A DNA stretch of 64,000 nucleotides from an uncultured Eubacteriales bacterium (GTDB taxonomy: Bacteria > Bacillota > Clostridia > Christensenellales > CAG-138). Below the pieces are notes generated by a model, which worked only from the letters and a program-made list of their open reading frames with translations, did no database searches and was not told where the DNA came from. Shown piece by piece: positions 1-64,000 of the stretch (position 1 is the first letter of the stretch; each line of letters begins with the position of its first letter). The stretch is from assembly GCA_902798825.1 (NCBI GenBank), contig CADBYI010000010.1, positions 16,518 through 80,517 of the forward strand, given 5' to 3'. The position numbers and the translations under genes were made by a program.

Positions 1-1857
1 TTCAATTCTCCCGTGAACCGCAATTTGAAGTTTGGCTCCCTTGCGGCAGGAGAGTATTCCTATGTTCTGAAAGTCCACTGTGCCTACAATTACTGCGAGG
101 ACGGGAAGACTCTGGTTTCCAGGGGCACAGGGGCACAGTATCTTGTCCATTCCAACGGCTTTGTGGTGGTGAAATCCGGTTCGACCACCTCCTACATCAC
201 CGTAAGTTTTGAAGTGAATGAGAACGATACAACGGTCAGTCCGACATCGAAACAGGTTGTTGTTGGCCAGACATACGGCGAACTGCCTACGCCTAATCTC
301 GCGTATTATCTCGTTGATGATGTGCATTTTGCCGGTTGGTGGGATGACGATGACAATGAAATTCTGCCCGATACCAAGGTGACTATTACAACGAACCATA
401 CGCTTCATGCGCAATGGGAGCGTGAGGAATATCCTGATGTTTCGGTGACCTATGATCCGAACGGGGGATATTTCTGCGAGCATTATCAGAGCAGTTCACT
501 TAGACCCAAGGAAAACACGGCTTCCTATCAAACTGTTTACTGCGGCACATACGGCGATTCGGATAATGCGAGCGATAACTATAGATGGCCGTATGATAAT
601 CTTAACACCGTTCTTTGCCGCCCCGGCTATCTTTTTGATGGCTGGTATACGGAAAAGGCCGGCGGTGAACAGATACGCGTAGATGATGTGTGCCTTACAT
701 CGGAGAACCACACCCTCTATGCCCATTGGTATCCGGATCCAGGATATAAGATCTATTTCAATGCCACTGGTGGAACAGTCGCAACGGAAAGCAAAGTCGT
801 GACCTATGGCTCCGCTTATGGCGATCTGCCTACGCCGACACGGGAGGGATTTGTATTCGACGGTTGGTTTACAAAGGAAAGCGGCGGGGAAAAGGTCACT
901 CCGTCCTCGACCGTGGCTATACAATATACAACTGATCCATATCTGGAAACGGACTTTTCCGTGGAAGGCGATTTTGAACGAATCTACGGTCATAGGCTTT
1001 TTGCTCATTGGTCAACGCCGGGATCAACCACGCCGGCATCTTCATCAGAGCCCGTCACTGTCAAGAGGGTTCAGGTGAAGAAGTCCGTCAAGCTCCAAGT
1101 GCCCAAGGTGAAAGGGAACACCTATCAGTGGTATTTCCGCACCAGTAAAAATGCTGTCTGGCAGTCCATGGGCAAGAAGGGCGCCGGAAAGGTCAAGCTT
1201 AGTGTGAAGATCACCATGGCCATGGACGGCTGGCAGTATCGCTGCCAGGTGACGAGTGCTTCCGGCATCAGCTATTCTGATATATATGAGCTGTATGTGT
1301 ATGAGCCTCTAAAGGTGAGGAAACAGCCTAAATGGAACCAGAAGAGTCTGCCCGGGACGAAGATGACGCTTAGCATCACGGCCCAGGGGGCGGACAGCTA
1401 CCAGTGGTTGACGCGACCCAATTCCGGAGCTGCTTGGACGGCGATCGACGGTGCCACCGGCACCAGCTATGTGGTGGACGTCCAGGAGGGCATGGCCGGA
1501 CGGCAGTACGCCTGCCAGATCACCGGCAGGGCGGGCACTGTTCGATCCAAATCTGCGATAGTGAAATTGGCCCCCTGGCCCAAAGTAAAGATCACCAAGC
1601 AGCCCATGTGGAAGAACGCTGTCCAGCCGGGGAATGTGGTAACCTTGTCCGTCAAGGCCCTGAATGCTGAGACCTACCAGTGGTACTATCGGACTTCGTC
1701 GAATGGCGCATGGATCATCTACAGTGGCGCCACCCAGCCCATCCTGACCTTCACGGTGGGGGCTGGGACCAACGGCTACCAGTACAAGTGTACCGCCAAG
1801 GGCCGGGGCGGCTCGGTGGATTCCAAGCCCGTCATCCTGAAGGTGCTGGCACCCTGA
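1..1857 (+). CDS. Secreted/surface repeat protein, 5' partial: Flg_new-type (Listeria-Bacteroides) repeats followed by three Ig-like domains
   Basis: Frame 1 is open from base 1, so the gene enters from upstream and the GTG at 13 is internal. The N-terminal part repeats G(E/D)LPTP...F(A/D)GW(W/Y/F)....GGE modules. The last ~270 aa are three ~88-aa repeats with PG..(M/V)TLS...A.GA..YQW...W......G..Y.C...G...S core (Ig-like Y-x-C). TGA at 1855-1857, followed by a hairpin terminator. Confidence 0.7.
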   Translation, partial: FNSPVNRNLKFGSLAAGEYSYVLKVHCAYNYCEDGKTLVSRGTGAQYLVHSNGFVVVKSGSTTSYITVSFEVNENDTTVSPTSKQVVVGQTYGELPTPNLAYYLVDDVHFAGWWDDDDNEILPDTKVTITTNHTLHAQWEREEYPDVSVTYDPNGGYFCEHYQSSSLRPKENTASYQTVYCGTYGDSDNASDNYRWPYDNLNTVLCRPGYLFDGWYTEKAGGEQIRVDDVCLTSENHTLYAHWYPDPGYKIYFNATGGTVATESKVVTYGSAYGDLPTPTREGFVFDGWFTKESGGEKVTPSSTVAIQYTTDPYLETDFSVEGDFERIYGHRLFAHWSTPGSTTPASSSEPVTVKRVQVKKSVKLQVPKVKGNTYQWYFRTSKNAVWQSMGKKGAGKVKLSVKITMAMDGWQYRCQVTSASGISYSDIYELYVYEPLKVRKQPKWNQKSLPGTKMTLSITAQGADSYQWLTRPNSGAAWTAIDGATGTSYVVDVQEGMAGRQYACQITGRAGTVRSKSAIVKLAPWPKVKITKQPMWKNAVQPGNVVTLSVKALNAETYQWYYRTSSNGAWIIYSGATQPILTFTVGAGTNGYQYKCTAKGRGGSVDSKPVILKVLAP

Positions 1858-1871
1858 CAAAAAGAAAAACA

Positions 1872-1896
1872 AGCGGGCTCTTCGGAGCCCGCTTTT
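1872..1896. terminator. Bidirectional intrinsic terminator between convergent genes
   Basis: agcgggctc-ttcg-gagcccgct perfect 9-bp stem. T-run follows on the + strand; an A-run precedes it, giving a T-run on the - strand. Confidence 0.8.
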
Positions 1897-1909
1897 GCTG
1901 TAGTTTGGG

Positions 1910-2392
1910 TTAGATTTGGGGCAGACGCCGGCCCACCAGGGTGCCCAGGCCAGCGCCGAGGACGGCCTGCAGGGTGTTGGGCAGGATGTTCACCGCCGCC
2001 ACGGGGGCGGTGAGGAGGACGGCTTCATAGAGGAAGTAGCCCAGGGGCACCAGCAGGCAGCAGAGCAGGGACAGGGGCGTGGCCATCCGCTTCGCCTTGC
2101 GCAGGATGAGCCCGGCGAGGAGGGCGGTGAGCCCCTTTATGAGCAGGGTCACCGGCGCATACATGGCCCAGCCCAGGATCAGATCCGCCAGCGCGGCACC
2201 GACCCCGGCGGCCAGGGCGCCTAGGCCCCCGGAGAGCAGGACGGCGCACAGGTATACGCCCCCGTCCCCCAGGTTCACATACCCATATCCGCTGGGCAGG
2301 GGCAGGGAGATCAGCGTCAGCAGCAGCGTGACGCCGCTCAACAGCCCCGCCAGGGCGAGCCGCTTCGTTTTTTTATCCATTTTGTTTTCCAT
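1910..2392 (-). CDS. ECF-transporter S-component-like membrane protein
   Basis: 160 aa, about 5-6 hydrophobic helices. Motifs GYVNLGDGGVY and ALADLILGW..YAPVTLLIKGL resemble the G-Y-(I/V)-x-L-G-D and LADLL...P.T..IKG signatures of ECF substrate-capture subunits. Lies 22 nt downstream of ispE on the same strand. Confidence 0.6.
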   Translation of the reverse strand: MENKMDKKTKRLALAGLLSGVTLLLTLISLPLPSGYGYVNLGDGGVYLCAVLLSGGLGALAAGVGAALADLILGWAMYAPVTLLIKGLTALLAGLILRKAKRMATPLSLLCCLLVPLGYFLYEAVLLTAPVAAVNILPNTLQAVLGAGLGTLVGRRLPQI

Positions 2393-2414
2393 TGTGGGGG
2401 GCTCCTTTTATAGA

Positions 2415-3236
2415 TTATACGCTGTGGCAGTATGCCGAGTAGTAGTCTGCAGGGAATCCAACCAGGGCGGCCTGCGCCCCTTCCAAACTTTCGAACAGCC
2501 CGAACACCGCGGACCCACTGCCGGTCATGGACGCGGCCAGGGCCCCCTTTTCCAGCAGGGCGGTTTTGATCTGGCCGATCTCGGGCACCAGCTCGATGGC
2601 GGGGCCCTCCAGGGCGTTCTCCATGCAGGCGGCGGCGCCGGGCAGATCGTTTTTGCCCAGCCGCGCCAGACATCGAACCGTCTCCACCCGCTTTCGGGGC
2701 AGGGACAGGCTTTGGAACAGGGCCTTGGTGGACACGCCCCGGGGCGGCTTCACCACGGCGAAATGGAGGATGGGGCCCACCACGGGGGTCAAAATCTCTC
2801 CCACGCCTTCGCATCGGCACAATCCCCCTTGCAGGCAGAAGGGCACGTCCGCACCAACGGTCAGGGCGATCCGCCGCAGCTCCCCGTCCGTCAGCATCCG
2901 GTGGAGCCGCTGCAGGCCCCGCAGCACCGCCGCCGCGTCCGCGGACCCGCCGCCCATGCCTGCCTCCGAGGGCAGCCGCTTCTCGCAGGTGATCAGCGCC
3001 CCCTTGCCGGAGGCGGCCTGATAGAGCTTTGCGGCTTTGTACATGGTGTTTTCAAAGGGCAGATCGGCGCCGGTCACGTGGACCTCCACGGTTTTCGACG
3101 GCGATACCGTCACCCGGTCGAAAAGGCTCACGGTCTGCATGAGGGTGTCCAGGGCATGATACCCGTCCATCCGCTTGTAGAGGACGCCCAAGGTGAGATT
3201 CAGTTTGGCATAGGCCTTTTCTTCCACACGATCCAT
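2415..3236 (-). CDS. ispE: 4-diphosphocytidyl-2-C-methyl-D-erythritol kinase
   Basis: 273 aa. N-terminal AYAKLNLTLGV, GHMP-kinase loop PSEAGMGGGSADAAAV, overall IspE length. Confidence 0.9.
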   Translation of the reverse strand: MDRVEEKAYAKLNLTLGVLYKRMDGYHALDTLMQTVSLFDRVTVSPSKTVEVHVTGADLPFENTMYKAAKLYQAASGKGALITCEKRLPSEAGMGGGSADAAAVLRGLQRLHRMLTDGELRRIALTVGADVPFCLQGGLCRCEGVGEILTPVVGPILHFAVVKPPRGVSTKALFQSLSLPRKRVETVRCLARLGKNDLPGAAACMENALEGPAIELVPEIGQIKTALLEKGALAASMTGSGSAVFGLFESLEGAQAALVGFPADYYSAYCHSV

Positions 3237-3320
3237 GAAAAAGAGTATAGCACAAGTTTTTTCAATGGGGTAGCGCTTTGGCGAAAAATGTGCTATACTA
3301 CTTTCTCATTGGAGGTAGAT

Positions 3321-4109
3321 ATGCGCTTTGTGCCCCTGTGCAGCGGTTCCTCGGGAAACGCCACCTATATTGAAGCGGGCAACGCCCGGCTGCTCATCGA
3401 CGCGGGGCTGTCCTGCCGTCGGATCACGGAGCTGTTGGGCCAGGTGGGGGCCGACCCCGGGTCCCTGACCGCCATACTGGTGACCCACGAGCACATCGAC
3501 CACATCCGGGGCATCAGCGTGCTGTCCCGGAAGTACCATATCCCCGTGTACGCCAACGCGGACACCTGGGGGGCCATGGAAACCGCCCTGGCCGGGGTGT
3601 ATCCCTCGGAGCGGTGCGTGTTCGAAAGCGACAAGGATCTGTACCTGGGGAGGCTTCGGATATTCCCCTTCACCACCCCCCACGACGCGGCTCATTCCGT
3701 GGGCTTCACCCTCTTTGACGGGGAAAACAAGTGCGGCGTGTGCACGGATCTGGGGCACGTGGACAAGCGGATCATTGAGGTCCTCTCCGGCTGCTCGGTG
3801 CTGCTGTTGGAGGCGAACCATGACGTGGACATGCTCATGGCCGGGCCCTACCCCTATTCCCTGAAGCAGCGGATCCTGTCCGGTCGGGGGCACCTGTGCA
3901 ACGAGGACTGCGGCAAAGCGGCGGCGGCCCTGTATGAGCGGGGCGTGAAGCACCTCATTTTGGGCCATCTGTCGGCGGAGAACAACTATCCGCCCCTGGC
4001 TGTGGCCACGGTACGGGGGGTCCTGCGGGACAGCGGCGTCCCCGACGAGGGCATGAGCATCGCCCTGGCCCAGCGGAGCGAGCCCACGGGCATCTTCGAG
4101 GTCGCATGA
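3321..4109 (+). CDS. MBL-fold metallo-hydrolase (YycJ/WalJ-like)
   Basis: ATG at 3321 preceded by GGAGG (3311-3315). MRFVPLCSGSSGNATYIE..., HxHxDH motif THEHIDH. The upstream 414 codons of track ORF 2079-4109 are antisense to ispE and not credible. Stop overlaps the rlmH start (ATGA). Confidence 0.85.
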   Translation: MRFVPLCSGSSGNATYIEAGNARLLIDAGLSCRRITELLGQVGADPGSLTAILVTHEHIDHIRGISVLSRKYHIPVYANADTWGAMETALAGVYPSERCVFESDKDLYLGRLRIFPFTTPHDAAHSVGFTLFDGENKCGVCTDLGHVDKRIIEVLSGCSVLLLEANHDVDMLMAGPYPYSLKQRILSGRGHLCNEDCGKAAAALYERGVKHLILGHLSAENNYPPLAVATVRGVLRDSGVPDEGMSIALAQRSEPTGIFEVA

Positions 4110-4582
4110 ATATCACCGTTCTGGCCGTGGGCAAGCTAAAGGATCGGTTCTTCGAGGAGGGCTGCGCCGAATACAGCAAGCGCCTTCAGCGCTACTGCAC
4201 CTTCACGGTCCGGGAAGTGCCGGACGAGCGGGCCCCGGAGGAGCTGTCTCCCGCCCAGGAGGAGCAGGTGAAGGCCCGGGAGGGGAAGCGGCTGCTGAGC
4301 CTTCTGGACCCCAAGGACCATGTGATTGCCCTGACGGTCACGGGCAAGGCCTACACCTCCGAGGGACTGGCAGCGCGAATCGGCGCCCTGCGGGACCAGG
4401 GGCGGAACGTGAGCTTTTTGATCGGCGGCTCGCTGGGCCTCTCCAAGGAGGCGGTGGACCGGGCGGACGAGGAGTTGAGCCTGTCCAAGCTGACGTTGCC
4501 CCATCGCCTGGCCCGGCTGGTGCTGCTGGAGCAGCTCTATCGGAGCTGGAAGATATTGAACCACGAGACGTATCATAAATGA
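4106..4582 (+). CDS. rlmH: 23S rRNA (pseudouridine1915-N3)-methyltransferase
   Basis: 158 aa. MNITVLAVGKLK...EY.KRL start and the C-terminal SLSKLTLPH...R..L.EQLYR motif of the SPOUT RlmH family. Confidence 0.9.
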   Translation: MNITVLAVGKLKDRFFEEGCAEYSKRLQRYCTFTVREVPDERAPEELSPAQEEQVKAREGKRLLSLLDPKDHVIALTVTGKAYTSEGLAARIGALRDQGRNVSFLIGGSLGLSKEAVDRADEELSLSKLTLPHRLARLVLLEQLYRSWKILNHETYHK

Positions 4583-4602
4583 CAGAAAAGGAGACAAAAC
4601 CC

Positions 4603-6558
4603 ATGAAACGAACCATCTCCCTGCTGCTGGCGCTGGCCATGCTGCTGAATCTGGCAGGCTGCATCCGGGTGCCTAACCTGACCATCAGCGAAGCCACCGC
4701 TGCCCCGGCTGTCACCGCCGAGCCTACGGCGGAACCCACGGCTGAGCCCACCGCCGAACCCACAGCCGAGCCTACGGAGGAACCGACGGCGGAACCAACG
4801 GCTGAGCCCACGGAGGAACCCACCGCGGAGCCGACGGAGGAGCCCACGGCAGAACCCACAGCGGAACCCACGGCGGAACCCACCGAGGCGCCCAAGCAGG
4901 ACACCTGGGCGGACATCGACAGGGACTTCTTCCGGGAGTATCTTTCCAGCGACCTCACCTCGCTCCATCAGATGGTGAAGGACCCCTCCAAATTCGGCAT
5001 CGACTACGACAGCGTGGAGCGCACGCTGGGCACTTTCCTGCCGGATGAGAACCGGGAGTGGTATACGTTTGAGGAGGGCATCCTGGAGCGGATGGAAAAG
5101 CTGGACAGGAGCGCTCTGTCCGAGCAGGACCAGATGGCCTATGATACCCTGCATCAGTTCATTACCTGGGACCTGGAGGGGGAGGAGTTCTACGGCTACT
5201 ATGAGCCTTTGACGGAGCTCACCGGCATCCAGACGGACATCCCCATCGTGTTCTGGTTCTATGAGCTGAACACCAAGCAGGACGTGGAGGACTATCTGAC
5301 CCTCATGGCGGATATGCCCCGGTTCTTCGACGATCTGCTGGAGTATGAGCGGTATCGGGCCGAAAAGCTGAACATCTTCATGCCCAAGGCCAGCCTGGAC
5401 AACATCATCGCAAACGATCTGGAACCCATCCTGGCGGCCCGGGAAACCAGCTTCCTGATCCCCCTGTTCAACGAGCGGGTGGCCCAGGTGCCGGGTCTCA
5501 CCGAGGAGGAGATCCAGGCCTATGAGGAGAGGAACCTTTCCCTGGTCACCAACGAATACTATCAGGCCTTCCTGAATCTGAAGGAGGGCTTGGAGGCCCT
5601 GCGCCCCTACTGCCGGGAGCCCATGGGTGTGAAGGAAACCGGGGACGAGACCTATTTGCGCTGGTTCGCCTATCAGCTGAAGGTCACCTGTGACGAGGAG
5701 GCGGACCCCGAGACCCTGAGCAACCGCCTGCTGGACAGCCTCAACAAGGCCATGAACGACTATACCCTGGCGGCCAAGCTGGGCGGCAGGGACCCCCGCG
5801 TCACCTCCGCCGGCACCGTGGAGGAGAACATCGCCTATTTGCACCAGGTCATGGACCCCCTGTTCCCGGCCATCCCCGAGGTGGACGTGGAGTATGAGGA
5901 CATGCCCGAGGAGTTGCGGAACGGTCGGTCCACGGCCTTCTATCTCATCTCCCCCTTCGACGACTGGCAGGTGAACCATATCGTGGTGGCCGATCCGGAG
6001 AACAACATCAACCTGATCTCCACCCTGGCCCACGAGGGGATCAACGGCCATATGTATCAGTATGTGTACCATCGATCCATGCCGGGGCTGAGCCTGACCC
6101 AGCAGCTGCTGGAGGGCACCGCCTATGCCGAGGCCTGGAGCCAGTATTCCGAGCGGCTCTTCGCCCGGCGCTGCGGCAACCCCTTCAACTCCGTCGACAT
6201 GCAGTACGATCACGCGTTCACCATCGTGTTCTACGCCCTGCTGTTCTATTTGAGCATCCGGGTGAACTACTTCGGCGATTCCTTCATCACCGCCTACCAG
6301 ACCTTCACCGACTACTTCAGCGTGCCCCAGGATACCTTCATGGACGCCTACTATGACACCTACATCGTGGGCAACCCCTTCTACGGCATGCCCTACGCCT
6401 ACGGCTATGCCCGGCTCGTGGAGCTGCACGATATCGCCAAGGCGGCCCTGGGCACCAAGTACAATCAAAAGGCCTTCGACGCCCAGTATCTGAGCTACGG
6501 CCCCTCTTACTTCAACCTTCTGGCCGATCGGCTGGAGCAGTGGGCGGCGGCGCAATAA
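4603..6558 (+). CDS. DUF885-family lipoprotein with (A/E)EPT linker
   Basis: ATG 4603 has AAAGGAG 9 nt upstream. Signal peptide with lipobox LLNLAGC. 14 tandem (A/E)EPT units. The globular part has the metallopeptidase-like HEGINGHMYQ motif typical of DUF885. The track start at 4579 is possible but lacks an SD. Confidence 0.75.
   Translation: MKRTISLLLALAMLLNLAGCIRVPNLTISEATAAPAVTAEPTAEPTAEPTAEPTAEPTEEPTAEPTAEPTEEPTAEPTEEPTAEPTAEPTAEPTEAPKQDTWADIDRDFFREYLSSDLTSLHQMVKDPSKFGIDYDSVERTLGTFLPDENREWYTFEEGILERMEKLDRSALSEQDQMAYDTLHQFITWDLEGEEFYGYYEPLTELTGIQTDIPIVFWFYELNTKQDVEDYLTLMADMPRFFDDLLEYERYRAEKLNIFMPKASLDNIIANDLEPILAARETSFLIPLFNERVAQVPGLTEEEIQAYEERNLSLVTNEYYQAFLNLKEGLEALRPYCREPMGVKETGDETYLRWFAYQLKVTCDEEADPETLSNRLLDSLNKAMNDYTLAAKLGGRDPRVTSAGTVEENIAYLHQVMDPLFPAIPEVDVEYEDMPEELRNGRSTAFYLISPFDDWQVNHIVVADPENNINLISTLAHEGINGHMYQYVYHRSMPGLSLTQQLLEGTAYAEAWSQYSERLFARRCGNPFNSVDMQYDHAFTIVFYALLFYLSIRVNYFGDSFITAYQTFTDYFSVPQDTFMDAYYDTYIVGNPFYGMPYAYGYARLVELHDIAKAALGTKYNQKAFDAQYLSYGPSYFNLLADRLEQWAAAQ
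4717..4884 (+). repeat. 12-bp tandem repeat (14 units) encoding (A/E)EPT
   Basis: gcN gaR ccN acN repeated 14 times in frame within the DUF885 lipoprotein gene. Confidence 0.9.
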
Positions 6559-6578
6559 CACGCATACGAAACTAAGCA

Positions 6579-6604
6579 CAGGGCCCGGTTTATACCGGGC
6601 CCTG
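6579..6604. repeat. 26-bp hairpin, copy 1 (terminator of the DUF885 gene)
   Basis: cagggcccgg-tttata-ccgggccctg, 10-bp GC-rich stem, 21 nt after the stop at 6558. Matches 25 of 26 nt of the copy at 6942-6967, with the loop in the same orientation. Confidence 0.85.
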
Positions 6605-6669
6605 TTAGGCTGTCGAAAAAGGCGGCAGACCATTTGCGACAAGTATAATTGAAGAATCACTGGTAGGAG

Positions 6670-6696
6670 GAAATGGCGTAAACCGCCATTTCTTTT
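6670..6696 (+). terminator. Hairpin plus T-run inside the non-coding insert
   Basis: gaaatggcg-taaac-cgccatttc followed by tttt. Preceded by AGGAGG-aa-ATG-GCG-TAA (a two-codon start-stop ORF). Function unknown. Confidence 0.4.
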
Positions 6697-6911
6697 GAAT
6701 AGAGATGTCGCAAATTAACGGCGTTTTTGCCTGTGCCCATGCCAGAAGCATAGTCGGCGTGCGTCGCGTAGCTCCTCCGCCTCCTTGCTTCCGGCGCACT
6801 TCACCTCGCTGATTCCCGCGCAGCGGGCGCTCGGCTTCGCGCCCCGCAGTACCTTTGTACAGCATCGGGGCAAAGAACGCCGTTTCTGCCATCCTTTGCT
6901 GACAGCCTGCT

Positions 6912-6940
6912 CAGCTTGTCAAAAGCTTTTTGACAAGCTG
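6912..6940. repeat. Near-perfect 29-bp palindrome
   Basis: cagcttgtcaaaag-c-tttttgacaagctg, centred on aagctt, immediately adjacent to hairpin copy 2. Confidence 0.8.
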
Positions 6941-6941
6941 C

Positions 6942-6967
6942 CAGGGCCCGGTTTACACCGGGCCCTG
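6942..6967. repeat. 26-bp hairpin, copy 2 (terminator of the convergent membrane-protein gene)
   Basis: cagggcccgg-tttaca-ccgggccctg, 14 nt from the stop of the minus-strand gene ending at 6981. Confidence 0.85.
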
Positions 6968-6980
6968 GGTCTGTATTATG

Positions 6981-7673
6981 TCAAACTATTTCGTAGGTGG
7001 CTTCCTGGGCCTGGGGGGCCGGGCGCTTGCGCCGGTAGAGGATGCGCCAGGCGAGGAGGGAGAGGAGGATCAGGGCCAGGATGAGGAGGATCAGAGCCCG
7101 GACCTTAGCATAGGGCTCGTACCAGGTCTTGAGGACCATGTCCGCCGTGGTGAGGACCAGGGCGGCCAGGGCCATTCCCAACAGACTTTTTTTCGTCAAC
7201 AGGTCCTTCAGCTTTTTGCGGGGGAACAGGAGCTTCAGCGCCAGGGCGAAGAGGCCGAAGAGAAGGGCGAACTGGAACAGGAACGTGAGGATGGACCCGC
7301 CGAAGACCCTGGAAAAGAAACCCAGCCCCAGGGACAGGGCATAGTTGGCCACGGCGCCGACGGTCCACAGCGGCAGCAGGATCAGCCCCTTCACCGGGGC
7401 GGGCAGGGCCAGCACCCTCTCCCGCAAAAGCGCCTTCGGGGTGGGGACGGGTACGGGCTCTGCTTTTGTCCCCTTCACGGTGTAGACCGGCGCCTTTCCA
7501 AACTGGATGTGGGCGGTTTCGGCGCTCTGGGCCTTCTGCTCGGGGGAGGTCAAAAGGTCCTCCGAATCCACGGTGCCGTTGAGCAGCATGCCCGCGGCAG
7601 TCACGGTCCCCGCGGCCTTGATGGCGGCGGAGCGCAGCTTTTTCTTCGTTTCGGTTTGTTTCGAGGCTTCCAT
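6981..7673 (-). CDS. Hypothetical multi-pass membrane protein
   Basis: ATG at 7673 preceded by GGAGGG (complement of 7680-7685). 230 aa with a charged N-terminus, then 4-5 hydrophobic helices. No recognisable family. The track start at 7871 would read through the divergent promoter region. Confidence 0.6.
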   Translation of the reverse strand: MEASKQTETKKKLRSAAIKAAGTVTAAGMLLNGTVDSEDLLTSPEQKAQSAETAHIQFGKAPVYTVKGTKAEPVPVPTPKALLRERVLALPAPVKGLILLPLWTVGAVANYALSLGLGFFSRVFGGSILTFLFQFALLFGLFALALKLLFPRKKLKDLLTKKSLLGMALAALVLTTADMVLKTWYEPYAKVRALILLILALILLSLLAWRILYRRKRPAPQAQEATYEIV

Positions 7674-7904
7674 ATCGTTCCCTCCTAAAAGAGGATGGAT
7701 ACAGTATACCACCTTCTCTGAAAAACACAAATAAATCCCGCATTTTCTACCAAAATGTTCCATTTCGGGTCCTGTCGAAGCAGATAGTTTACACTTCGGA
7801 CACGGATTTTTTGCACCATATTTGCGGGAGACGGTTGAAAAAAACAGGCGGCTCAGGTACAATTGAGACAACTAAAAATGGGCAACCATAGAGGTGTATA
7901 CGGC

Positions 7905-9932
7905 ATGGACCAGGAAACAAGAGAAACTTTGAATATAGAAGAGCCGGAGCAGGAGAGCGCCCAGGCGCGCGCCTCCGAGCCGAAGCGGAAGGGAGGCTCC
8001 CGCCGCGCAAAGCTGGTGGAGGTTCGGAACCGGTTTTGCCGGGGCGTCCGCAGCGCCTTCGATTCGGTGGCGGCCTTCTTCTTGAAGATATGGGCCGTGG
8101 TGGGCCCCGTCTGTAAGAAGATCGGTCACGGCGTGGCCGTGGCTGGCCGGGCCGCCTGGAAGGTGATCGGCCCCGCCTGTCGCAAGCTTTGGCAGTGGAT
8201 CAAGCCCGGCATCCTGTTCCTGGGGAACAAGGTCAAGGCCGGGGCTGCCTATCTGACCACCCGGTTCAAGGGTCTCAACAAGGCCATGCAGATCGGCATC
8301 GGGGCGGTGAGCGGGTCGCTGGTGCTGCTCATCATCGCTCTCATGATCAGCGCCCACGTGTCCCGGACCGCCATGCTGGCGGCCCAGGCCACCCCCGACA
8401 ACGTGCTCCCCGTCGTCAGCGAGACCGAGGCCCCCACCGCGGCGCCCACGGCTTCCCCTATCCCCGAGCCCATGAAGGGCGAGATCATGAAGAAGGGGGA
8501 CGATTCCCCCACGGTGGCCATCGTTCAGACCCGGCTTATGGAGCTGGGCTATATGGACAGCGACGAGCCCACGGAGCACTTCGGCAGCATCACCGAGGCG
8601 GCCCTGGTCCGCTTCCAGAAGCATAACGATTTGAAGGCCGACGGCCAGCTGGGGGAGACCACCTGGGTCCTACTCATGAACGAGGGCGTGCAGGAGTGCG
8701 TCATACGGGACGGGGACGAAGGCGACGACGTGGCCGACATCCAGAACCGGCTCTATGAGCTGGGGTATTTGGCCAAGAACTATATCACCGGCACCTATGG
8801 CGAAAAGACCAGCGCCGCCGTGTCGGACTTCCAGAAGGCCAACAGCATTGCCTCCACCGGCATGGTGGGCCATGACACCCTGGACGTGCTCTATGCCGAC
8901 GACGTGGTGGGCAACTTCTTCTCCAAGGGCGAGGTGAACGACACCATCGCCACCTACCAGGAGCGGCTCAAGAAGCTGGGCTACCTGGTCGACAGCTATA
9001 AGGTGAAGGGCAAGATGGATGACGCCACCATCACCGCCATCCGCAAGTTCCAGGACAACAACGACCTGACCCCCGACGGGTGCCTGGGCCCCACCACCAT
9101 GGCCGCCATGGACAGCAAGGACGCCAAGGCCTATACCCTGAAGCTGGGCATGAAGGGGTCCGAGGTGAAGGCGGTCCAAAAGCGGCTGAAGGCTCTGGGG
9201 TATCTCAAGAGCAACTCCCAGGTCAACGGCTACTACGGCGAGGCCACGGAGGACGCAGTGGAGGAATTCCAGCGGCGGAACAACCTGTCCGCGGACGGCA
9301 CCGTGGGCCCGAAGACCCTGGAGAAGCTGAACAGCTCCTCCGCCAAGAAGGCGGCCGCCACCCCGAAGCCGACGGCAAAGCCCAAAGCCACGCCCAAGCC
9401 CACCAAGAGGGCCAGCACCAAGACCACCAAGGCGGGGAGCAAAGCTACCGCCAAAGCGAAGGCCACCGCCAAGGCGAAGGCTACCGCCAAGGCGAAGGCT
9501 ACCGCCAAACCGAAGGCCACCTCCAAGCCGGTGAGCACCACCAAGAAGGGCGTGGAGAAGCTGATCGCCATTGCCGAGAGCAAGATCGGCTGCTCCTACT
9601 CCAGTGGCGCCAAGGGCCCCGAACGGTTCGACTGCTCCGGCTTTGTCTACTACTGCATGAAACAGGCGGGCTTCAGCGGCGGCTATATGACCAGCCGTAC
9701 CTGGCGCTCCTGTTCCCGCTATCCCAGGATCACCAGCATGAGCCAAATCAAGCGGGGCGACATCCTGGTGTTCAAGGGCAACTCCATGGCCACGGGCCAC
9801 GTGGGCATCTACCTGGGTGGCGGCAAGATGATCGACGCCAGCTCCGGCGCGGGCCAGGTCCGCATCACCAACTCCGTCCTATCCGGCAGCTATTGGAAGC
9901 AGCACTTTCTGATGGCCTATAGAATTGGATGA
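7905..9932 (+). CDS. Cell-wall hydrolase: N-terminal TM anchor, five PG_binding_1 repeats, KATA linker, C-terminal NlpC/P60 domain
   Basis: GAGGTG 8 nt before ATG 7905 (7878 is an alternative start). Repeated ..A(L/V)..FQ..N.L..DG..G..T motifs (peptidoglycan-binding domain 1). C-terminus has FDCSGFVYYC ... GHVGIYLGGGKMIDAS (NlpC/P60 Cys-His). Confidence 0.85.
   Translation: MDQETRETLNIEEPEQESAQARASEPKRKGGSRRAKLVEVRNRFCRGVRSAFDSVAAFFLKIWAVVGPVCKKIGHGVAVAGRAAWKVIGPACRKLWQWIKPGILFLGNKVKAGAAYLTTRFKGLNKAMQIGIGAVSGSLVLLIIALMISAHVSRTAMLAAQATPDNVLPVVSETEAPTAAPTASPIPEPMKGEIMKKGDDSPTVAIVQTRLMELGYMDSDEPTEHFGSITEAALVRFQKHNDLKADGQLGETTWVLLMNEGVQECVIRDGDEGDDVADIQNRLYELGYLAKNYITGTYGEKTSAAVSDFQKANSIASTGMVGHDTLDVLYADDVVGNFFSKGEVNDTIATYQERLKKLGYLVDSYKVKGKMDDATITAIRKFQDNNDLTPDGCLGPTTMAAMDSKDAKAYTLKLGMKGSEVKAVQKRLKALGYLKSNSQVNGYYGEATEDAVEEFQRRNNLSADGTVGPKTLEKLNSSSAKKAAATPKPTAKPKATPKPTKRASTKTTKAGSKATAKAKATAKAKATAKAKATAKPKATSKPVSTTKKGVEKLIAIAESKIGCSYSSGAKGPERFDCSGFVYYCMKQAGFSGGYMTSRTWRSCSRYPRITSMSQIKRGDILVFKGNSMATGHVGIYLGGGKMIDASSGAGQVRITNSVLSGSYWKQHFLMAYRIG
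9441..9522 (+). repeat. 12-bp tandem repeat encoding (K-A-T-A)n
   Basis: aaR gcN acc gcc units, about 7 copies, in frame in the hydrolase linker. Confidence 0.85.
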
Positions 9933-9942
9933 AGAATCGCCC

Positions 9943-9973
9943 AACGGCGTCGGGGTCTCCCGACGCCGTTTTC
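9943..9973 (+). terminator. Intrinsic terminator
   Basis: aacggcgtcggg-gtct-cccgacgccgtt perfect 12-bp stem followed by ttttc, 10 nt after the stop. Confidence 0.85.
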
Positions 9974-9992
9974 ATATGAAAAGGGAGGACAT

Positions 9993-10883
9993 ATGGGCAC
10001 AAGTCTGATGAACCATGTGGCGGAGCTCTTTTTCTGCCTGAAACCCAAGCGGACGGAAGGGGACTTCGACGCCCTGCTGACCGGACGAAAGACGCAGCCG
10101 GAGCGGTCCGCCCGGCCGCCCCGGTTCATGGGCCCCTGCCAGAGGGCGGGGGAGGAGGGGCGCCTGCTTTGCTTTGGCGAACGGGCCGACAGCCCCTATA
10201 CCGTCTTCTATTGCCACGGCGGGGGCTATACAAACGACTTTTCCTATTTTCACTGGCGGTTTTTGAAGAAGATTATGGACCGGACTGGCGCCGCCGTCGT
10301 GGCCCCGGCCTATCCTCTGGCCCCCTATGGCACCTGGGCGGAGGCCTTTCGGCTCATCCTGCCTGCCTTTATCCGATGCGCCGAGAACCACCCCGATCGA
10401 AAGCTGATCCTCATGGGGGATTCGGCGGGCGGCGGTCTGGCGGCAGCCCTGGCTCTGGAGCTGGCGCAACAGGGGAAGCGGCGCCCCGACGAGCTCATAC
10501 TGCTGTCCCCCTGGATGGACGTGACCATGGAGGAAGCGGACATAGGGCCCTTCGTTCCCCTGGACCCCTGGATCACCCCCGCCTACCGGGCCTGCGGCCG
10601 CTGGTGGGCCGGGGCGCTGGATGTGCGGGACCCTCGGGTGAGCCCCGCCTACGGGCCCGTAGAGGAGCTTCGCCATGTGACCGTCTTCTGTGGGACCCGG
10701 GAGGTATTGAACCCGGACAGCGTGAAGCTGTATGGGCGGCTGGACCCCGAAGGGGACAATGAGCTGATCGTCAGGGAGGGGATGTTCCACGTCTATCCCC
10801 TGCTGCCCATCCCTGAGGCGAAGGAGGCGGTGGATCGCATCGTGGAGAAGATCGTGCGAAAGCGGGAGGAAGATCGCTCATGA
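9993..10883 (+). CDS. Alpha/beta hydrolase (hormone-sensitive-lipase-type esterase, Abhydrolase_3)
   Basis: AAGGGAGG before the ATG. Oxyanion motif HGGGY and nucleophile elbow GDSAGGGLA. Confidence 0.85.
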   Translation: MGTSLMNHVAELFFCLKPKRTEGDFDALLTGRKTQPERSARPPRFMGPCQRAGEEGRLLCFGERADSPYTVFYCHGGGYTNDFSYFHWRFLKKIMDRTGAAVVAPAYPLAPYGTWAEAFRLILPAFIRCAENHPDRKLILMGDSAGGGLAAALALELAQQGKRRPDELILLSPWMDVTMEEADIGPFVPLDPWITPAYRACGRWWAGALDVRDPRVSPAYGPVEELRHVTVFCGTREVLNPDSVKLYGRLDPEGDNELIVREGMFHVYPLLPIPEAKEAVDRIVEKIVRKREEDRS

Positions 10884-11569
10884 GTAGGGAAGCCATTGGA
10901 CAGGAGCTGTTCCGCCATCGGGACGAGGGGTATCGGGCCCTGCAGGTGAAGATACTCCCCACGGTGCCCGCGGAGCGGATCATCGGCGTGCGGACCCCGA
11001 TCCTGCGCAGCTACGCCAAGGAGCTGACGCGGGAGGGGGCGGCGGCGTTTTTGAACGATTTGCCCCATGCCTACTTCGACGAGGACCAGCTCCACGCCTT
11101 TCTCCTTTCCGAGATAAAGGACTTCGACCGGTGCGTGGCGGCGGTGGACCGCTTTTTGTCCTATGTGGACAACTGGGCCACCAGCGACCAGCTGTCCCCC
11201 AAATGCTTCAAAAAGCACCGGCAGGCGCTGCTGCCCTATATCGAAAGGTGGATCGACTCGGGGGAGACCTACCCCGTCCGCTTCGGGGTGGGGATGCTGA
11301 TGCAGCACTATCTGGACGAGGCCTTCGACCCGCGGTATCTGCAGATCGTGGCGGACATCCGCTCCGAGGCCTACTACGTGAACATGATGCGGGCCTGGTA
11401 TTTCGCCACGGCCCTGGCCAAGCAGTACGAGGCCGCCCTGCCCTATCTGGAGCAGCGGCAACTGGACCCCTGGACTCACCAAAAGGCCATCCAGAAGGCG
11501 GTGGAGAGCTACCGGGTGTCGGCGGCGCAAAAGCAGTATTTAAAGACCCTGCGGATAAGGAGCAGATGA
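10880..11569 (+). CDS. DNA alkylation repair protein (AlkD-like HEAT-repeat family)
   Basis: ATGA overlap with the upstream gene. 229 aa with ...GVRTP.LR..AKEL..., ...VDNWATSDQL..., YYVNMMRAWYFATAL pattern of the PF08713-type family. Confidence 0.75.
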   Translation: MSREAIGQELFRHRDEGYRALQVKILPTVPAERIIGVRTPILRSYAKELTREGAAAFLNDLPHAYFDEDQLHAFLLSEIKDFDRCVAAVDRFLSYVDNWATSDQLSPKCFKKHRQALLPYIERWIDSGETYPVRFGVGMLMQHYLDEAFDPRYLQIVADIRSEAYYVNMMRAWYFATALAKQYEAALPYLEQRQLDPWTHQKAIQKAVESYRVSAAQKQYLKTLRIRSR

Positions 11570-11570
11570 T

Positions 11571-11864
11571 ATGGCGTCCAGCAAAGAGTATTTGGAATAT
11601 GTTTTGGAGCAGCTCCAACAGGTGGAGGGTCTGCGCTATCGGCCCATGATGGGGGAATATCTGCTCTACTGCCGGGGCAGGGTGGTGGGCGGCGTCTACG
11701 ACGATCGGCTCCTGGTCAAGGACACGGAATCGGCCCGGGCCCTGCTGCCCGAAGCGCCCCGGGAGTTGCCCTATCCCGGGGGCCGGGAGATGCTGCTGGT
11801 GACGGATATGGAAAACAAAAGCCTCCTGCAACGATTGCTGGAAGCCGTTTCAAAAGAGGTATGA
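11571..11864 (+). CDS. TfoX N-terminal domain protein
   Basis: 97 aa. SKEYLEYVLEQL.....R.MMGEY.LY..G..VGGVYDDRLLVK matches stand-alone TfoX_N proteins. Confidence 0.7.
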   Translation: MASSKEYLEYVLEQLQQVEGLRYRPMMGEYLLYCRGRVVGGVYDDRLLVKDTESARALLPEAPRELPYPGGREMLLVTDMENKSLLQRLLEAVSKEV

Positions 11865-11868
11865 GCGT

Positions 11869-12294
11869 TTAGCTCTTTTTGACGAATTGATTCTTGCAGT
11901 GGGGGCAGGTGATGCGGATCTTCCCCTTGCCCTTTGGCACCCGGACGGTGGCGCGGCACTGGGGGCAGCGGAAGTACCGATGGACCTTCCGATCCTGCCA
12001 GCGAGTTTTGCGCTGCTTCCACCAGCTCACGACCTTGTTCTTGTACACGAAATACTGATAATTCTCCGACGCCCGCTTTTGGGTGTTCTTCGACAGGGTC
12101 CGAAAGATGCTCCAGATGAGCAAGGCCCAGGAAAGGGTCACCATCAGCGAGCCCAAAATCTGGGTGGCGTTTTTTTGGATGCTGGAGAGCACGAAGCCGG
12201 CGAGCAGCAGCACCCACCCGCAGATGGTCAAAAATCGGTTCAGCTCGTCGGCCCCGTAGCGGCCCACCATGAACTTGCGCAGTCGTTCCTTCAT
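11869..12294 (-). CDS. Membrane protein with C-terminal zinc ribbon
   Basis: 141 aa. Two hydrophobic helices, then CPQC-x14-CPHC. Convergent with the TfoX gene, only 4 bp apart. Confidence 0.6.
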   Translation of the reverse strand: MKERLRKFMVGRYGADELNRFLTICGWVLLLAGFVLSSIQKNATQILGSLMVTLSWALLIWSIFRTLSKNTQKRASENYQYFVYKNKVVSWWKQRKTRWQDRKVHRYFRCPQCRATVRVPKGKGKIRITCPHCKNQFVKKS

Positions 12295-12449
12295 CGGCTT
12301 TTCCCCGTCCCTCCTTTGATGGCATCAGTATGACGCATCATTTTGAACCCATTGTGAAACCAGATGGGTATTCATGCAAAGTTTTGTTGACGGAAGGGGA
12401 AGCAGGTTATACACTTAAAAGCACAACCTGAACGAGGGAGCCAAACGCC

Positions 12450-13376
12450 ATGATCCTGACCATTTTACAAACCGTGCTGGGTCTGATCCTGCTGCTATGC
12501 CTTGGCTTTTTGTGCTGCAAGGTGGGCCTGATCGACGAGGTAGCGGAAAAGAAGCTGACGGGCCTGCTGCTGAAAGTGGTCCAACCGGTGTACCTTTTCG
12601 TGGCCTACCAGCGGGCCTTTGACCGGGGCCTGCTCAGGGATTTCATGATCTGCATGGCCCTGGCCGCCGCCGCCTTTCTCATCATGATCCTGCTTCCCTA
12701 CCTGTTTTTTAAGAGGGGGAGCCGGGATCGGGAGGTGGGGCTGCTGCTCACCGCCTTTCCCAACGTGGGCTTCTTCGGCATCCCCCTGATCTCGGGCATC
12801 TACGGGGTGGAGGGCGTGTTCTTCCTCACCACCATGATCACCATGTTCAACGTTCTGCTCTGGACCTATGGGGTCATCCTCATGTCCGGCCAGCGGGACA
12901 GCCTGAAAAACACCCTGAAGCGGCTGGTGAGCCCCTCTCTGATAGCCATCGTGGTGGGCCTGGTCTGCTTCTCCTTCGGCTGGACCCTGCCGGAGGTGAT
13001 CGTTTCGCCCCTTAGGAAGCTGGGGGACATGAATTCGCCGCTGGCCATGTTGATTTCCGGGGCTGTGGTGGCCCGGGCCAACTTCAAGCAGGGCCTTCGG
13101 GACCCCATGGTGTACAAGATCTCCCTGCTGCGGGTGCTGGTGCTGCCCATGGCGGTGGCCCTGTGCCTGTTCTGGCTACCGGTGGACCCCATGCTGTTGA
13201 CCATCGTGGTGCTGTCCAGCGGCTTCTCCGTGGGCAGCGTGCCCCTGATGTTCTGCGTGCAGTACGACAAAAACAGCGTCTTGGCAGGGGAGTGCGTGGC
13301 TTTGACCTCCGTCCTCTGCTGTGGGACCACGTCCCTGGTCTACCTGTTTTTGAATCTGCTGCGGGGCGGGATGTAG
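12450..13376 (+). CDS. AEC (auxin efflux carrier) family transporter
   Basis: 308 aa, about 10 TM helices. N- and C-terminal halves have the AEC-like FPNVGFFGIPL and LSSGFSVGSVPLMF segments. Confidence 0.7.
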   Translation: MILTILQTVLGLILLLCLGFLCCKVGLIDEVAEKKLTGLLLKVVQPVYLFVAYQRAFDRGLLRDFMICMALAAAAFLIMILLPYLFFKRGSRDREVGLLLTAFPNVGFFGIPLISGIYGVEGVFFLTTMITMFNVLLWTYGVILMSGQRDSLKNTLKRLVSPSLIAIVVGLVCFSFGWTLPEVIVSPLRKLGDMNSPLAMLISGAVVARANFKQGLRDPMVYKISLLRVLVLPMAVALCLFWLPVDPMLLTIVVLSSGFSVGSVPLMFCVQYDKNSVLAGECVALTSVLCCGTTSLVYLFLNLLRGGM

Positions 13377-13421
13377 GCGCCTGCCCCCGTCCGGCGGGAT
13401 CGTATACCTTGTGCCGGAAGG

Positions 13422-13450
13422 TTGACGAAGCGGACCCTTTGTGGTACACT
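13422..13450 (+). promoter_or_regulatory. Sigma-A-type promoter of the nucleoside ABC operon
   Basis: TTGACG (13422-13427), 17-nt spacer, TACACT (13445-13450), with an extended -10 TG at 13442-13443. Confidence 0.6.
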
Positions 13451-13514
13451 GATTCTGGTATGTAGCGGGCCTATGGGGTCCGTTGCAGAATAAAAAGATA
13501 GAAAGGAAAATGTC

Positions 13515-14636
13515 ATGAAAAAGTTTGTTGCTATTCTGCTGTGCCTGGTGATGGTACTGGCCATCGTCGCCTGCAAGAAGACTGAGACCGCCACCACCGA
13601 GCCCAAGACCGAGACCACCGAAGCCAAGAAGCTGCAGGTCGTCAACCTGGTCAACGGAAACCTGGGCGACAAATCCTTCTTTGATTCCGCCGAGAGCGGC
13701 ATGAAGGCCCTGCAGGATGCCGGCCTCGTGGAGTACAAGACCATCGAGATGGGCACCGACGAGAGCACCTGGCAGAACTACGTGGAAGAGGTCGCCTCCT
13801 CCAAGCAGTACGACATCATCGTCTGCGGTACCTGGCAGATGCCCGACAACCTGATCCCCGTGGCCCAGAAGTACACCGATCAGCTCTTCATCATCTATGA
13901 TACCGAGGTGAAGGTGGACGACAAGTATCTGCCCAACGTGGCCTCCATCCAGTACAACCAGAACGACATGGGCTATCTCGTGGGCGTCTATGCGGCCCTC
14001 CTCGAGACCAAGTCCGATCTGACCGGCCTCAACGAGCAGAAGATCCTGGGCTTCGTGGGCGGCGAGGATTCCCCCGTCATCTGCGACTTCTTGGTGGGCT
14101 ACATCGAGGGTGCCCAGTCCATCGATCCTGACATCAAGGTCGACTGGCGCTGGATCGGCAACTACACCGACTCCGCCCTGGGCAAGGAGATCGGCGCTGC
14201 CGAGATCGAAGCGGGCGCGGACATCATCTGGGGCGTGGGCGGCAATGCCGGCACCGGCGCCGTGGAAGCCTGCTATGAGAAGGGCATGTACTTCATCGGC
14301 GTCGACTCCGATCAGGAGCAGACTCTGGATCCCAAGTACGCGGCCATCACCATGACCTCCGGCCTCAAGAACGTGGGCACCTCCCTGGAGTACGTCATCA
14401 AGAAGTACCTGGAGGGCGACAAGTCCTTCTGGGGCACCTGCTCCTATCTGGGCCTCGCTGAGGACGGCGTGGGCATCGCCACCGCCGGCAACTTCGCCAA
14501 GCAGTCCAAGGACATCCAGGATGCCGTCAACGCTGTGAAGGACAAGATCCTCGCCGGCGAAGTCAAGGTCGACACCGCCTTCGATGCCAACTTCGACTAC
14601 TACGGCCTCATGAACCAGGTCAAGTCCGGTAACTAA
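13515..14636 (+). CDS. BMP-family (PnrA/Med-like) ABC substrate-binding lipoprotein, probably nucleoside-binding
   Basis: Lipobox LAIVAC. GFVGGEDSPVI.DF..GY..G and IIWGVGGNAGTG motifs of basic membrane protein family binders. Confidence 0.85.
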   Translation: MKKFVAILLCLVMVLAIVACKKTETATTEPKTETTEAKKLQVVNLVNGNLGDKSFFDSAESGMKALQDAGLVEYKTIEMGTDESTWQNYVEEVASSKQYDIIVCGTWQMPDNLIPVAQKYTDQLFIIYDTEVKVDDKYLPNVASIQYNQNDMGYLVGVYAALLETKSDLTGLNEQKILGFVGGEDSPVICDFLVGYIEGAQSIDPDIKVDWRWIGNYTDSALGKEIGAAEIEAGADIIWGVGGNAGTGAVEACYEKGMYFIGVDSDQEQTLDPKYAAITMTSGLKNVGTSLEYVIKKYLEGDKSFWGTCSYLGLAEDGVGIATAGNFAKQSKDIQDAVNAVKDKILAGEVKVDTAFDANFDYYGLMNQVKSGN

Positions 14637-14669
14637 TCAAACAGCAACCTTAGGCTATCGCTAAGGGAA

Positions 14670-14695
14670 GGGGGAGCCAACACGCCGGCTCCCCC
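14670..14695 (+). terminator. Intra-operon stem-loop after the binding-protein gene (partial terminator or mRNA stabiliser)
   Basis: gggggagcc-aacacgcc-ggctccccc 9-bp stem followed by cattt. Lies between the SBP stop and the ATPase start. Confidence 0.45.
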
Positions 14696-14731
14696 CATTT
14701 GGATTATAAAAGCAAAGGAAGGGGAAAGCGG

Positions 14732-16297
14732 ATGCAGAACAGCGAATATGTCGTTGAGATGCGTGGCATCGACAAGATCTACCCCAACGGCATCGCCGCC
14801 AACCAGGGGGTGGACTTCCTGGTGAAGAAAGGCGAGATCCATGCCCTCATGGGGGAGAACGGGGCGGGCAAATCCACCCTGATGAAGATGCTCTTCGGCA
14901 TGGAGCAGCCCACCAACGGCGAGATCTATATCAATGGGGAGAAGGTGGCCCTCACTTCACCCACCGTGGCCATTGCCCACGGGATCGGCATGGTCCATCA
15001 GCACTTCATGCTGGTGCCCAGCCTGACGGTGGCGGAGAATGTGGTCTTGGGCATGGAACCCAGGAAGGGGAAGCTCTTCGTGGATTTCTCTAAGGCCATC
15101 GCCCTCACCGAGGAATACAGCAAAAAGTTTAATTTGGAAGTGGACCCCAACGCCAAGGTCATGGACATCCCCGTGGGCATGAAGCAGAAGGTGGAGATAC
15201 TCAAGGCTTTGGTCCGGGGCGCCAAGATCCTGATCCTGGACGAGCCCACCGCCGTGCTCACCACCCAGGAGACCGTGGAGCTCTTCCGGGAGCTGGTCCA
15301 CCTGAAGGAACAGGGCTACACCATCATCTTCATTTCCCACAAGCTCAAGGAGATCAAGGAGATCACGGACCGCATGACCATCCTGCGGGGCGGCCGGTCC
15401 ATGGGCGTCTACAACACCGCTGACACCTCCGAGCAGGAGATTTCCCGCCTCATGGTGGGCCGGGACGTTATCCTCACCGTTCAGAAGGACCAGGCCCAGC
15501 CCACGGCGCCGGTGCTTCAGGTGAGGGAGCTGGAGTACACCAACGACTGGAACCGAAAGATGCTGAACAAGGTATCCTTCACGGTGCGAAAGGGCGAGAT
15601 ATTGGGCATCGCCGGCGTGGAGGGCAACGGCCAGCGGGAGCTGGTGGACATCCTCTACAACTTCAGCAAGCCTGATGCCGGCCAGGTCACCGTGGGCGGA
15701 AAGTCCACCCTTGGCCTCCATCAGGACAAGCTTCGGGACATGGGCATCTCCCTGATCCCTGAGGACCGCATGATCTACGGCATCGCGGATTCCGCCAGCA
15801 TCGAGGAGAACGTGATCTCCGACCGGTTCGACAAGAAGGAGTTCAACAATGGGCCCCTGTTCAACATGAAGGCCATCCACGCCGAGAGCCAGCGGCTGGT
15901 GGAGGAATACCAGGTCCTGTGCAAATCCCCCCAGCAGCAGGTGAAGATGCTCTCCGGCGGCAACATCCAAAAGGTGGTGGTGGCCCGGGAGTTCTCCTCC
16001 GAGCCCGTCCTCATCATCGCCGATCAGCCCACCCGTGGCATCGACGTGGGCGCCACGGAGTTCATCCGTAAGAAGCTGGTGGAGCTTAGTCGGGCCGGGG
16101 CCGCGGTGCTGCTGGTCAGCGCGGATCTGAACGAGGTCATCGAGCTTTCCGACAGCCTGGTGGTCTTCCACGGCGGCGAGATCGTTGCCTACTTCGAGGA
16201 CACCAAGAAGATGGACGAAATGGAGATGGGCGAATATATGCTTGGTCTCAAGCGGCAGAGCCCCGAGGAAGTTAGGAGGGTGGTCCATGAAAAGTAA
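14732..16297 (+). CDS. ABC transporter ATP-binding protein with duplicated ATPase domains (sugar/nucleoside type)
   Basis: Walker A GENGAGKST, signature and Walker B LILDEPT in the first half. Second half has GVEGNGQRE, LSGGNIQK, IIADQPTRGIDV. Confidence 0.9.
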   Translation: MQNSEYVVEMRGIDKIYPNGIAANQGVDFLVKKGEIHALMGENGAGKSTLMKMLFGMEQPTNGEIYINGEKVALTSPTVAIAHGIGMVHQHFMLVPSLTVAENVVLGMEPRKGKLFVDFSKAIALTEEYSKKFNLEVDPNAKVMDIPVGMKQKVEILKALVRGAKILILDEPTAVLTTQETVELFRELVHLKEQGYTIIFISHKLKEIKEITDRMTILRGGRSMGVYNTADTSEQEISRLMVGRDVILTVQKDQAQPTAPVLQVRELEYTNDWNRKMLNKVSFTVRKGEILGIAGVEGNGQRELVDILYNFSKPDAGQVTVGGKSTLGLHQDKLRDMGISLIPEDRMIYGIADSASIEENVISDRFDKKEFNNGPLFNMKAIHAESQRLVEEYQVLCKSPQQQVKMLSGGNIQKVVVAREFSSEPVLIIADQPTRGIDVGATEFIRKKLVELSRAGAAVLLVSADLNEVIELSDSLVVFHGGEIVAYFEDTKKMDEMEMGEYMLGLKRQSPEEVRRVVHEK

Positions 16298-17390
16298 GAG
16301 TCTACGTCTGTTCGGCTATGTGCGGGGCGCTGCGGCCCTGCTGGTGGCCTTCCTGGTGGCGCTGGTGCTGATCTTCCTGAGCAGCGATCAGCCTCTGACG
16401 GCCCTGCGCTATATGATCCTTGGTCCGGCGGCCAGCTGGAGCAAGGTTTGCCGGGTGCTGGCCTATATGATTCCCATCACGTTCACGGGCCTGGGCACCT
16501 GCATCATGTTCTCCGCCAACCAGTTCAACCTGGCCGGCGAGGGCTGTATCTCCGCGGGCGGCTTCGTGGGGGCGCTGGTGGCCATCTATTGCCCCATGCC
16601 CACCGTGCTCCATCAGATCGTCTGCATCCTGGCGGGCGCCATCATCGGCGGCCTCATCATGCTGATCCCCGGCTTCCTCAAGACCAAGTGGGGGGTCTCC
16701 GAGATGGTGGTCTCCCTGATGCTCAACTACATCATCCTGGACGTGACCATGCAGTTCCTCACCCAGAACTTCGCGGACCGGTCCCAAGGCGCCACCATGA
16801 CCTTCCCCTATAAGAGCACCGCCATCATCCCCAAGATTTTCAAAGGGGAGCAGGTGAGCTACGGCATCTTCATCGCCATCGCCATGGCGGTTCTGTGCTG
16901 GTTCTTCCTGTACCGCACCAAGTGGGGCTATGCCATCCGCATGGTGGGCATCAACAAGGAATTCTCCCAGTATTCCGGCATCAAGGTGGGCGCCATCATC
17001 ATCCTGTGCCAGGTGGTGGGCGGGATCCTCGCCGGCATGGGCGGCGTGGTCACCCAGCTGGGCTACTTCTCCCAGTACCGCTGGACGGCCCTGACCGGCT
17101 ACGGCTGGGACGGCATCACCTTGGCCATCCTGGCGGCCAACAACCCCATCTTCATTCCTGTGGCGGCCTTCTTCGTGGCCTGGCTCCAGTACGGCTGCGA
17201 GCTCATGAACACCTGGACCACGGTGCCGGTGGAGATGATGGACTTGATCTCCGTGGTCATCTTCCTGTTCTTCGCCGCCGAGCAGTTCCTCTCCGGCTTC
17301 AGGCAGAAGCTGGTGGTCCGGGAGACCAAGAAGGAGTTGGCCGAAAAAGCGGCCCAGCAGACCGGGAAAGGAGGTGAGGCGCATGTCTAA
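16287..17390 (+). CDS. ABC transporter permease (BMP system, first permease)
   Basis: ATG 16287 preceded by AGGAGG; overlaps the ATPase stop. About 9 TM helices. Confidence 0.85.
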   Translation: MKSKSLRLFGYVRGAAALLVAFLVALVLIFLSSDQPLTALRYMILGPAASWSKVCRVLAYMIPITFTGLGTCIMFSANQFNLAGEGCISAGGFVGALVAIYCPMPTVLHQIVCILAGAIIGGLIMLIPGFLKTKWGVSEMVVSLMLNYIILDVTMQFLTQNFADRSQGATMTFPYKSTAIIPKIFKGEQVSYGIFIAIAMAVLCWFFLYRTKWGYAIRMVGINKEFSQYSGIKVGAIIILCQVVGGILAGMGGVVTQLGYFSQYRWTALTGYGWDGITLAILAANNPIFIPVAAFFVAWLQYGCELMNTWTTVPVEMMDLISVVIFLFFAAEQFLSGFRQKLVVRETKKELAEKAAQQTGKGGEAHV

Positions 17391-18348
17391 CATCCTCTCT
17401 TCCATCCTCACCACTTCCTTTGCGGCCTCCATCATCCGCATCATGGTACCCATCCTGTTCGCAGCATTGGCCGCCTCGGTGACGGAAAAGGCCGGCGTGG
17501 TCAACATCGGTCTCGAAGGGACCATGTCCCTGTGCGCCCTCATCGCGGTGACCTGCGCCTGGAAGAGCGGCAGCACCCTGGTGGGTGTGCTGGGCGCCAT
17601 GGCCTTGGGCGTGCTCCTGTCCCTCATGATCGGCTTCTTCGCCTTCAAGTTCAAGACGGACATCATCCTCTGCGGTATCGCCGTGAACACCCTGGGCGAG
17701 GGCGGTGCGGTGCTGCTTCTGTACCTGCTCACCGGGTCCAAGGGCGACACCCAGACCGTCATGGGCGCCTGGAACCTGCCCCGGGTCACCGTCCCCCTGC
17801 TCTCCAAGATCCCCGTCATCGGCGAGATCTTCTTCACCAACCAGTCCATCCTGACCTATGTGGCCTTTATCTGCGTGCTGCTGGTCTGGATCCTGCTCTA
17901 CAAGACCCCCCTGGGCATCCGCATCCGGGCGGTGGGCGAAAACGATCACGCCGCCGACTCCGTGGGCGTGGGCGTGTACAAGATCAAGTACATCTCCCTC
18001 GTCATTTGCGGCCTTCTCTGCGGCATGGCCGGCGCTTATATGTCCATGAGCTACATGACCATGTTCTCTAAGGGCATGATCGCGGGCCGCGGCTTCATCG
18101 CTCTTGCAGCCCAGGCCATGGGCCGGGGCGAGCCCGTGGGCGTCATGCTCTCCAGCTTGCTCTTCGGCTTTGCCCAGGCCTTGGCCAACTACGTGAAGGG
18201 CACCAACTTGCCCGCCCGGCTGGTGGAGGCCCTGCCCTATGTGGTGACCATCCTCGGCATCACCATCTATGCCATCTCCACCTTCAACAAGACCCGGAAG
18301 ATCCGGGCCCGGCAGGAGAAGAAAGAGCAGAAGAAGGCGGCGGCGTAA
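17383..18348 (+). CDS. ABC transporter permease (BMP system, second permease)
   Basis: ATG 17383 preceded by AAAGGAGG; overlaps the upstream gene by 8 nt. Polytopic membrane protein. Confidence 0.85.
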   Translation: MSNILSSILTTSFAASIIRIMVPILFAALAASVTEKAGVVNIGLEGTMSLCALIAVTCAWKSGSTLVGVLGAMALGVLLSLMIGFFAFKFKTDIILCGIAVNTLGEGGAVLLLYLLTGSKGDTQTVMGAWNLPRVTVPLLSKIPVIGEIFFTNQSILTYVAFICVLLVWILLYKTPLGIRIRAVGENDHAADSVGVGVYKIKYISLVICGLLCGMAGAYMSMSYMTMFSKGMIAGRGFIALAAQAMGRGEPVGVMLSSLLFGFAQALANYVKGTNLPARLVEALPYVVTILGITIYAISTFNKTRKIRARQEKKEQKKAAA

Positions 18349-18349
18349 G

Positions 18350-19291
18350 ATGGAGCAGCGCAAGAAACCCATCCCTGTCATATTGGACGGCGACCCGGGC
18401 CATGACGACGCCATCGCCTGGGTCCTGGCCAAATCCAGCCCCCTGCTGGACATTCGGGCCTGCACCTCCGTGTGCGGCAACCAGACCATCGAAAAGACCA
18501 CCTACAACGCCCTGCGTATCTGCACCCTCATCGGCAACCATGCCCCCTTCGGCGTGGGCCGGCCCCGCCCCCTGGTGGCGGAACCCATCGTGGTGCCCAC
18601 GGTCCACGGCAAAAGCGGTCTGGACGGTCCGGTGCTGCCGGAGCCCGATTTTGAGCCCTGCGGCCTGGACGCCCCGGCCCTGATGGAGAAGGTCATCGAG
18701 GAAAGCATTGATCCCGTGACCATCGTGCCCACGGGCCCCTTGACCAACGTGGCGGCTTTGCTTTTGACCCGGCCGGACCTGAAGAAAAAGATCGCCCGCA
18801 TCTCCCTCATGGGCGGCGGCATCGCCTACGGCAACTGGACCCCCGCGGCGGAGTTCAACATCCTGGTGGACCCGGAGGCGGCCAAGATCGTCTATGAAAG
18901 CGGCATCCCCATCTTCATGGCGGGCCTGGACGTGACGGAGAAGGCCCTGGTCTTCCCCGAGGACTTCGAACGTATCCGGGCCGTGGGCAACAACGTGGCC
19001 CGGGTGGTGGCGGAGTGGCTGGAGTTCTTCTACGGCTTCCATCGGAATCTGGGCTATCCCGGCGCGCCGGTCCACGACGCGGTGGCCGTGGCGGCCCTCA
19101 TTAAGCCGGAACTGCTGACCTTCAAGGACCTGTACGTCCAGGTGGAGACAAAGGGCGACTACTGCAAGGGCTGCACCGTGGGCGACTGGTACAGCGTTTT
19201 GGGCAAGGCCCCCAACGTCTCCTGCATCATGGACATCGATCGGCAGGGCTTTGTGGATTTGCTGGTAGAGGCGGTGAAGACCTATGACTGA
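18350..19291 (+). CDS. Nucleoside hydrolase (IUNH family)
   Basis: ATG 2 nt after the permease stop. N-terminal VILDGDPGHDDAIAW aspartate cluster (DxDxxxDD). Confidence 0.9.
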   Translation: MEQRKKPIPVILDGDPGHDDAIAWVLAKSSPLLDIRACTSVCGNQTIEKTTYNALRICTLIGNHAPFGVGRPRPLVAEPIVVPTVHGKSGLDGPVLPEPDFEPCGLDAPALMEKVIEESIDPVTIVPTGPLTNVAALLLTRPDLKKKIARISLMGGGIAYGNWTPAAEFNILVDPEAAKIVYESGIPIFMAGLDVTEKALVFPEDFERIRAVGNNVARVVAEWLEFFYGFHRNLGYPGAPVHDAVAVAALIKPELLTFKDLYVQVETKGDYCKGCTVGDWYSVLGKAPNVSCIMDIDRQGFVDLLVEAVKTYD

Positions 19292-20222
19292 TACGAAACG
19301 CATCCCCCTATGGCTGGATACGGACCCCGGCGTGGACGACGCCATGGCCATGGCCCTGCTGTTCGCCCTGCCCCAATACGACGTGAAGGGCGTGTCCGCG
19401 GTGGCCGGGAACGTGGAGCTTGAGAAGACCTTCCAAAACGCCCGTGACCTGGTGGCCTTCTTCGGCCGCAAGGACGTGCCTGTGTACCAAGGCGCAGCCC
19501 GGCCCCTGTTCCGGGAGCCCCGGACGGCCTATTTCGTCCACGGGGAGAACGGCCTGGGCAATGTGCAGCTTCCTGCCTCCGACGCCCCCGTGGAGAAGCT
19601 TCCCGCCTGGGACGCCCTCTATGAAGCGGCCAAGGCAGCCGACGGCGAACTGATCCTGGTGGCCGTGGGGCCCCTGACCAACATCGCCCTGGCCTTCAGC
19701 AAGCACGGCTCCCTCCACAAGCTCCTGAAGCGGATCGTCATCATGGGCGGCTCCGCCTCCTGGGGCAACGCCAGCCCCGCGGCGGAGGCCAACATCCTCT
19801 GCGACGCCGAGGCGGCCAGCACCGTGTTCCAAAGCGGGGTCCCCATCGTGATGTGCGGTCTGGATATGACGCTGAAAACGGTCATGACCCCGGCGGAGCT
19901 GGACAGGATGGGCCAGCTGAACCCCACGGCCAAGTTCCTTCGGGACGCGGCCCAGCACGGCCTTGCCTATTCCCAGGCCCACGGCATCGACGGCATGGCC
20001 CTCCATGACCCCACCGCCGTTCTCTACCCCCTGTACCCGGAGCTGTTCTCCGGGGAGGAAGCGGGGGTGGCCGTGGAGACCAAGGGCACCATCACCTACG
20101 GCAAGACCGTCACCGATCTCTATTCCGACAAGCAGTTCCCCTTCAAAAACGCCCTGGTCCTACTAGACGTGGACCGGGAGAAGCTCGTCGAGACGGTCAT
20201 GGATCTGCTTCGGCGGTACTGA
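19284..20222 (+). CDS. Nucleoside hydrolase (IUNH family), second paralog
   Basis: Overlaps the upstream gene by 8 nt. WLDTDPGVDDAMAMAL motif; same fold length (312 aa). Confidence 0.9.
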   Translation: MTDTKRIPLWLDTDPGVDDAMAMALLFALPQYDVKGVSAVAGNVELEKTFQNARDLVAFFGRKDVPVYQGAARPLFREPRTAYFVHGENGLGNVQLPASDAPVEKLPAWDALYEAAKAADGELILVAVGPLTNIALAFSKHGSLHKLLKRIVIMGGSASWGNASPAAEANILCDAEAASTVFQSGVPIVMCGLDMTLKTVMTPAELDRMGQLNPTAKFLRDAAQHGLAYSQAHGIDGMALHDPTAVLYPLYPELFSGEEAGVAVETKGTITYGKTVTDLYSDKQFPFKNALVLLDVDREKLVETVMDLLRRY

Positions 20223-20296
20223 ACCGAAACGAACACAGACGCAGCGGCGCACGTCGGCCCGCCGGACCGGGGTGCGCCCCTTTCACAGGAGGCCCC

Positions 20297-23200
20297 ATGA
20301 ACGGCACACGGAACCAAATGCAGCGACACAAGCAGAGGATGCCCTACCTTATTCGGCGGGTCCTTTGCTGCGCCGGGCTGCTGCTGTGCTGGTGGGGGCT
20401 CTTCGGCTGCGCGCCGGAGGAGCCGCCCCTCGTCATCAGCGAGGTGGTCTCCTCCAACAAGCTTTCCTATCCCGACGAGGCGTTGGGCTCCCCGGACTGG
20501 GTGGAGCTGTACAACCGGTCCGATCGGGAGGTGGATCTGGCCGGCTTCATCCTGACGGACAAGCAGGACAGCTACGATCTGGGGAACCTGCTCCCCAGCC
20601 GCCGGATCCCGGCCCATGGGTTCGTGGTCCTCTACGCCAAGGCGGACCTGAAATCGGATGATTTCGTCCTGCCCTTCGGCCTGTCCAAGGGCGGCGATAC
20701 CCTGTGTTTGCTGAACGCCTCCGGCACGCTCCTGGAGCGGCTGGAGATTCCGGCCCTGCCCCAGGACGTGTCCTATGCCCGGCGGGCGGACGACACCTTC
20801 GGCTATTGCCTGCTGCCCACCCCCGGCCAGGAAAACGACGGGGAGATATCCGACGTTTGCCCCGAGGTCGAGACGGCTGGACCGGCGGAGGAGACCCCGC
20901 CGGCGGACTCCGAGATCGACCTTCTCTTCAACGAGGTCGTCTCCAACGATCTTGGCGACGGGGCCTTCGGCGGCAGCGACTGGATCGAGGTGTATAACCC
21001 CGGAGACCAGGACGTTTCGCTGGAGGGGTTTTTCCTGTCCGATCGGGAGGACAAGCCGGACAAGGCCCCCCTGCCTGCGGTGACGGTCCCGGCGGGAGGC
21101 TATGCGGCCATCCCCTGCATCCCGGGGGAGGGCGGCGTCGACATGGGCATCTCCTCGGCGGGGGAGACGTTGCTCCTCTATGACAGCGCCCTTGCCAAGG
21201 TGGACAGCCTGACGGTGCCGGCCCTTATGGACGGCCAGTCCTGGGCCAGGAACAAAAACGGCGTCTTCGGCTACTGCGGTCAGCCCACCCCAGGGGAGGA
21301 GAACGAGGACGGGCGCATCGGCATCGAGCCCCTCTGCCCGGCGGACGAAAGCTCGCCCCTGCTCATCAGCGAGGTCCTGTTCCGCAACACCTATTCCATC
21401 ATCGACAGCTACGGGGACCACGCCGATTTCGTGGAGCTCTACAACGGGGGCAGCGAGCCTTTGGCCCTGGGGGAATACTACCTTAGCGACGATTTTTCCC
21501 AGCCCCTCAAGTGGCGCTGCCCGGAGGCCACGTTGGCGCCCGGCGAATACTATCTGATCTTTTTGACGGGCCATGATTCCACGGACAGCGAGGTCCATGC
21601 CCCCTTCTCCCTTTCGTCCCGGGACGAGGGATTGATGCTCTTCCATCGCAGCAGCCGGACCTACCGGCGGATACCCCTCTCGGATCAGATCCCTAAAAAC
21701 ACCTCCCTGGGTCTGCTGCCCGACGGCACGATCCGCTACTATAAGTACCCCACCCCCGGGGCGCCCAACGCCGCCGCGGTGGAGGACTTGGCCCTGCTGG
21801 CCGCTTTTCCGGTGACGGATGTGCACATCAGCGAGGTCAGCGCCGCCGGAGAGGGCGGGGACTGGGTGGAGCTGTTGAACGGGTCCGACCGCCCCTGCGA
21901 TCTGGCGGGCTGGTATCTGACGGACAATCGGGCGGGGGAGCCGCGGCAGCCCCTGTCCGGGACCCTGGCGGCGGGGGCCTATGCCCTCGTTTCACCGGAA
22001 GCCTTCGGCATCGCCGCCACGGGGGAGACCCTTTTTTTGTATGACGGGGAGGGGCATCTCCGGGATCTGTTCGACACCGGCGCCCTGGATCGGGCGATCA
22101 CCAGCGGCCGCCTGCGGGACGGGACCCGGGGAAGGGTGTTCTTCCTGGAGGCCACCCCGGGGGCGGGCAACAGCGCCGCCTACGCCCTGGGCCGGACCCC
22201 CGCGCCCCTGGCTTCGGATGCGACATTGTATCACGAGACACCCTTCACCCTGACCCTCCGCTGCGCCGATCCCCTGGCGGTGATCCACTACACCCTGGAC
22301 GGCAGCGAGCCCACGGCGGCGTCCCCCGTCTATGAGAGCCCCTTCACCGTGTCTGGGAACACCACCCTTCGGGCGGTGGCCAAGAGGGAAGGGTACCTTG
22401 AAAGCCAGCCGATCACGGCCACCTACCTGTTCGAACCTCCCCACACCCTGCCGGTGGTGTCCGTCGCCTGCGACCCCGCCGCCTTCAAGGCCTTCACCCA
22501 GGTGAAGACCATCGGCCGCTACCCCCACACCGACGCCCAGATCACCTTCTATGAGGCGGACGGCAGCTGGGGCACCACCTTCCCGGCGGATATCAATCCC
22601 CGGGGGAATCAGTCCATCAAGTACCCCCAGAAGTCCCTGTCCCTTCACCTTAGGAACCGGCTGGGCCAGGGGACGGTGAACTATCCCTTCTGGGGCCCGG
22701 GCACGTCCCTGGACTACGGTACGCTGATCCTCCGCAACGGCAGCCAGGACTACCCCAAGGCCCGGCTGCGGGATTCCTTCGCCCTCAGGGCCGTGGAAAA
22801 CCTTTCTCTGGACAGCGCCCGGACCCGGCCCGTGATCGTGTACGTGAACGGCCAGTATTACGGGATCATGGACCTGAACGAGGGCATGAACCAGGATTAT
22901 CTGGTGACCCATTTTCAGGCGGACCCGACGAAGATCAGCCACGTGTCCACCAACTCCACGGTGCGTTACGGCCAGAACGACGATTTTCTCCGGGTGCGGG
23001 CCTATGCCCGGGGGAACCCCTTCTCCGACGACGGGGTGCTGCAGACCTTTTCAGCGTGGGTGGACGTGGACTACATCACCGACTATCTGGTGGCCCAGAC
23101 CCTGTTCTGCAACTACGACATCAAGAACCAAAGCTACTGGGCCACGGAGGACTATGCCGTCCGCTGGCGGCCGGTGTTCTACGATATCGACCGGTGCTTC

Positions 23201-23623
23201 ACGGACGGGTCCTCCAACCGCAATATGTTCAACGGCTATTTCAACAAGCGGGGCGTGGTGTACGATCAGACCGCCGGCAAGGTGGCCAACATGGACCTGT
23301 ACGCCTATCTTCGGGACAACCCGTCCTGGTGCGACAGGTTCCTCCGCCGGTATGCGGAGCTATTATGCACGGACTTCTCCGTGGAGCGGCTTCAGTCCCT
23401 TCTGGACGAGATGGCGGCGACCCTTCGCCCCGAGATGGAGCGGCACATCGCCCTCTATCACGCGCCTGCGTCCATGAAGGAGTGGGAAAAATACATTGCC
23501 TCCATGCGGGAGGAGATCCCCAAGCGGCACAAGGCCGTCCAAGAGCAGCTGCGCGGGGAGTTTCACCTGTCTTCGGCGGCGTGGGACGAGATCATGACTG
23601 AAGCGCAAAAGAATGCAGAATAA
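20297..23623 (+). CDS. CotH kinase-family lipoprotein with four lamin-tail domains (LTD) and a chitobiase/FN3-associated-type domain
   Basis: Lipobox WGLFGC. Four I(S/N)EV....DW(V/I)E(L/V)YN......L.G(F/W/Y).L(T/S)D modules. IHYTLDGSEP...Y..PF.V..NTT(L)RAVA domain. C-terminal LILRNGSQDY...RLRDSF...VIVYVNGQYYGIMDLNE and NYDIKNQSYW...FYDIDRCF are CotH-like. Confidence 0.8.
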   Translation: MNGTRNQMQRHKQRMPYLIRRVLCCAGLLLCWWGLFGCAPEEPPLVISEVVSSNKLSYPDEALGSPDWVELYNRSDREVDLAGFILTDKQDSYDLGNLLPSRRIPAHGFVVLYAKADLKSDDFVLPFGLSKGGDTLCLLNASGTLLERLEIPALPQDVSYARRADDTFGYCLLPTPGQENDGEISDVCPEVETAGPAEETPPADSEIDLLFNEVVSNDLGDGAFGGSDWIEVYNPGDQDVSLEGFFLSDREDKPDKAPLPAVTVPAGGYAAIPCIPGEGGVDMGISSAGETLLLYDSALAKVDSLTVPALMDGQSWARNKNGVFGYCGQPTPGEENEDGRIGIEPLCPADESSPLLISEVLFRNTYSIIDSYGDHADFVELYNGGSEPLALGEYYLSDDFSQPLKWRCPEATLAPGEYYLIFLTGHDSTDSEVHAPFSLSSRDEGLMLFHRSSRTYRRIPLSDQIPKNTSLGLLPDGTIRYYKYPTPGAPNAAAVEDLALLAAFPVTDVHISEVSAAGEGGDWVELLNGSDRPCDLAGWYLTDNRAGEPRQPLSGTLAAGAYALVSPEAFGIAATGETLFLYDGEGHLRDLFDTGALDRAITSGRLRDGTRGRVFFLEATPGAGNSAAYALGRTPAPLASDATLYHETPFTLTLRCADPLAVIHYTLDGSEPTAASPVYESPFTVSGNTTLRAVAKREGYLESQPITATYLFEPPHTLPVVSVACDPAAFKAFTQVKTIGRYPHTDAQITFYEADGSWGTTFPADINPRGNQSIKYPQKSLSLHLRNRLGQGTVNYPFWGPGTSLDYGTLILRNGSQDYPKARLRDSFALRAVENLSLDSARTRPVIVYVNGQYYGIMDLNEGMNQDYLVTHFQADPTKISHVSTNSTVRYGQNDDFLRVRAYARGNPFSDDGVLQTFSAWVDVDYITDYLVAQTLFCNYDIKNQSYWATEDYAVRWRPVFYDIDRCFTDGSSNRNMFNGYFNKRGVVYDQTAGKVANMDLYAYLRDNPSWCDRFLRRYAELLCTDFSVERLQSLLDEMAATLRPEMERHIALYHAPASMKEWEKYIASMREEIPKRHKAVQEQLRGEFHLSSAAWDEIMTEAQKNAE

Positions 23624-23627
23624 AACA

Positions 23628-23664
23628 CGGCCCCTTTCCCGAAAGGAAAGGGGCCGACTCGTTT
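23628..23664. terminator. Bidirectional intrinsic terminator
   Basis: cggcccctttcc-cgaaa-ggaaaggggccg 12-bp stem, then ..gtttt. An A-run precedes it for the minus-strand gene. Confidence 0.8.
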
Positions 23665-23669
23665 TGGCG

Positions 23670-24254
23670 CTATAGCATTTGGGCGGCCTGGGCGGCCCGC
23701 TCACAGGCGTCGGCCAGGATGGCGGGGGTCTTGGCGGGGTCCATATCCACCCCGTCGGCGGCGACGCAGCGGTAGACGCCGGTGCCGAAGAAGGTGCACA
23801 TGGCCTCCATATACCGTGAGCCCATCTCTTCGGGGCTGCCGTCGTAGAAGCCGCCCCGGCTGGTGAGGAAGGTCATGCTTCCGGCCCGGCAGGCGCCCCG
23901 CAGACCCTTCTCGTCGCAGAGGAAGGTGATGCCGTCCACGGACACGTTTTCGATGTAGACCTTCAGCAGCGCCGGAATGGACAGATCGTAGAAGGGGGCG
24001 GCGATGAGGATGGCGTCCGCCTTCTGGAACTGCCAGGCATAGTCGAACCGGCGGTGGTGAAGGTCTCCCCTCGTGAGGAGCTCGTCCCGCTGCAAAAAGC
24101 CCCCTTCCATCAGGGGCAGCAACGGCTCGTCCATCAGCGTGACGGTTTCGACCCGCCAGCCCTCCGGCAGATTCTTCAGGAACGCCTCCGCCAAAAGGCG
24201 GGTGCGGGACTGTTCCCGTCGGATGCAGCAATCCACATATAGCAACGTCTTCAT
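23670..24254 (-). CDS. Flavodoxin-like-fold NAD(P)H-dependent oxidoreductase (AzoR / ACP-phosphodiesterase-like)
   Basis: 194 aa. MKTLLYVDCCIR...SRT..L..AF start and KADAILIAAPFYDLSIPALLK motif of FMN-dependent reductases. Starts 1 nt after the ADH stop. Confidence 0.6.
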   Translation of the reverse strand: MKTLLYVDCCIRREQSRTRLLAEAFLKNLPEGWRVETVTLMDEPLLPLMEGGFLQRDELLTRGDLHHRRFDYAWQFQKADAILIAAPFYDLSIPALLKVYIENVSVDGITFLCDEKGLRGACRAGSMTFLTSRGGFYDGSPEEMGSRYMEAMCTFFGTGVYRCVAADGVDMDPAKTPAILADACERAAQAAQML

Positions 24255-24255
24255 A

Positions 24256-25296
24256 TCACGGTACCAGCGCGACCTTGATCACGCCGTCCTCCTTTTTCTC
24301 GAACAGGTCGTAGGCTTTCATGGCGTCCGCAAGGGGATAGCGGTGGGTGATGAGGAAGCTGGGGTCCAGCCGCCCGGCCTGAATGAGCTTCAAAATCTCC
24401 TCACACTTGTTCCCGTCCACGCCGCCGGTCTTGAAGATCAGATTCTTGCCGTACATTTCGGGCAGGGGCAGGATTTGGGGCTCGTCATAGAGGGCCACCA
24501 CGCAGACCACCGCGTTGGGCCGGGCGATCCGCCAGGCCAGCTCAAAGGTGGTTTTGGCCCCGGCCACCTCCAGCACCGTGTCCGCGCCACGACCTTCCGT
24601 CAGGGCTTTCACCTCCGCCTCCACGTCCGAGGTCAGGGGGTTCAACACCACGTCCGCCAACCCCTTTTCCTTGGCCAGGCGGAGCCGCGTTTCGTCGGTG
24701 TCGATGGCGATGAGGGTGGCGGGGCTGTAGAGCCTACAGCTCATGAGGGTGCACATGCCCGTGGGACCCGCGCCGATGACGGCCACGGTGTCGGCGGGGC
24801 GTATCTCACCCAGCTCCGCGGCCCAATAGCCCGTGGCCAGGATGTCGCCGGTGAACAGAGCCTTTTCGTCGCTGATCCCCTGGGGGATGGGGGTGAGGCC
24901 GTTGTCCGCGAAGGGCACCCGCACATAGGGGGCCTGGCCCCCGTCGATGCGGCAGCCCAGGGCCCAGCCTCCGTTTTTGTCGGTGCAGTTGTTCACGAAT
25001 CCCCGCTTGCAGAAGAAGCACTCCCCGCAGAAGGTCTCCACGTTGGCGGCCACCCGCATGCCGGGCTGCAGCTTCTTCACGCCGGCGCCAACCTGCTCCA
25101 CCACGCCCACGAACTCATGGCCCACGGTGGTGCCGGGGACGGCCCGGGGCACGCTGCCGTGCTTGATGTGCAGATCGCTGGAGCAGATGGAGGACAGCGT
25201 CACCCGCACGATGGCGTCCCTTTCGTCCAGGAGCTTGGGCAGGGGCTTTTCCAGCAGGGCAAAATCCCCCTTGCCGCGATAGACAACAGAAAGCAT
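24256..25296 (-). CDS. Zinc-dependent alcohol dehydrogenase (MDR family)
   Basis: 346 aa. GHEFVGVVEQVGAGV zinc motif, structural-zinc Cys cluster CGECFFCKRG..NNC, Rossmann VIGAGPTG. Confidence 0.85.
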   Translation of the reverse strand: MLSVVYRGKGDFALLEKPLPKLLDERDAIVRVTLSSICSSDLHIKHGSVPRAVPGTTVGHEFVGVVEQVGAGVKKLQPGMRVAANVETFCGECFFCKRGFVNNCTDKNGGWALGCRIDGGQAPYVRVPFADNGLTPIPQGISDEKALFTGDILATGYWAAELGEIRPADTVAVIGAGPTGMCTLMSCRLYSPATLIAIDTDETRLRLAKEKGLADVVLNPLTSDVEAEVKALTEGRGADTVLEVAGAKTTFELAWRIARPNAVVCVVALYDEPQILPLPEMYGKNLIFKTGGVDGNKCEEILKLIQAGRLDPSFLITHRYPLADAMKAYDLFEKKEDGVIKVALVP

Positions 25297-25501
25297 ATTC
25301 GATACACTCCTTTACAGGTTGCCTTAACCATACCACATTCGAACCGCTTCTTCAAGGCGGAGGCACAGAATATAAAGGGGATATGTGGGCGGGGCAAGAA
25401 TGCCCCTCCGGCAAAAGGTTTACGCGTTATTAACCTCCAGGTCGCAATTCTGTGACATCTTTCGGTATAATATAAGCTGTAGTTTTATTGTGGAGGCGTA
25501 T

Positions 25502-26431
25502 ATGAACGATCCTAAAGGCATCCTGGACGAAGTGAAGAAAGCGGTGGTGGGCAAGGACGGCGTGCTGGTCATGGCGCTGCTGGCGATCCTGGCCGGGGGC
25601 CATATCCTGCTGGAGGATATCCCGGGCGTAGGCAAGACCACCATGGCCCTGGCCTTCTCCAAGGCCCTGTCCCTGAAATACAACCGGGTCCAGTTCACCC
25701 CGGACGTGCTCCCCTCGGATATCGTGGGCTTCTCCGTGTACAACAAGGCCACCGGTGCCATGGAGTATAAGGACGGGGCCATCCTTTGCAACCTGTTTTT
25801 GGCGGACGAGCTGAATCGGGCCACCAGCCGCACCCAGTCCGCTCTTCTGGAGGCCATGGAGGAGCGGACCGTCACCGTGGACGGGGTCACCCACCCGGTG
25901 CCCGATCCCTTCGTTGTCATCGCCACCCAAAACCCCGTGGGGGCCTCCGGCACCCAGCTGCTGCCCGATTCCCAGATGGACCGGTTCATGGTCCGCCTGT
26001 CGTTGGGATATCCCAAGCCCTCCGACGAGAAGGAGATGCTCTCCCGCAAGCAGCAGGGGAACCCCCTGGACACGGTCCGCTGCATGGCGGACAAGGGGGG
26101 GCTGGCCTCTATGCGCCAGGAGTGCGAGCGGACCTACGTCAGCGACAAGATTTTGGAGTACATCATCCGCCTTAACAACGCCACCCGCAGCGACCCCGCC
26201 ATCCTTCAGGGGGCCAGCCCCCGGGCGTCCCTGGCGGTCACGTCCATGTCCAAGGCGGCGGCCTGGGTCCAGGGCCGGGACTATGTGCTGCCGGCGGACG
26301 TGAAGCTGATCTATCCCGCCACCGTGGCCCACCGGATCATCCTGACCCCCGACGCCGAAGCCGCCGGTCGAAAGGCGGAGGCCGTCGTGGACAGCATCCT
26401 CAAATCCATTCCCGCCCCCGTGGCCAAATAA
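25502..26431 (+). CDS. MoxR-family AAA+ ATPase
   Basis: ATG 25502 preceded by GGAGG. GHILLEDIPGVGKTT Walker A, LADELNRA Walker B, ATQNP sensor. Confidence 0.9.
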   Translation: MNDPKGILDEVKKAVVGKDGVLVMALLAILAGGHILLEDIPGVGKTTMALAFSKALSLKYNRVQFTPDVLPSDIVGFSVYNKATGAMEYKDGAILCNLFLADELNRATSRTQSALLEAMEERTVTVDGVTHPVPDPFVVIATQNPVGASGTQLLPDSQMDRFMVRLSLGYPKPSDEKEMLSRKQQGNPLDTVRCMADKGGLASMRQECERTYVSDKILEYIIRLNNATRSDPAILQGASPRASLAVTSMSKAAAWVQGRDYVLPADVKLIYPATVAHRIILTPDAEAAGRKAEAVVDSILKSIPAPVAK

Positions 26432-27399
26432 TGAGCAGCCGCCGGTTGGTATATCTCACCGGTCTTGTCATGGGCGCGGTGTTCCATAGCCTGTACGGAC
26501 AGTATCTGTCCTATATTTTGCTGCGCTTTTTGATCGTGCTGCCCTTCGTGTCCCTGCTGGTGAGCCTGCCGGCCATGCTGCGGGTCCGGGTGCGCCTTTC
26601 TGCCTCCGGCGCCTCCCCCCGGGGGGAGAAGGCGGCGGCGAAGCTTAAAATCGACAGCCGGTTCTTTCTGCCCGTGGGCTGTCTTTCGCTGACCTTCATG
26701 GGGGAGAACAAGTTCACCGGCGACAAGGTGGACAAGCAGAAGTTCCGCTATTGGGGCGTGCAGAAGGCGGAGGAGGACCTGCTGCTGCCCAGCGAGCGCT
26801 GCGGGGTCATCTCCTGCAGTTTGGGCCGGGTCTGGGCCTGGGATTATATGGGCATCTTCGCCATCCCCGTGCGCCGGTGCGACCCGGCCATTTATACCGT
26901 GCTGCCCATCCCCCAGGAGCCCAAGCCCATGCCGGAGCTGGACCAGGACTCTGCCATCACCCTGAAGCCAAAGCCCGGCGGCGGCTACTCCGAGGAGCAC
27001 GAGCTGCGGCCCTATCGGCAGGGGGACCCCCTGAACGTGATCCACTGGAAGCTTTCCTCCAAGCTGGACGAGCCCATCGTGCGGGAGCCCCAGCTCATGC
27101 AGCGAAAGCGGATCGCCCTGTCCGTCACGCCCAAGGGCGGCCCCAAGGAGCTGGAGAGCCAGTTGGATCAGCTGCTGTTTTTGAGCGAGAGCCTGATCGA
27201 AAAGGGCATCCCTCATCGCATCTGCTTCGGCGGCCACATGGAGGCGTATATCAAGGATAAGAACAGCCTGGACGAGTTTCTGCTCATGATCCTCTCCGTC
27301 CAGCCCGACGGTTCCCGGGGCCCCGTGGACCGGAACAAATCCGACGAGCTGGTATACTCCATCCGGCCCGCGGGGAGAGAGGGGGCGAAGCGGAAATGA
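26431..27399 (+). CDS. DUF58 domain protein
   Basis: TAATG overlap with moxR. Two N-terminal TM helices. LRPYRQGDPLNVIHWKLSSK matches the DUF58 R.Y..GD....I.WK..A core. Confidence 0.8.
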   Translation: MSSRRLVYLTGLVMGAVFHSLYGQYLSYILLRFLIVLPFVSLLVSLPAMLRVRVRLSASGASPRGEKAAAKLKIDSRFFLPVGCLSLTFMGENKFTGDKVDKQKFRYWGVQKAEEDLLLPSERCGVISCSLGRVWAWDYMGIFAIPVRRCDPAIYTVLPIPQEPKPMPELDQDSAITLKPKPGGGYSEEHELRPYRQGDPLNVIHWKLSSKLDEPIVREPQLMQRKRIALSVTPKGGPKELESQLDQLLFLSESLIEKGIPHRICFGGHMEAYIKDKNSLDEFLLMILSVQPDGSRGPVDRNKSDELVYSIRPAGREGAKRK

Positions 27400-29618
27400 A
27401 AAAGTTCCCCTATCTGACCTTCTTCTCCACCTGGCTGCTGGTCTTCTGCGGCACGCTGGGCGCGCCCCTGTGCGTGGTCACGGCCTATGATCTGCCCCAC
27501 CATCTGGGGACCATGATCCTGGCCGCCGCCCTCATCAGCGGGTTCATGACGCTGCTGTTCACCATGCCCGAGCTGGGGGTGTATATGCTGATCCCCTTCG
27601 GCGTCACGGTGCTGCTGGTCAGCGTCTTCCGCTGGAAAAAGCTCTATAGCGGCGCGGCGGTGGCCATCCGCACCATCCAAAGCGTGCTCTCCCGGACCCT
27701 GGCCTTCATCCCCGACCCCGGAAATCTTCCGGCGGGGACGGAGAACTATGCCTATTTCATCGGCTTTTTCGTGGGCGCGGTCATGGTGGCCATGGCCCTG
27801 CTCATCAGCTGGGGCCTGGTGTCCGGGGAATCCATGTTTCTGCCTTTTTTGGTGCCCCTGCCCCTGGTGGCCCTGTCCCTCATCTACACGGATATGCCCC
27901 CCGCCGGCTGGGCGGGGGTGCTGGTGTGCCTCTATTACGGCGGCGTGCTGTTCACCGGCGGGCTTCGGCTCCATCAGGGAGGCGGCATCGGCAGGGTCAC
28001 CCTGCTGGCCCTGGCGGCGCTGCTGCTGACCATCGGCTTGCTGGTGAAGCTGCTGCCCCGGTCCGAATTCGAGCCCATGTCCACCCAGGAGCGGGTGGAG
28101 CAGGTCATGCGCCAGGTGGCCAGCGCCTGGGAACGGATGAGCCGGCTCATGGACCGGGACATTCGGGAGCGGGAGGATTTGAGCCGGGAGGGTGAGCTCA
28201 AATCCACCGGCGAGCACATCATGGACGTGAAGACAACCCAGGCCGGCCGGCTGTACCTGCGGGGCACCTCCTACGGTCAGTACGACGGCCGGTATTGGAC
28301 CATCGCCGGCGAGTATCCCCAGGGGGAATCCCTGTTCACCCTGGGCGGCTCCCTGCCCGATCCCAAGGAGCGGGTGGACGTGCGCGGCGCAGATACCTCC
28401 CTGATCTACACCCCCTATGCCCTGGTCAAGGGCGGGATCGATGGCCAGGTCCGAGAGAACTATATCGTTGCCGACAGGGCCCTTTCCGCCTACAGCTGGA
28501 ACGTCCGGTCCGTGCCCGCCCGGCTGACGCCCCGGCTGGGAAACGAGGCGGAGCAGGCCTACGCCGCCTGGGCCAAGCGGACCTATGTGACCTTGAGCCG
28601 GGCGAAGCGGGAGGCGTTCCTGGCGTTTTTGAGCCCCTATGAGCTGCCGGGCACCGACGACCCCTACGCCCTGGCCCAGGCTATGGCGGCCCTCATCCGG
28701 GGCAACGCGGAGTACGATCTGGAACCGGGGGACACCCCCAGGGATCAGGACTTCGCCCTGTACTTTTTGACGGTGCGCAAGCGGGGCTACTGCGTCCACT
28801 ACGCCAGCGCCCTCACCGCCCTGCTGCAGGCGAAGGGGGTCCCGGCCAGGTTCGTGGTGGGGTATGTGCTCATGGTGGACCAGGCGGACACCTGGGTGGA
28901 GGTCACGGACAAAAACGCCCACGCCTGGACCGAGGTCTATGTGGACGGCTGGGGCTGGCTGCCCGTGGAGGCCACCGGTGGGGACGATCCCCGGCTCGAT
29001 ATGCCCGCCCCGGAGGCGGATGACCCCGGCGAGGAGCCGGATCAGGCCACCCCGGAGCCCAGCGGGGAACCGGAGGACACGGCGGAGCCGGAGGATACCC
29101 CCGAGCCCACGCCGGAGCCCACCCCGGAACCGACCCCCGAGCCCACCCCCGAACCCACGCCGGAGATACAGGTGACCACGCCCACGCCGGAGAGCTCCGA
29201 CAGCGGCACGGCCACCCCCACCCCCGAAACGTCCCCGGCGCCGGACCCGGAGGGGGGCAACCGGCGATCCTTCGTCCTTTGGCTGCTGTGGCTGTTGCTG
29301 CTGCCGGTCCTGATCTTCCTCTATATCCGGCTGCGGCGTCGGATCGTGAGAAGCCGCATGGAGCGGATGCTCCGGGGCGACGGCAAACAGGCCGTGCTCT
29401 ACGGCTATGGGGAGCTGCAAAAGCTCGTGCGCCACGGGGCAGACGCCAATGCCCAGGCCCGGGCCCTGGCGGACGAGGCCGCCTTCTCCGACCACGCGTT
29501 GGGGGAAGAGGAGAAGCGCGCCATGGCCGGATACGTCCGGGCGGCTCGGCGGGAGCTGGAGGGGAAGCTGCCCTGGTATACGCTGTGGTATTTGAGATAC
29601 CTGCTGTGGCTGTGGTGA
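27396..29618 (+). CDS. Transglutaminase-like polytopic membrane protein with PEPT-rich segment
   Basis: ATGA overlap with the upstream gene. About 6 N-terminal TM helices. Core RGYCVHYASAL...GVPARFVVGY...HAWTEVYVDGWGWLPVEAT (Cys-His of the transglutaminase core). C-terminal TM. Confidence 0.85.
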   Translation: MKKFPYLTFFSTWLLVFCGTLGAPLCVVTAYDLPHHLGTMILAAALISGFMTLLFTMPELGVYMLIPFGVTVLLVSVFRWKKLYSGAAVAIRTIQSVLSRTLAFIPDPGNLPAGTENYAYFIGFFVGAVMVAMALLISWGLVSGESMFLPFLVPLPLVALSLIYTDMPPAGWAGVLVCLYYGGVLFTGGLRLHQGGGIGRVTLLALAALLLTIGLLVKLLPRSEFEPMSTQERVEQVMRQVASAWERMSRLMDRDIREREDLSREGELKSTGEHIMDVKTTQAGRLYLRGTSYGQYDGRYWTIAGEYPQGESLFTLGGSLPDPKERVDVRGADTSLIYTPYALVKGGIDGQVRENYIVADRALSAYSWNVRSVPARLTPRLGNEAEQAYAAWAKRTYVTLSRAKREAFLAFLSPYELPGTDDPYALAQAMAALIRGNAEYDLEPGDTPRDQDFALYFLTVRKRGYCVHYASALTALLQAKGVPARFVVGYVLMVDQADTWVEVTDKNAHAWTEVYVDGWGWLPVEATGGDDPRLDMPAPEADDPGEEPDQATPEPSGEPEDTAEPEDTPEPTPEPTPEPTPEPTPEPTPEIQVTTPTPESSDSGTATPTPETSPAPDPEGGNRRSFVLWLLWLLLLPVLIFLYIRLRRRIVRSRMERMLRGDGKQAVLYGYGELQKLVRHGADANAQARALADEAAFSDHALGEEEKRAMAGYVRAARRELEGKLPWYTLWYLRYLLWLW
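29099..29166 (+). repeat. 12-bp tandem repeat encoding (PEPT)n
   Basis: ccN gaR ccN acN units, 5-6 copies, in frame in the transglutaminase-like gene. Confidence 0.85.
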
Positions 29619-29632
29619 AACGGGAGGAAGCT

Positions 29633-30103
29633 ATGGATACTATGAACGAAGCCGCCCGGCGTCGGGAGAACCTGGCCCTGGCGGCGCTGGTCAAGACCTT
29701 CGGCGTCATATTGCTGGTGGCGGGCATGGTCGTTCTGCTGCTGGGGGCCTTTGCCTTCGACAGGGACCGAAGGAGCCGAAACGCCATGAGCAAAGCCATG
29801 GCCACGGTGACGGAGGAATACATCCACGGCGGGGCCTATTACATCACCTACGAAGCCGACGGCGCCACCCATGAGGCCCTCCTGGCATATGAGAAGGGGA
29901 ATCTGAACGCGGGGGATCGGGCGGAGATCCTGTACGATCCCCTGGAGTACGGCAACGTGCGCACGGACGCCCCGGCGTCCACGCCCATCAAGATCGTGGC
30001 GGGCGGGGTCCTGGGCTTGGCCACAGGGGGCCTCTTCCTGTTCCTCCAGGCGTTCCTCAAGCGCAGGCTGGACAATCCCTGGCATGACGAGAGCCAATCC
30101 TGA
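29633..30103 (+). CDS. DUF3592-like two-TM membrane protein
   Basis: ATG 29633 preceded by GGGAGG. 156 aa with TM, a ~90-aa beta-rich segment, then TM, the layout of DUF3592 proteins. Last gene of the MoxR cluster. Confidence 0.5.
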   Translation: MDTMNEAARRRENLALAALVKTFGVILLVAGMVVLLLGAFAFDRDRRSRNAMSKAMATVTEEYIHGGAYYITYEADGATHEALLAYEKGNLNAGDRAEILYDPLEYGNVRTDAPASTPIKIVAGGVLGLATGGLFLFLQAFLKRRLDNPWHDESQS

Positions 30104-30112
30104 ACAAACAAA

Positions 30113-30150
30113 AAGCCCGGTTCCAAGGGAAGGAGCCGGGCTTGTTTCTT
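30113..30150. terminator. Bidirectional intrinsic terminator
   Basis: aagcccggttcc-aagggaa-ggagccgggctt stem (one G-U), followed by gtttctt on +. Preceded by aaaaa, giving ttttt on the minus strand. Confidence 0.8.
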
Positions 30151-30205
30151 GCCGACAGCACGCAGAGGCTGGCTGCGTCAGAGGGGCAAGCAGGAGGCGG
30201 GAAGG

Positions 30206-30367
30206 TTAGATGGGGCCCAAACCGGACACGATCAGGGGGCAGCCGCTGCCGGTGTGGATGTAGTCACTGATCTGTGTGTTGAGCACGTCGATATCCAGCT
30301 CAAAGGTTTCATAGGCCGCCGCCTGGGGCAGCCGGGAACGGGATTCCGCTTTCAACCGTTTGTTCAT
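30206..30367 (-). CDS. Small protein or peptide of 53 aa, unknown function (absent from the ORF track)
   Basis: ATG 30367 to TAA 30206 encodes MNKRLKAESRSRLPQAAAYETFELDIDVLNTQISDYIHTGSGCPLIVSGLGPI. AAGGAG lies 6 nt upstream of the ATG. Third codon positions are mostly G/C, as in neighbouring genes. Has its own TTGACA-17-TATCCT promoter and a downstream terminator. Confidence 0.65.
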   Translation of the reverse strand: MNKRLKAESRSRLPQAAAYETFELDIDVLNTQISDYIHTGSGCPLIVSGLGPI

Positions 30368-30424
30368 GATGATCTCCTTTCCTGTGTCAAGCTTTGTATG
30401 GGACGTTTGTTCTTTTCTGGCTTC

Positions 30425-30453
30425 AGGATACAGCGGAAAGATATCGTTGTCAA
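30425..30453 (-). promoter_or_regulatory. Sigma-A-type promoter of the 53-codon gene
   Basis: Minus strand: TTGACA (30453-30448), 17-nt spacer, TATCCT (30430-25). Confidence 0.6.
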
Positions 30454-30475
30454 ACTGTTAATAGTTGTATATAAT
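30447..30475 (+). promoter_or_regulatory. Promoter of the LysR-family gene
   Basis: TTGTCA (30447-30452), 17-nt spacer, TATAAT (30470-30475). Its -35 overlaps the -35 of the divergent promoter on the other strand (shared ttgtcaa). Confidence 0.6.
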
Positions 30476-30492
30476 ACAAACAGAATTTGTAT
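30465..30492. promoter_or_regulatory. Two overlapping dyad symmetries, candidate LysR-type operator
   Basis: ttgtat-ata-atacaa (30465-30479) and atacaaa-cagaa-tttgtat (30474-30492). The ATAC/GTAT half-sites resemble LTTR boxes. Confidence 0.5.
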
Positions 30493-30506
30493 TTTGGGGG
30501 CGCAAC

Positions 30507-31436
30507 ATGAACTTTCAGAGCATACAATACTTTTTGCAGGTGGCGCGGCGGCGGAGCTTCTCCCAGGCGGCGGAGGAGCTGTTCATCACCCAGCAGACCC
30601 TGAGCGCCAGCATCGCCTCCCTGGAGAAGGAACTGGGCTGCCGGCTGTTCCTTCGCCACATCCCCCTGGAGCTGACCTACGGCGGGGAGCTGTTCTTGCA
30701 GTACGCCACCGCCTACTGGCAGGAGTACGAGCACATGAACCGGGATTTTGCCGAGCTCGGGGCGGGGGTCCGGGGGCGTCTTAGAGTGGGGGTGGCCAGC
30801 GTCCGCGGCCGGCTCCTGCTGCCCAAGGTCATCCATGCCTTTCATGAGCTTCATCCCCTGGTGGAGGTGGAGATGGTGGAGGGGAAGAACGACGCTCTGC
30901 TGGAGGCCCTGCTGGAGGGGGAGATCGACCTGGCTATCGCCGATTTTCCCGGGGCGAGCCGGGGCGTCGCCATGGAGCCCTATTACGAGGACGAGATCGT
31001 GCTGGCCCTGTCCAACGGGCTGCTGAAGGCTCACTTCGGGGACCGCATGGAGGAGCAGCGGGCGGCCCTCATGAAGACCCGGGACATCCGTCTGCTGGCG
31101 GACGTGCCCTTCCTCATGAGCAGCGCCCTGAGCGTGTCCGGCCGCATCGCCCGAAAGCTGATCCGCCAGGCCGCCATCCTGCCCACGATCAAGGCCACCT
31201 CCGGCAACATGGAGACCCTTATCGAGATGTGCCGCCTGGGGGAGGGGGCCTGCTTCTGTTCGGAAAAGCTGCTGACCTTCCTTCTGGACCGGGAGCAGTT
31301 GAAGACCATGACCGTCCTGCGTTTTCCCGACGGCGGGACCCGCCACACCGTCCAATTCGGCTGGCCGGAACAGGAGAAGGCGTGGGGCCTGCGCAGCGAT
31401 TTTGTTCGCCTGGCCAAGCGCGCGGAGACGGTATAG
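30507..31436 (+). CDS. LysR-family transcriptional regulator
   Basis: MNFQSIQYFLQVARRRSFSQAAEELFITQQTLSASIASLEKELGCRLF is a canonical LTTR wHTH. 309 aa. GGGGG lies 6 nt upstream of the ATG. Confidence 0.9.
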   Translation: MNFQSIQYFLQVARRRSFSQAAEELFITQQTLSASIASLEKELGCRLFLRHIPLELTYGGELFLQYATAYWQEYEHMNRDFAELGAGVRGRLRVGVASVRGRLLLPKVIHAFHELHPLVEVEMVEGKNDALLEALLEGEIDLAIADFPGASRGVAMEPYYEDEIVLALSNGLLKAHFGDRMEEQRAALMKTRDIRLLADVPFLMSSALSVSGRIARKLIRQAAILPTIKATSGNMETLIEMCRLGEGACFCSEKLLTFLLDREQLKTMTVLRFPDGGTRHTVQFGWPEQEKAWGLRSDFVRLAKRAETV

Positions 31437-31457
31437 CCAAGACCGTCCCCTTTTTTT
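31424..31457 (+). terminator. Weak intrinsic terminator after the LysR gene
   Basis: Short stem gacggt/accgtc with flanking G-C pairs, followed by a 7-T run (31451-31457). The stop codon sits in the loop. Confidence 0.5.
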
Positions 31458-31519
31458 GCAATCTTTCGATGCCCTCCCGTGTCCTATTGGCAGAAACGCG
31501 TTTCAAGAAAGGAAACAAC

Positions 31520-31957
31520 ATGACGGAAGGACCGAACACACACGACGTGACCACCCGGGAGGGGTTTGCGACGGCGGCGGCGCCCCTGGAGCGGCTGCTG
31601 CTCTCCGTAAGCTATGGGGTGCTCCACAGCTGGGATCTGGCGGCGGACGCGGTGCAATCCGCCCTGCTCAAGGGCTGGCGCTATCGCCACAGCGTGAAGG
31701 ACGTGGACAGCTTCAAGCCCTGGCTGGTGAGGATCGCCATCAACGAGAGCAAGAACATGATGCGCCGCGGCTTCACCGTGGAGCTGGTGTACGCCCTGCC
31801 CGAAAAGTACCGGCTGCCGGTGATCCTGTTCTACTTTGAGGACATGGCTGTGGCTGACATCGCCAAGGCTCTGGACATTCCCCAGGGCACCGTGATCTCC
31901 CACCTCCACCGGGGGCGGGCGCGCTTGAGAGAGGAGCTGAAAGATTATTATGAATAA
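31520..31957 (+). CDS. Compact ECF-type sigma-70 family factor (145 aa)
   Basis: Region 2: DLAADAVQSALLKGW....DSFKPWLVRIAINESKNMMRR. Region 4: LPEKYRLPVILFYFEDMAVADIAKALDIPQGTVISHLHRGRARL. Only about 8 residues link them. Confidence 0.8.
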   Translation: MTEGPNTHDVTTREGFATAAAPLERLLLSVSYGVLHSWDLAADAVQSALLKGWRYRHSVKDVDSFKPWLVRIAINESKNMMRRGFTVELVYALPEKYRLPVILFYFEDMAVADIAKALDIPQGTVISHLHRGRARLREELKDYYE

Positions 31958-33371
31958 TACGGAAGATATCAAGAGAATGGAACAGGAACTCAGGGATGAC
32001 CCCCTGTTCGATCTGCTGCGGGACAACCGGCCCCAGCCCACCCGGGAGAGCCGGGAGCGGGTGCGGCGGACCCTGGACAGGATAGAGACCTCGCCCCTTG
32101 CGCGGCTGGGTGTCTTCGCCCGGCGGACCCCCGTGGGCTTTGCGGCGGCCTGCGTGGCCATCGTACTGCTGGTGACCGGTACGGCCTACGCCGTGGCGGG
32201 CTGGCTCCACCGGGACGACTACAAGCCCGGGGACTATCTGGACACGCCCCCGGAGCAGCGGACCGAAGCTTCGGCCATCCCCGAGGTGGAGCAGGTGGTG
32301 CAAAACGCCGCGCCTAAGTCCGAGGGCGTTCGGGTGGTCATGCTGCCCGAGATGGCCGACGCCGACACCCTGAACCAGTGGCGGGTGAAGATGGGCCAGC
32401 CGAAATATGATGAGGCGGCCTGGGCCTGGGTCCGGGACATTCGGCCCGAAATACAGGAGGTCCTGTACGACGGCACCACCTTTGCCTACACCATCCGGCT
32501 TAACACAGATCACGCCGCCGCCTTCTCCCAGGAGAACCATGGGGACCAGTGGCTGGACGCCTGCGTGGAGCAGACCCTGTACACGAGCACAGGGGAGGAG
32601 ATCGCCACCGTCACCGGGGAGACCGGCCTGCAGGAGGAGACTTTGACGGAGAATGGCATCACGCTCCACAGCGAGTATAGCCTGGATGGGCCCCTCGTTG
32701 GCAGCGGGCGAGTCAGTTTCACCGCCGAGATCAGCGTCCAGGACGTGAACGTGGACGACATGGCCCACGTTGGCCTGCTGGGGACCATCTACTACACCTT
32801 CTCCTTTGATGTAGACGGGGCCCTGGCCGCCACCAATGCGAACACAAAAATCACCGAGCGCCGCCTCTCGGGCAACGCCGTGCTCACCATGGATTACGAC
32901 ACCATGTGGAATCAGCCCGTGAACCTGGATGGGGTGGTGCTGGAGGAGACCGCCAGCTTCCGCAGCACCGGCGTCTACCTGAGCTACCGGGTGAAGGAAG
33001 CGCCTGCGGATTGGACGGCCCAGATGCGGCGCAGCCTCCTTGACCCCACCAACGAGAAGGGCAAGTTCGAGGGCATGTCCGTGAGCTACACCCTGGGCGG
33101 GGACGACACCGTCTATGAACCCAGCTTCCCGGAGGTGGTGGCCCAGGAGGACGGCACCTGGGCCTACACGGTGATATTGCCCCTCTTCCCCTCGGACTAT
33201 GAGGCTCTGAAGCAAAAAGGCGTCACCATCCGGCTGACCCTCCACACCGTGGATTCCTTCGATGGGGAACCCGTGGGGGAGGACTGGAAACAAACCACCT
33301 TCCCGGAGAACGGCTGGGATATCACCACCAGCGCCAAGCCCCTTCTCTCCTTCCCCCTGGAGATGCCGTAA
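31950..33371 (+). CDS. Putative anti-sigma factor: single-pass membrane protein with ~385-aa extracytoplasmic domain
   Basis: 8-nt overlap with the sigma gene. Cytoplasmic ~70 aa, one TM (GFAAACVAIVLLVTGTAYAVAGW), then a large domain with no motif I recognise. The call rests on context. Confidence 0.5.
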   Translation: MNNTEDIKRMEQELRDDPLFDLLRDNRPQPTRESRERVRRTLDRIETSPLARLGVFARRTPVGFAAACVAIVLLVTGTAYAVAGWLHRDDYKPGDYLDTPPEQRTEASAIPEVEQVVQNAAPKSEGVRVVMLPEMADADTLNQWRVKMGQPKYDEAAWAWVRDIRPEIQEVLYDGTTFAYTIRLNTDHAAAFSQENHGDQWLDACVEQTLYTSTGEEIATVTGETGLQEETLTENGITLHSEYSLDGPLVGSGRVSFTAEISVQDVNVDDMAHVGLLGTIYYTFSFDVDGALAATNANTKITERRLSGNAVLTMDYDTMWNQPVNLDGVVLEETASFRSTGVYLSYRVKEAPADWTAQMRRSLLDPTNEKGKFEGMSVSYTLGGDDTVYEPSFPEVVAQEDGTWAYTVILPLFPSDYEALKQKGVTIRLTLHTVDSFDGEPVGEDWKQTTFPENGWDITTSAKPLLSFPLEMP

Positions 33372-33446
33372 GGGAAGGTCGACAGGGAGAAATCCTTGTG
33401 ATATCATAATGGAGAATATTGTCCTGCCTCTCTTAGACCAATGCCG

Positions 33447-33528
33447 TTCAGAGGTCCTTCGCTACGCTCAGGATGACAATGGGGAGGGACCTAAAAACTG
33501 TCAATCCTGAGCGAGGGCCGAACACCTG
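33447..33528. repeat. REP-like palindromic element, upstream copy (degenerate second arm)
   Basis: ttcagaggtccttcgctacgctcaggatgacaat (33447-33480) with a degenerate partner tgtcaatcctgagcgagggccgaacacctg (33499-33528). A third partial arm cgaaggatctctgaacgcaatacc ends at 33610. Confidence 0.75.
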
Positions 33529-33627
33529 AAAAAGACTGCTGTGCGGCCTTTTCAGAGAGGCCGGGCGAAGCGTCAGCGACCGAGTCGAAGGATCTCTGAA
33601 CGCAATACCTTTCACAGGAGCTGTCTC

Positions 33628-33933
33628 ATGTATTACGTCTACATCCTGACCAACAAGACCAACACCACCGTGTACATCGGCGTGACCAATGACCTCCTGC
33701 GGCGGCTGCAGGAGCATCGAAACGATCTTGTTGACGGCTTTACAAAAAGGTATCACGTCCACAAGCTGGTGTACTTTGAATCCACCACGGACGCCCAGGC
33801 CGCCATCGCCCGGGAAAGGCAGCTGAAGGGCTGGCGGCGGGCCAGGAAGGATGAGCTGATAGAAAGGACTAATCCTGCGTGGATCGACTTGGCAGCGGAT
33901 TGGTTCACCGCGGGTCCGATACCGCGTTCGTGA
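33628..33933 (+). CDS. GIY-YIG nuclease family protein (UPF0213-type)
   Basis: AGGAG 7 nt before the ATG. MYYVYILTNKTNTTVYIGVTNDLLRRLQEH...KLVY.E......AI.RE.QLKGW.R.KK is the GIY-YIG signature. 101 aa. Confidence 0.9.
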   Translation: MYYVYILTNKTNTTVYIGVTNDLLRRLQEHRNDLVDGFTKRYHVHKLVYFESTTDAQAAIARERQLKGWRRARKDELIERTNPAWIDLAADWFTAGPIPRS

Positions 33934-33957
33934 AGCGGCTCCTATGAGCCGACACGG

Positions 33958-34071
33958 TTCAGAGATCCTTCGCCTGCGGCTCAGGATGACAAAGAGGGGG
34001 TATGTGGAGTGTTACAAGACGGAGGTCGTCAAAAAAACTTGTCATCCTGAGCGCAGCGAAGGACCTCTGAA
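33958..34071. repeat. REP-like palindromic element, downstream copy (intact inverted repeat)
   Basis: ttcagagatccttcgcctgcggctcaggatgacaa (33958-33992) and ttgtcatcctgagcgcagcgaaggacctctgaa (34039-34071) are ~33-nt inverted arms with about 4 mismatches, separated by 46 nt. Confidence 0.85.
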
Positions 34072-34118
34072 CGCAATAGCTTATACGCAGACCGCTGGCT
34101 CTCCCGACTATACAGAAA

Positions 34119-34141
34119 AAGCCTCCCCGCCGGGAGGCTTT
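34119..34141 (-). terminator. Intrinsic terminator of iorB
   Basis: gcctccc-cgcc-gggaggc stem. The minus strand reads stem then tttttctg. Lies 15 nt after the iorB stop. Confidence 0.75.
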
Positions 34142-34155
34142 CGTGTGCTTTGGGG

Positions 34156-34725
34156 TCAGGATTCCCGGCCCAGCCGGAAGGCTTTTTTGTTGAGCTCCAG
34201 GAACTTGGGGGGCACGGTGGTCTCGAGGGACTGCTGCCAAACCTCCTCGGGCAGGTCCATGGCCTTGGACAGGACGCCGGTGAGCACCACGTTCACGGCC
34301 TTGGGGCTGCCCGCCTGCTCGGCCAGAGAGAGGGCGTCCACGGCGATCACGTTGGCCTTCGCCTTGAGCTCGTCCAGGACGTTCTCGGGATAGGCCATCT
34401 GCCCGGTGATGACGGGCATGGGCAAAATGTGCTGGGTGTTGGTGATGATGGTGCCGCCCTTCTTGAGGTAGGGCAGGAACCTTCCCGCCTCCAGGGCCTC
34501 GAAGGACAGGATGTAGTCCGCCTCGCCCAGGTCGATGAGGGGGGAGTGGACGGTGTCCCCGTACTTCACATAGGTCACCACGGAGCCGCCCCGCTGGGAC
34601 ATGCCGTGGACCTCGCTCAGCTTCACGTCCGCGCCTGTGGAGATGAGGGCGTTGCCGATGAGACGGGAGGCAAGCAACGTGCCTTGGCCGCCTACGCCTA
34701 CGATCATAATGGATTTCGTTTCCAT
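34156..34725 (-). CDS. iorB: Indolepyruvate:ferredoxin oxidoreductase subunit beta
   Basis: 189 aa. METKSIMIVGVGGQGTLLASRL...GMSQRGGSV pattern of the POR-gamma-like IorB. The track start at 34980 runs into iorA. Confidence 0.8.
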   Translation of the reverse strand: METKSIMIVGVGGQGTLLASRLIGNALISTGADVKLSEVHGMSQRGGSVVTYVKYGDTVHSPLIDLGEADYILSFEALEAGRFLPYLKKGGTIITNTQHILPMPVITGQMAYPENVLDELKAKANVIAVDALSLAEQAGSPKAVNVVLTGVLSKAMDLPEEVWQQSLETTVPPKFLELNKKAFRLGRES

Positions 34726-34841
34726 AGTGTTTTCTTCCTTTTCGGTAGTTTTGCCGGTTTCGCCCGCGAAATTGCCGCGCCGGTCCGCGGCAAAGGCACA
34801 AACTACGTGTGTGAAAAACCTGTTTTTCACACGACTCCTAC

Positions 34842-36563
34842 TTATTCTGCGATGGCGCCGAACTTGCAGAGCTGCTGGCACAGGCCGCAGCCCACGCAGA
34901 GGGTGGGGTCGATGGCGGCCTTGCCGTCGAAGACGATGGCGGGGCAGCCGATCTGCATGCAGGCCTTGCAGCTTCTGCACTTGTCGGGATCGATGTGGAA
35001 GGCGGGCTTATGCTTCACCCACTTCAAAAGGGCGCAGGGCCGCCGGACCACGATGACCGAGGGCTCGTCCGCCGCCAATTCTTCCTTTATCGCCGCCTCC
35101 GTGGCCTTCAGGTCCTGGGGGTCCACCACCCGGACCCGCTTCACGCCGCAAGCTTCGGCGATCTTTTCGGCGGAAAGCTGGGCGGTGGGCTGCTCCTTCA
35201 ACGTCATGCCGGTGAGGGGGTTCTGCTGGTGGCCGGTCATGCCGGTGATGGAGTTGTCCAATATCAGCACCACGCCCACACCCTGGTTGTAGACCAGATT
35301 CACAAGGCCCGTCATGCCGCTGTGCATGAAGGTGGAGTCGCCGATGACGGCCACGGTCTTCTTGGCCGCCTCAGGCCGGACCTTTTCAAAGCCGTGCATG
35401 ACGCCGATGGACGCGCCCATGCAGATGGTGGAATCCATGGCGGACAGGGGCGCGGAGGCGCCCAGGGTATAGCAGCCGATGTCGCCGGATACGGTGACCT
35501 TCAGCTTGTGGAGCACATGGAACAATCCCCGATGGGGGCATCCGGGGCAGAGCACCGGGGGCCGGACGGGCAGGGCCTCGTCCAGCTTCCGGCTCTCGGG
35601 CAGGGGGCAGCCGAAGGCGGCCCGGATGCGGTTCTGGGAGAACTCGCCCAAAAGGCCCAGCTCCTTCTTGCCCAGATCCACATGGATGCCCAGCGTGGCA
35701 AGATGGGTCTCGATGACGGGGTCCAGCTCCTCCACCACGGCCAGCTTTTGGACCTTGGCGGCGAAGTCCCGGATGAGCTGCTCGGGCAGGGGGTTCACCA
35801 ACCCCAGCTTCAGCACGCTGACGTTGGGCAGGGCCTCCTTCACATACTGATAGCTGATGCCGGAGGTGATGACGCCCCACTGGGTATCGCCCATCTCCAC
35901 CCGGTTGAAGGGGCAGTCCTCCCCATAGGCGCGAAGCTTCTCTGTCCGCTCCTCCACCACCACGTGCTGGGGGATGGCGTTGCCGGGGGCCATGACATAC
36001 TTGCGGGGGTTCTTCACGTACTCCTTCAAAGGCTGCTCCTGACGGTCATGGAGCTCCACCAGACTCTGGGAGTGGGCCACCCGGGTGCAGGTCCTAAACA
36101 GCACCGGCGTGTCGAACCGCTCGGACAGCTCGAAGGCCAGCTTCATAAAGTCCCGGCACTCGGCGGAGTCCGAGGGCTCCACCATGGGCACCTTGGAAGC
36201 GATGGCGTGGTGCCGGGAGTCCTGCTCGTTCTGGGAGGAGTGCATGCCCGGATCGTCGGCCACGGCGATGACCAAGCCCCCGTTGACGCCCGTATAGGCG
36301 GCGGTGTACAGGGGGTCGGCGGCCACGTTCAAGCCCACGTGCTTCATGGCGCACAGGGCCCGGGCCCCGGCGATGGACGCGCCCAAGGCCGCCTCCAAGG
36401 CGCACTTCTCGTTGGGCGCCCACTCGGCGTAAACCTCCGGGAACTTGGCCGCTTCCTCGGTGATCTCCGTGGAGGGCGTGCCCGGATAGGAGGATACAAA
36501 GGAACACCCCGCCTCAAAGAGACCCCGGGCGGCGGCGGCGTTGCCCAACAACAGCTTCTTCAT
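34842..36563 (-). CDS. iorA: Indolepyruvate:ferredoxin oxidoreductase subunit alpha
   Basis: ATG 36563 preceded by AGGAGG. 573 aa. N-terminal GN.A.ARG..EAG....SYPGTPSTEI, TPP-binding GDSTFMHSG, C-terminal 2x[4Fe-4S] CRSCKAC...C and CVGCGLCQQLC. Confidence 0.85.
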   Translation of the reverse strand: MKKLLLGNAAAARGLFEAGCSFVSSYPGTPSTEITEEAAKFPEVYAEWAPNEKCALEAALGASIAGARALCAMKHVGLNVAADPLYTAAYTGVNGGLVIAVADDPGMHSSQNEQDSRHHAIASKVPMVEPSDSAECRDFMKLAFELSERFDTPVLFRTCTRVAHSQSLVELHDRQEQPLKEYVKNPRKYVMAPGNAIPQHVVVEERTEKLRAYGEDCPFNRVEMGDTQWGVITSGISYQYVKEALPNVSVLKLGLVNPLPEQLIRDFAAKVQKLAVVEELDPVIETHLATLGIHVDLGKKELGLLGEFSQNRIRAAFGCPLPESRKLDEALPVRPPVLCPGCPHRGLFHVLHKLKVTVSGDIGCYTLGASAPLSAMDSTICMGASIGVMHGFEKVRPEAAKKTVAVIGDSTFMHSGMTGLVNLVYNQGVGVVLILDNSITGMTGHQQNPLTGMTLKEQPTAQLSAEKIAEACGVKRVRVVDPQDLKATEAAIKEELAADEPSVIVVRRPCALLKWVKHKPAFHIDPDKCRSCKACMQIGCPAIVFDGKAAIDPTLCVGCGLCQQLCKFGAIAE

Positions 36564-36641
36564 GCATCTGCCTCCTGCATTCGTTTTTTGATTCCGCACC
36601 CATTATGGCACAGGGCCCGGGAAATAGCAAGGCTGTTTTCC

Positions 36642-36670
36642 TTGACCCCCGGTCCCAAACGCGATACAAT
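36642..36670 (+). promoter_or_regulatory. Sigma-A-type promoter of the MBL / aldolase / DUF362 operon
   Basis: TTGACC (36642-36647), 17-nt spacer, TACAAT (36665-36670). Confidence 0.6.
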
Positions 36671-36698
36671 GAAAAGCAAAGATGCAGGAGGTATGCAT

Positions 36699-37412
36699 AT
36701 GCTCCAACAGTTGACCGAGAAGGTCTGGTATCTGCCCCACGACGAGCCGTCGGATCGGCCCGTGCTCACCTATATAGAGGGGGATCAGCTGTCCGTGGCC
36801 GTGGACGCCGGGGCGAGCCCCGCCCACGTGCGGGAGTTCTACACCGCCATCACCGACAAGGGATTGCCCCTCCCCGAGATCACCGTTTTGACCCACTGGC
36901 ACTGGGACCACAGCTTCGGCCTCTGCGCCGTGAACGGCTTCACCCTGGCCTCCAAAAAGACCAACGAAAAGCTGAAGGAGGTGGCTGCCTGGGCGTGGAC
37001 CCCCGAGGCCATGGAACAGCGGCTCAAAACCCATGAGGACGTCCCCTTCTGCCATGAGCACATCTGCCTGGAATACCGGCGGCCCGAGTGGATACAGGTG
37101 ACCTTGCCCGACATGACGCTGGAGGGGGAGGGAACCATGGACATCGGCGGCGTGACGATCCGCTGCGAGACCTGCGATTCCCCCCACAGCCGGGACGCGT
37201 TGCTGGTCAGCGCCGACGACTGCCTCATCATCGGCGATGCCGGGTACGAGGACTTCTATGAGCTGGATCGGCAGTACGACAAGGGGCGCCTGGGGGCCTT
37301 CATCGAGAAGCTGAAGGGCCGGACGGAAGCCTGGCTGGTGGCGGGCCACGAGAAGCCCCTGCCGCTGAAGGAATTCGTGGCCAATTTGGAAACGATCTAC
37401 AAGGAGCTGTAA
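36699..37412 (+). CDS. MBL-fold metallo-hydrolase
   Basis: AGGAGG 7 nt before ATG 36699. HxHxDH as THWHWDH. 237 aa. The rest of track ORF 34995-37412 is antisense to iorA. Confidence 0.7.
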   Translation: MLQQLTEKVWYLPHDEPSDRPVLTYIEGDQLSVAVDAGASPAHVREFYTAITDKGLPLPEITVLTHWHWDHSFGLCAVNGFTLASKKTNEKLKEVAAWAWTPEAMEQRLKTHEDVPFCHEHICLEYRRPEWIQVTLPDMTLEGEGTMDIGGVTIRCETCDSPHSRDALLVSADDCLIIGDAGYEDFYELDRQYDKGRLGAFIEKLKGRTEAWLVAGHEKPLPLKEFVANLETIYKEL

Positions 37413-37413
37413 G

Positions 37414-38451
37414 ATGATCCGCTTTGCCTGCGATTACGACGAGGGGGCCTGCCCCGAGATCATGGCGGCCCTCCATGCCACCAATTTTGAACAGAACCCC
37501 GGCTACGGCGAGGACCCCCACTGCGAGCACGCCCGGGCCCTGATCCGTGAAGCCGTGGGCCGAGAGGACGCCTACGTGCAGTTCCTGGTGGGCGGGACCC
37601 AGACCAACCAGACCGTCATCGCCGCGGCCCTGCGGCCCTTCCAGGGGGTCATCGCCGCCGCCACGGGCCACATCAACGTCCACGAGACAGGCGCCATCGA
37701 GGCCACGGGCCACAAGGTCCTGGCCCTGCCCGACCGGGAGGGAAAGGTCCGGGCGGCGGACGTGGACGCCTACGTGAAGGCCCACTGGGCGGACCCCACC
37801 CACGAGCACATGGTCCAGCCCAAGATGGTCTATATCTCCCACCCCACCGAGGGCGGGCTGCTGTACAGCCTCTCCGAATTGGAGGCTTTGTCCGCCGTGT
37901 GCAGGCAGCACGGGCTGTATCTGTATCTGGACGGGGCCCGGCTGGGCTACGGCCTGGTATCCCCGGACACGGACGTGACGCTGAAGGACATCGCCCGGCT
38001 CACCGACGCCTTCTACATCGGTGGCACCAAGGTGGGCGCCCTGTTCGGGGAGGCGGTGGTGCTGCTCCATCCAGACCTTCAAAAGGACTTCCGCTACATG
38101 ATCAAGCACCAGGGCGGCATGCTCGCCAAGGGGCGGCTGCTGGGCATCCAGTTCGAGACATTGTTCACCGACGGCCTCTACACCCGCATCGCCCAAAACG
38201 CCGTGGATTTGGCCATGGTCCTGCGGGACGCGCTGCGGGAAAAGGGGGTCCGATTCCTCTACGAGTCCCCCACCAACCAGCAGTTCCCCATCCTGCCGGA
38301 CCGGGTGGTGGAAGCGCTTTCCGACCGCTACGCCTTCGAGGGTTGGGGCCGGGTGGACGATGACCACACCGCCACCCGCATCTGCATGAGCTGGTGTACG
38401 AAAAAGGAGAGCGTGGACGCCCTCCTCCGGGACCTGCTGCCCCTGCTGTGA
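37414..38451 (+). CDS. Threonine aldolase / beta-eliminating lyase family PLP enzyme
   Basis: 345 aa. YGEDP....L......G.E.A.F..GGTQTN and YIGGTK.G (PLP lysine) are typical of the low-specificity threonine aldolase family. Confidence 0.75.
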   Translation: MIRFACDYDEGACPEIMAALHATNFEQNPGYGEDPHCEHARALIREAVGREDAYVQFLVGGTQTNQTVIAAALRPFQGVIAAATGHINVHETGAIEATGHKVLALPDREGKVRAADVDAYVKAHWADPTHEHMVQPKMVYISHPTEGGLLYSLSELEALSAVCRQHGLYLYLDGARLGYGLVSPDTDVTLKDIARLTDAFYIGGTKVGALFGEAVVLLHPDLQKDFRYMIKHQGGMLAKGRLLGIQFETLFTDGLYTRIAQNAVDLAMVLRDALREKGVRFLYESPTNQQFPILPDRVVEALSDRYAFEGWGRVDDDHTATRICMSWCTKKESVDALLRDLLPLL

Positions 38452-38486
38452 GTTTATAAACATACTATAGCAAAGGAGTAAACCAC

Positions 38487-39380
38487 ATGAAGCCGAAAGT
38501 ATTCTTTACCCGCACCATCACCCCCGAGAAGGTGATCGAGATGTATGACGCCCTGGGCATCGACCTGCCCGGCAAGGTTGCCGTGAAGGTCCATTCCGGG
38601 GAGAAGGGCAACCAGAACTTCCTTCATCCCGATTTCTGGGCCCCCATGGTGGAGAAGGTCAAGGGCACCGTGGTGGAGTGCAACACCGCCTACGGCGACG
38701 CTTTCGACGGGGTCCGGGACCATACGGAATCCCATCTCAAGCTCCTGAAGCTCCACGGCTGGGCCGACGCCTTCGACATGGACCTGATGGACGCCGAGGG
38801 GCCGGACGACGTGCTGCCCATCCCGAACGGCAAGGTCCTCAAGGAGAACCTGGTGGGCAAAAACATGAAGAACTACGATTCCATGCTGGTCCTGGCCCAC
38901 TTCAAGGGGCACCCCCAGGGCGGCTTTGGCGGTTCCCTCAAGCAGCTGTCCATCGGCTGCGCCTCCCGGGCGGGCAAGGCCCTGATCCATTCCGGCGGCG
39001 TTAGCGACAGCAACATCGAAGCCTGGCAGAAGCACGCCGAGCAGGACCGGTTCTGCGAGGCCATGGCGGACGCGGCCTCCAGCGTGGTGAAGTTCTTCGA
39101 GGGGAAGATCGCGTTCATCAACGTGATGAAGAACCTGTCCGTGGACTGCGACTGCTGCTCCGTGGCCGAGGACCCCTGCATGAAGGACATCGGCATCCTG
39201 GCCTCCCTGGACCCGGTGGCCATCGATCAGGCGTGCCTCGATCTGGTCTATGGGGCCAAGGACGATCCCGGCCAGCAGCATTTCATCGAGCGGGTGGAGT
39301 CGCGCCACGGCGTGCACACCGTGGAAGCGGCGGCGGAGCTGGGCTTCGGCAGCCGCGAGTATGAGCTGATAGAGCTGTAA
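38487..39380 (+). CDS. DUF362 domain protein
   Basis: 297 aa. KVFFT.......V..MY..LG..L.GKVAVKVHSGEKGNQNFL.P.F resembles the K.H.GE.GN..F..P signature of DUF362. Cys-rich VDCDCC segment. Confidence 0.6.
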   Translation: MKPKVFFTRTITPEKVIEMYDALGIDLPGKVAVKVHSGEKGNQNFLHPDFWAPMVEKVKGTVVECNTAYGDAFDGVRDHTESHLKLLKLHGWADAFDMDLMDAEGPDDVLPIPNGKVLKENLVGKNMKNYDSMLVLAHFKGHPQGGFGGSLKQLSIGCASRAGKALIHSGGVSDSNIEAWQKHAEQDRFCEAMADAASSVVKFFEGKIAFINVMKNLSVDCDCCSVAEDPCMKDIGILASLDPVAIDQACLDLVYGAKDDPGQQHFIERVESRHGVHTVEAAAELGFGSREYELIEL

Positions 39381-39425
39381 GCGTTTTTTCGGAAAGATGG
39401 GGGGGAGGCTCCAAGGGCCTTCCCC

Positions 39426-40019
39426 TCACAGTTTTTTGGAGTAGATCACACGGCGCTCCCCGCCAAAGAGCTCAACCTCCCGAATGGGGGCGTGGCCGCA
39501 CTTCTCCAGGGTGCGGCGGCAGGCGTGGTTCTGGGGAGAGGTGCAGGTGAGTATCTCCGCGGCGCCCACCCGCCGGGCATACCGTTCCCGCTCCAGACAG
39601 AAGCACATCTGCAGCCCATAGCCCTGATACCGAGGGTCGATCCAGGCCCCGTCAAAGGTGGCGCATCGGAGGGCGTATTCCGGCTCATACCCCAGGGCGT
39701 AGGCCAAATTTCGCTCCGTCTCCCGGAGGGACAGCACCATGGCGAAGCCGACCAACCGGCGGCCGGACCAGGCGCCAAGGGTGAAATCCTTTTCGATGCT
39801 CTCCGCCACCTGCTTTCGGGGCGTCGTCACATACAGGGAACGGCTGGAGACCTTGCGACGGACCCGGTGCTGGATCAGCATGATGGCGGGCAGATCCTGT
39901 CTGGCGCAGCGGCGCAGAATGAATCGCTGTTCATGGGTGATCCTCTTGGTCAACACATAGGCGCGCTCCTGTCCCGGCCAGAGCTCATCGGTGGAAATAG
40001 GCGGTTGATCATGCGTCAT
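39426..40019 (-). CDS. GNAT-family N-acetyltransferase
   Basis: Acetyl-CoA motif region IDPRYQGYGLQMCF...ERYARRVGA. ATG 40019 has AAAGGA 10 nt upstream. The GTG at 40028 is too close to that SD. Confidence 0.7.
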   Translation of the reverse strand: MTHDQPPISTDELWPGQERAYVLTKRITHEQRFILRRCARQDLPAIMLIQHRVRRKVSSRSLYVTTPRKQVAESIEKDFTLGAWSGRRLVGFAMVLSLRETERNLAYALGYEPEYALRCATFDGAWIDPRYQGYGLQMCFCLERERYARRVGAAEILTCTSPQNHACRRTLEKCGHAPIREVELFGGERRVIYSKKL

Positions 40020-40052
40020 CTCTGCCACGTCCTTTCTTGTATATAATAATAT

Positions 40053-40081
40053 ATATTACAATAAAAATGCATTCCAGTCAA
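40053..40081 (-). promoter_or_regulatory. Sigma-A-type promoter of the GNAT gene
   Basis: Minus strand TTGACT (40081-76), 17-nt spacer, TAATAT (40058-53), inside a 145-bp AT-rich intergenic island. Confidence 0.55.
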
Positions 40082-40092
40082 TGCGGAATGCA
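40062..40092 (-). terminator. Putative terminator of the EamA gene
   Basis: tgcattcc/ggaatgca 8-bp stem (40068-75 / 40085-92). The minus strand continues with ttttt. Confidence 0.5.
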
Positions 40093-40173
40093 CATGAAAA
40101 ATATAGACAAATAAGGAAAAACTGTGAATTATCAACAGCGGAAGACGCGAATATGGATGATTATAAATACAGC

Positions 40174-41064
40174 TTATACTGTCTCGCCCTTTCCTTTCGG
40201 CAGCAGCTGGGACAGTATGAGCGCCGCGAAGATGAAGCCGCAGCCCAGCAGCTCCCGGCCGGTCATGCGCTCGTGGAGGAGCAGGGCCCCGAAGAGGGCG
40301 CCGAACATGGATTCAAAGCTCATGAGCAGGGAGGCCAGGGCCGGCGGCAGATGCCGCTGTCCCACGATCTGGAGCCAGTAGGCGATGCCGCAGGAGAAGA
40401 TGCCGCAATAGAGGATGCACCAAATGGCCGGGCGGATGTTTTCGAACCCGAACCCCTCGAAGAGGGCCATGGGCAGAAAGCTCAGCAGCCCCGCCGTGAG
40501 AAATTCGATGCAGCACAGGGTCAGGGCGTCGAACTCCGGGGCGAACTTGTCCACCAGCAGTATTTGCAGCGTGAACACCAGGGCGCACAGGAGCACCAGG
40601 GCGTCCCCCTTTTCCAGGGTGAACGCCTCGGTGACGGACAAAAGGTAGAGCCCCACGGCTCCGATGATGAGGCACAGCCAGGTCCAGACGCCGGTCTTTC
40701 GGTGGAAGAACGCGGCCCCCACGATGGGCACCAGCAGGATATAGAGGGCGGTGAGGAACGCGCCTTTGCCCGCGGTGGTGTATTGGAGCCCCACCTGCTG
40801 GAGCCAGGAGGCCACCGCCACCGTCAGCCCGATGAGGACGCCGCTTTTCACCAGCCGGACCCGGTCCTCCCGGGTGGCGGGCAGGGCCGTCTTCCGCCGC
40901 AGAAGGATGAAGGGTACGAGACACAGGGCCCCTACCAGCATCCGCACGGCAGTGAAGGCGTAGGGCGCCATGCCGTAGTCCATGGCGGCGGACTGGGCCA
41001 CGAAGGCGCTGCCCCAGATCACGGAGCAGCCCAGGAGGATGAGACTGTATTTCGTCTGTTTCAT
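40174..41064 (-). CDS. DMT superfamily (EamA-type) transporter
   Basis: 296 aa, 10 TM helices. Duplicated EamA halves (LLGCSVIWGSAFVAQ...; ...LQIVGQRHLPPALASLLMSFE.MFGALFG). Confidence 0.85.
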   Translation of the reverse strand: MKQTKYSLILLGCSVIWGSAFVAQSAAMDYGMAPYAFTAVRMLVGALCLVPFILLRRKTALPATREDRVRLVKSGVLIGLTVAVASWLQQVGLQYTTAGKGAFLTALYILLVPIVGAAFFHRKTGVWTWLCLIIGAVGLYLLSVTEAFTLEKGDALVLLCALVFTLQILLVDKFAPEFDALTLCCIEFLTAGLLSFLPMALFEGFGFENIRPAIWCILYCGIFSCGIAYWLQIVGQRHLPPALASLLMSFESMFGALFGALLLHERMTGRELLGCGFIFAALILSQLLPKGKGETV

Positions 41065-41119
41065 GGGCAGTATCCTATCACGGGCGACCGCGAAAAACAA
41101 GCACATTTTCAGGGAATCG

Positions 41120-41128
41120 TGGTATAAT
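41120..41128 (+). promoter_or_regulatory. Extended -10 promoter element
   Basis: tgg-TATAAT (TG at 41120-41121, TATAAT at 41123-41128). The -35 is weak. This argues against the track start at 41127. Confidence 0.45.
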
Positions 41129-41159
41129 GGGACCCAAGGAACGCAAGGAGGACGGAGCC

Positions 41160-42269
41160 ATGAAGGAAACGCTGACCATCGGCGATCGGGGCCGGGCGGT
41201 GCGGGAGCTGAACGGGGGCCTGCGGGCCCTGGGCTACGAGGCGGGGGCGGGGGACAGATTCACCCAAAGCACCGCCCGGGGCCTCTGTGCCCTGCAGACG
41301 GACCGGGGATTGGAGCCCACGGGCCAGGGGGATGGCCGCACCCGGAGCCTGTTGACGCTGCTTAGCTGCAACGACCCGGAGGAAGCCTTCTACGGCGACG
41401 CGGACGGGGACGGCCAGCTGACCGTGAAGGACGTGGGCCTGGTGCTCAAAAGCCTGCTCACCCGTAGGACGGCCCCCACCGTGGCCCTGGACGCTGACGG
41501 CAGCGGGAAGGTGGATTGGCAGGACGCCCGCTATCTGGTAAAGTGCCTGATCGGTCGGGCCGCGCCCAAGCCCAACGCCCCCTGGATCGGCCCGGACGCC
41601 GGGGTGGGAACGGACGCCCGGCGGGCCATCGACCAGGCGCTGCGGGGGGTGACCCCCCTTCGGCGGCAGCTGGTGGAGGCGGCCTTGCCCTTTGCCTGCG
41701 ACCCCCACGGCGCCCAGGTCGCGGCCTTTCCCAGGAGCCTGTACCTCTGGGGCGCCGACCTGTTTGGGACGGACAAGGCGCTGTACTGTCCCACGTCCGC
41801 GGCCATTGAACTGATGGCGGCCCGAAAGCCCGCCTTCTTTGACGGGGGCCGCCGGGAGATGATGCTCTCCGCCCTGCAGAACGCCGCGAGCCTGGGGGAC
41901 AGGCTGTCCGCTGCGGACTGCTCCGGGGCCATCGTGGGCCTGTGGCGGAAGTTCGATCTGGTGGAGGGGACCTTCGACGCCGTGGCCAACCAGCTGCTGC
42001 GCGAACCCCTGTCCTTCCCCATTCAAAAGGAGGACCTGCTCCCCGGGGATTTGGTGGGCTTTGACGGCCACATCGGCCTCTATGCCGGGGCGGGCCGGGT
42101 GGTGGAGTGGGCCGGCGGGGCCTATGGCTGCCAGCTGACCAGGCTGCAGGGCCGCTGCTGCTGGTCCTTTACGGAGAAGCGGCTGGTCAAAATGAAAAAG
42201 GATTTTGAACTCTTCACGCGGCCCTTCTTCCTCGTTGACGGGGAGACGGAAACCGGATATACTAAATAA
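41160..42269 (+). CDS. PG_binding_1 + dockerin-like + NlpC/P60-like protein
   Basis: AAGGAGG 8 nt before the ATG. GDRGRAVRELNGGLRALGY......FT..TARGL.ALQ...GLEPTG (PG-binding). GDADGDGQLTVKDVGLVLKSLL and LDADGSGKVDWQDARYLVKCLIG (paired Ca-binding dockerin repeats). ADCSGAIVGLW ... GDLVGFDGHIGLY (NlpC/P60 Cys/His). No obvious signal peptide. Confidence 0.6.
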   Translation: MKETLTIGDRGRAVRELNGGLRALGYEAGAGDRFTQSTARGLCALQTDRGLEPTGQGDGRTRSLLTLLSCNDPEEAFYGDADGDGQLTVKDVGLVLKSLLTRRTAPTVALDADGSGKVDWQDARYLVKCLIGRAAPKPNAPWIGPDAGVGTDARRAIDQALRGVTPLRRQLVEAALPFACDPHGAQVAAFPRSLYLWGADLFGTDKALYCPTSAAIELMAARKPAFFDGGRREMMLSALQNAASLGDRLSAADCSGAIVGLWRKFDLVEGTFDAVANQLLREPLSFPIQKEDLLPGDLVGFDGHIGLYAGAGRVVEWAGGAYGCQLTRLQGRCCWSFTEKRLVKMKKDFELFTRPFFLVDGETETGYTK

Positions 42270-42306
42270 TTAAGACTTGGCCTTGCGCCGGAAAGAGAGA
42301 TACCAT

Positions 42307-43227
42307 ATGGAAAAATTGAGCATCGCCATCATCGGCGGCGGTCCGGCGGGCCTGGCGGCGGGCATCTACGCCTCTCGGGGCGGGGCCAACGTGAAGCTGT
42401 TTGAGGAGCTGTTCCCCGGGGGACAGATCGTGAAGACCCATAAGGTGGAGAACTATCCCGGCCTCACCGGCGGCCCAGACGGGTACACCCTGGCGGCGGC
42501 CCTGGAGAAGCACGCGGCGGAATTCGACCTGCCCGTGGTCTACGGGTCCGTGGCCGATCTCAAGCTTGCGGAGACGGAAAAGACCTTCACCGTCAACGGC
42601 GAAGACTATGCCGCCGATGCGGTGATCCTGTGCATGGGCGCGGGTCCCCGGAAGCTGGGGCACCCGGACGAGGACCGGTTCGTTGGCGCGGGCATCAGCT
42701 ATTGCGCCACCTGCGACGGGGCCTTCTACCGGGGGAAGGACGTGGCCATCGTGGGCGGCGGCGACACCGCCGTGGCGGACGCCCTGTACCTGTCCGCCCT
42801 GTGCAACAAGGTCTATCTCATCCACCGCCGGGATCAGTTTCGGGCGGCGGCCACCCTGGTGGATCGGGTGAAGCGGGCCGAGAACGTGGAGCTGGTGCTC
42901 AACAGCACCGTGGCGGGCCTGTCCGGGGAGGACAAGCTGTCCTCCGTCACCGTGGAGGATAAGTTCACCCATGAGATGCGGGAGCTGCCCGTCAGCGGCC
43001 TGTTCGTGGCCGTGGGCATCCTGCCCCGGACGGAGCTGGTCAAGGAGCAGGTGGAGCTGGACGGGGGCGGCTTCATCGTCACGGATAAGAATATGCAGAC
43101 CTCCATTCCCGGGGTCTTTGCCGCAGGGGACATCCGCAACACGCCCCTTCGGCAGGTGGTCACCGCCTGCGCCGACGGGGCCGTGGCGGCCACCAAGGCG
43201 GTGGAATATGTTGGTCTTTTGGGGTGA
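42307..43227 (+). CDS. trxB: Thioredoxin-disulfide reductase
   Basis: IIGGGPAGLAAGIYASR FAD motif, redox-active CATCDG, second dinucleotide motif VAIVGGGDTA, C-terminal GVFAAGD. Confidence 0.9.
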   Translation: MEKLSIAIIGGGPAGLAAGIYASRGGANVKLFEELFPGGQIVKTHKVENYPGLTGGPDGYTLAAALEKHAAEFDLPVVYGSVADLKLAETEKTFTVNGEDYAADAVILCMGAGPRKLGHPDEDRFVGAGISYCATCDGAFYRGKDVAIVGGGDTAVADALYLSALCNKVYLIHRRDQFRAAATLVDRVKRAENVELVLNSTVAGLSGEDKLSSVTVEDKFTHEMRELPVSGLFVAVGILPRTELVKEQVELDGGGFIVTDKNMQTSIPGVFAAGDIRNTPLRQVVTACADGAVAATKAVEYVGLLG

Positions 43228-43230
43228 ACC

Positions 43231-43872
43231 ATGCTGCTGACGGAAGAAAAACGGGCCGAAGCCCTGCGCATCTTGGCGGAACTATACCCGAACCCCCGAC
43301 CGGAGCTCCTCTACACCAGCCCCTATGAGCTGCTGGTGGCGGTCATGCTCTCCGCCCAGTGCACGGACAAGCAGGTGAACAAGGTGACAAGCGAGCTCTT
43401 CCGGGTGGCCAACACCCCCGAGCAGATGCTCTCCCTGGGCGAGGAGAAGCTCATGACCATGATCCACTCCTGCGGCTTCTTCCGCATGAAGGGGAAGCAC
43501 ATTTTGGAAACCTCCCGCATTTTGGTGGAGAGGTACGGGGGAGAGGTGCCCGCGGATCGGGACACCCTGACCGAGCTCCCCGGCGTGGGCCGCAAGACCG
43601 CCAACGTGGTGGTCAGCAACGCCTTCCACATCCCGGCCATCGCCGTGGACACCCACGTGTTTCGGGTCAGCAACAGGATCGGCCTGGCCGAGGCCAAGAC
43701 CGTGGAGAAGACCGAGGAGCAGCTCATGGCCCACATCCCTCGGGAGGATTGGAGCGACGCCCACCATTGGATCATCTTTCACGGACGCCGGGTCTGCGCC
43801 GCCCAGCGGCCCAAGTGCGGCGAATGCGCGCTGAACCGGATTTGCGATTTCTATATGCGAAAGGATAGCTGA
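43231..43872 (+). CDS. nth: Endonuclease III
   Basis: 213 aa. HhH-GPD LPGVGRKTANVV, catalytic-region D after VDTHV, [4Fe-4S] C-x6-C-x2-C-x5-C (CAAQRPKCGECALNRIC). Confidence 0.9.
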   Translation: MLLTEEKRAEALRILAELYPNPRPELLYTSPYELLVAVMLSAQCTDKQVNKVTSELFRVANTPEQMLSLGEEKLMTMIHSCGFFRMKGKHILETSRILVERYGGEVPADRDTLTELPGVGRKTANVVVSNAFHIPAIAVDTHVFRVSNRIGLAEAKTVEKTEEQLMAHIPREDWSDAHHWIIFHGRRVCAAQRPKCGECALNRICDFYMRKDS

Positions 43873-45144
43873 ATGGATTTTTTGGATAAGGTCCGCATCG
43901 TCGTGAAGGCGGGCAACGGCGGCGACGGCTGCGCCGCCTTCCATCGGGAAAAGTTCGTCATGAAGGGCGGCCCCTCCGGCGGCGACGGCGGCAACGGGGG
44001 CAGCGTGATCTTCTATGCCGATCCCCGGCTCAACACCCTGCTGCCCTTCCGCTTCCAGCGGTTCTACCGGGCGGAGAACGGGGGCAAGGGCCAGATCGAA
44101 CTGAAGCGGGGCAAGGACGGGGCGGACATGGTCATCCACGTGCCCGTGGGCACCGTGGTCCGGGACCTTGAAACCGGGGCCATCGTGGCCGATATGTCCG
44201 AGCCCGAGCGGAGGAAGACCGTCATCCGGGGCGGCCGGGGCGGCAAGGGCAACGCCCGCTTCGCCACGCCCACCAAGCAGGCCCCCCAGTTCGCCCAAAA
44301 CGGTGTGAAGCTGGAGGAGCGGGAGATGGAGCTGGAGCTGAAGACCATCGCGGATGTGGGCATCATCGGCCTGCCCTCCGTGGGCAAGAGCTCCATCCTG
44401 TCCGTGCTCACCGCGGCCAAGCCCAAGATCGCCGCCTATCATTTCACCACCCTGACCCCCAATCTGGGCGTGGCGGAGCACAAGGGCAAGAGCTTCGTCA
44501 TGGCGGATATCCCGGGCCTCATCGAAGGAGCCGCCGAGGGGGCGGGCCTGGGCCACGACTTTTTGCGGCACATCGAGCGGACCCGGCTCCTCATCCACGT
44601 CATCGACGCCTCGGGCCTGGAGGGCCGGGACCCGGTGGAGGATTTTCACAAGATCAACGAGGAGCTGACCAAGTTTTCGCCGGCCCTCGGCGAGCTCACC
44701 CAGGTGGTGGCCGCCAACAAGATGGACCTGCCGGAGGCCCGGGAGAATCTGGACCGCATCCGGGCGGCCCTGGACGAGGAGGGGTACACCGTGTACCCCG
44801 TGTCCGCCGCCACGGGGGAGGGGTTCGAAGGGATGCTGGACGCGGTGATCCGGTTCCTGGAGCTGCTGCCGCCGGTGCTGGTGTATCCGGAAACGGAGCT
44901 GGAGACGGGCCCCCGGTACGAAAAGGGGTTCACCCTGACGAGAGGGGACGACGGGGCGTATGTGCTTTCCGGTGGCGAGGTGGACAAGCTCCTCGATTCC
45001 ACCGACCCCAACAATGAGGTCAGCATGCGCCGGTTCCAGCAGATGCTCATCAGGACCGGTATGATCTCCGCCCTGCGGGAGGCCGGCGCCCAGGAAGGGG
45101 ACACCATAAAGCTGGGTGAGTGGGAATTTGATTTTGTGGAATAG
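43873..45144 (+). CDS. obg: GTPase Obg/CgtA
   Basis: Glycine-rich Obg fold KAGNGGDGCAAFHREKF...GGPSGGDGGNGGSV. G1 GLPSVGKSS, G3 DIPGLIEGA, G4 NKMD. C-terminal OCT domain. Confidence 0.95.
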   Translation: MDFLDKVRIVVKAGNGGDGCAAFHREKFVMKGGPSGGDGGNGGSVIFYADPRLNTLLPFRFQRFYRAENGGKGQIELKRGKDGADMVIHVPVGTVVRDLETGAIVADMSEPERRKTVIRGGRGGKGNARFATPTKQAPQFAQNGVKLEEREMELELKTIADVGIIGLPSVGKSSILSVLTAAKPKIAAYHFTTLTPNLGVAEHKGKSFVMADIPGLIEGAAEGAGLGHDFLRHIERTRLLIHVIDASGLEGRDPVEDFHKINEELTKFSPALGELTQVVAANKMDLPEARENLDRIRAALDEEGYTVYPVSAATGEGFEGMLDAVIRFLELLPPVLVYPETELETGPRYEKGFTLTRGDDGAYVLSGGEVDKLLDSTDPNNEVSMRRFQQMLIRTGMISALREAGAQEGDTIKLGEWEFDFVE

Positions 45145-45163
45145 AGGTATGTATTGAAAGCCC

Positions 45164-45187
45164 GCACCTTTCTTGTAAGAAAGGTGC
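45164..45187 (+). terminator. Hairpin after obg (possible terminator, no clear T-run)
   Basis: gcacctttctt-gta-aagaaaggtgc, perfect 11-bp stem 20 nt after the stop. Confidence 0.45.
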
Positions 45188-45330
45188 AGCCAAAGAACTT
45201 TTAATTGGGATAAGCAATACGGAGACCTTTCACATTATCCCAGTTGCGCTTTTCTTTTTTCGGTTCTTTTTTTCTTTTCACACCGAAAAGAAAAAAGGAA
45301 CACAAGAGAGAATAAAAGGAGAATACATAC

Positions 45331-45606
45331 ATGACCGGAAAAGAAAGAGCCGCGTTCCGCAAGCAGGCCAACGCCCTGCCCGCCATCTTCCAGATCGGAA
45401 AGGAGGGCCTGTCGGGGAACATGCTGGTGGGCGTGGACAACGCGCTGAACAAGCGGGAGCTGATCAAGCTGACGGTCCTCGAAAGCTGCGACGAGGGGGC
45501 CAAGGACCTGTGCGACAGGATCTGCGCCGCCCTTGGCGCCGAGCCCATCCAGTGCATAGGCCGGAAGATCGTCATCTACCGAAAGGCCCCGGAGGAGAAG
45601 AAATGA
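45331..45606 (+). CDS. yhbY: Ribosome-assembly RNA-binding protein YhbY (CRM domain)
   Basis: 91 aa. L.P.FQIGK.GL...........L..RELIK......C matches YhbY/CRS1 domain proteins. Confidence 0.8.
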   Translation: MTGKERAAFRKQANALPAIFQIGKEGLSGNMLVGVDNALNKRELIKLTVLESCDEGAKDLCDRICAALGAEPIQCIGRKIVIYRKAPEEKK

Positions 45607-46073
45607 GGGGGAACTGGACGGAGATCTTTTCCCTGCTCAAGGCCTGGCGCTGGCGGGAGCTCCTCTACAAGCCCACGGACAATGCCACCCTCCAATTCCT
45701 CCGCTACCTCATCGTGGGCGGCTGCGCCTTCGTGGCGGACTTCTGCACGGTGTGGCTGCTGAAGGAGCTGGGCCTTCACTACCTGGTGGCGGGGGTCTTC
45801 GGCTTTATCCTGGGCGTGACCGTCAACTACATATTGAGCAAGTCCCTGGCCTTCTCCGGCAAGCAGGCCAACATGAGCCGGGAGGCGGAGTTCATGCTGT
45901 TCATCGTGATCTCCCTCATCGGCCTGGGCCTCACGGAGCTGCTCATGTGGGCGTTCACCGACGGGCTGGGCCTGTTCTACCTGCTGAGCAAGGCCATCGC
46001 GGCCGTCATCGTGCTGCTGTGGAACTTCTTCGCCAAAAAACTTATGTACCGAAAGAAACCCAACAAGGAGTAA
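45603..46073 (+). CDS. GtrA-family membrane protein
   Basis: ATGA overlap with yhbY. FLRYLIVGGCAFVADF...YILSK...F and the C-terminal LWNFFA.K...(Y/F) motif of GtrA-like proteins. 4 TM helices. Confidence 0.75.
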   Translation: MRGNWTEIFSLLKAWRWRELLYKPTDNATLQFLRYLIVGGCAFVADFCTVWLLKELGLHYLVAGVFGFILGVTVNYILSKSLAFSGKQANMSREAEFMLFIVISLIGLGLTELLMWAFTDGLGLFYLLSKAIAAVIVLLWNFFAKKLMYRKKPNKE

Positions 46074-46078
46074 AAACC

Positions 46079-46788
<710 letters not shown>

Positions 46789-46792
<4 letters not shown>

Positions 46793-48378
46793 AACAGCTT
46801 TGGCCTTTGATCCGCATACAGCTGCAGGGGTTCTTTCCCCTTCAGGCGGTGAAGAACGCCTCCGACGCCGCTGCGAAAAAGCGGGCCAGGCGCAGGCTCA
46901 CCTCCACCTTCGTCACCTTTCTGGCCTGCGTGTATATGTCCGCCGTGTACAGCATGGGCATGCTGGAGGGAGGATTGGACGCCGCCACCTACACCCTGGC
47001 CCCGGCCCTCATGCTGGTGGCGGGCTCGGTGCTGGGCGCCATCACCACCCTCACTAAGGCGGGCACCGTCCTGTTCTCCGCCGCCAGCTTGGACCCCCTG
47101 CTGTCCCTGCCCCTTTCCCGGCGGACGGTGGTCCTCTCCCGGCTGTTCTCCCTGTATTTTGAGGAGCTGCTGATCCAGGCGGGGATGCTGCTCACCTCCG
47201 GCGTCTGCTGTCAGATCGTCATCGGGGACCTGCCCGGGGCGTTTTGGCCGGTGCTGGTGCTGATCGTGTTCCTCTCACCCCTGATCCCCCTGGGGGTGGG
47301 CGGCCTCATCGGCCTGTTCGTGGCCATGCTCACGGCCCGCATGAAGAGCAAGAGCCTGTTCACCACCGTCTTTTCCATGGCCTTTATGGCCCTGATCATG
47401 TTCCTCTCCTTCAACGCCGGGACCATGTTCAACGACATGGCCAACATCGCGGCCTCCCTCCAGACCCGCCTCTTCTCCCTCTATCCTCCGGCCCGGCTGT
47501 TCGTTTCGGGTCTTTCGGGGAACGGTGGCGCCCTTCTGCTGTTCGCGGGCATCTCCCTTTTGGCCCTGGGGCTGCTGTGCCTGGCGGCCGTCAAGGGGTT
47601 CGCCTTCTTCTATGGCGCCATCAACGCCACCGCCAGCTCCGGCTCCTTCCGCCTGGGGCGGCAGAAGAGCACCGGTGCCCTCATGACCCTGTGCAAAAAG
47701 GAGCTGCGGCAGAAGTATAACACCCCCATCTGGATCATGAACACGGACATGGGCACCCTCATGGCCATTCTCATGACCGTGGCCCTGGTCGTGGCGGGGA
47801 AGGCGCCCGTACTGGAGGTGCTGGAGGAGGTCTTCGGCCGGGGCAGCGAGGCGGGGCTATTGTTCGGCCTCATCATCGCGGCGGTCCAGTGCGTGAATCT
47901 CACCGCCACCTCCTCCGTGTCCATGGAGGGGAAGGGCCTTTGGCTCATCAAATCCCTGCCCGTGAAGGCGGACGCCTGGCTGCGGAGCAAGCTCCTGGTC
48001 AGTATGCTGCCCCCCGCCGTGGGCGGCCTGGTGTGCGGACTGCTTCTCACCGTCGCCTGGCGGCTTCCCGTATGGAACTTTCCGCTGATTTTGGGCCTGT
48101 GCCTGCTCATCGCCTGGGCCTTTTCGGTGGTGGAGCTGGCGCTGGGCCTGCGCTTTGCCCGGTTCGACTGGGAGAACCCGGCGGAGGTGGTGAAGCAGGG
48201 CGGCGGCGTGCTATTGAGCATGCTGGTCACCTTCGTCTTCATCGGCGGCGGCGGGGCCCTGGTCATCTTCTTCGGATATTTGGGGGGACTGGCTCTGTGT
48301 GCGCTGCTGGTGCTGGTGGCGCTGCCCATCCGGCTTGCTCTGAAAAAGCGGTCGGAAAAAATGCTCACGAACCTTTAA
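46789..48378 (+). CDS. Putative ABC exporter permease (polytopic, ~12 TM)
   Basis: ATGA overlap with the ATPase gene. 529 aa, almost entirely hydrophobic helices. Called from context only. Confidence 0.5.
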
Positions 48379-48453
48379 TAATTTCGTGACAATTTGTACA
48401 CAGTGATGGTATAGTATAGTTGACCTGAAGATTAGGAATGCGGGGGATACAGA

Positions 48454-49308
48454 TTGAGCTTTGAAGAGATCTTAAAAACGCTGGGAAGCGGCCTGGGCCA
48501 GTTCGGCTGGAACGACCTTCTCGACATAGCGATCCTGACGGTGCTGCTCTACAAGCTCATCGTCTGGACCAAGGATACCCGCGCGTACGAGGTTCTAAAG
48601 GGCGTGGGCCTGCTGATCGTGGCCTCCGCGGCCACCCAGCTGCTCAGCCTCTACACCCTCAAGTGGCTCCTGGATTCCATCCTCCAATCCGGTACCATCA
48701 TCATCGTCATCTTCATCCTCTTCACCCCGGAGATCCGCCGGGTGCTGGAGCGGCTGGGCCGCAGCGGCAAGGCCATCGGCAAGCTCATCAGCGAGGCGGG
48801 GAACATGGGCGTGGAGGATTTGATCGAGGATCTGCACAAGACCATCCTGCGGCTGAGCCGCCGGCGAGTAGGCGCTCTCATCGTCTTTGAGCAGAAGACG
48901 GGCCTGGGGGACATCATCAGCACCGGCACGGCCATCGAGGGTCTGGTATCCGGCGCCCTGATCGAAAACATCTTCGAGCCCAACACGCCGCTCCACGACG
49001 GGGCGGTGGTCTGCCGGGGCAGTACCCTGGTGGCGGCGGCCTGCTTCTTGCCCCTCTCCGAGGAGACGGGCATTTCCCGGGAGCTGGGCACCCGGCATCG
49101 GGCGGCCCTGGGCGTGTCCTCCGTGTCCGACTGTCTGGTGCTGGTGGTCTCGGAGGAGACCGGCGCCATCTCCATGGCCCACGACGGGAAGCTGGTCCGG
49201 TATCTGGACAGCGTGGCGCTCAGACATCTGCTGGAGAGCGTCTTTTTGAAGAAGGGCAGCGGTATCTCCATCGGCCGGGGCCAGGGGCGCCGAAAGGGGG
49301 GCAAGTGA
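48454..49308 (+). CDS. cdaA: Diadenylate cyclase CdaA
   Basis: TTG start. Three N-terminal TM helices. DAC domain with GALIV.E...L......G, PLHDGAVV and GTRHRAA...SE..D.....VSEETG motifs. Confidence 0.9.
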   Translation: MSFEEILKTLGSGLGQFGWNDLLDIAILTVLLYKLIVWTKDTRAYEVLKGVGLLIVASAATQLLSLYTLKWLLDSILQSGTIIIVIFILFTPEIRRVLERLGRSGKAIGKLISEAGNMGVEDLIEDLHKTILRLSRRRVGALIVFEQKTGLGDIISTGTAIEGLVSGALIENIFEPNTPLHDGAVVCRGSTLVAAACFLPLSEETGISRELGTRHRAALGVSSVSDCLVLVVSEETGAISMAHDGKLVRYLDSVALRHLLESVFLKKGSGISIGRGQGRRKGGK

Positions 49309-49311
49309 GCC

Positions 49312-50664
49312 ATGAAGCAGTCTGACTTTTCGAAAAAACTTCTGTCCCGGCTCAAGGGCTTCTTCACCCGGAACCTGGGGCTGAAGATCGTGGCCTTCGT
49401 CTTCTCCATCCTCCTGTGGGCCTATGTGCTGGTGGCTTTGAACCCGGTGCGCACCAAGTCCCTGAGCGACGTGCCCATCACCATGGAGGGGTATACGGAC
49501 CTGCTGAGCCGGAACCTGATCCTGGTGGACTCCGATCTGGGCCTTGCCAACGTGGAGGTCAACGCCACCATCACCAACCACGCGGACCTGGATTCCAGCC
49601 GGGTCAACGCGAGGGCGTATTTGAGCACCATCTCCGCTGCGGGGACCTATCGGCTGCCGCTCAGCGTCACGGTCCAGTCCAATCTGGGCACCGTGGCCCG
49701 GGTGGACCCCCGGGCCGTCACGGTGGAGGTGGACAACCTGGTCCTCAAAACCGTGCCCGTGAAGCTGGAGCTGGTGGGCACCCTGCCCGAGGGCTATGAG
49801 ATCGTGGGGGAGAGTGTGGCCGGCACCATCACCATCGAAGGCGCCGCCCGCTACATCGAGCCGGCGGTCCGGGCCGTGGCCACCGTGGATTTGACGGATC
49901 GGACGGAGAACATAGAGGAGAGCGTGAACGTGACCTTCTACGACAAGGACGACAACGAGCTGACCGTGGTCACCCGCAGCCAGAATTCTCCCAACGTGAC
50001 CGTGCGCCTGTCGCTGTCCGCTTTCAAGCGGGTGGATGTCCGGCAGGCGGTGTCCCTGACGGACGATACCTATTATGCCCTGACCAGCGAGGTCAATCCC
50101 TCCTCCGTGGTCATCTACGGCACCAGCGAGCAGCTGGCGGCCATCGACAGCATCTCCACCCAGAGCCTGGTGCTCCCGGCGGCGGAGAACATCGTGTCCC
50201 AGGATCTGGAGCTGATTTTGCCGGACGGAATCTCTCTGAAGCGGGGCCAGAGCAGCTCCGTGGCCCTCTCTGCCAGCGTGATCGAGCGCAGGGGCGAGCG
50301 GACGCTGGAGGTGCCCTTGACCTATGCCCATCTCAAGGAAGACATGGCCATAGCCGACGGCGCGCCCACCTATGTGAACATCCTGGCGGAGGGTCCCCTG
50401 CGGCAGCTGGAGCTGCTGTCGCCGGACTTCTTCACGGTCCAGGTGGATTTGGCCAACTACGCCCCCGGCGAATGGGAGCTGGTCCCCTCCATCCAGGGAC
50501 CCACCAATCCCGGCAAGTTCCCCGACGTGAGCTTCACCCTCCAGGAGCAGCGGATACTGCTGACCCTGCTGAGCACATTGCCGGAGCCTACCCCGGAGCC
50601 CACACCGGAACCCACCCCGGAGCCCACGGCGGAGCCCGCCCCGGTGGACGTGACCACCCCGTAA
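49312..50664 (+). CDS. cdaR: CdaA regulatory protein CdaR (YbbR-domain protein) with C-terminal PEPT tail
   Basis: Starts 3 nt after cdaA. N-terminal TM (LKIVAFVFSILLW), then repeated YbbR-like beta modules. Confidence 0.8.
   Translation: MKQSDFSKKLLSRLKGFFTRNLGLKIVAFVFSILLWAYVLVALNPVRTKSLSDVPITMEGYTDLLSRNLILVDSDLGLANVEVNATITNHADLDSSRVNARAYLSTISAAGTYRLPLSVTVQSNLGTVARVDPRAVTVEVDNLVLKTVPVKLELVGTLPEGYEIVGESVAGTITIEGAARYIEPAVRAVATVDLTDRTENIEESVNVTFYDKDDNELTVVTRSQNSPNVTVRLSLSAFKRVDVRQAVSLTDDTYYALTSEVNPSSVVIYGTSEQLAAIDSISTQSLVLPAAENIVSQDLELILPDGISLKRGQSSSVALSASVIERRGERTLEVPLTYAHLKEDMAIADGAPTYVNILAEGPLRQLELLSPDFFTVQVDLANYAPGEWELVPSIQGPTNPGKFPDVSFTLQEQRILLTLLSTLPEPTPEPTPEPTPEPTAEPAPVDVTTP
50581..50640 (+). 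repeat. 12-bp tandem repeat encoding (PEPT)n
   Basis: ccg gag ccN acN units, about 5 copies, at the 3' end of cdaR. Confidence 0.8.
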
Positions 50665-50676
50665 AACGACATAGCT

Positions 50677-50709
50677 GCCCGGCTGCCCCAGGGGCGGTCG
50701 GGCTTTTTT
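50677..50709 (+). terminator. Intrinsic terminator after cdaR
   Basis: gcccggctgcccc / ggggcggtcgggc stem (two G-U pairs) followed by tttttt. Confidence 0.7.
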
Positions 50710-50715
50710 GAGGAT

Positions 50716-52335
50716 ATGGATATGATGCGTGTGATGATACCGGCCTTGCGGCAGTCCCTGGACGACGACGGGGACAGCTTTCGCCTGTCCGTGGCCCGGC
50801 AGCTGGGGGTGGACCCGGGGGAGATGGGTTCCCTTCGGGTCCTGCGCCAGGCGGTGGACGCCCGGAAAAAGAGTGACGTGTTCTTCAGCGTCCACGCCCT
50901 GGTGGACCTGCCCCCTCGGGCGGCCCGGCGGGTGCTGGCGGACAAAAACCGCCACGCCCAGCTTTGGGAGGAGCCGACGCCCCTGACCGTTGCCCATGGC
51001 CAACGGCCCCTCAAGGGCCGGGTGGTGGTGGTGGGCATGGGCCCCGGCGGCCTGTTCGCCGGCTGGCTCCTGGCCCGGGAGGGGTATCGGCCCCTGGTGA
51101 TCGACCGGGGGAAGGCCATGGAGGAGCGGGTCCGGGACGTGGAGGCCTATTGGGACAGCGGCCGGGCGGACCCGGAGAGCAACCCCCTCTTCGGCGAGGG
51201 CGGCGCCGGGACCTTCTCCGACGGGAAGCTGACGGCCCGGTCCAAGGACCCCCGCTGCGCTACGGTGCTGGACACCTTTTTGGCCTGCGGGGCGCCGGAG
51301 CAGATCGGCGTCCTGGCCAAGCCCCATGTGGGGACGGACCGGCTGCGGCAGGTGGTGAAAAACCTTCGAAACCAGATCGTTTCCCTGGGCGGAGAGGTCC
51401 GCTTCTCCACGAAATTGGAGGCCATCCATGCGCCGGACGGGCAGCTGCAGGCGGTGACATTGTCCCACGGCGGCAGCCGGGAGCGACTGGACTGCGGCGC
51501 CCTGGTCCTGGCCATCGGCCAGGGGGCCCGGGACACCTATGGGTATCTGTCCGACAGCGGCTTTGCCCTGGCCCCCAAGCCCTTTGCCGTGGGGGTCCGG
51601 GTCGAGCATCCCCAGACGCTCATCAACGAAAGCCAATACGGCGCCTTTGCCCGGCATCCCCGGCTGGGGGCGGCGGATTACAAGCTGACGAGCCAGGCCG
51701 GCGGCCGGGGCGTGTATTCCTTCTGCATGTGCCCCGGGGGCCTGGTGGTGGGCGCCGGGGCAGGTCCGGGCCAGATGGTGGTCAACGGCATGAGCAACTT
51801 CGATCGGGCCGGGGAGAACGCCAACGCCGCGCTGGTGGTCCAGGTGTTTCCGGAGGATTTCGGCAGCGGCCCCTTGGACGGCGTGGCCTTCCAACAGAGA
51901 TTGGAGCAGGCGGCCTGGAATCTGGGCGGCGGCCAGGGCTTGGCTCCCGCCTGTCGGCTGGAGGACTTTCTGGCGGGCCGGGGCACCGCCCGCTTCGGCT
52001 CGGTGCGGCCCACCTTTCGGCCCGGGGTCACGGGAGCGGATCTGAACCGGTGCCTGCCGCCCTTCGTGGCGGCGGGGCTTCGGGAGGCTTTTTCCACCTT
52101 CACCCGCCAGATACGGGGCTTCGGCATGGCCGACGCGGTGCTGACCGCCGTGGAATCCCGCACCTCCGCGCCGGTGCGCATCCTGCGGGGGGAGGACGGG
52201 CAGTCCCTCACCCATCGGGGCGTGTACCCCGTGGGGGAGGGGGCGGGCTACGCCGGGGGCATCGTTTCCTCCGCGGTGGACGGACTTAGGGCGGCGGAAG
52301 CCATCATTTCCCAATTTTGCCCTCAAACAGGCTGA
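50716..52335 (+). CDS. FAD-dependent protein (COG2509-type uncharacterised dehydrogenase)
   Basis: VVVVGMGPGGLFAGWLLAREG dinucleotide motif. FGEGGAGTFSDGKL and C-terminal YPVGEGAGYAGGI motifs characteristic of this family. The start could be 50716, 50722 or 50725. Confidence 0.75.
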   Translation: MDMMRVMIPALRQSLDDDGDSFRLSVARQLGVDPGEMGSLRVLRQAVDARKKSDVFFSVHALVDLPPRAARRVLADKNRHAQLWEEPTPLTVAHGQRPLKGRVVVVGMGPGGLFAGWLLAREGYRPLVIDRGKAMEERVRDVEAYWDSGRADPESNPLFGEGGAGTFSDGKLTARSKDPRCATVLDTFLACGAPEQIGVLAKPHVGTDRLRQVVKNLRNQIVSLGGEVRFSTKLEAIHAPDGQLQAVTLSHGGSRERLDCGALVLAIGQGARDTYGYLSDSGFALAPKPFAVGVRVEHPQTLINESQYGAFARHPRLGAADYKLTSQAGGRGVYSFCMCPGGLVVGAGAGPGQMVVNGMSNFDRAGENANAALVVQVFPEDFGSGPLDGVAFQQRLEQAAWNLGGGQGLAPACRLEDFLAGRGTARFGSVRPTFRPGVTGADLNRCLPPFVAAGLREAFSTFTRQIRGFGMADAVLTAVESRTSAPVRILRGEDGQSLTHRGVYPVGEGAGYAGGIVSSAVDGLRAAEAIISQFCPQTG

Positions 52336-52417
52336 TATTCGTACAAATTTCGAATAAATCGTCAACAAATCGCGTCCGCTATTTCCTTTTTGGTGAATGT
52401 ATGATATATACAGAGCT

Positions 52418-54118
52418 ATGAAAAAGCAATTGTGTCTGATCATCGCTCTCGTCCTATTGGCGGGATTCATAACCGTAACCCCCTCGACCGCGGCGGCCAG
52501 CAGCGGCCCGGCCCCTGCTGCCGGGCAACCGGCGGTCCTGGCTGACCCGGAGTATCTGCCCGGAGACGATCAGCCGGACGGCACCGTTTTGGGCACCGTG
52601 CTGGCGGAGTCCCTGACCCTTTGGGCGGAGGAGTACGAGGGAAGCGGCTCCCTGGGCGAGTTCGAAGCCGGCCAGGTGGTCTACATCTTCTATCGGACCG
52701 GGGATTTCTACTACGTGCAGATCCCCAGCACGGAGCTCATGGGCTATATGCTGGCGGAAAGCGTGGAGGCCCAGGACCCTGTCCCCGAGCCCACGCCGGA
52801 GCCCACGGAGGAACCGACGCCGGAACCTACGGAGGAGCCCACGCCGGAGCCCACGGAGGAACCCACGCCGGAGCCCACGGAGGAACCCACGCCGGAGCCC
52901 ACCGAGGAACCCACGCCGGAGCCCACCGAGGAACCCACGCCGGAGCCCACCGAGGAACCCACGCCGGAACCCACCGAGGAGCCCACGCCGGAGCCCACCG
53001 AGGAACCCACACCGGAGCCCACTGAGGAGCCCACACCGGAGCCCACGGAGGAGCCCACCGCCGAACCTACGGCAGAGCCTACCTCCGAGCCCACAGCAGT
53101 GCCCACGGACGTGCCCACGGCTGAACCCACAGCGGTGCCCACGGACGTTCCCACGGCCGAACCTACAGCGGCGCCCACGGATGTGCCTACCGCCGAACCC
53201 ACGGCTGAACCCACTGCAGCCCCCACGACCGAGCCGGTGGTGATTCCCACCGCCGAGCCAACGGCGGAGCCCACGCCTGTGCCTACGGACGAGCCCACCC
53301 CGGTGCCCACGGACGTGCCCACGCCCACGCCGGAGCCCACGCCCACCGAGGAGCCGGATCAGCCCAGCGGAACCATTCAGGGCGTCATCACCGCCAATAC
53401 CCTGGCCATCCGGACCGGCCCGGCTTCCAGCTATCAGGCCCTGGGCCAGTGGTATGAGGGACAGCTGGTGTACATCTATTACCAGGAGGATTCCTACTAC
53501 TACCTCAAGATCCCCGGCACGAACATCGAGGGCTATGGCGCTGTGAAGTATATCCAGCCCGACGGCGACGTCCCCGTGATCCAGCGGGCCACGCCCACCC
53601 CCACGCCCAGCGGCCCCTACACCGAGCCCACCTGGCAGATGATCGAAAACGCGGAGGATGCCGTGGCCACCAGCAGCGGCGTGCACGTGCGCAAGGGCCC
53701 CAGCACCAAGTACGGTCTGGCGGACAGCGACCTGAAGAAGGGCATGGAGCTGACCGTGTATTTGAGGGATGGGGATTGGTACTTCCTCCGGGTGGACAAG
53801 ACCGGCAAGTACGGCTACGTCCACAAGAATTACGTGAAGCTGACCGACGACGACGAGCCCACGCCCAAGCCCACCAAGCGGACAAGCGACGATGACGACG
53901 ACGATTCCGAACCGTCCATCCGCCTGAGCCAGGGCGACGTGAACGGGGACGGCCTGATCTCCGCCGCGGACGCGGCCATGGTGATGCGGTACGACGCAGG
54001 CCGGATCGAGCTTTCCAGCGCCCAGCTGAAGGCGGCGGATATGGACGGAGACGACCAGGTCACCAGCATGGACGCCAGGGCCATCCTGCGGTACGTGGCC
54101 TCCCGCCTGGCCAGATGA
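52418..54118 (+). CDS. Secreted protein: three SH3b-like domains, long PEPT/AEPT linker, C-terminal dockerin
   Basis: Signal peptide MKKQLCLIIALVLLAGFITVTPSTAAA. SH3b-like G..V.......(Y/F)Y(Y/F)(V/L).(I/V) segments. C-terminal GDVNGDGLISAADAAMVMRY and ADMDGDDQVTSMDARAILRYVA dockerin repeats. The track start at 52397 is less likely. Confidence 0.7.
   Translation: MKKQLCLIIALVLLAGFITVTPSTAAASSGPAPAAGQPAVLADPEYLPGDDQPDGTVLGTVLAESLTLWAEEYEGSGSLGEFEAGQVVYIFYRTGDFYYVQIPSTELMGYMLAESVEAQDPVPEPTPEPTEEPTPEPTEEPTPEPTEEPTPEPTEEPTPEPTEEPTPEPTEEPTPEPTEEPTPEPTEEPTPEPTEEPTPEPTEEPTPEPTEEPTAEPTAEPTSEPTAVPTDVPTAEPTAVPTDVPTAEPTAAPTDVPTAEPTAEPTAAPTTEPVVIPTAEPTAEPTPVPTDEPTPVPTDVPTPTPEPTPTEEPDQPSGTIQGVITANTLAIRTGPASSYQALGQWYEGQLVYIYYQEDSYYYLKIPGTNIEGYGAVKYIQPDGDVPVIQRATPTPTPSGPYTEPTWQMIENAEDAVATSSGVHVRKGPSTKYGLADSDLKKGMELTVYLRDGDWYFLRVDKTGKYGYVHKNYVKLTDDDEPTPKPTKRTSDDDDDDSEPSIRLSQGDVNGDGLISAADAAMVMRYDAGRIELSSAQLKAADMDGDDQVTSMDARAILRYVASRLAR
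52787..53355 (+). repeat. 24-bp tandem repeat (about 11 near-identical units, then degenerate 12-bp units) encoding PEPTEEPT / AEPTAVPTDVPT
   Basis: gagcccacgccggagcccacSgaggaaccc units are near-perfect from 52787 to about 53050. Degenerate variants continue to about 53355. Confidence 0.9.
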
Positions 54119-54136
54119 TCCGAATACGACCCCTGC

Positions 54137-54171
54137 GCGCACCCCTTTCTCCGGAACGGGGTGCGCTTTTT
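54137..54171 (+). terminator. Intrinsic terminator
   Basis: gcgcacccc ... ggggtgcgc 9-bp stem followed by ttttt, 19 nt after the stop. Confidence 0.8.
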
Positions 54172-54193
54172 CTGCCTTCCCGATGAAAAAAGC

Positions 54194-54221
54194 TTGCGCT
54201 GGCAGAAAAATGTGGTATACT
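54194..54221 (+). promoter_or_regulatory. Promoter of typA
   Basis: TTGCGC (54194-99), 16-nt spacer, TATACT (54216-21), with an extended -10 TG at 54213-14. Confidence 0.55.
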
Positions 54222-54269
54222 ATTACGGTTTCACAAACGAACCAAGGCTTACTATTTCGAGGAAAAACA

Positions 54270-56090
54270 ATGGAAATCAGAAACGTTGCGATCATCGCCC
54301 ATGTAGACCATGGCAAGACCACCTTGGTGGACCACCTGCTTCAGGACGCCGGCGTGCTGCGCCGGAGCGAAGTGGGCGTGGACCGCGTCATGGACAGCGG
54401 AGACTTGGAGCGGGAGCGGGGCATCACCATCCTGTCCAAGAACACCGCCGTCAGCTACGGGGACGTGCGCATCAACATCGTGGACACTCCGGGCCACGCC
54501 GACTTCGGCGGCGAAGTGGAGCGGATATTGCAGATGGTGGACGGCGTGCTGCTGCTGGTGGACGCCTTCGAGGGCTGCATGCCCCAGACCCGGTTCGTGC
54601 TGAAGAAGGCGCTGGAGCTGGGCAAGGTGCCCGTGGTGGTCATCAACAAGGTGGACCGGCCCGACGCCCGCCCCGACGAGGTGGTGGACGAGACCCTGGA
54701 GCTGTTCATCGAGCTGGGCGCCACCGCCGAGCAGCTGGACTTCCCCATCGTCTACGCCTCTGCCCGAAACGGCATGTCCGGCTACGAGGTGGACCAGCTG
54801 GAGCACAGCATGAAGCCCATCTTCGACACCATCCTGAAGGCCATCCCCGCCCCGTCCATGGACGATACGGCCCCCCTGCAGATCCTCTTCTCCACCATCG
54901 ATTACGACGATTACGTGGGCAAGATCGGCGTGGGCCGCATCGAGCGGGGCGTGGCGAAGCGGGGCCAGAGCATCGTCCTCTGCGGCGGTGAAAACAACAA
55001 GGTCCGGCCCGCCAAGATCTCCCGGCTCTATCGCTTCGAGGGCCTCCACCGGGTGGAGGTGGAGGAGGTCCACGCGGGGGACATCCTCTGCATGGCCGGT
55101 GCGGAGGATTTGAACGTGGGCGAGACCGCCTGCGACCCCAATTGCGTGGAGCCCATGCCCTTCGTGCACATCGACGAGCCCACGGTCAGCATGCTCTTCA
55201 AGGTCAACGACAGCCCCTTCGCCGGGCGGGAGGGCCGGTACGTCACCAGCCGGAACATCCGGGAGCGGCTGTTCAAGGAGGTCAAGACCAACGTGTCCAT
55301 GCGGGTGGAGGAGACCGAGTCCACCGACACCTTCAAGGTCAGCGGCCGGGGCGAGCTGCATCTGTCCATCCTCATCGAGACCATGCGCCGGGAGGGGTAC
55401 GAATTCGCCGTGACCCGCCCCAAGGTCATCATGAAGGAGGGGGAGAACGGCGAGATGCTGGAGCCCATGGAGGAGCTGACCATCGACGTGCCCACGGAGT
55501 TCATGGGCCCGGTCATGGAGAAGCTGGGGGCCCGCAAGGGCGAGATGACGGACATGACCGCCATCGGCGATTACAGCACCCGGGTGAAGTTCATCATCCC
55601 CGCCCGTGGCCTCATGGGCTATCGGAGCGAGCTTCTGACCGACACCAAGGGCAACGGCGTCATGAGCCACATCTTCGCCGGGTACGACACCTATAAGGGC
55701 CCCATCGAAAGCCGCAACAGCGGCAGCCTGGTGGCCCACGAGACCGGCGACACCTCCAGCTACGGCCTCTTTTACGCCCAGGAGCGGGGCCGTATGTTCG
55801 TGGGCCCGGGCATCCCGGTGTATGAGGGCCAAGTGGTGGGCGAGAACGCCCGAGACGAGGACATCGTGGTGAACGTGTGCAAGAAGAAGCACGTGACCAA
55901 TATGCGGGCTGCGGGCTCCGACGAAGCCCTGCGGCTGACCCCGCCGGTGGTCTTCACGTTGGAGCAGTGCCTTGAATTCATCGCGGACGACGAGCTGGTG
56001 GAGGTGACCCCCAAGAGCATCCGCATGCGCAAGAAGATCCTCTCCAAGGAGCAGCGCATGAAGCTGGCGGCCCGGGGCATCCAGGTATAA
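54270..56090 (+). CDS. typA: Translational GTPase TypA/BipA
   Basis: [22 protein letters not shown]1, [15 protein letters not shown]3, NKVDR G4. 606 aa, with BipA-type C-terminal domains. Confidence 0.95.
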
Positions 56091-56105
56091 AGGGAACCGA
56101 AGTAT

Positions 56106-56157
56106 AAAAACCCTCCTTTTGGTGCAGGCTATGGCCGAAATCCAAAAGGAGGTTTTT
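56106..56157 (+). terminator. typA terminator hairpin whose 3' arm is the SD of the next gene
   Basis: ccctccttttgg (56111-22) pairs with ccaaaaggagg (56142-52), an 11-bp stem with a 19-nt loop, followed by ttttt. Confidence 0.6.
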
Positions 56158-56160
56158 CGT

Positions 56161-56328
56161 ATGGAAAAGAAACAGACCATCGGCTGCGACGTGACCAGCT
56201 GCGTGTACAACCACGAGGGCGTGCGGTGCGATCTTGATCACATCGAGGTGAGCTGCTGCAGCGAGAGCTGCGACAGGGAGAACGAGAGCCTGTGCGCGTC
56301 CTATCGGGGCGAAAAATGGAGTGAATAA
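56161..56328 (+). CDS. DUF1540-type small cysteine-rich protein
   Basis: 55 aa. AAAGGAGG 8 nt before the ATG. IGCDVTSCVYNHEG..C.L..I.V..C matches the C-x-V-x-x-C-x-(Y/H)-N core of DUF1540. 8 Cys. Confidence 0.7.
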   Translation: MEKKQTIGCDVTSCVYNHEGVRCDLDHIEVSCCSESCDRENESLCASYRGEKWSE

Positions 56329-56347
56329 GCCATAGGCGAGGCGGTCC

Positions 56348-56376
56348 GCGCCCTTCCTGGGGGAGGGGCGCTTTTT
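56348..56376 (+). terminator. Intrinsic terminator
   Basis: gcgcccttcc-tggg-ggaggggcgc 10-bp stem (one G-U) followed by ttttt. Confidence 0.8.
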
Positions 56377-56431
56377 GTTGGGTCGAAACCACAAAATATT
56401 GGGCGGGACCCCAATTCTTTTCCTATTATAG

Positions 56432-56460
56432 TTTACAAACAAAACAACATATGGTATAAT
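56432..56460 (+). promoter_or_regulatory. Strong sigma-A-type promoter of recF-gyrB-gyrA
   Basis: TTTACA (56432-37), 17-nt spacer, TATAAT (56455-60), with an extended -10 TG at 56452-53. Confidence 0.65.
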
Positions 56461-56487
56461 GCGGTAATCTTGTGGGGGTATGGGCTT

Positions 56488-57585
56488 TTGCGCATAACCG
56501 GGCTGAAACTGCATAATTTTCGCAACTATCGAGACCTGGAGCAAGCCTTTGAACCGGGGTTCACCGTGTTCACCGGATTGAACGGTGCGGGAAAGACCAA
56601 CGTCCTGGAGGCCATCTTCCTTTGCGCCCTGGGCCGGAGCCACCGGACCAGCCGTGACGGGGAGCTCATCCGAATGGGGGAGATGGAGGCCATGGTCCTC
56701 CTGAACCTCACCACCCGGGGCGGCAGCCGCAGCATCCGGGAGGAGCTGACCTTCGGCGAACGCAAGAGAATATTTTTGGACGGGGCCCCGGTGGCCCGGT
56801 CCGGCGAGCTCATGGGCTGCCTCAACGTGGTCATGTTCTCCCCGGAGGACCTGATCCTGGTGAAGGGCGGCCCTGCGGAGCGGCGGCGGTTCATGGACAT
56901 GGAGATATCCCAGCTCAAGCCCGCCTACTACTATGACCTGCAGCAGTATAACCAGGCTCTGAAGCAGCGAAACAACCTGCTCAAGGAGGGCATGGACACC
57001 GCCGGGGATATGCTGGAGCTGTGGGACGAGCAGTTGAGCCGTCTGGGCGCCCGGATCGAGATGGAGCGGGCCGCCTTCTGCCGGGACCTTCGGGAGCTGG
57101 CTTTTGAGCTCCACGACCACATGAGCAGCGGCCGGGAGGCCCTTTCGGTGGAATACGAGCCCAACGTGCCCTGCGGGGACGAGGATATGGTCCGGGAGGC
57201 CATCGCCGACGCGCTGGTGGGGAATTTGGATAGGGACCTGTTCAGGGGCTTCACCTCGGCGGGACCCCACCGGGACGATCTGCTGCTGGAGCTCAACGGC
57301 TGCGACGTCAGGACCTACGGTTCCCAGGGCCAGCAGCGGACCACGGCCCTGTCCCTGAAACTCTCCGAGATTGCCCTCATGGAGCGGCTCAGGCAGGAGA
57401 AACCGGTGCTGCTGCTGGACGACGTGTTCTCCGAGCTGGACGAGGGGCGACGGGAGCTGCTCCTGTCTGCCATCCAGGATTGTCAGGCCTTCATCACCTG
57501 CACTCATCTGGGCGAGCTGGGCCAGGTCCAGGATCAGCCCCTGCAGGTGTTCCGGGCCGGAAACGGCCGCTTGATCGAAGTTTAA
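56488..57585 (+). CDS. recF: DNA replication and repair protein RecF
   Basis: (M)RITGLKLHNFRNY start, Walker A GLNGAGKTNVLEAI, signature-like GSQGQQRT, Walker B LLLDDVFSELD. A TTG start at 56488 gives the canonical N-terminus; the TTG at 56470 is an alternative. Confidence 0.9.
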   Translation: MRITGLKLHNFRNYRDLEQAFEPGFTVFTGLNGAGKTNVLEAIFLCALGRSHRTSRDGELIRMGEMEAMVLLNLTTRGGSRSIREELTFGERKRIFLDGAPVARSGELMGCLNVVMFSPEDLILVKGGPAERRRFMDMEISQLKPAYYYDLQQYNQALKQRNNLLKEGMDTAGDMLELWDEQLSRLGARIEMERAAFCRDLRELAFELHDHMSSGREALSVEYEPNVPCGDEDMVREAIADALVGNLDRDLFRGFTSAGPHRDDLLLELNGCDVRTYGSQGQQRTTALSLKLSEIALMERLRQEKPVLLLDDVFSELDEGRRELLLSAIQDCQAFITCTHLGELGQVQDQPLQVFRAGNGRLIEV

Positions 57586-57595
57586 AACAGTTTAG

Positions 57596-59566
<1,971 letters not shown>

Positions 59567-59582
59567 TTGAGGATATAGACAT

Positions 59583-62087
<2,505 letters not shown>

Positions 62088-62204
62088 AGGGAAGATCGTG
62101 GCGGGATTGTATACAGAATGTAAAATCTCCCTCCGCGCCATTGGAAGCGCTTCCCCTATATGCTATAGTACACTGAATCACTATCCAGGAAACGAGGAAA
62201 GGAA

Positions 62205-64000
62205 ATGAAGCGTAGGCGCGCACAACAGGCAATGGTCAAGCCCGCCGCTGCCATCGTGCTGGTGATACTGCTCATCATCGGCGTGAGCTGGGCCTCCTGC
62301 CGCAAGAAGAAGGCGGCTCAGACCTCCGCTATGGAGCTGACCACAGACGTGATCATCAGCGAGATCATGACCAGCAACACGGGCATCGTCTCCGACGGGG
62401 CCGGGAACCATCCGGATTATGTGGAGCTTCACAATATCTCCGCTCAGAATCAGGACATCTCCGGCTGGGGCCTGTCGGATCGAGAGGACCGGCTCTGGAC
62501 CTTCCCCAGCGGCACCGTGCTGCCCCCCGACGGGTACATCCTGGTCTGGTGCACCGGGGAGAAGGTGGAGAACGCCCTGATCGCCGACTTCAAGCTGGGC
62601 GCGGGGGACGTGATCCGGCTCACCAACGGGGCGGGGGAACCCCTGTTCACCATGGAGATCCCCTCCGTCTACACCGGCTACACCCTGAGCTGGAACGCCG
62701 AGACGCGGCAGTATGAGAACATGCTGCCCTCGCCCCTCTATCCCAACACCCCCGCCGGCGTGGCGGCCTATGAGGAGAGCCGGAAGCTGAACGAAACGAA
62801 CGCCCCCCTCAGCGTGGGCACCACCGCCCAGCATAACGGGGTCTATATCTCCGAGTTCATGGCCCGCAACGGCACCACCACCGCGGGCCCCAACGGCCAG
62901 TATCCCGACTGGATCGAGCTTTTTAACACCACCAACGGCCAGGTGGACCTGAGCGGCTGCGGCATCAGCGACGATATCCGAAAGCCCTACAAGTTCACCT
63001 TCCCCCAGGGTACAACCATCGACCCGGGCCAGTATCTGGTGCTGTGGTGCATGGCCGAGCAGATGGAGGGCTACATCTCCCTGCCCTTCAACCTGTCGGG
63101 CAGCAAGGGGGATTCGGTGATCCTGGTGGATAAGAACGGCGGGATCCTGGACATGTGCGAATTCACCGCCCAGGAGAAGGATTACAGCATGATCCGGAGC
63201 TATACCGCCGGCGGCGATCTGGACACCCAGGGCGGCTTTGCGGCCACGGACAAGCCCACTCCGGGCTATCCCAACACCTCCGCGGGCTACGCCGCCTTTG
63301 ACAAGCAGCGCAACCCCGACGTGGGCGTTCACGACATCACCTTCTCTGAGATCCTTTCCGACGGCTATCGCTACAAGCTGGACAGCAAGGGCGTTCCCGA
63401 CGACGACGACCAGGGCAAGTGGGTGGAGCTGTACAACCGCTCCGACCAGACCGTGTCCCTGGCGGGGTATTCCCTGTCGGACAACGAAAAAAAGCCCACG
63501 AAATGGGTTTTTCCTGAGGGAACGAGTATCGCCGGGAAAGGATATCTCATCCTCTACATGAGCGGCAGCCTTCCGTTGGAGGGCAAGGACGAGAAGAGCG
63601 TCACCGCCGAGATGAAGGCGCGCACGCTGAACTTTTCCGTCTCCGGTCAGGGGGAGACCCTGTATCTCTACAACAACGAGGGCACCCTCATCGATCGGGT
63701 CACGGTGCCCCTGTCCCTGGCCTGCGTGTCCTACGCCAAGGTGGGGGACAGCTGGGGCCTGTGCGAAACGCCCACCCAGGGGACGGCCAACACGGCGCCC
63801 CTGCTGGGCAGCGCCTATTGTGACGCGCCTGCCGTTTCCCTGAACAGCGGTGTCTATCACGGGACCCAGAGCGTGTCCATGGAGGTCCCCGCGGGGACCT
63901 ATGTGACCTATACCCTGGACTGCACCGTGCCCACGGAATCCTCCACCCGCTATCGGGCGGGGGAGCAGCTGACCTTCCGGGAAAACGGGGTGCTGCGGGC
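62205..64000 (+). CDS. Lamin-tail-domain (LTD) repeat protein, 3' partial; probable CotH-family paralog
   Basis: Not in the ORF track because no stop occurs before the window end. ATG 62205 is preceded by GAGGAAAGG. I translated it by hand: no stop in 598 codons. N-terminal TM (AAIVLVILLIIGVSWA). Three LTD modules (ISEIM...HPDYVELHN...ISGWGLSD; ISEFM...YPDWIELFN...LSGCGISDD; FSEIL...KWVELYN...LAGYSLSDN), then a YTLD...-type domain as in the gene at 20297. Confidence 0.75.
   Translation, partial: MKRRRAQQAMVKPAAAIVLVILLIIGVSWASCRKKKAAQTSAMELTTDVIISEIMTSNTGIVSDGAGNHPDYVELHNISAQNQDISGWGLSDREDRLWTFPSGTVLPPDGYILVWCTGEKVENALIADFKLGAGDVIRLTNGAGEPLFTMEIPSVYTGYTLSWNAETRQYENMLPSPLYPNTPAGVAAYEESRKLNETNAPLSVGTTAQHNGVYISEFMARNGTTTAGPNGQYPDWIELFNTTNGQVDLSGCGISDDIRKPYKFTFPQGTTIDPGQYLVLWCMAEQMEGYISLPFNLSGSKGDSVILVDKNGGILDMCEFTAQEKDYSMIRSYTAGGDLDTQGGFAATDKPTPGYPNTSAGYAAFDKQRNPDVGVHDITFSEILSDGYRYKLDSKGVPDDDDQGKWVELYNRSDQTVSLAGYSLSDNEKKPTKWVFPEGTSIAGKGYLILYMSGSLPLEGKDEKSVTAEMKARTLNFSVSGQGETLYLYNNEGTLIDRVTVPLSLACVSYAKVGDSWGLCETPTQGTANTAPLLGSAYCDAPAVSLNSGVYHGTQSVSMEVPAGTYVTYTLDCTVPTESSTRYRAGEQLTFRENGVLR

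What the first reader, a model, noticed from the sequence alone, without database searches (positions are those of the whole stretch)
30206..30367. Unlisted 53-codon gene with a RiPP-leader-like FELD motif, divergent from a LysR regulator
The minus-strand ORF (ATG 30367 to TAA 30206) is below the size cutoff of the supplied track. It encodes MNKRLKAESRSRLPQAAAYETFELDIDVLNTQISDYIHTGSGCPLIVSGLGPI. It has every hallmark of a real gene. AAGGAG lies 6 nt upstream of the ATG, and third codon positions are mostly G/C, as in its neighbours. It also has a consensus TTGACA-17-TATCCT promoter and a hairpin plus T-run terminator downstream. The charged N-terminal half contains F-E-L-D-I-D-V, which resembles the F(N/D)LD box of class I lanthipeptide and thiopeptide leaders. 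The C-terminal 15 residues (TGSGCPLIVSGLGPI) are Gly/Ser/Thr/Cys-containing and hydrophobic, like a core peptide. No LanB/C/M, YcaO, radical-SAM or peptidase/exporter gene lies nearby. It is therefore either an orphan precursor modified in trans or an uncharacterised LysR-controlled small protein. I do not recognise the sequence as any named family.
Basis: partly seen in the sequence, partly recalled or inferred. Interest (0 to 1): 0.6.

Follow-up and report, generated by a model that had tools for sequence, protein, structure and literature searches.

The report
LysR-paired conserved 53-residue small protein gene
The 53-codon ORF is a real, conserved small-protein gene that always sits back-to-back with one LysR-type regulator in rumen and gut Clostridia; it belongs to no named family, and the idea that it is an antibiotic-like peptide precursor is not supported.

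Summary

It is a real gene. About 50 relatives of 49-59 aa exist in rumen and gut Clostridia metagenomes and MAGs. The 19 distinct coding sequences have only in-frame indels. dN/dS over the conserved C-terminal 32 codons is 0.1-0.6.

Every member whose flank could be read lies divergent from an orthologous LysR regulator (52-99% identity). All other neighbours differ. The intergenic DNA is more conserved than either gene. It holds two back-to-back sigma-70-like promoters and a 15-21 bp dyad. That dyad is centred about 65 bp upstream of the predicted small-gene start and lies on the predicted lysR start.

The product has a disordered basic N-terminus, an acidic amphipathic helix and a Cys-Pro hydrophobic tail. 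It has no signal peptide or membrane segment, and no Pfam, NCBIfam, PDB or Rfam match.

The RiPP-leader resemblance is a weak local motif. A second subfamily lacks it, and no maturase lies in the 64-kb window or beside any relative.

Best reading: an LTTR-controlled cytoplasmic small protein of unknown target. A precursor processed in trans is not excluded.

The parts
30206..30367 (-). Small-protein coding sequence (53 codons plus TAA). Residues 1-14 are predicted disordered. Residues 22-28 carry the FELDIDV motif. Residues 26-39 form an acidic amphipathic helix. Residues 43-53 form the tail CPLIVSGLGPI.
   Evidence: Searches give the sequence. Searches give about 50 homologues. Searches show intact frames and dN/dS of 0.1-0.6 in the C-terminal 32 codons. 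One search is the AlphaFold2 model, with the helix at pLDDT about 90.
30374..30379 (-). Shine-Dalgarno sequence AAGGAG, six bases before the ATG.
   Evidence: AAAGGAG is present at the same spacing in the 33 loci extracted and in three further loci read directly.
30425..30453 (-). Promoter of the small gene: TTGACA (30453-30448), 17 bases, TATCCT (30430-30425). The predicted transcription start is near 30418.
   Evidence: 10 of 12 matches. The -35 block AACAGTTTGACAACG is invariant across the 12 aligned loci. With its adjoining block it matches exactly in 32 of 36 loci.
30447..30475 (+). Promoter of the lysR gene: TTGTCA, 17 bases, TATAAT. It lies back-to-back with the small-gene promoter and their -35 hexamers overlap. 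The predicted start falls inside the dyad.
   Evidence: 11 of 12 matches. The TATAAT corresponds to the conserved ATTATA of the operator block.
30473..30493 (.). LTTR-box-like dyad AATACAAA-N5-TTTGTATT. In relatives it reads ACAAAT-N3-ATTTGT, a 15-bp dyad. Its centre is about 65 bp upstream of the small-gene start and it overlies the lysR start. A second, overlapping dyad TTGTAT-N3-ATACAA lies at 30465-30479.
   Evidence: repeats I2 and I5. One search shows conservation. Searches show the extended operator occurs once in the window and once per related locus, with 0 expected by chance.
30507..31436 (+). LysR-type transcriptional regulator of 309 aa, the only conserved partner of the small gene.
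   Evidence: One search gives HTH_1 at 1.5e-18 and LysR_substrate at 1.4e-27. Searches give orthologues at 52-99% identity, always adjacent. One search shows it is below the cutoff of every named LTTR equivalog.
30104..30143 (-). Intrinsic terminator: a 12-bp stem-loop (30113-30143) plus a T-rich tail. It is shared with the convergent 156-aa membrane-protein gene that ends at 30103.
   Evidence: All 12 loci inspected have a GC-rich hairpin after the ORF, followed by a T-run in most.
30191..30197 (-). CCUCCUG, an anti-Shine-Dalgarno-like motif in the 3' UTR.
   Evidence: CUCCUG(A)n is conserved just 5' of the terminator in nearly all lineages, at a variable distance from the stop codon; it pairs with the gene's own SD in 4 of 10 minimum-energy folds, and in the window transcript the SD pairs with the stop-codon region just upstream of the motif. 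Its role was not tested.

Best explanation
The ORF is a genuine, translated small-protein gene. It is the only conserved output of a self-contained two-gene module made of a LysR-type regulator (LTTR) and this 49-59 aa protein.

**Shown here**
- The two genes are transcribed divergently from overlapping, back-to-back sigma-70-like promoters.
- A near-invariant dyad is centred about 65 bp upstream of the predicted small-gene start. This is the classical position of an LTTR recognition site.
- The same dyad lies on top of the predicted lysR start.

**Inferred**
- The LTTR represses its own gene.
- When its unknown co-inducer is present, it activates the small gene.

**Inferred, weakest step**
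- The product stays in the cytoplasm. It has no signal peptide and no membrane segment.
- It works by binding a partner protein through its conserved amphipathic acidic helix (D-x-D-x-I-x3-I-x-D-Y-I/L) and its C-terminal tail ([C/Y]-P-hydrophobic-hydrophobic-x2-G-x-G).
- The partner could be the LTTR itself or a housekeeping protein tied to the LTTR's signal. The variable basic N-terminus would be a lineage-specific extension.
For: **A real coding gene**
- About 50 homologues of 49-59 aa were found.
- 19 distinct coding sequences from 33 loci all have an ATG, AAAGGAG at fixed spacing, and only in-frame indels.
- dN/dS over the C-terminal 32 codons is 0.1-0.6, and 0.08-0.17 within clades. The N-terminal part gives 0.04-0.11 for three pairs within one clade.
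- GC3 is 0.78.

**Obligate pairing with the LTTR**
- Every locus whose flank reaches that far has the orthologous LysR gene divergent upstream. Three further contigs end in an uncharacterised upstream gene fragment, and one ends before the flank.
- This includes the distant Lachnospiraceae subfamily, where LysR is 52% identical and the peptide 19% identical.
- Genes on both outer sides differ: MoxR/TgpA and ECF sigma; beta-lactamase/GNAT and beta-helix; Cbi operon and TctABC; peptidase M18.

**Regulatory anatomy**
- Two promoters match 10/12 and 11/12 consensus positions.
- The dyad was found by repeat search.
- A 31-specified-base operator-promoter string matches exactly in 32 of 36 loci and once per locus. 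It occurs once in the window, where 0 are expected.
- The LTTR DNA-binding domain is almost invariant.

**Soluble small protein**
- The highest 19-residue Kyte-Doolittle mean is 0.74 or lower.
- AlphaFold2 gives a disordered residues 1-14 and a helix at 26-39 with pLDDT about 90.

**Precedent**
- LTTR-activated polypeptides of about 50 aa that modulate a partner protein are known: WatR and WatS1-5 (PMC10355033).
Against: - There is no expression, binding or phenotype data. The LTTR-operator link rests on position, conservation and general LTTR knowledge.
- No partner was identified.
- The AlphaFold2 model is not globular (pTM 0.43), which fits a peptide ligand or precursor equally well.
- The most conserved part is the extreme C-terminus, as in Rgg/SHP-type or ComS-type propeptides.
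- At least one Cys lies within 11 residues of the C-terminus in every member, which could mark a modification site.
- A conserved anti-SD-like motif in the 3' UTR hints at an RNA-level role as well.
Confidence: 0.5

Rival explanations
1. It is a precursor peptide, either a RiPP or a peptide pheromone. The conserved F-x-L-D strand and helix would act as a recognition leader. The C-terminal 11-13 residues (CPLIVSGLGPI and variants) would be the core. Enzymes, proteases and exporters encoded elsewhere in the genome would modify, cut and export it.
For: - Most members have F[DE]L[DN]ID followed by I-x-D-Y. This locally resembles class I lanthipeptide and thiopeptide leaders: 41% identity over 17 columns to NosM/TsrA-type leaders, hhalign P about 0.004.
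- The alternating hydrophobic pattern is kept even in subfamily 2.
- The extreme C-terminus is the most conserved part and always holds at least one Cys.
- The layout of a regulator plus a divergent small ORF with a conserved hydrophobic C-terminus recalls Rgg/SHP and ComR/ComS. This comparison rests on my own knowledge.
- The predicted structure is a single helix plus a flexible tail.
Against: - No maturase, RRE protein, leader peptidase or dedicated exporter lies in the 64-kb window.
- None lies within about 10 kb in at least five different contexts.
- There is no match to any Pfam or NCBIfam precursor model, even at E up to 10.
- hhalign probability is only 8-9%.
- The FxLD box is lost in subfamily 2.
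- The tail has one Cys and no conserved Ser/Thr in a ring-forming position.
- By inspection, it has no Asp/Glu for a lasso ring, no double-glycine site conserved across clades, and no signal peptide.
- Each of the 36 loci carries one copy, whereas precursors matured in trans are often multi-copy.
Confidence: 0.25
2. The roughly 315-nt transcript is mainly a regulatory RNA, or a dual-function RNA. The conserved CUCCUG motif in front of the terminator would act as an anti-Shine-Dalgarno seed on other mRNAs, or it would close the transcript on its own SD. The peptide would be secondary.
For: - CUCCUG(A)n is conserved just 5' of the terminator in nearly all lineages, while the spacer to the stop codon varies from 0 to about 35 nt and is itself not conserved.
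- It pairs with the SD in 4 of 10 minimum-energy folds. In the window transcript the SD instead pairs with the stop-codon region just upstream of the motif.
- The unit is a stand-alone promoter-to-terminator transcript.
Against: - Selection acts clearly at the protein level: synonymous changes dominate within clades and all indels are in frame.
- A strong SD and ATG are conserved.
- No Rfam family matches.
- SD pairing is not predicted in about half of the transcripts, and no compensatory changes were seen.
- An A-rich tract before a hairpin is also expected for a bidirectional terminator.
Confidence: 0.1
3. It is a chance ORF or a remnant of a larger gene in GC-rich intergenic DNA.
For: A 53-codon ORF is not rare in 63% GC DNA. 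The window has many longer spurious ORFs on both strands.
Against: - The frame, start, SD, promoter and terminator are conserved in lineages whose flanking LysR is only 52-80% identical.
- An exhaustive HMMER search of 1.84 billion proteins found no genuine longer relative. The three long hits are eukaryotic tandem-repeat proteins whose scores are summed over 6-14 repeats.
Confidence: 0.02

Closest known systems
Classical LTTR with a divergently transcribed target gene (for example BenM/benA, CbnR/cbnA, CysB-type architecture; established knowledge)
   Same: - The LysR gene has HTH_1 and LysR_substrate domains.
- The promoters are divergent and overlap.
- A 15-bp-type dyad is centred near -65 of the target promoter and overlies the regulator's own start, which implies autorepression.
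   Different: - The only conserved target is a 53-codon gene with no enzymatic or transport domain.
- The LTTR is below the cutoff of every named equivalog. Its best match is the selenium-metabolism-associated LysR model, at 141 bits against a cutoff of 250.
- The co-inducer is unknown.
WatR-WatS1-5 small-ORF polypeptides of Methylomonas sp. DH-1 (PMC10355033)
   Same: An LTTR directly controls previously unannotated ORFs of about 50 codons. Their products modulate another protein.
   Different: - WatS peptides have a predicted transmembrane helix and act on an RND pump.
- The host is a gammaproteobacterium.
- There is no sequence similarity, and those ORFs are not an obligate divergent pair with the regulator.
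Class I lanthipeptide (FNLD box) and thiopeptide (LDIDxLEISxF-type) leader peptides
   Same: Both have a short acidic F/L-x-L-D-I/V-D motif followed by a helix-prone segment in a peptide of about 50 aa.
   Different: - hhalign probability is 8-9%.
- No NCBIfam or Pfam precursor model matches.
- No LanB/LanC/YcaO or cycloaddition genes are present anywhere nearby.
- The core lacks the Cys/Ser/Thr richness of these families.
- The motif is absent from subfamily 2.
Rgg/SHP and ComR/ComS (XIP) regulator-propeptide pairs of streptococci (own knowledge; reviewed in PMC13361665, seen but not read)
   Same: - Both are self-contained two-gene modules.
- The small ORF is divergent from its regulator.
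- The hydrophobic extreme C-terminus is conserved.
- The regulator's operator lies at the peptide promoter, giving feedback wiring.
   Different: - The regulator here is an LTTR, not an RRNPP or Rgg protein.
- The peptide is 50 aa, not 17-35 aa, and has a long acidic helix.
- There is no evidence for export or re-import.

Membership tests
Class I lanthipeptide precursor (LanA) | F(N/D)LD box in the leader | tested here: inconclusive
   F[DE]L[DN] is present in subfamily 1 but replaced by L-A-T-A-D or L-C-S-A-D in subfamily 2. hhalign to a LanA alignment gives probability 7.7%.
Class I lanthipeptide precursor (LanA) | A core with Ser/Thr and Cys positioned to form (methyl)lanthionine rings | tested here: not met
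   There is one Cys (C43). The residue pattern before it varies (GSG, KGG, GNT, GRG), and the only semi-conserved Ser lies after it.
Class I lanthipeptide precursor (LanA) | Adjacent LanB/LanC (or LanM) and LanT/LanP genes | tested here: not met
   None in the 64-kb window or in contigs with four other contexts.
Class I lanthipeptide precursor (LanA) | Match to curated precursor profiles (NCBIfam or Pfam) | tested here: not met
   No precursor family matched at E up to 1 (Pfam) or 10 (NCBIfam) for the window peptide. Three relatives, scanned against NCBIfam only, also had none.
Thiopeptide precursor | A Cys/Ser/Thr-rich core with two Ser for pyridine formation, plus YcaO/dehydratase/cyclase neighbours | tested here: not met
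   The tail CPLIVSGLGPI has one Cys and one Ser. No such genes are nearby. hhalign probability is 8.6%.
LTTR regulon target (divergent LTTR module) | Adjacent, divergently transcribed LTTR gene with HTH_1 and LysR_substrate domains | tested here: met
   The arrangement is conserved in every locus whose flank is available.
LTTR regulon target (divergent LTTR module) | Dyad operator (T-N11-A-type, 15 bp) centred near -65 of the target promoter and overlapping the regulator's promoter | tested here: met
   The dyad lies at 30473-30493 and the predicted starts are near 30418 and 30482. The operator block is unique in the window and near-invariant across loci. The dyad is ACA-N9-TGT rather than a literal T-N11-A.
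LTTR regulon target (divergent LTTR module) | Demonstrated binding and co-inducer-dependent activation | not testable with these tools
   This needs EMSA or footprinting and reporter or knock-out experiments.
RRNPP / Rgg-SHP-type peptide quorum sensing | A cytoplasmic TPR or Rgg-family receptor | tested here: not met
   The partner is an LTTR.
RRNPP / Rgg-SHP-type peptide quorum sensing | An exported, processed propeptide whose mature C-terminal part is re-imported | not testable with these tools
   There is no signal peptide or hydrophobic N-region. Export cannot be assessed from sequence.
Any named protein or RNA family | Significant match in Pfam, NCBIfam, PDB sequences, PDB folds or Rfam | tested here: not met
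   The only source name found was 'hypothetical protein'.

The most novel reading that the evidence does not exclude
The module could be a peptide-signalling circuit of a new type. The small protein would be cut to its conserved C-terminal roughly 11-mer (CPVILSGLGPM, CPLIVSGLGPI, CPLVSAGLGSL or YPLFAPGCGCD, by lineage). That peptide, or a Cys-modified form of it, would be the co-inducer bound by the periplasmic-binding-protein-like effector domain of the paired LTTR. This would give an autoinducing loop in which an LTTR, not an RRNPP or Rgg protein, is the peptide receptor.
Probability: 0.08. Interest if true: 0.85.

Novelty: new variant of a known kind. Interest (0 to 1): 0.45.

Why it matters
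**What it adds**
- It is an unannotated small-protein family of about 50 sequence clusters. One variant alone was seen on 216 contigs.
- The family is restricted to rumen and gut Clostridia.

**Why the module is unusual**
- An LTTR whose only conserved target is a 50-aa protein is uncommon. The regulatory DNA is conserved more strongly than either gene.
- A self-contained regulator-plus-small-protein module offers a tractable entry into how LTTRs use small proteins as outputs.

**What would raise or lower its importance**
- If the precursor or signal reading holds, it would be a first example of peptide-linked LTTR signalling.
- If it proves to be only a small effector, it is a modest addition to the growing list of regulator-controlled small ORFs.

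Tried and rejected
- **Rfam.** A scan of 29000-31500 at E up to 10 gave only sub-threshold noise, so no riboswitch, leader or sRNA family is present.
- **Protein and structure libraries.** Pfam and NCBIfam scans of the peptide, an NCBIfam scan of three relatives, a PDB sequence-profile search and a Foldseek search of the AlphaFold2 model found nothing meaningful.
- **Long hits in the exhaustive HMMER search.** P0002, P0006 and P0007 are eukaryotic tandem-repeat proteins with summed repeat scores, so the gene-remnant idea was rejected.
- **Mobile elements.** The operator is absent from viral contigs, and plasmids gave only generic HTH-level hits.
- **Heme-regulatory Cys-Pro motif.** Rejected as a family-wide feature because subfamily 2 has Tyr-Pro instead.
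- **Other precursor features, by inspection.**
  - A double-glycine leader site (KGG|C) exists only in one clade.
  - Lasso-peptide logic fails because there is no Asp/Glu at core positions 7-9.
  - There is no lipobox and no hydrophobic N-region.
  - The 'Pro...Pro' prolyl-oligopeptidase idea fails in the GLGSL clade.
- **Antisense ORF.** One using the reverse-complement AGGAG of the 3' motif exists in some clades but not in the GLGSL clade, so it was rejected.
- **Selenium-associated LysR.** This is the best NCBIfam hit but reaches only 141 of the 250 bits required, so it is not a member.
- **The conserved Cys249-Phe-Cys251 in the LTTR.** Noted, but it lies in the usual G-x-G strand motif and says nothing decisive.

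Full report
**1. The observation**

- AAGGAG (30379-30374) lies six bases before the ATG.
- GC content at codon positions 1/2/3 is 0.54/0.43/0.78. This is the coding pattern of the neighbouring genes.
- A consensus scan finds TTGACA-17-TATCCT at 30453-30425, matching 10 of 12 positions. It also finds a 12-bp stem-loop at 30113-30143, which on the minus strand is followed by TTTTTGTTTGTT.
- The LysR gene starts at 30507 on the plus strand and carries HTH_1 and LysR_substrate domains.

**2. Is it a gene?**

- A word-indexed search found only a 98% identical protein.
- An exhaustive HMMER search of 1.84 billion representatives added three true relatives of 49-54 aa. It also returned three eukaryotic tandem-repeat proteins, whose scores are artefacts of 6-14 summed repeats.
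- Profile searches raised the family to about 50 clusters, mostly of 49-59 aa; a few longer or shorter entries on short contigs look truncated or chimeric. One variant alone was seen on 216 contigs. The only name any source gives is 'hypothetical protein'.
- I fetched DNA for 36 loci.
- In the 33 loci used for codon analysis there are 19 distinct coding sequences. Each has an ATG, AAAGGAG at fixed spacing, and only in-frame length changes.
- Nei-Gojobori counts give dN/dS of 0.1-0.6 for the conserved C-terminal 32 codons, and 0.08-0.17 within clades.
- The N-terminal 20 codons are saturated between clades but constrained within one clade, at 0.04-0.11 for three pairs.
None of them is met.

**3. 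Anatomy of the family**

- Subfamily 1 includes the window. Its pattern is a variable basic N-terminus, then F[DE]L[DN]I[DE], then x-I-x3-I-x-D-Y-[IL], a 3-5 residue linker, and C-P-[VLQ]-[IV]-x-[SA]-G-L-G-[PS]-[MIL] at the C-terminus.
- Subfamily 2 has LysR at 52% identity. It comes from Lachnospiraceae MAG UBA6987 (L014 4864-5043) and from P0049-P0055.
- Subfamily 2 aligns end to end with subfamily 1 but reads ...[LI]-A-T-A-D-x-E-A-I-x-A-A-x-E-Y-L-E-N-G-Y-S-Y-P-L-F-A-P-G-C-G-C-D.
- Common to both subfamilies are the acidic amphipathic helix ending in [DE]-Y-[LI] and a tail of x-P-hydrophobic-hydrophobic-x2-G-x-G.
- The FxLD box and the Cys-Pro pair are therefore not universal. At least one Cys near the C-terminus is universal.
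- AlphaFold2 with 37 sequences gives disordered residues 1-14, a helix at 26-39 with pLDDT about 90, a loosely structured tail, and pTM 0.43.
- Foldseek finds nothing.
- No 19-residue window is hydrophobic enough for a membrane segment, and there is no signal peptide.

**4. Context**

The orthologous LTTR is the only conserved neighbour and is always divergent. The other neighbours vary by lineage:

| Loci | Beyond the small gene | Beyond the LTTR |
|---|---|---|
| Window, L001-L004 | 156-aa membrane protein, TgpA, DUF58, MoxR | ECF sigma and anti-sigma |
| L027-L031 | beta-lactamase and GNAT genes | beta-helix protein, Rce1-like, TetR |
| L032 | cobalamin operon | second LysR and TctABC |
| Subfamily 2 | peptidase M18 | not characterised |

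- A Pfam scan of about 40 genes across the 64-kb window shows chromosomal housekeeping genes such as Obg, CdaA, BipA, RecF and nucleoside hydrolases. It shows no LanB/C/M, YcaO, radical SAM, RRE or peptidase-ABC exporter.
- The module is absent from viral contigs and plasmids.

**5. Regulatory region**

- The 140-bp intergenic region is more conserved than either gene.
- It contains two back-to-back promoters. The small-gene promoter is TTGACA-17-TATCCT. On the other strand, the lysR promoter is TTGTCA-17-TATAAT at 30447-30475. Their -35 hexamers overlap.
- It also contains a dyad, AATACAAA-N5-TTTGTATT, at 30473-30493. In relatives this reads ACAAAT-N3-ATTTGT. A second overlapping dyad, TTGTAT-N3-ATACAA, is present.
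- The dyad centre is 65 bp upstream of the predicted small-gene start near 30418. It coincides with the predicted lysR start near 30482.
- From established LTTR biology this is the geometry of a recognition site that activates the divergent target and autorepresses the regulator.
- A 31-specified-base operator-promoter string matches exactly in 32 of 36 loci and once per locus. Three further loci carry one substitution, and one contig ends before the site. In the window the 21-specified-base operator pattern occurs once, where 0 are expected by chance.
- The LTTR DNA-binding domain is nearly invariant.
- The LTTR is below the cutoff of every named equivalog. Its best match is the selenium-associated LysR model, at 141 of 250 bits (PMC5322559). 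Its ligand is unknown.

**6. Mechanism**

- Shown: this is a coding gene under purifying selection. It is obligately paired with an LTTR. The promoter, operator and terminator architecture is conserved.
- Inferred from LTTR precedent: the LTTR binds the dyad, represses itself, and activates the small gene when induced.
- Inferred and weakest: the product acts in the cytoplasm as a protein-binding effector through its helix and tail.
- The nearest functional precedent is WatR-WatS (PMC10355033).

**7. The RiPP idea**

- The local resemblance to leader peptides is real but weak.
- Curated precursor models do not match.
- The motif is missing from subfamily 2.
- The tail lacks ring-forming residue patterns.
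- None of five genomic contexts has maturation genes.
- Maturation in trans cannot be excluded without whole genomes, so I keep this rival at 0.25.
- A sub-case is that the LTTR itself senses the processed tail. This is the most novel reading that the evidence does not exclude.

**8. RNA-level feature**

- CUCCUG(A)n is conserved just before the terminator at a variable distance from the stop codon.
- It pairs with the SD in 4 of 10 minimum-energy folds. In the window transcript the SD pairs with the stop-codon region just upstream of the motif.
- It may modulate translation or stability, or act as an anti-SD seed. This was not tested.
- It does not replace the coding function.

**9. Verdict**

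The 'LysR-controlled small protein' reading holds. The 'RiPP precursor' reading is not supported.
- This is an uncharacterised small-protein family in a conserved LTTR module. I rate it a new variant of a known regulatory kind and of moderate interest.

Noticed in passing
window 33379-34111: A segment of about 733 bp carrying a GIY-YIG-like ORF (33541-33933, +) is absent from the otherwise 97% identical syntenic contigs L001 and L002. It looks like the insertion of a small mobile element between the anti-sigma gene and the pyruvate:ferredoxin oxidoreductase genes.
   Followed up: partly
window about 31787 (ECF sigma gene, about 31520-31957 +): Relative to L001 and L002 the window lacks about 60 nt inside the sigma-70 family gene. 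The product is about 145 aa rather than 165 aa. The deletion appears to be in frame, between regions 2 and 4.
   Followed up: no
L005 (metagenome scaffold), 4190-5426: This is a hybrid locus. The small gene and the first 30 or so LysR codons are of the window type. The rest of LysR (97% to L027) and the outer neighbours are of the L027 type. It is either an assembly chimera or recombination within the ultra-conserved operator and HTH region.
   Followed up: partly
window 30191-30197 (-), and the equivalent position in nearly all related loci: A conserved CUCCUG(A)n anti-Shine-Dalgarno-like motif lies immediately 5' of the terminator hairpin, at a variable distance from the stop codon. It is predicted to pair with the gene's own SD in 4 of 10 transcripts.
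   Followed up: partly
window 30385-30399 (-): The 5' UTR of the window lineage repeats an operator half-site plus a TTGACA (ATACAAAGCTTGACA). It looks like a partial duplication of the promoter and operator. Among the 12 aligned loci it is seen only in the window and its near-identical relative L001.
   Followed up: no
L014, L033, L034, L035: In subfamily 2 a peptidase M18 (aspartyl aminopeptidase-like) gene is convergent just downstream of the small gene at all four loci. L033 and L035 also carry an Asp/Glu racemase gene. This may be plain synteny within one genus, or a functional link to peptide processing.
   Followed up: no
L033 1925-2055 and L036 about 212-320: An extra GC-rich, repeat-like insert (...GCTGTCATTGCGAGCC...GCGGAGCAGGCGCGGCGATCTC...) lies between the LysR start codon and the operator. 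It lengthens the lysR 5' region in these loci only.
   Followed up: no
window 31251-31259 (LysR residues 249-251): All LTTR orthologues, including the one at 52% identity, keep a Cys-Phe-Cys motif (GEG[AVI]CFC) in the effector domain. It might be a redox or metal site, given the Cys found in every peptide sequence. This was not assessed.
   Followed up: no
window 52397-54118 (+) and 4579-6558 (+): Two secreted-looking proteins carry Pro-Thr (PT) repeat linkers. One of them also has SH3 and dockerin type I domains. A dockerin suggests a cellulosome-like surface system in this organism.
   Followed up: no
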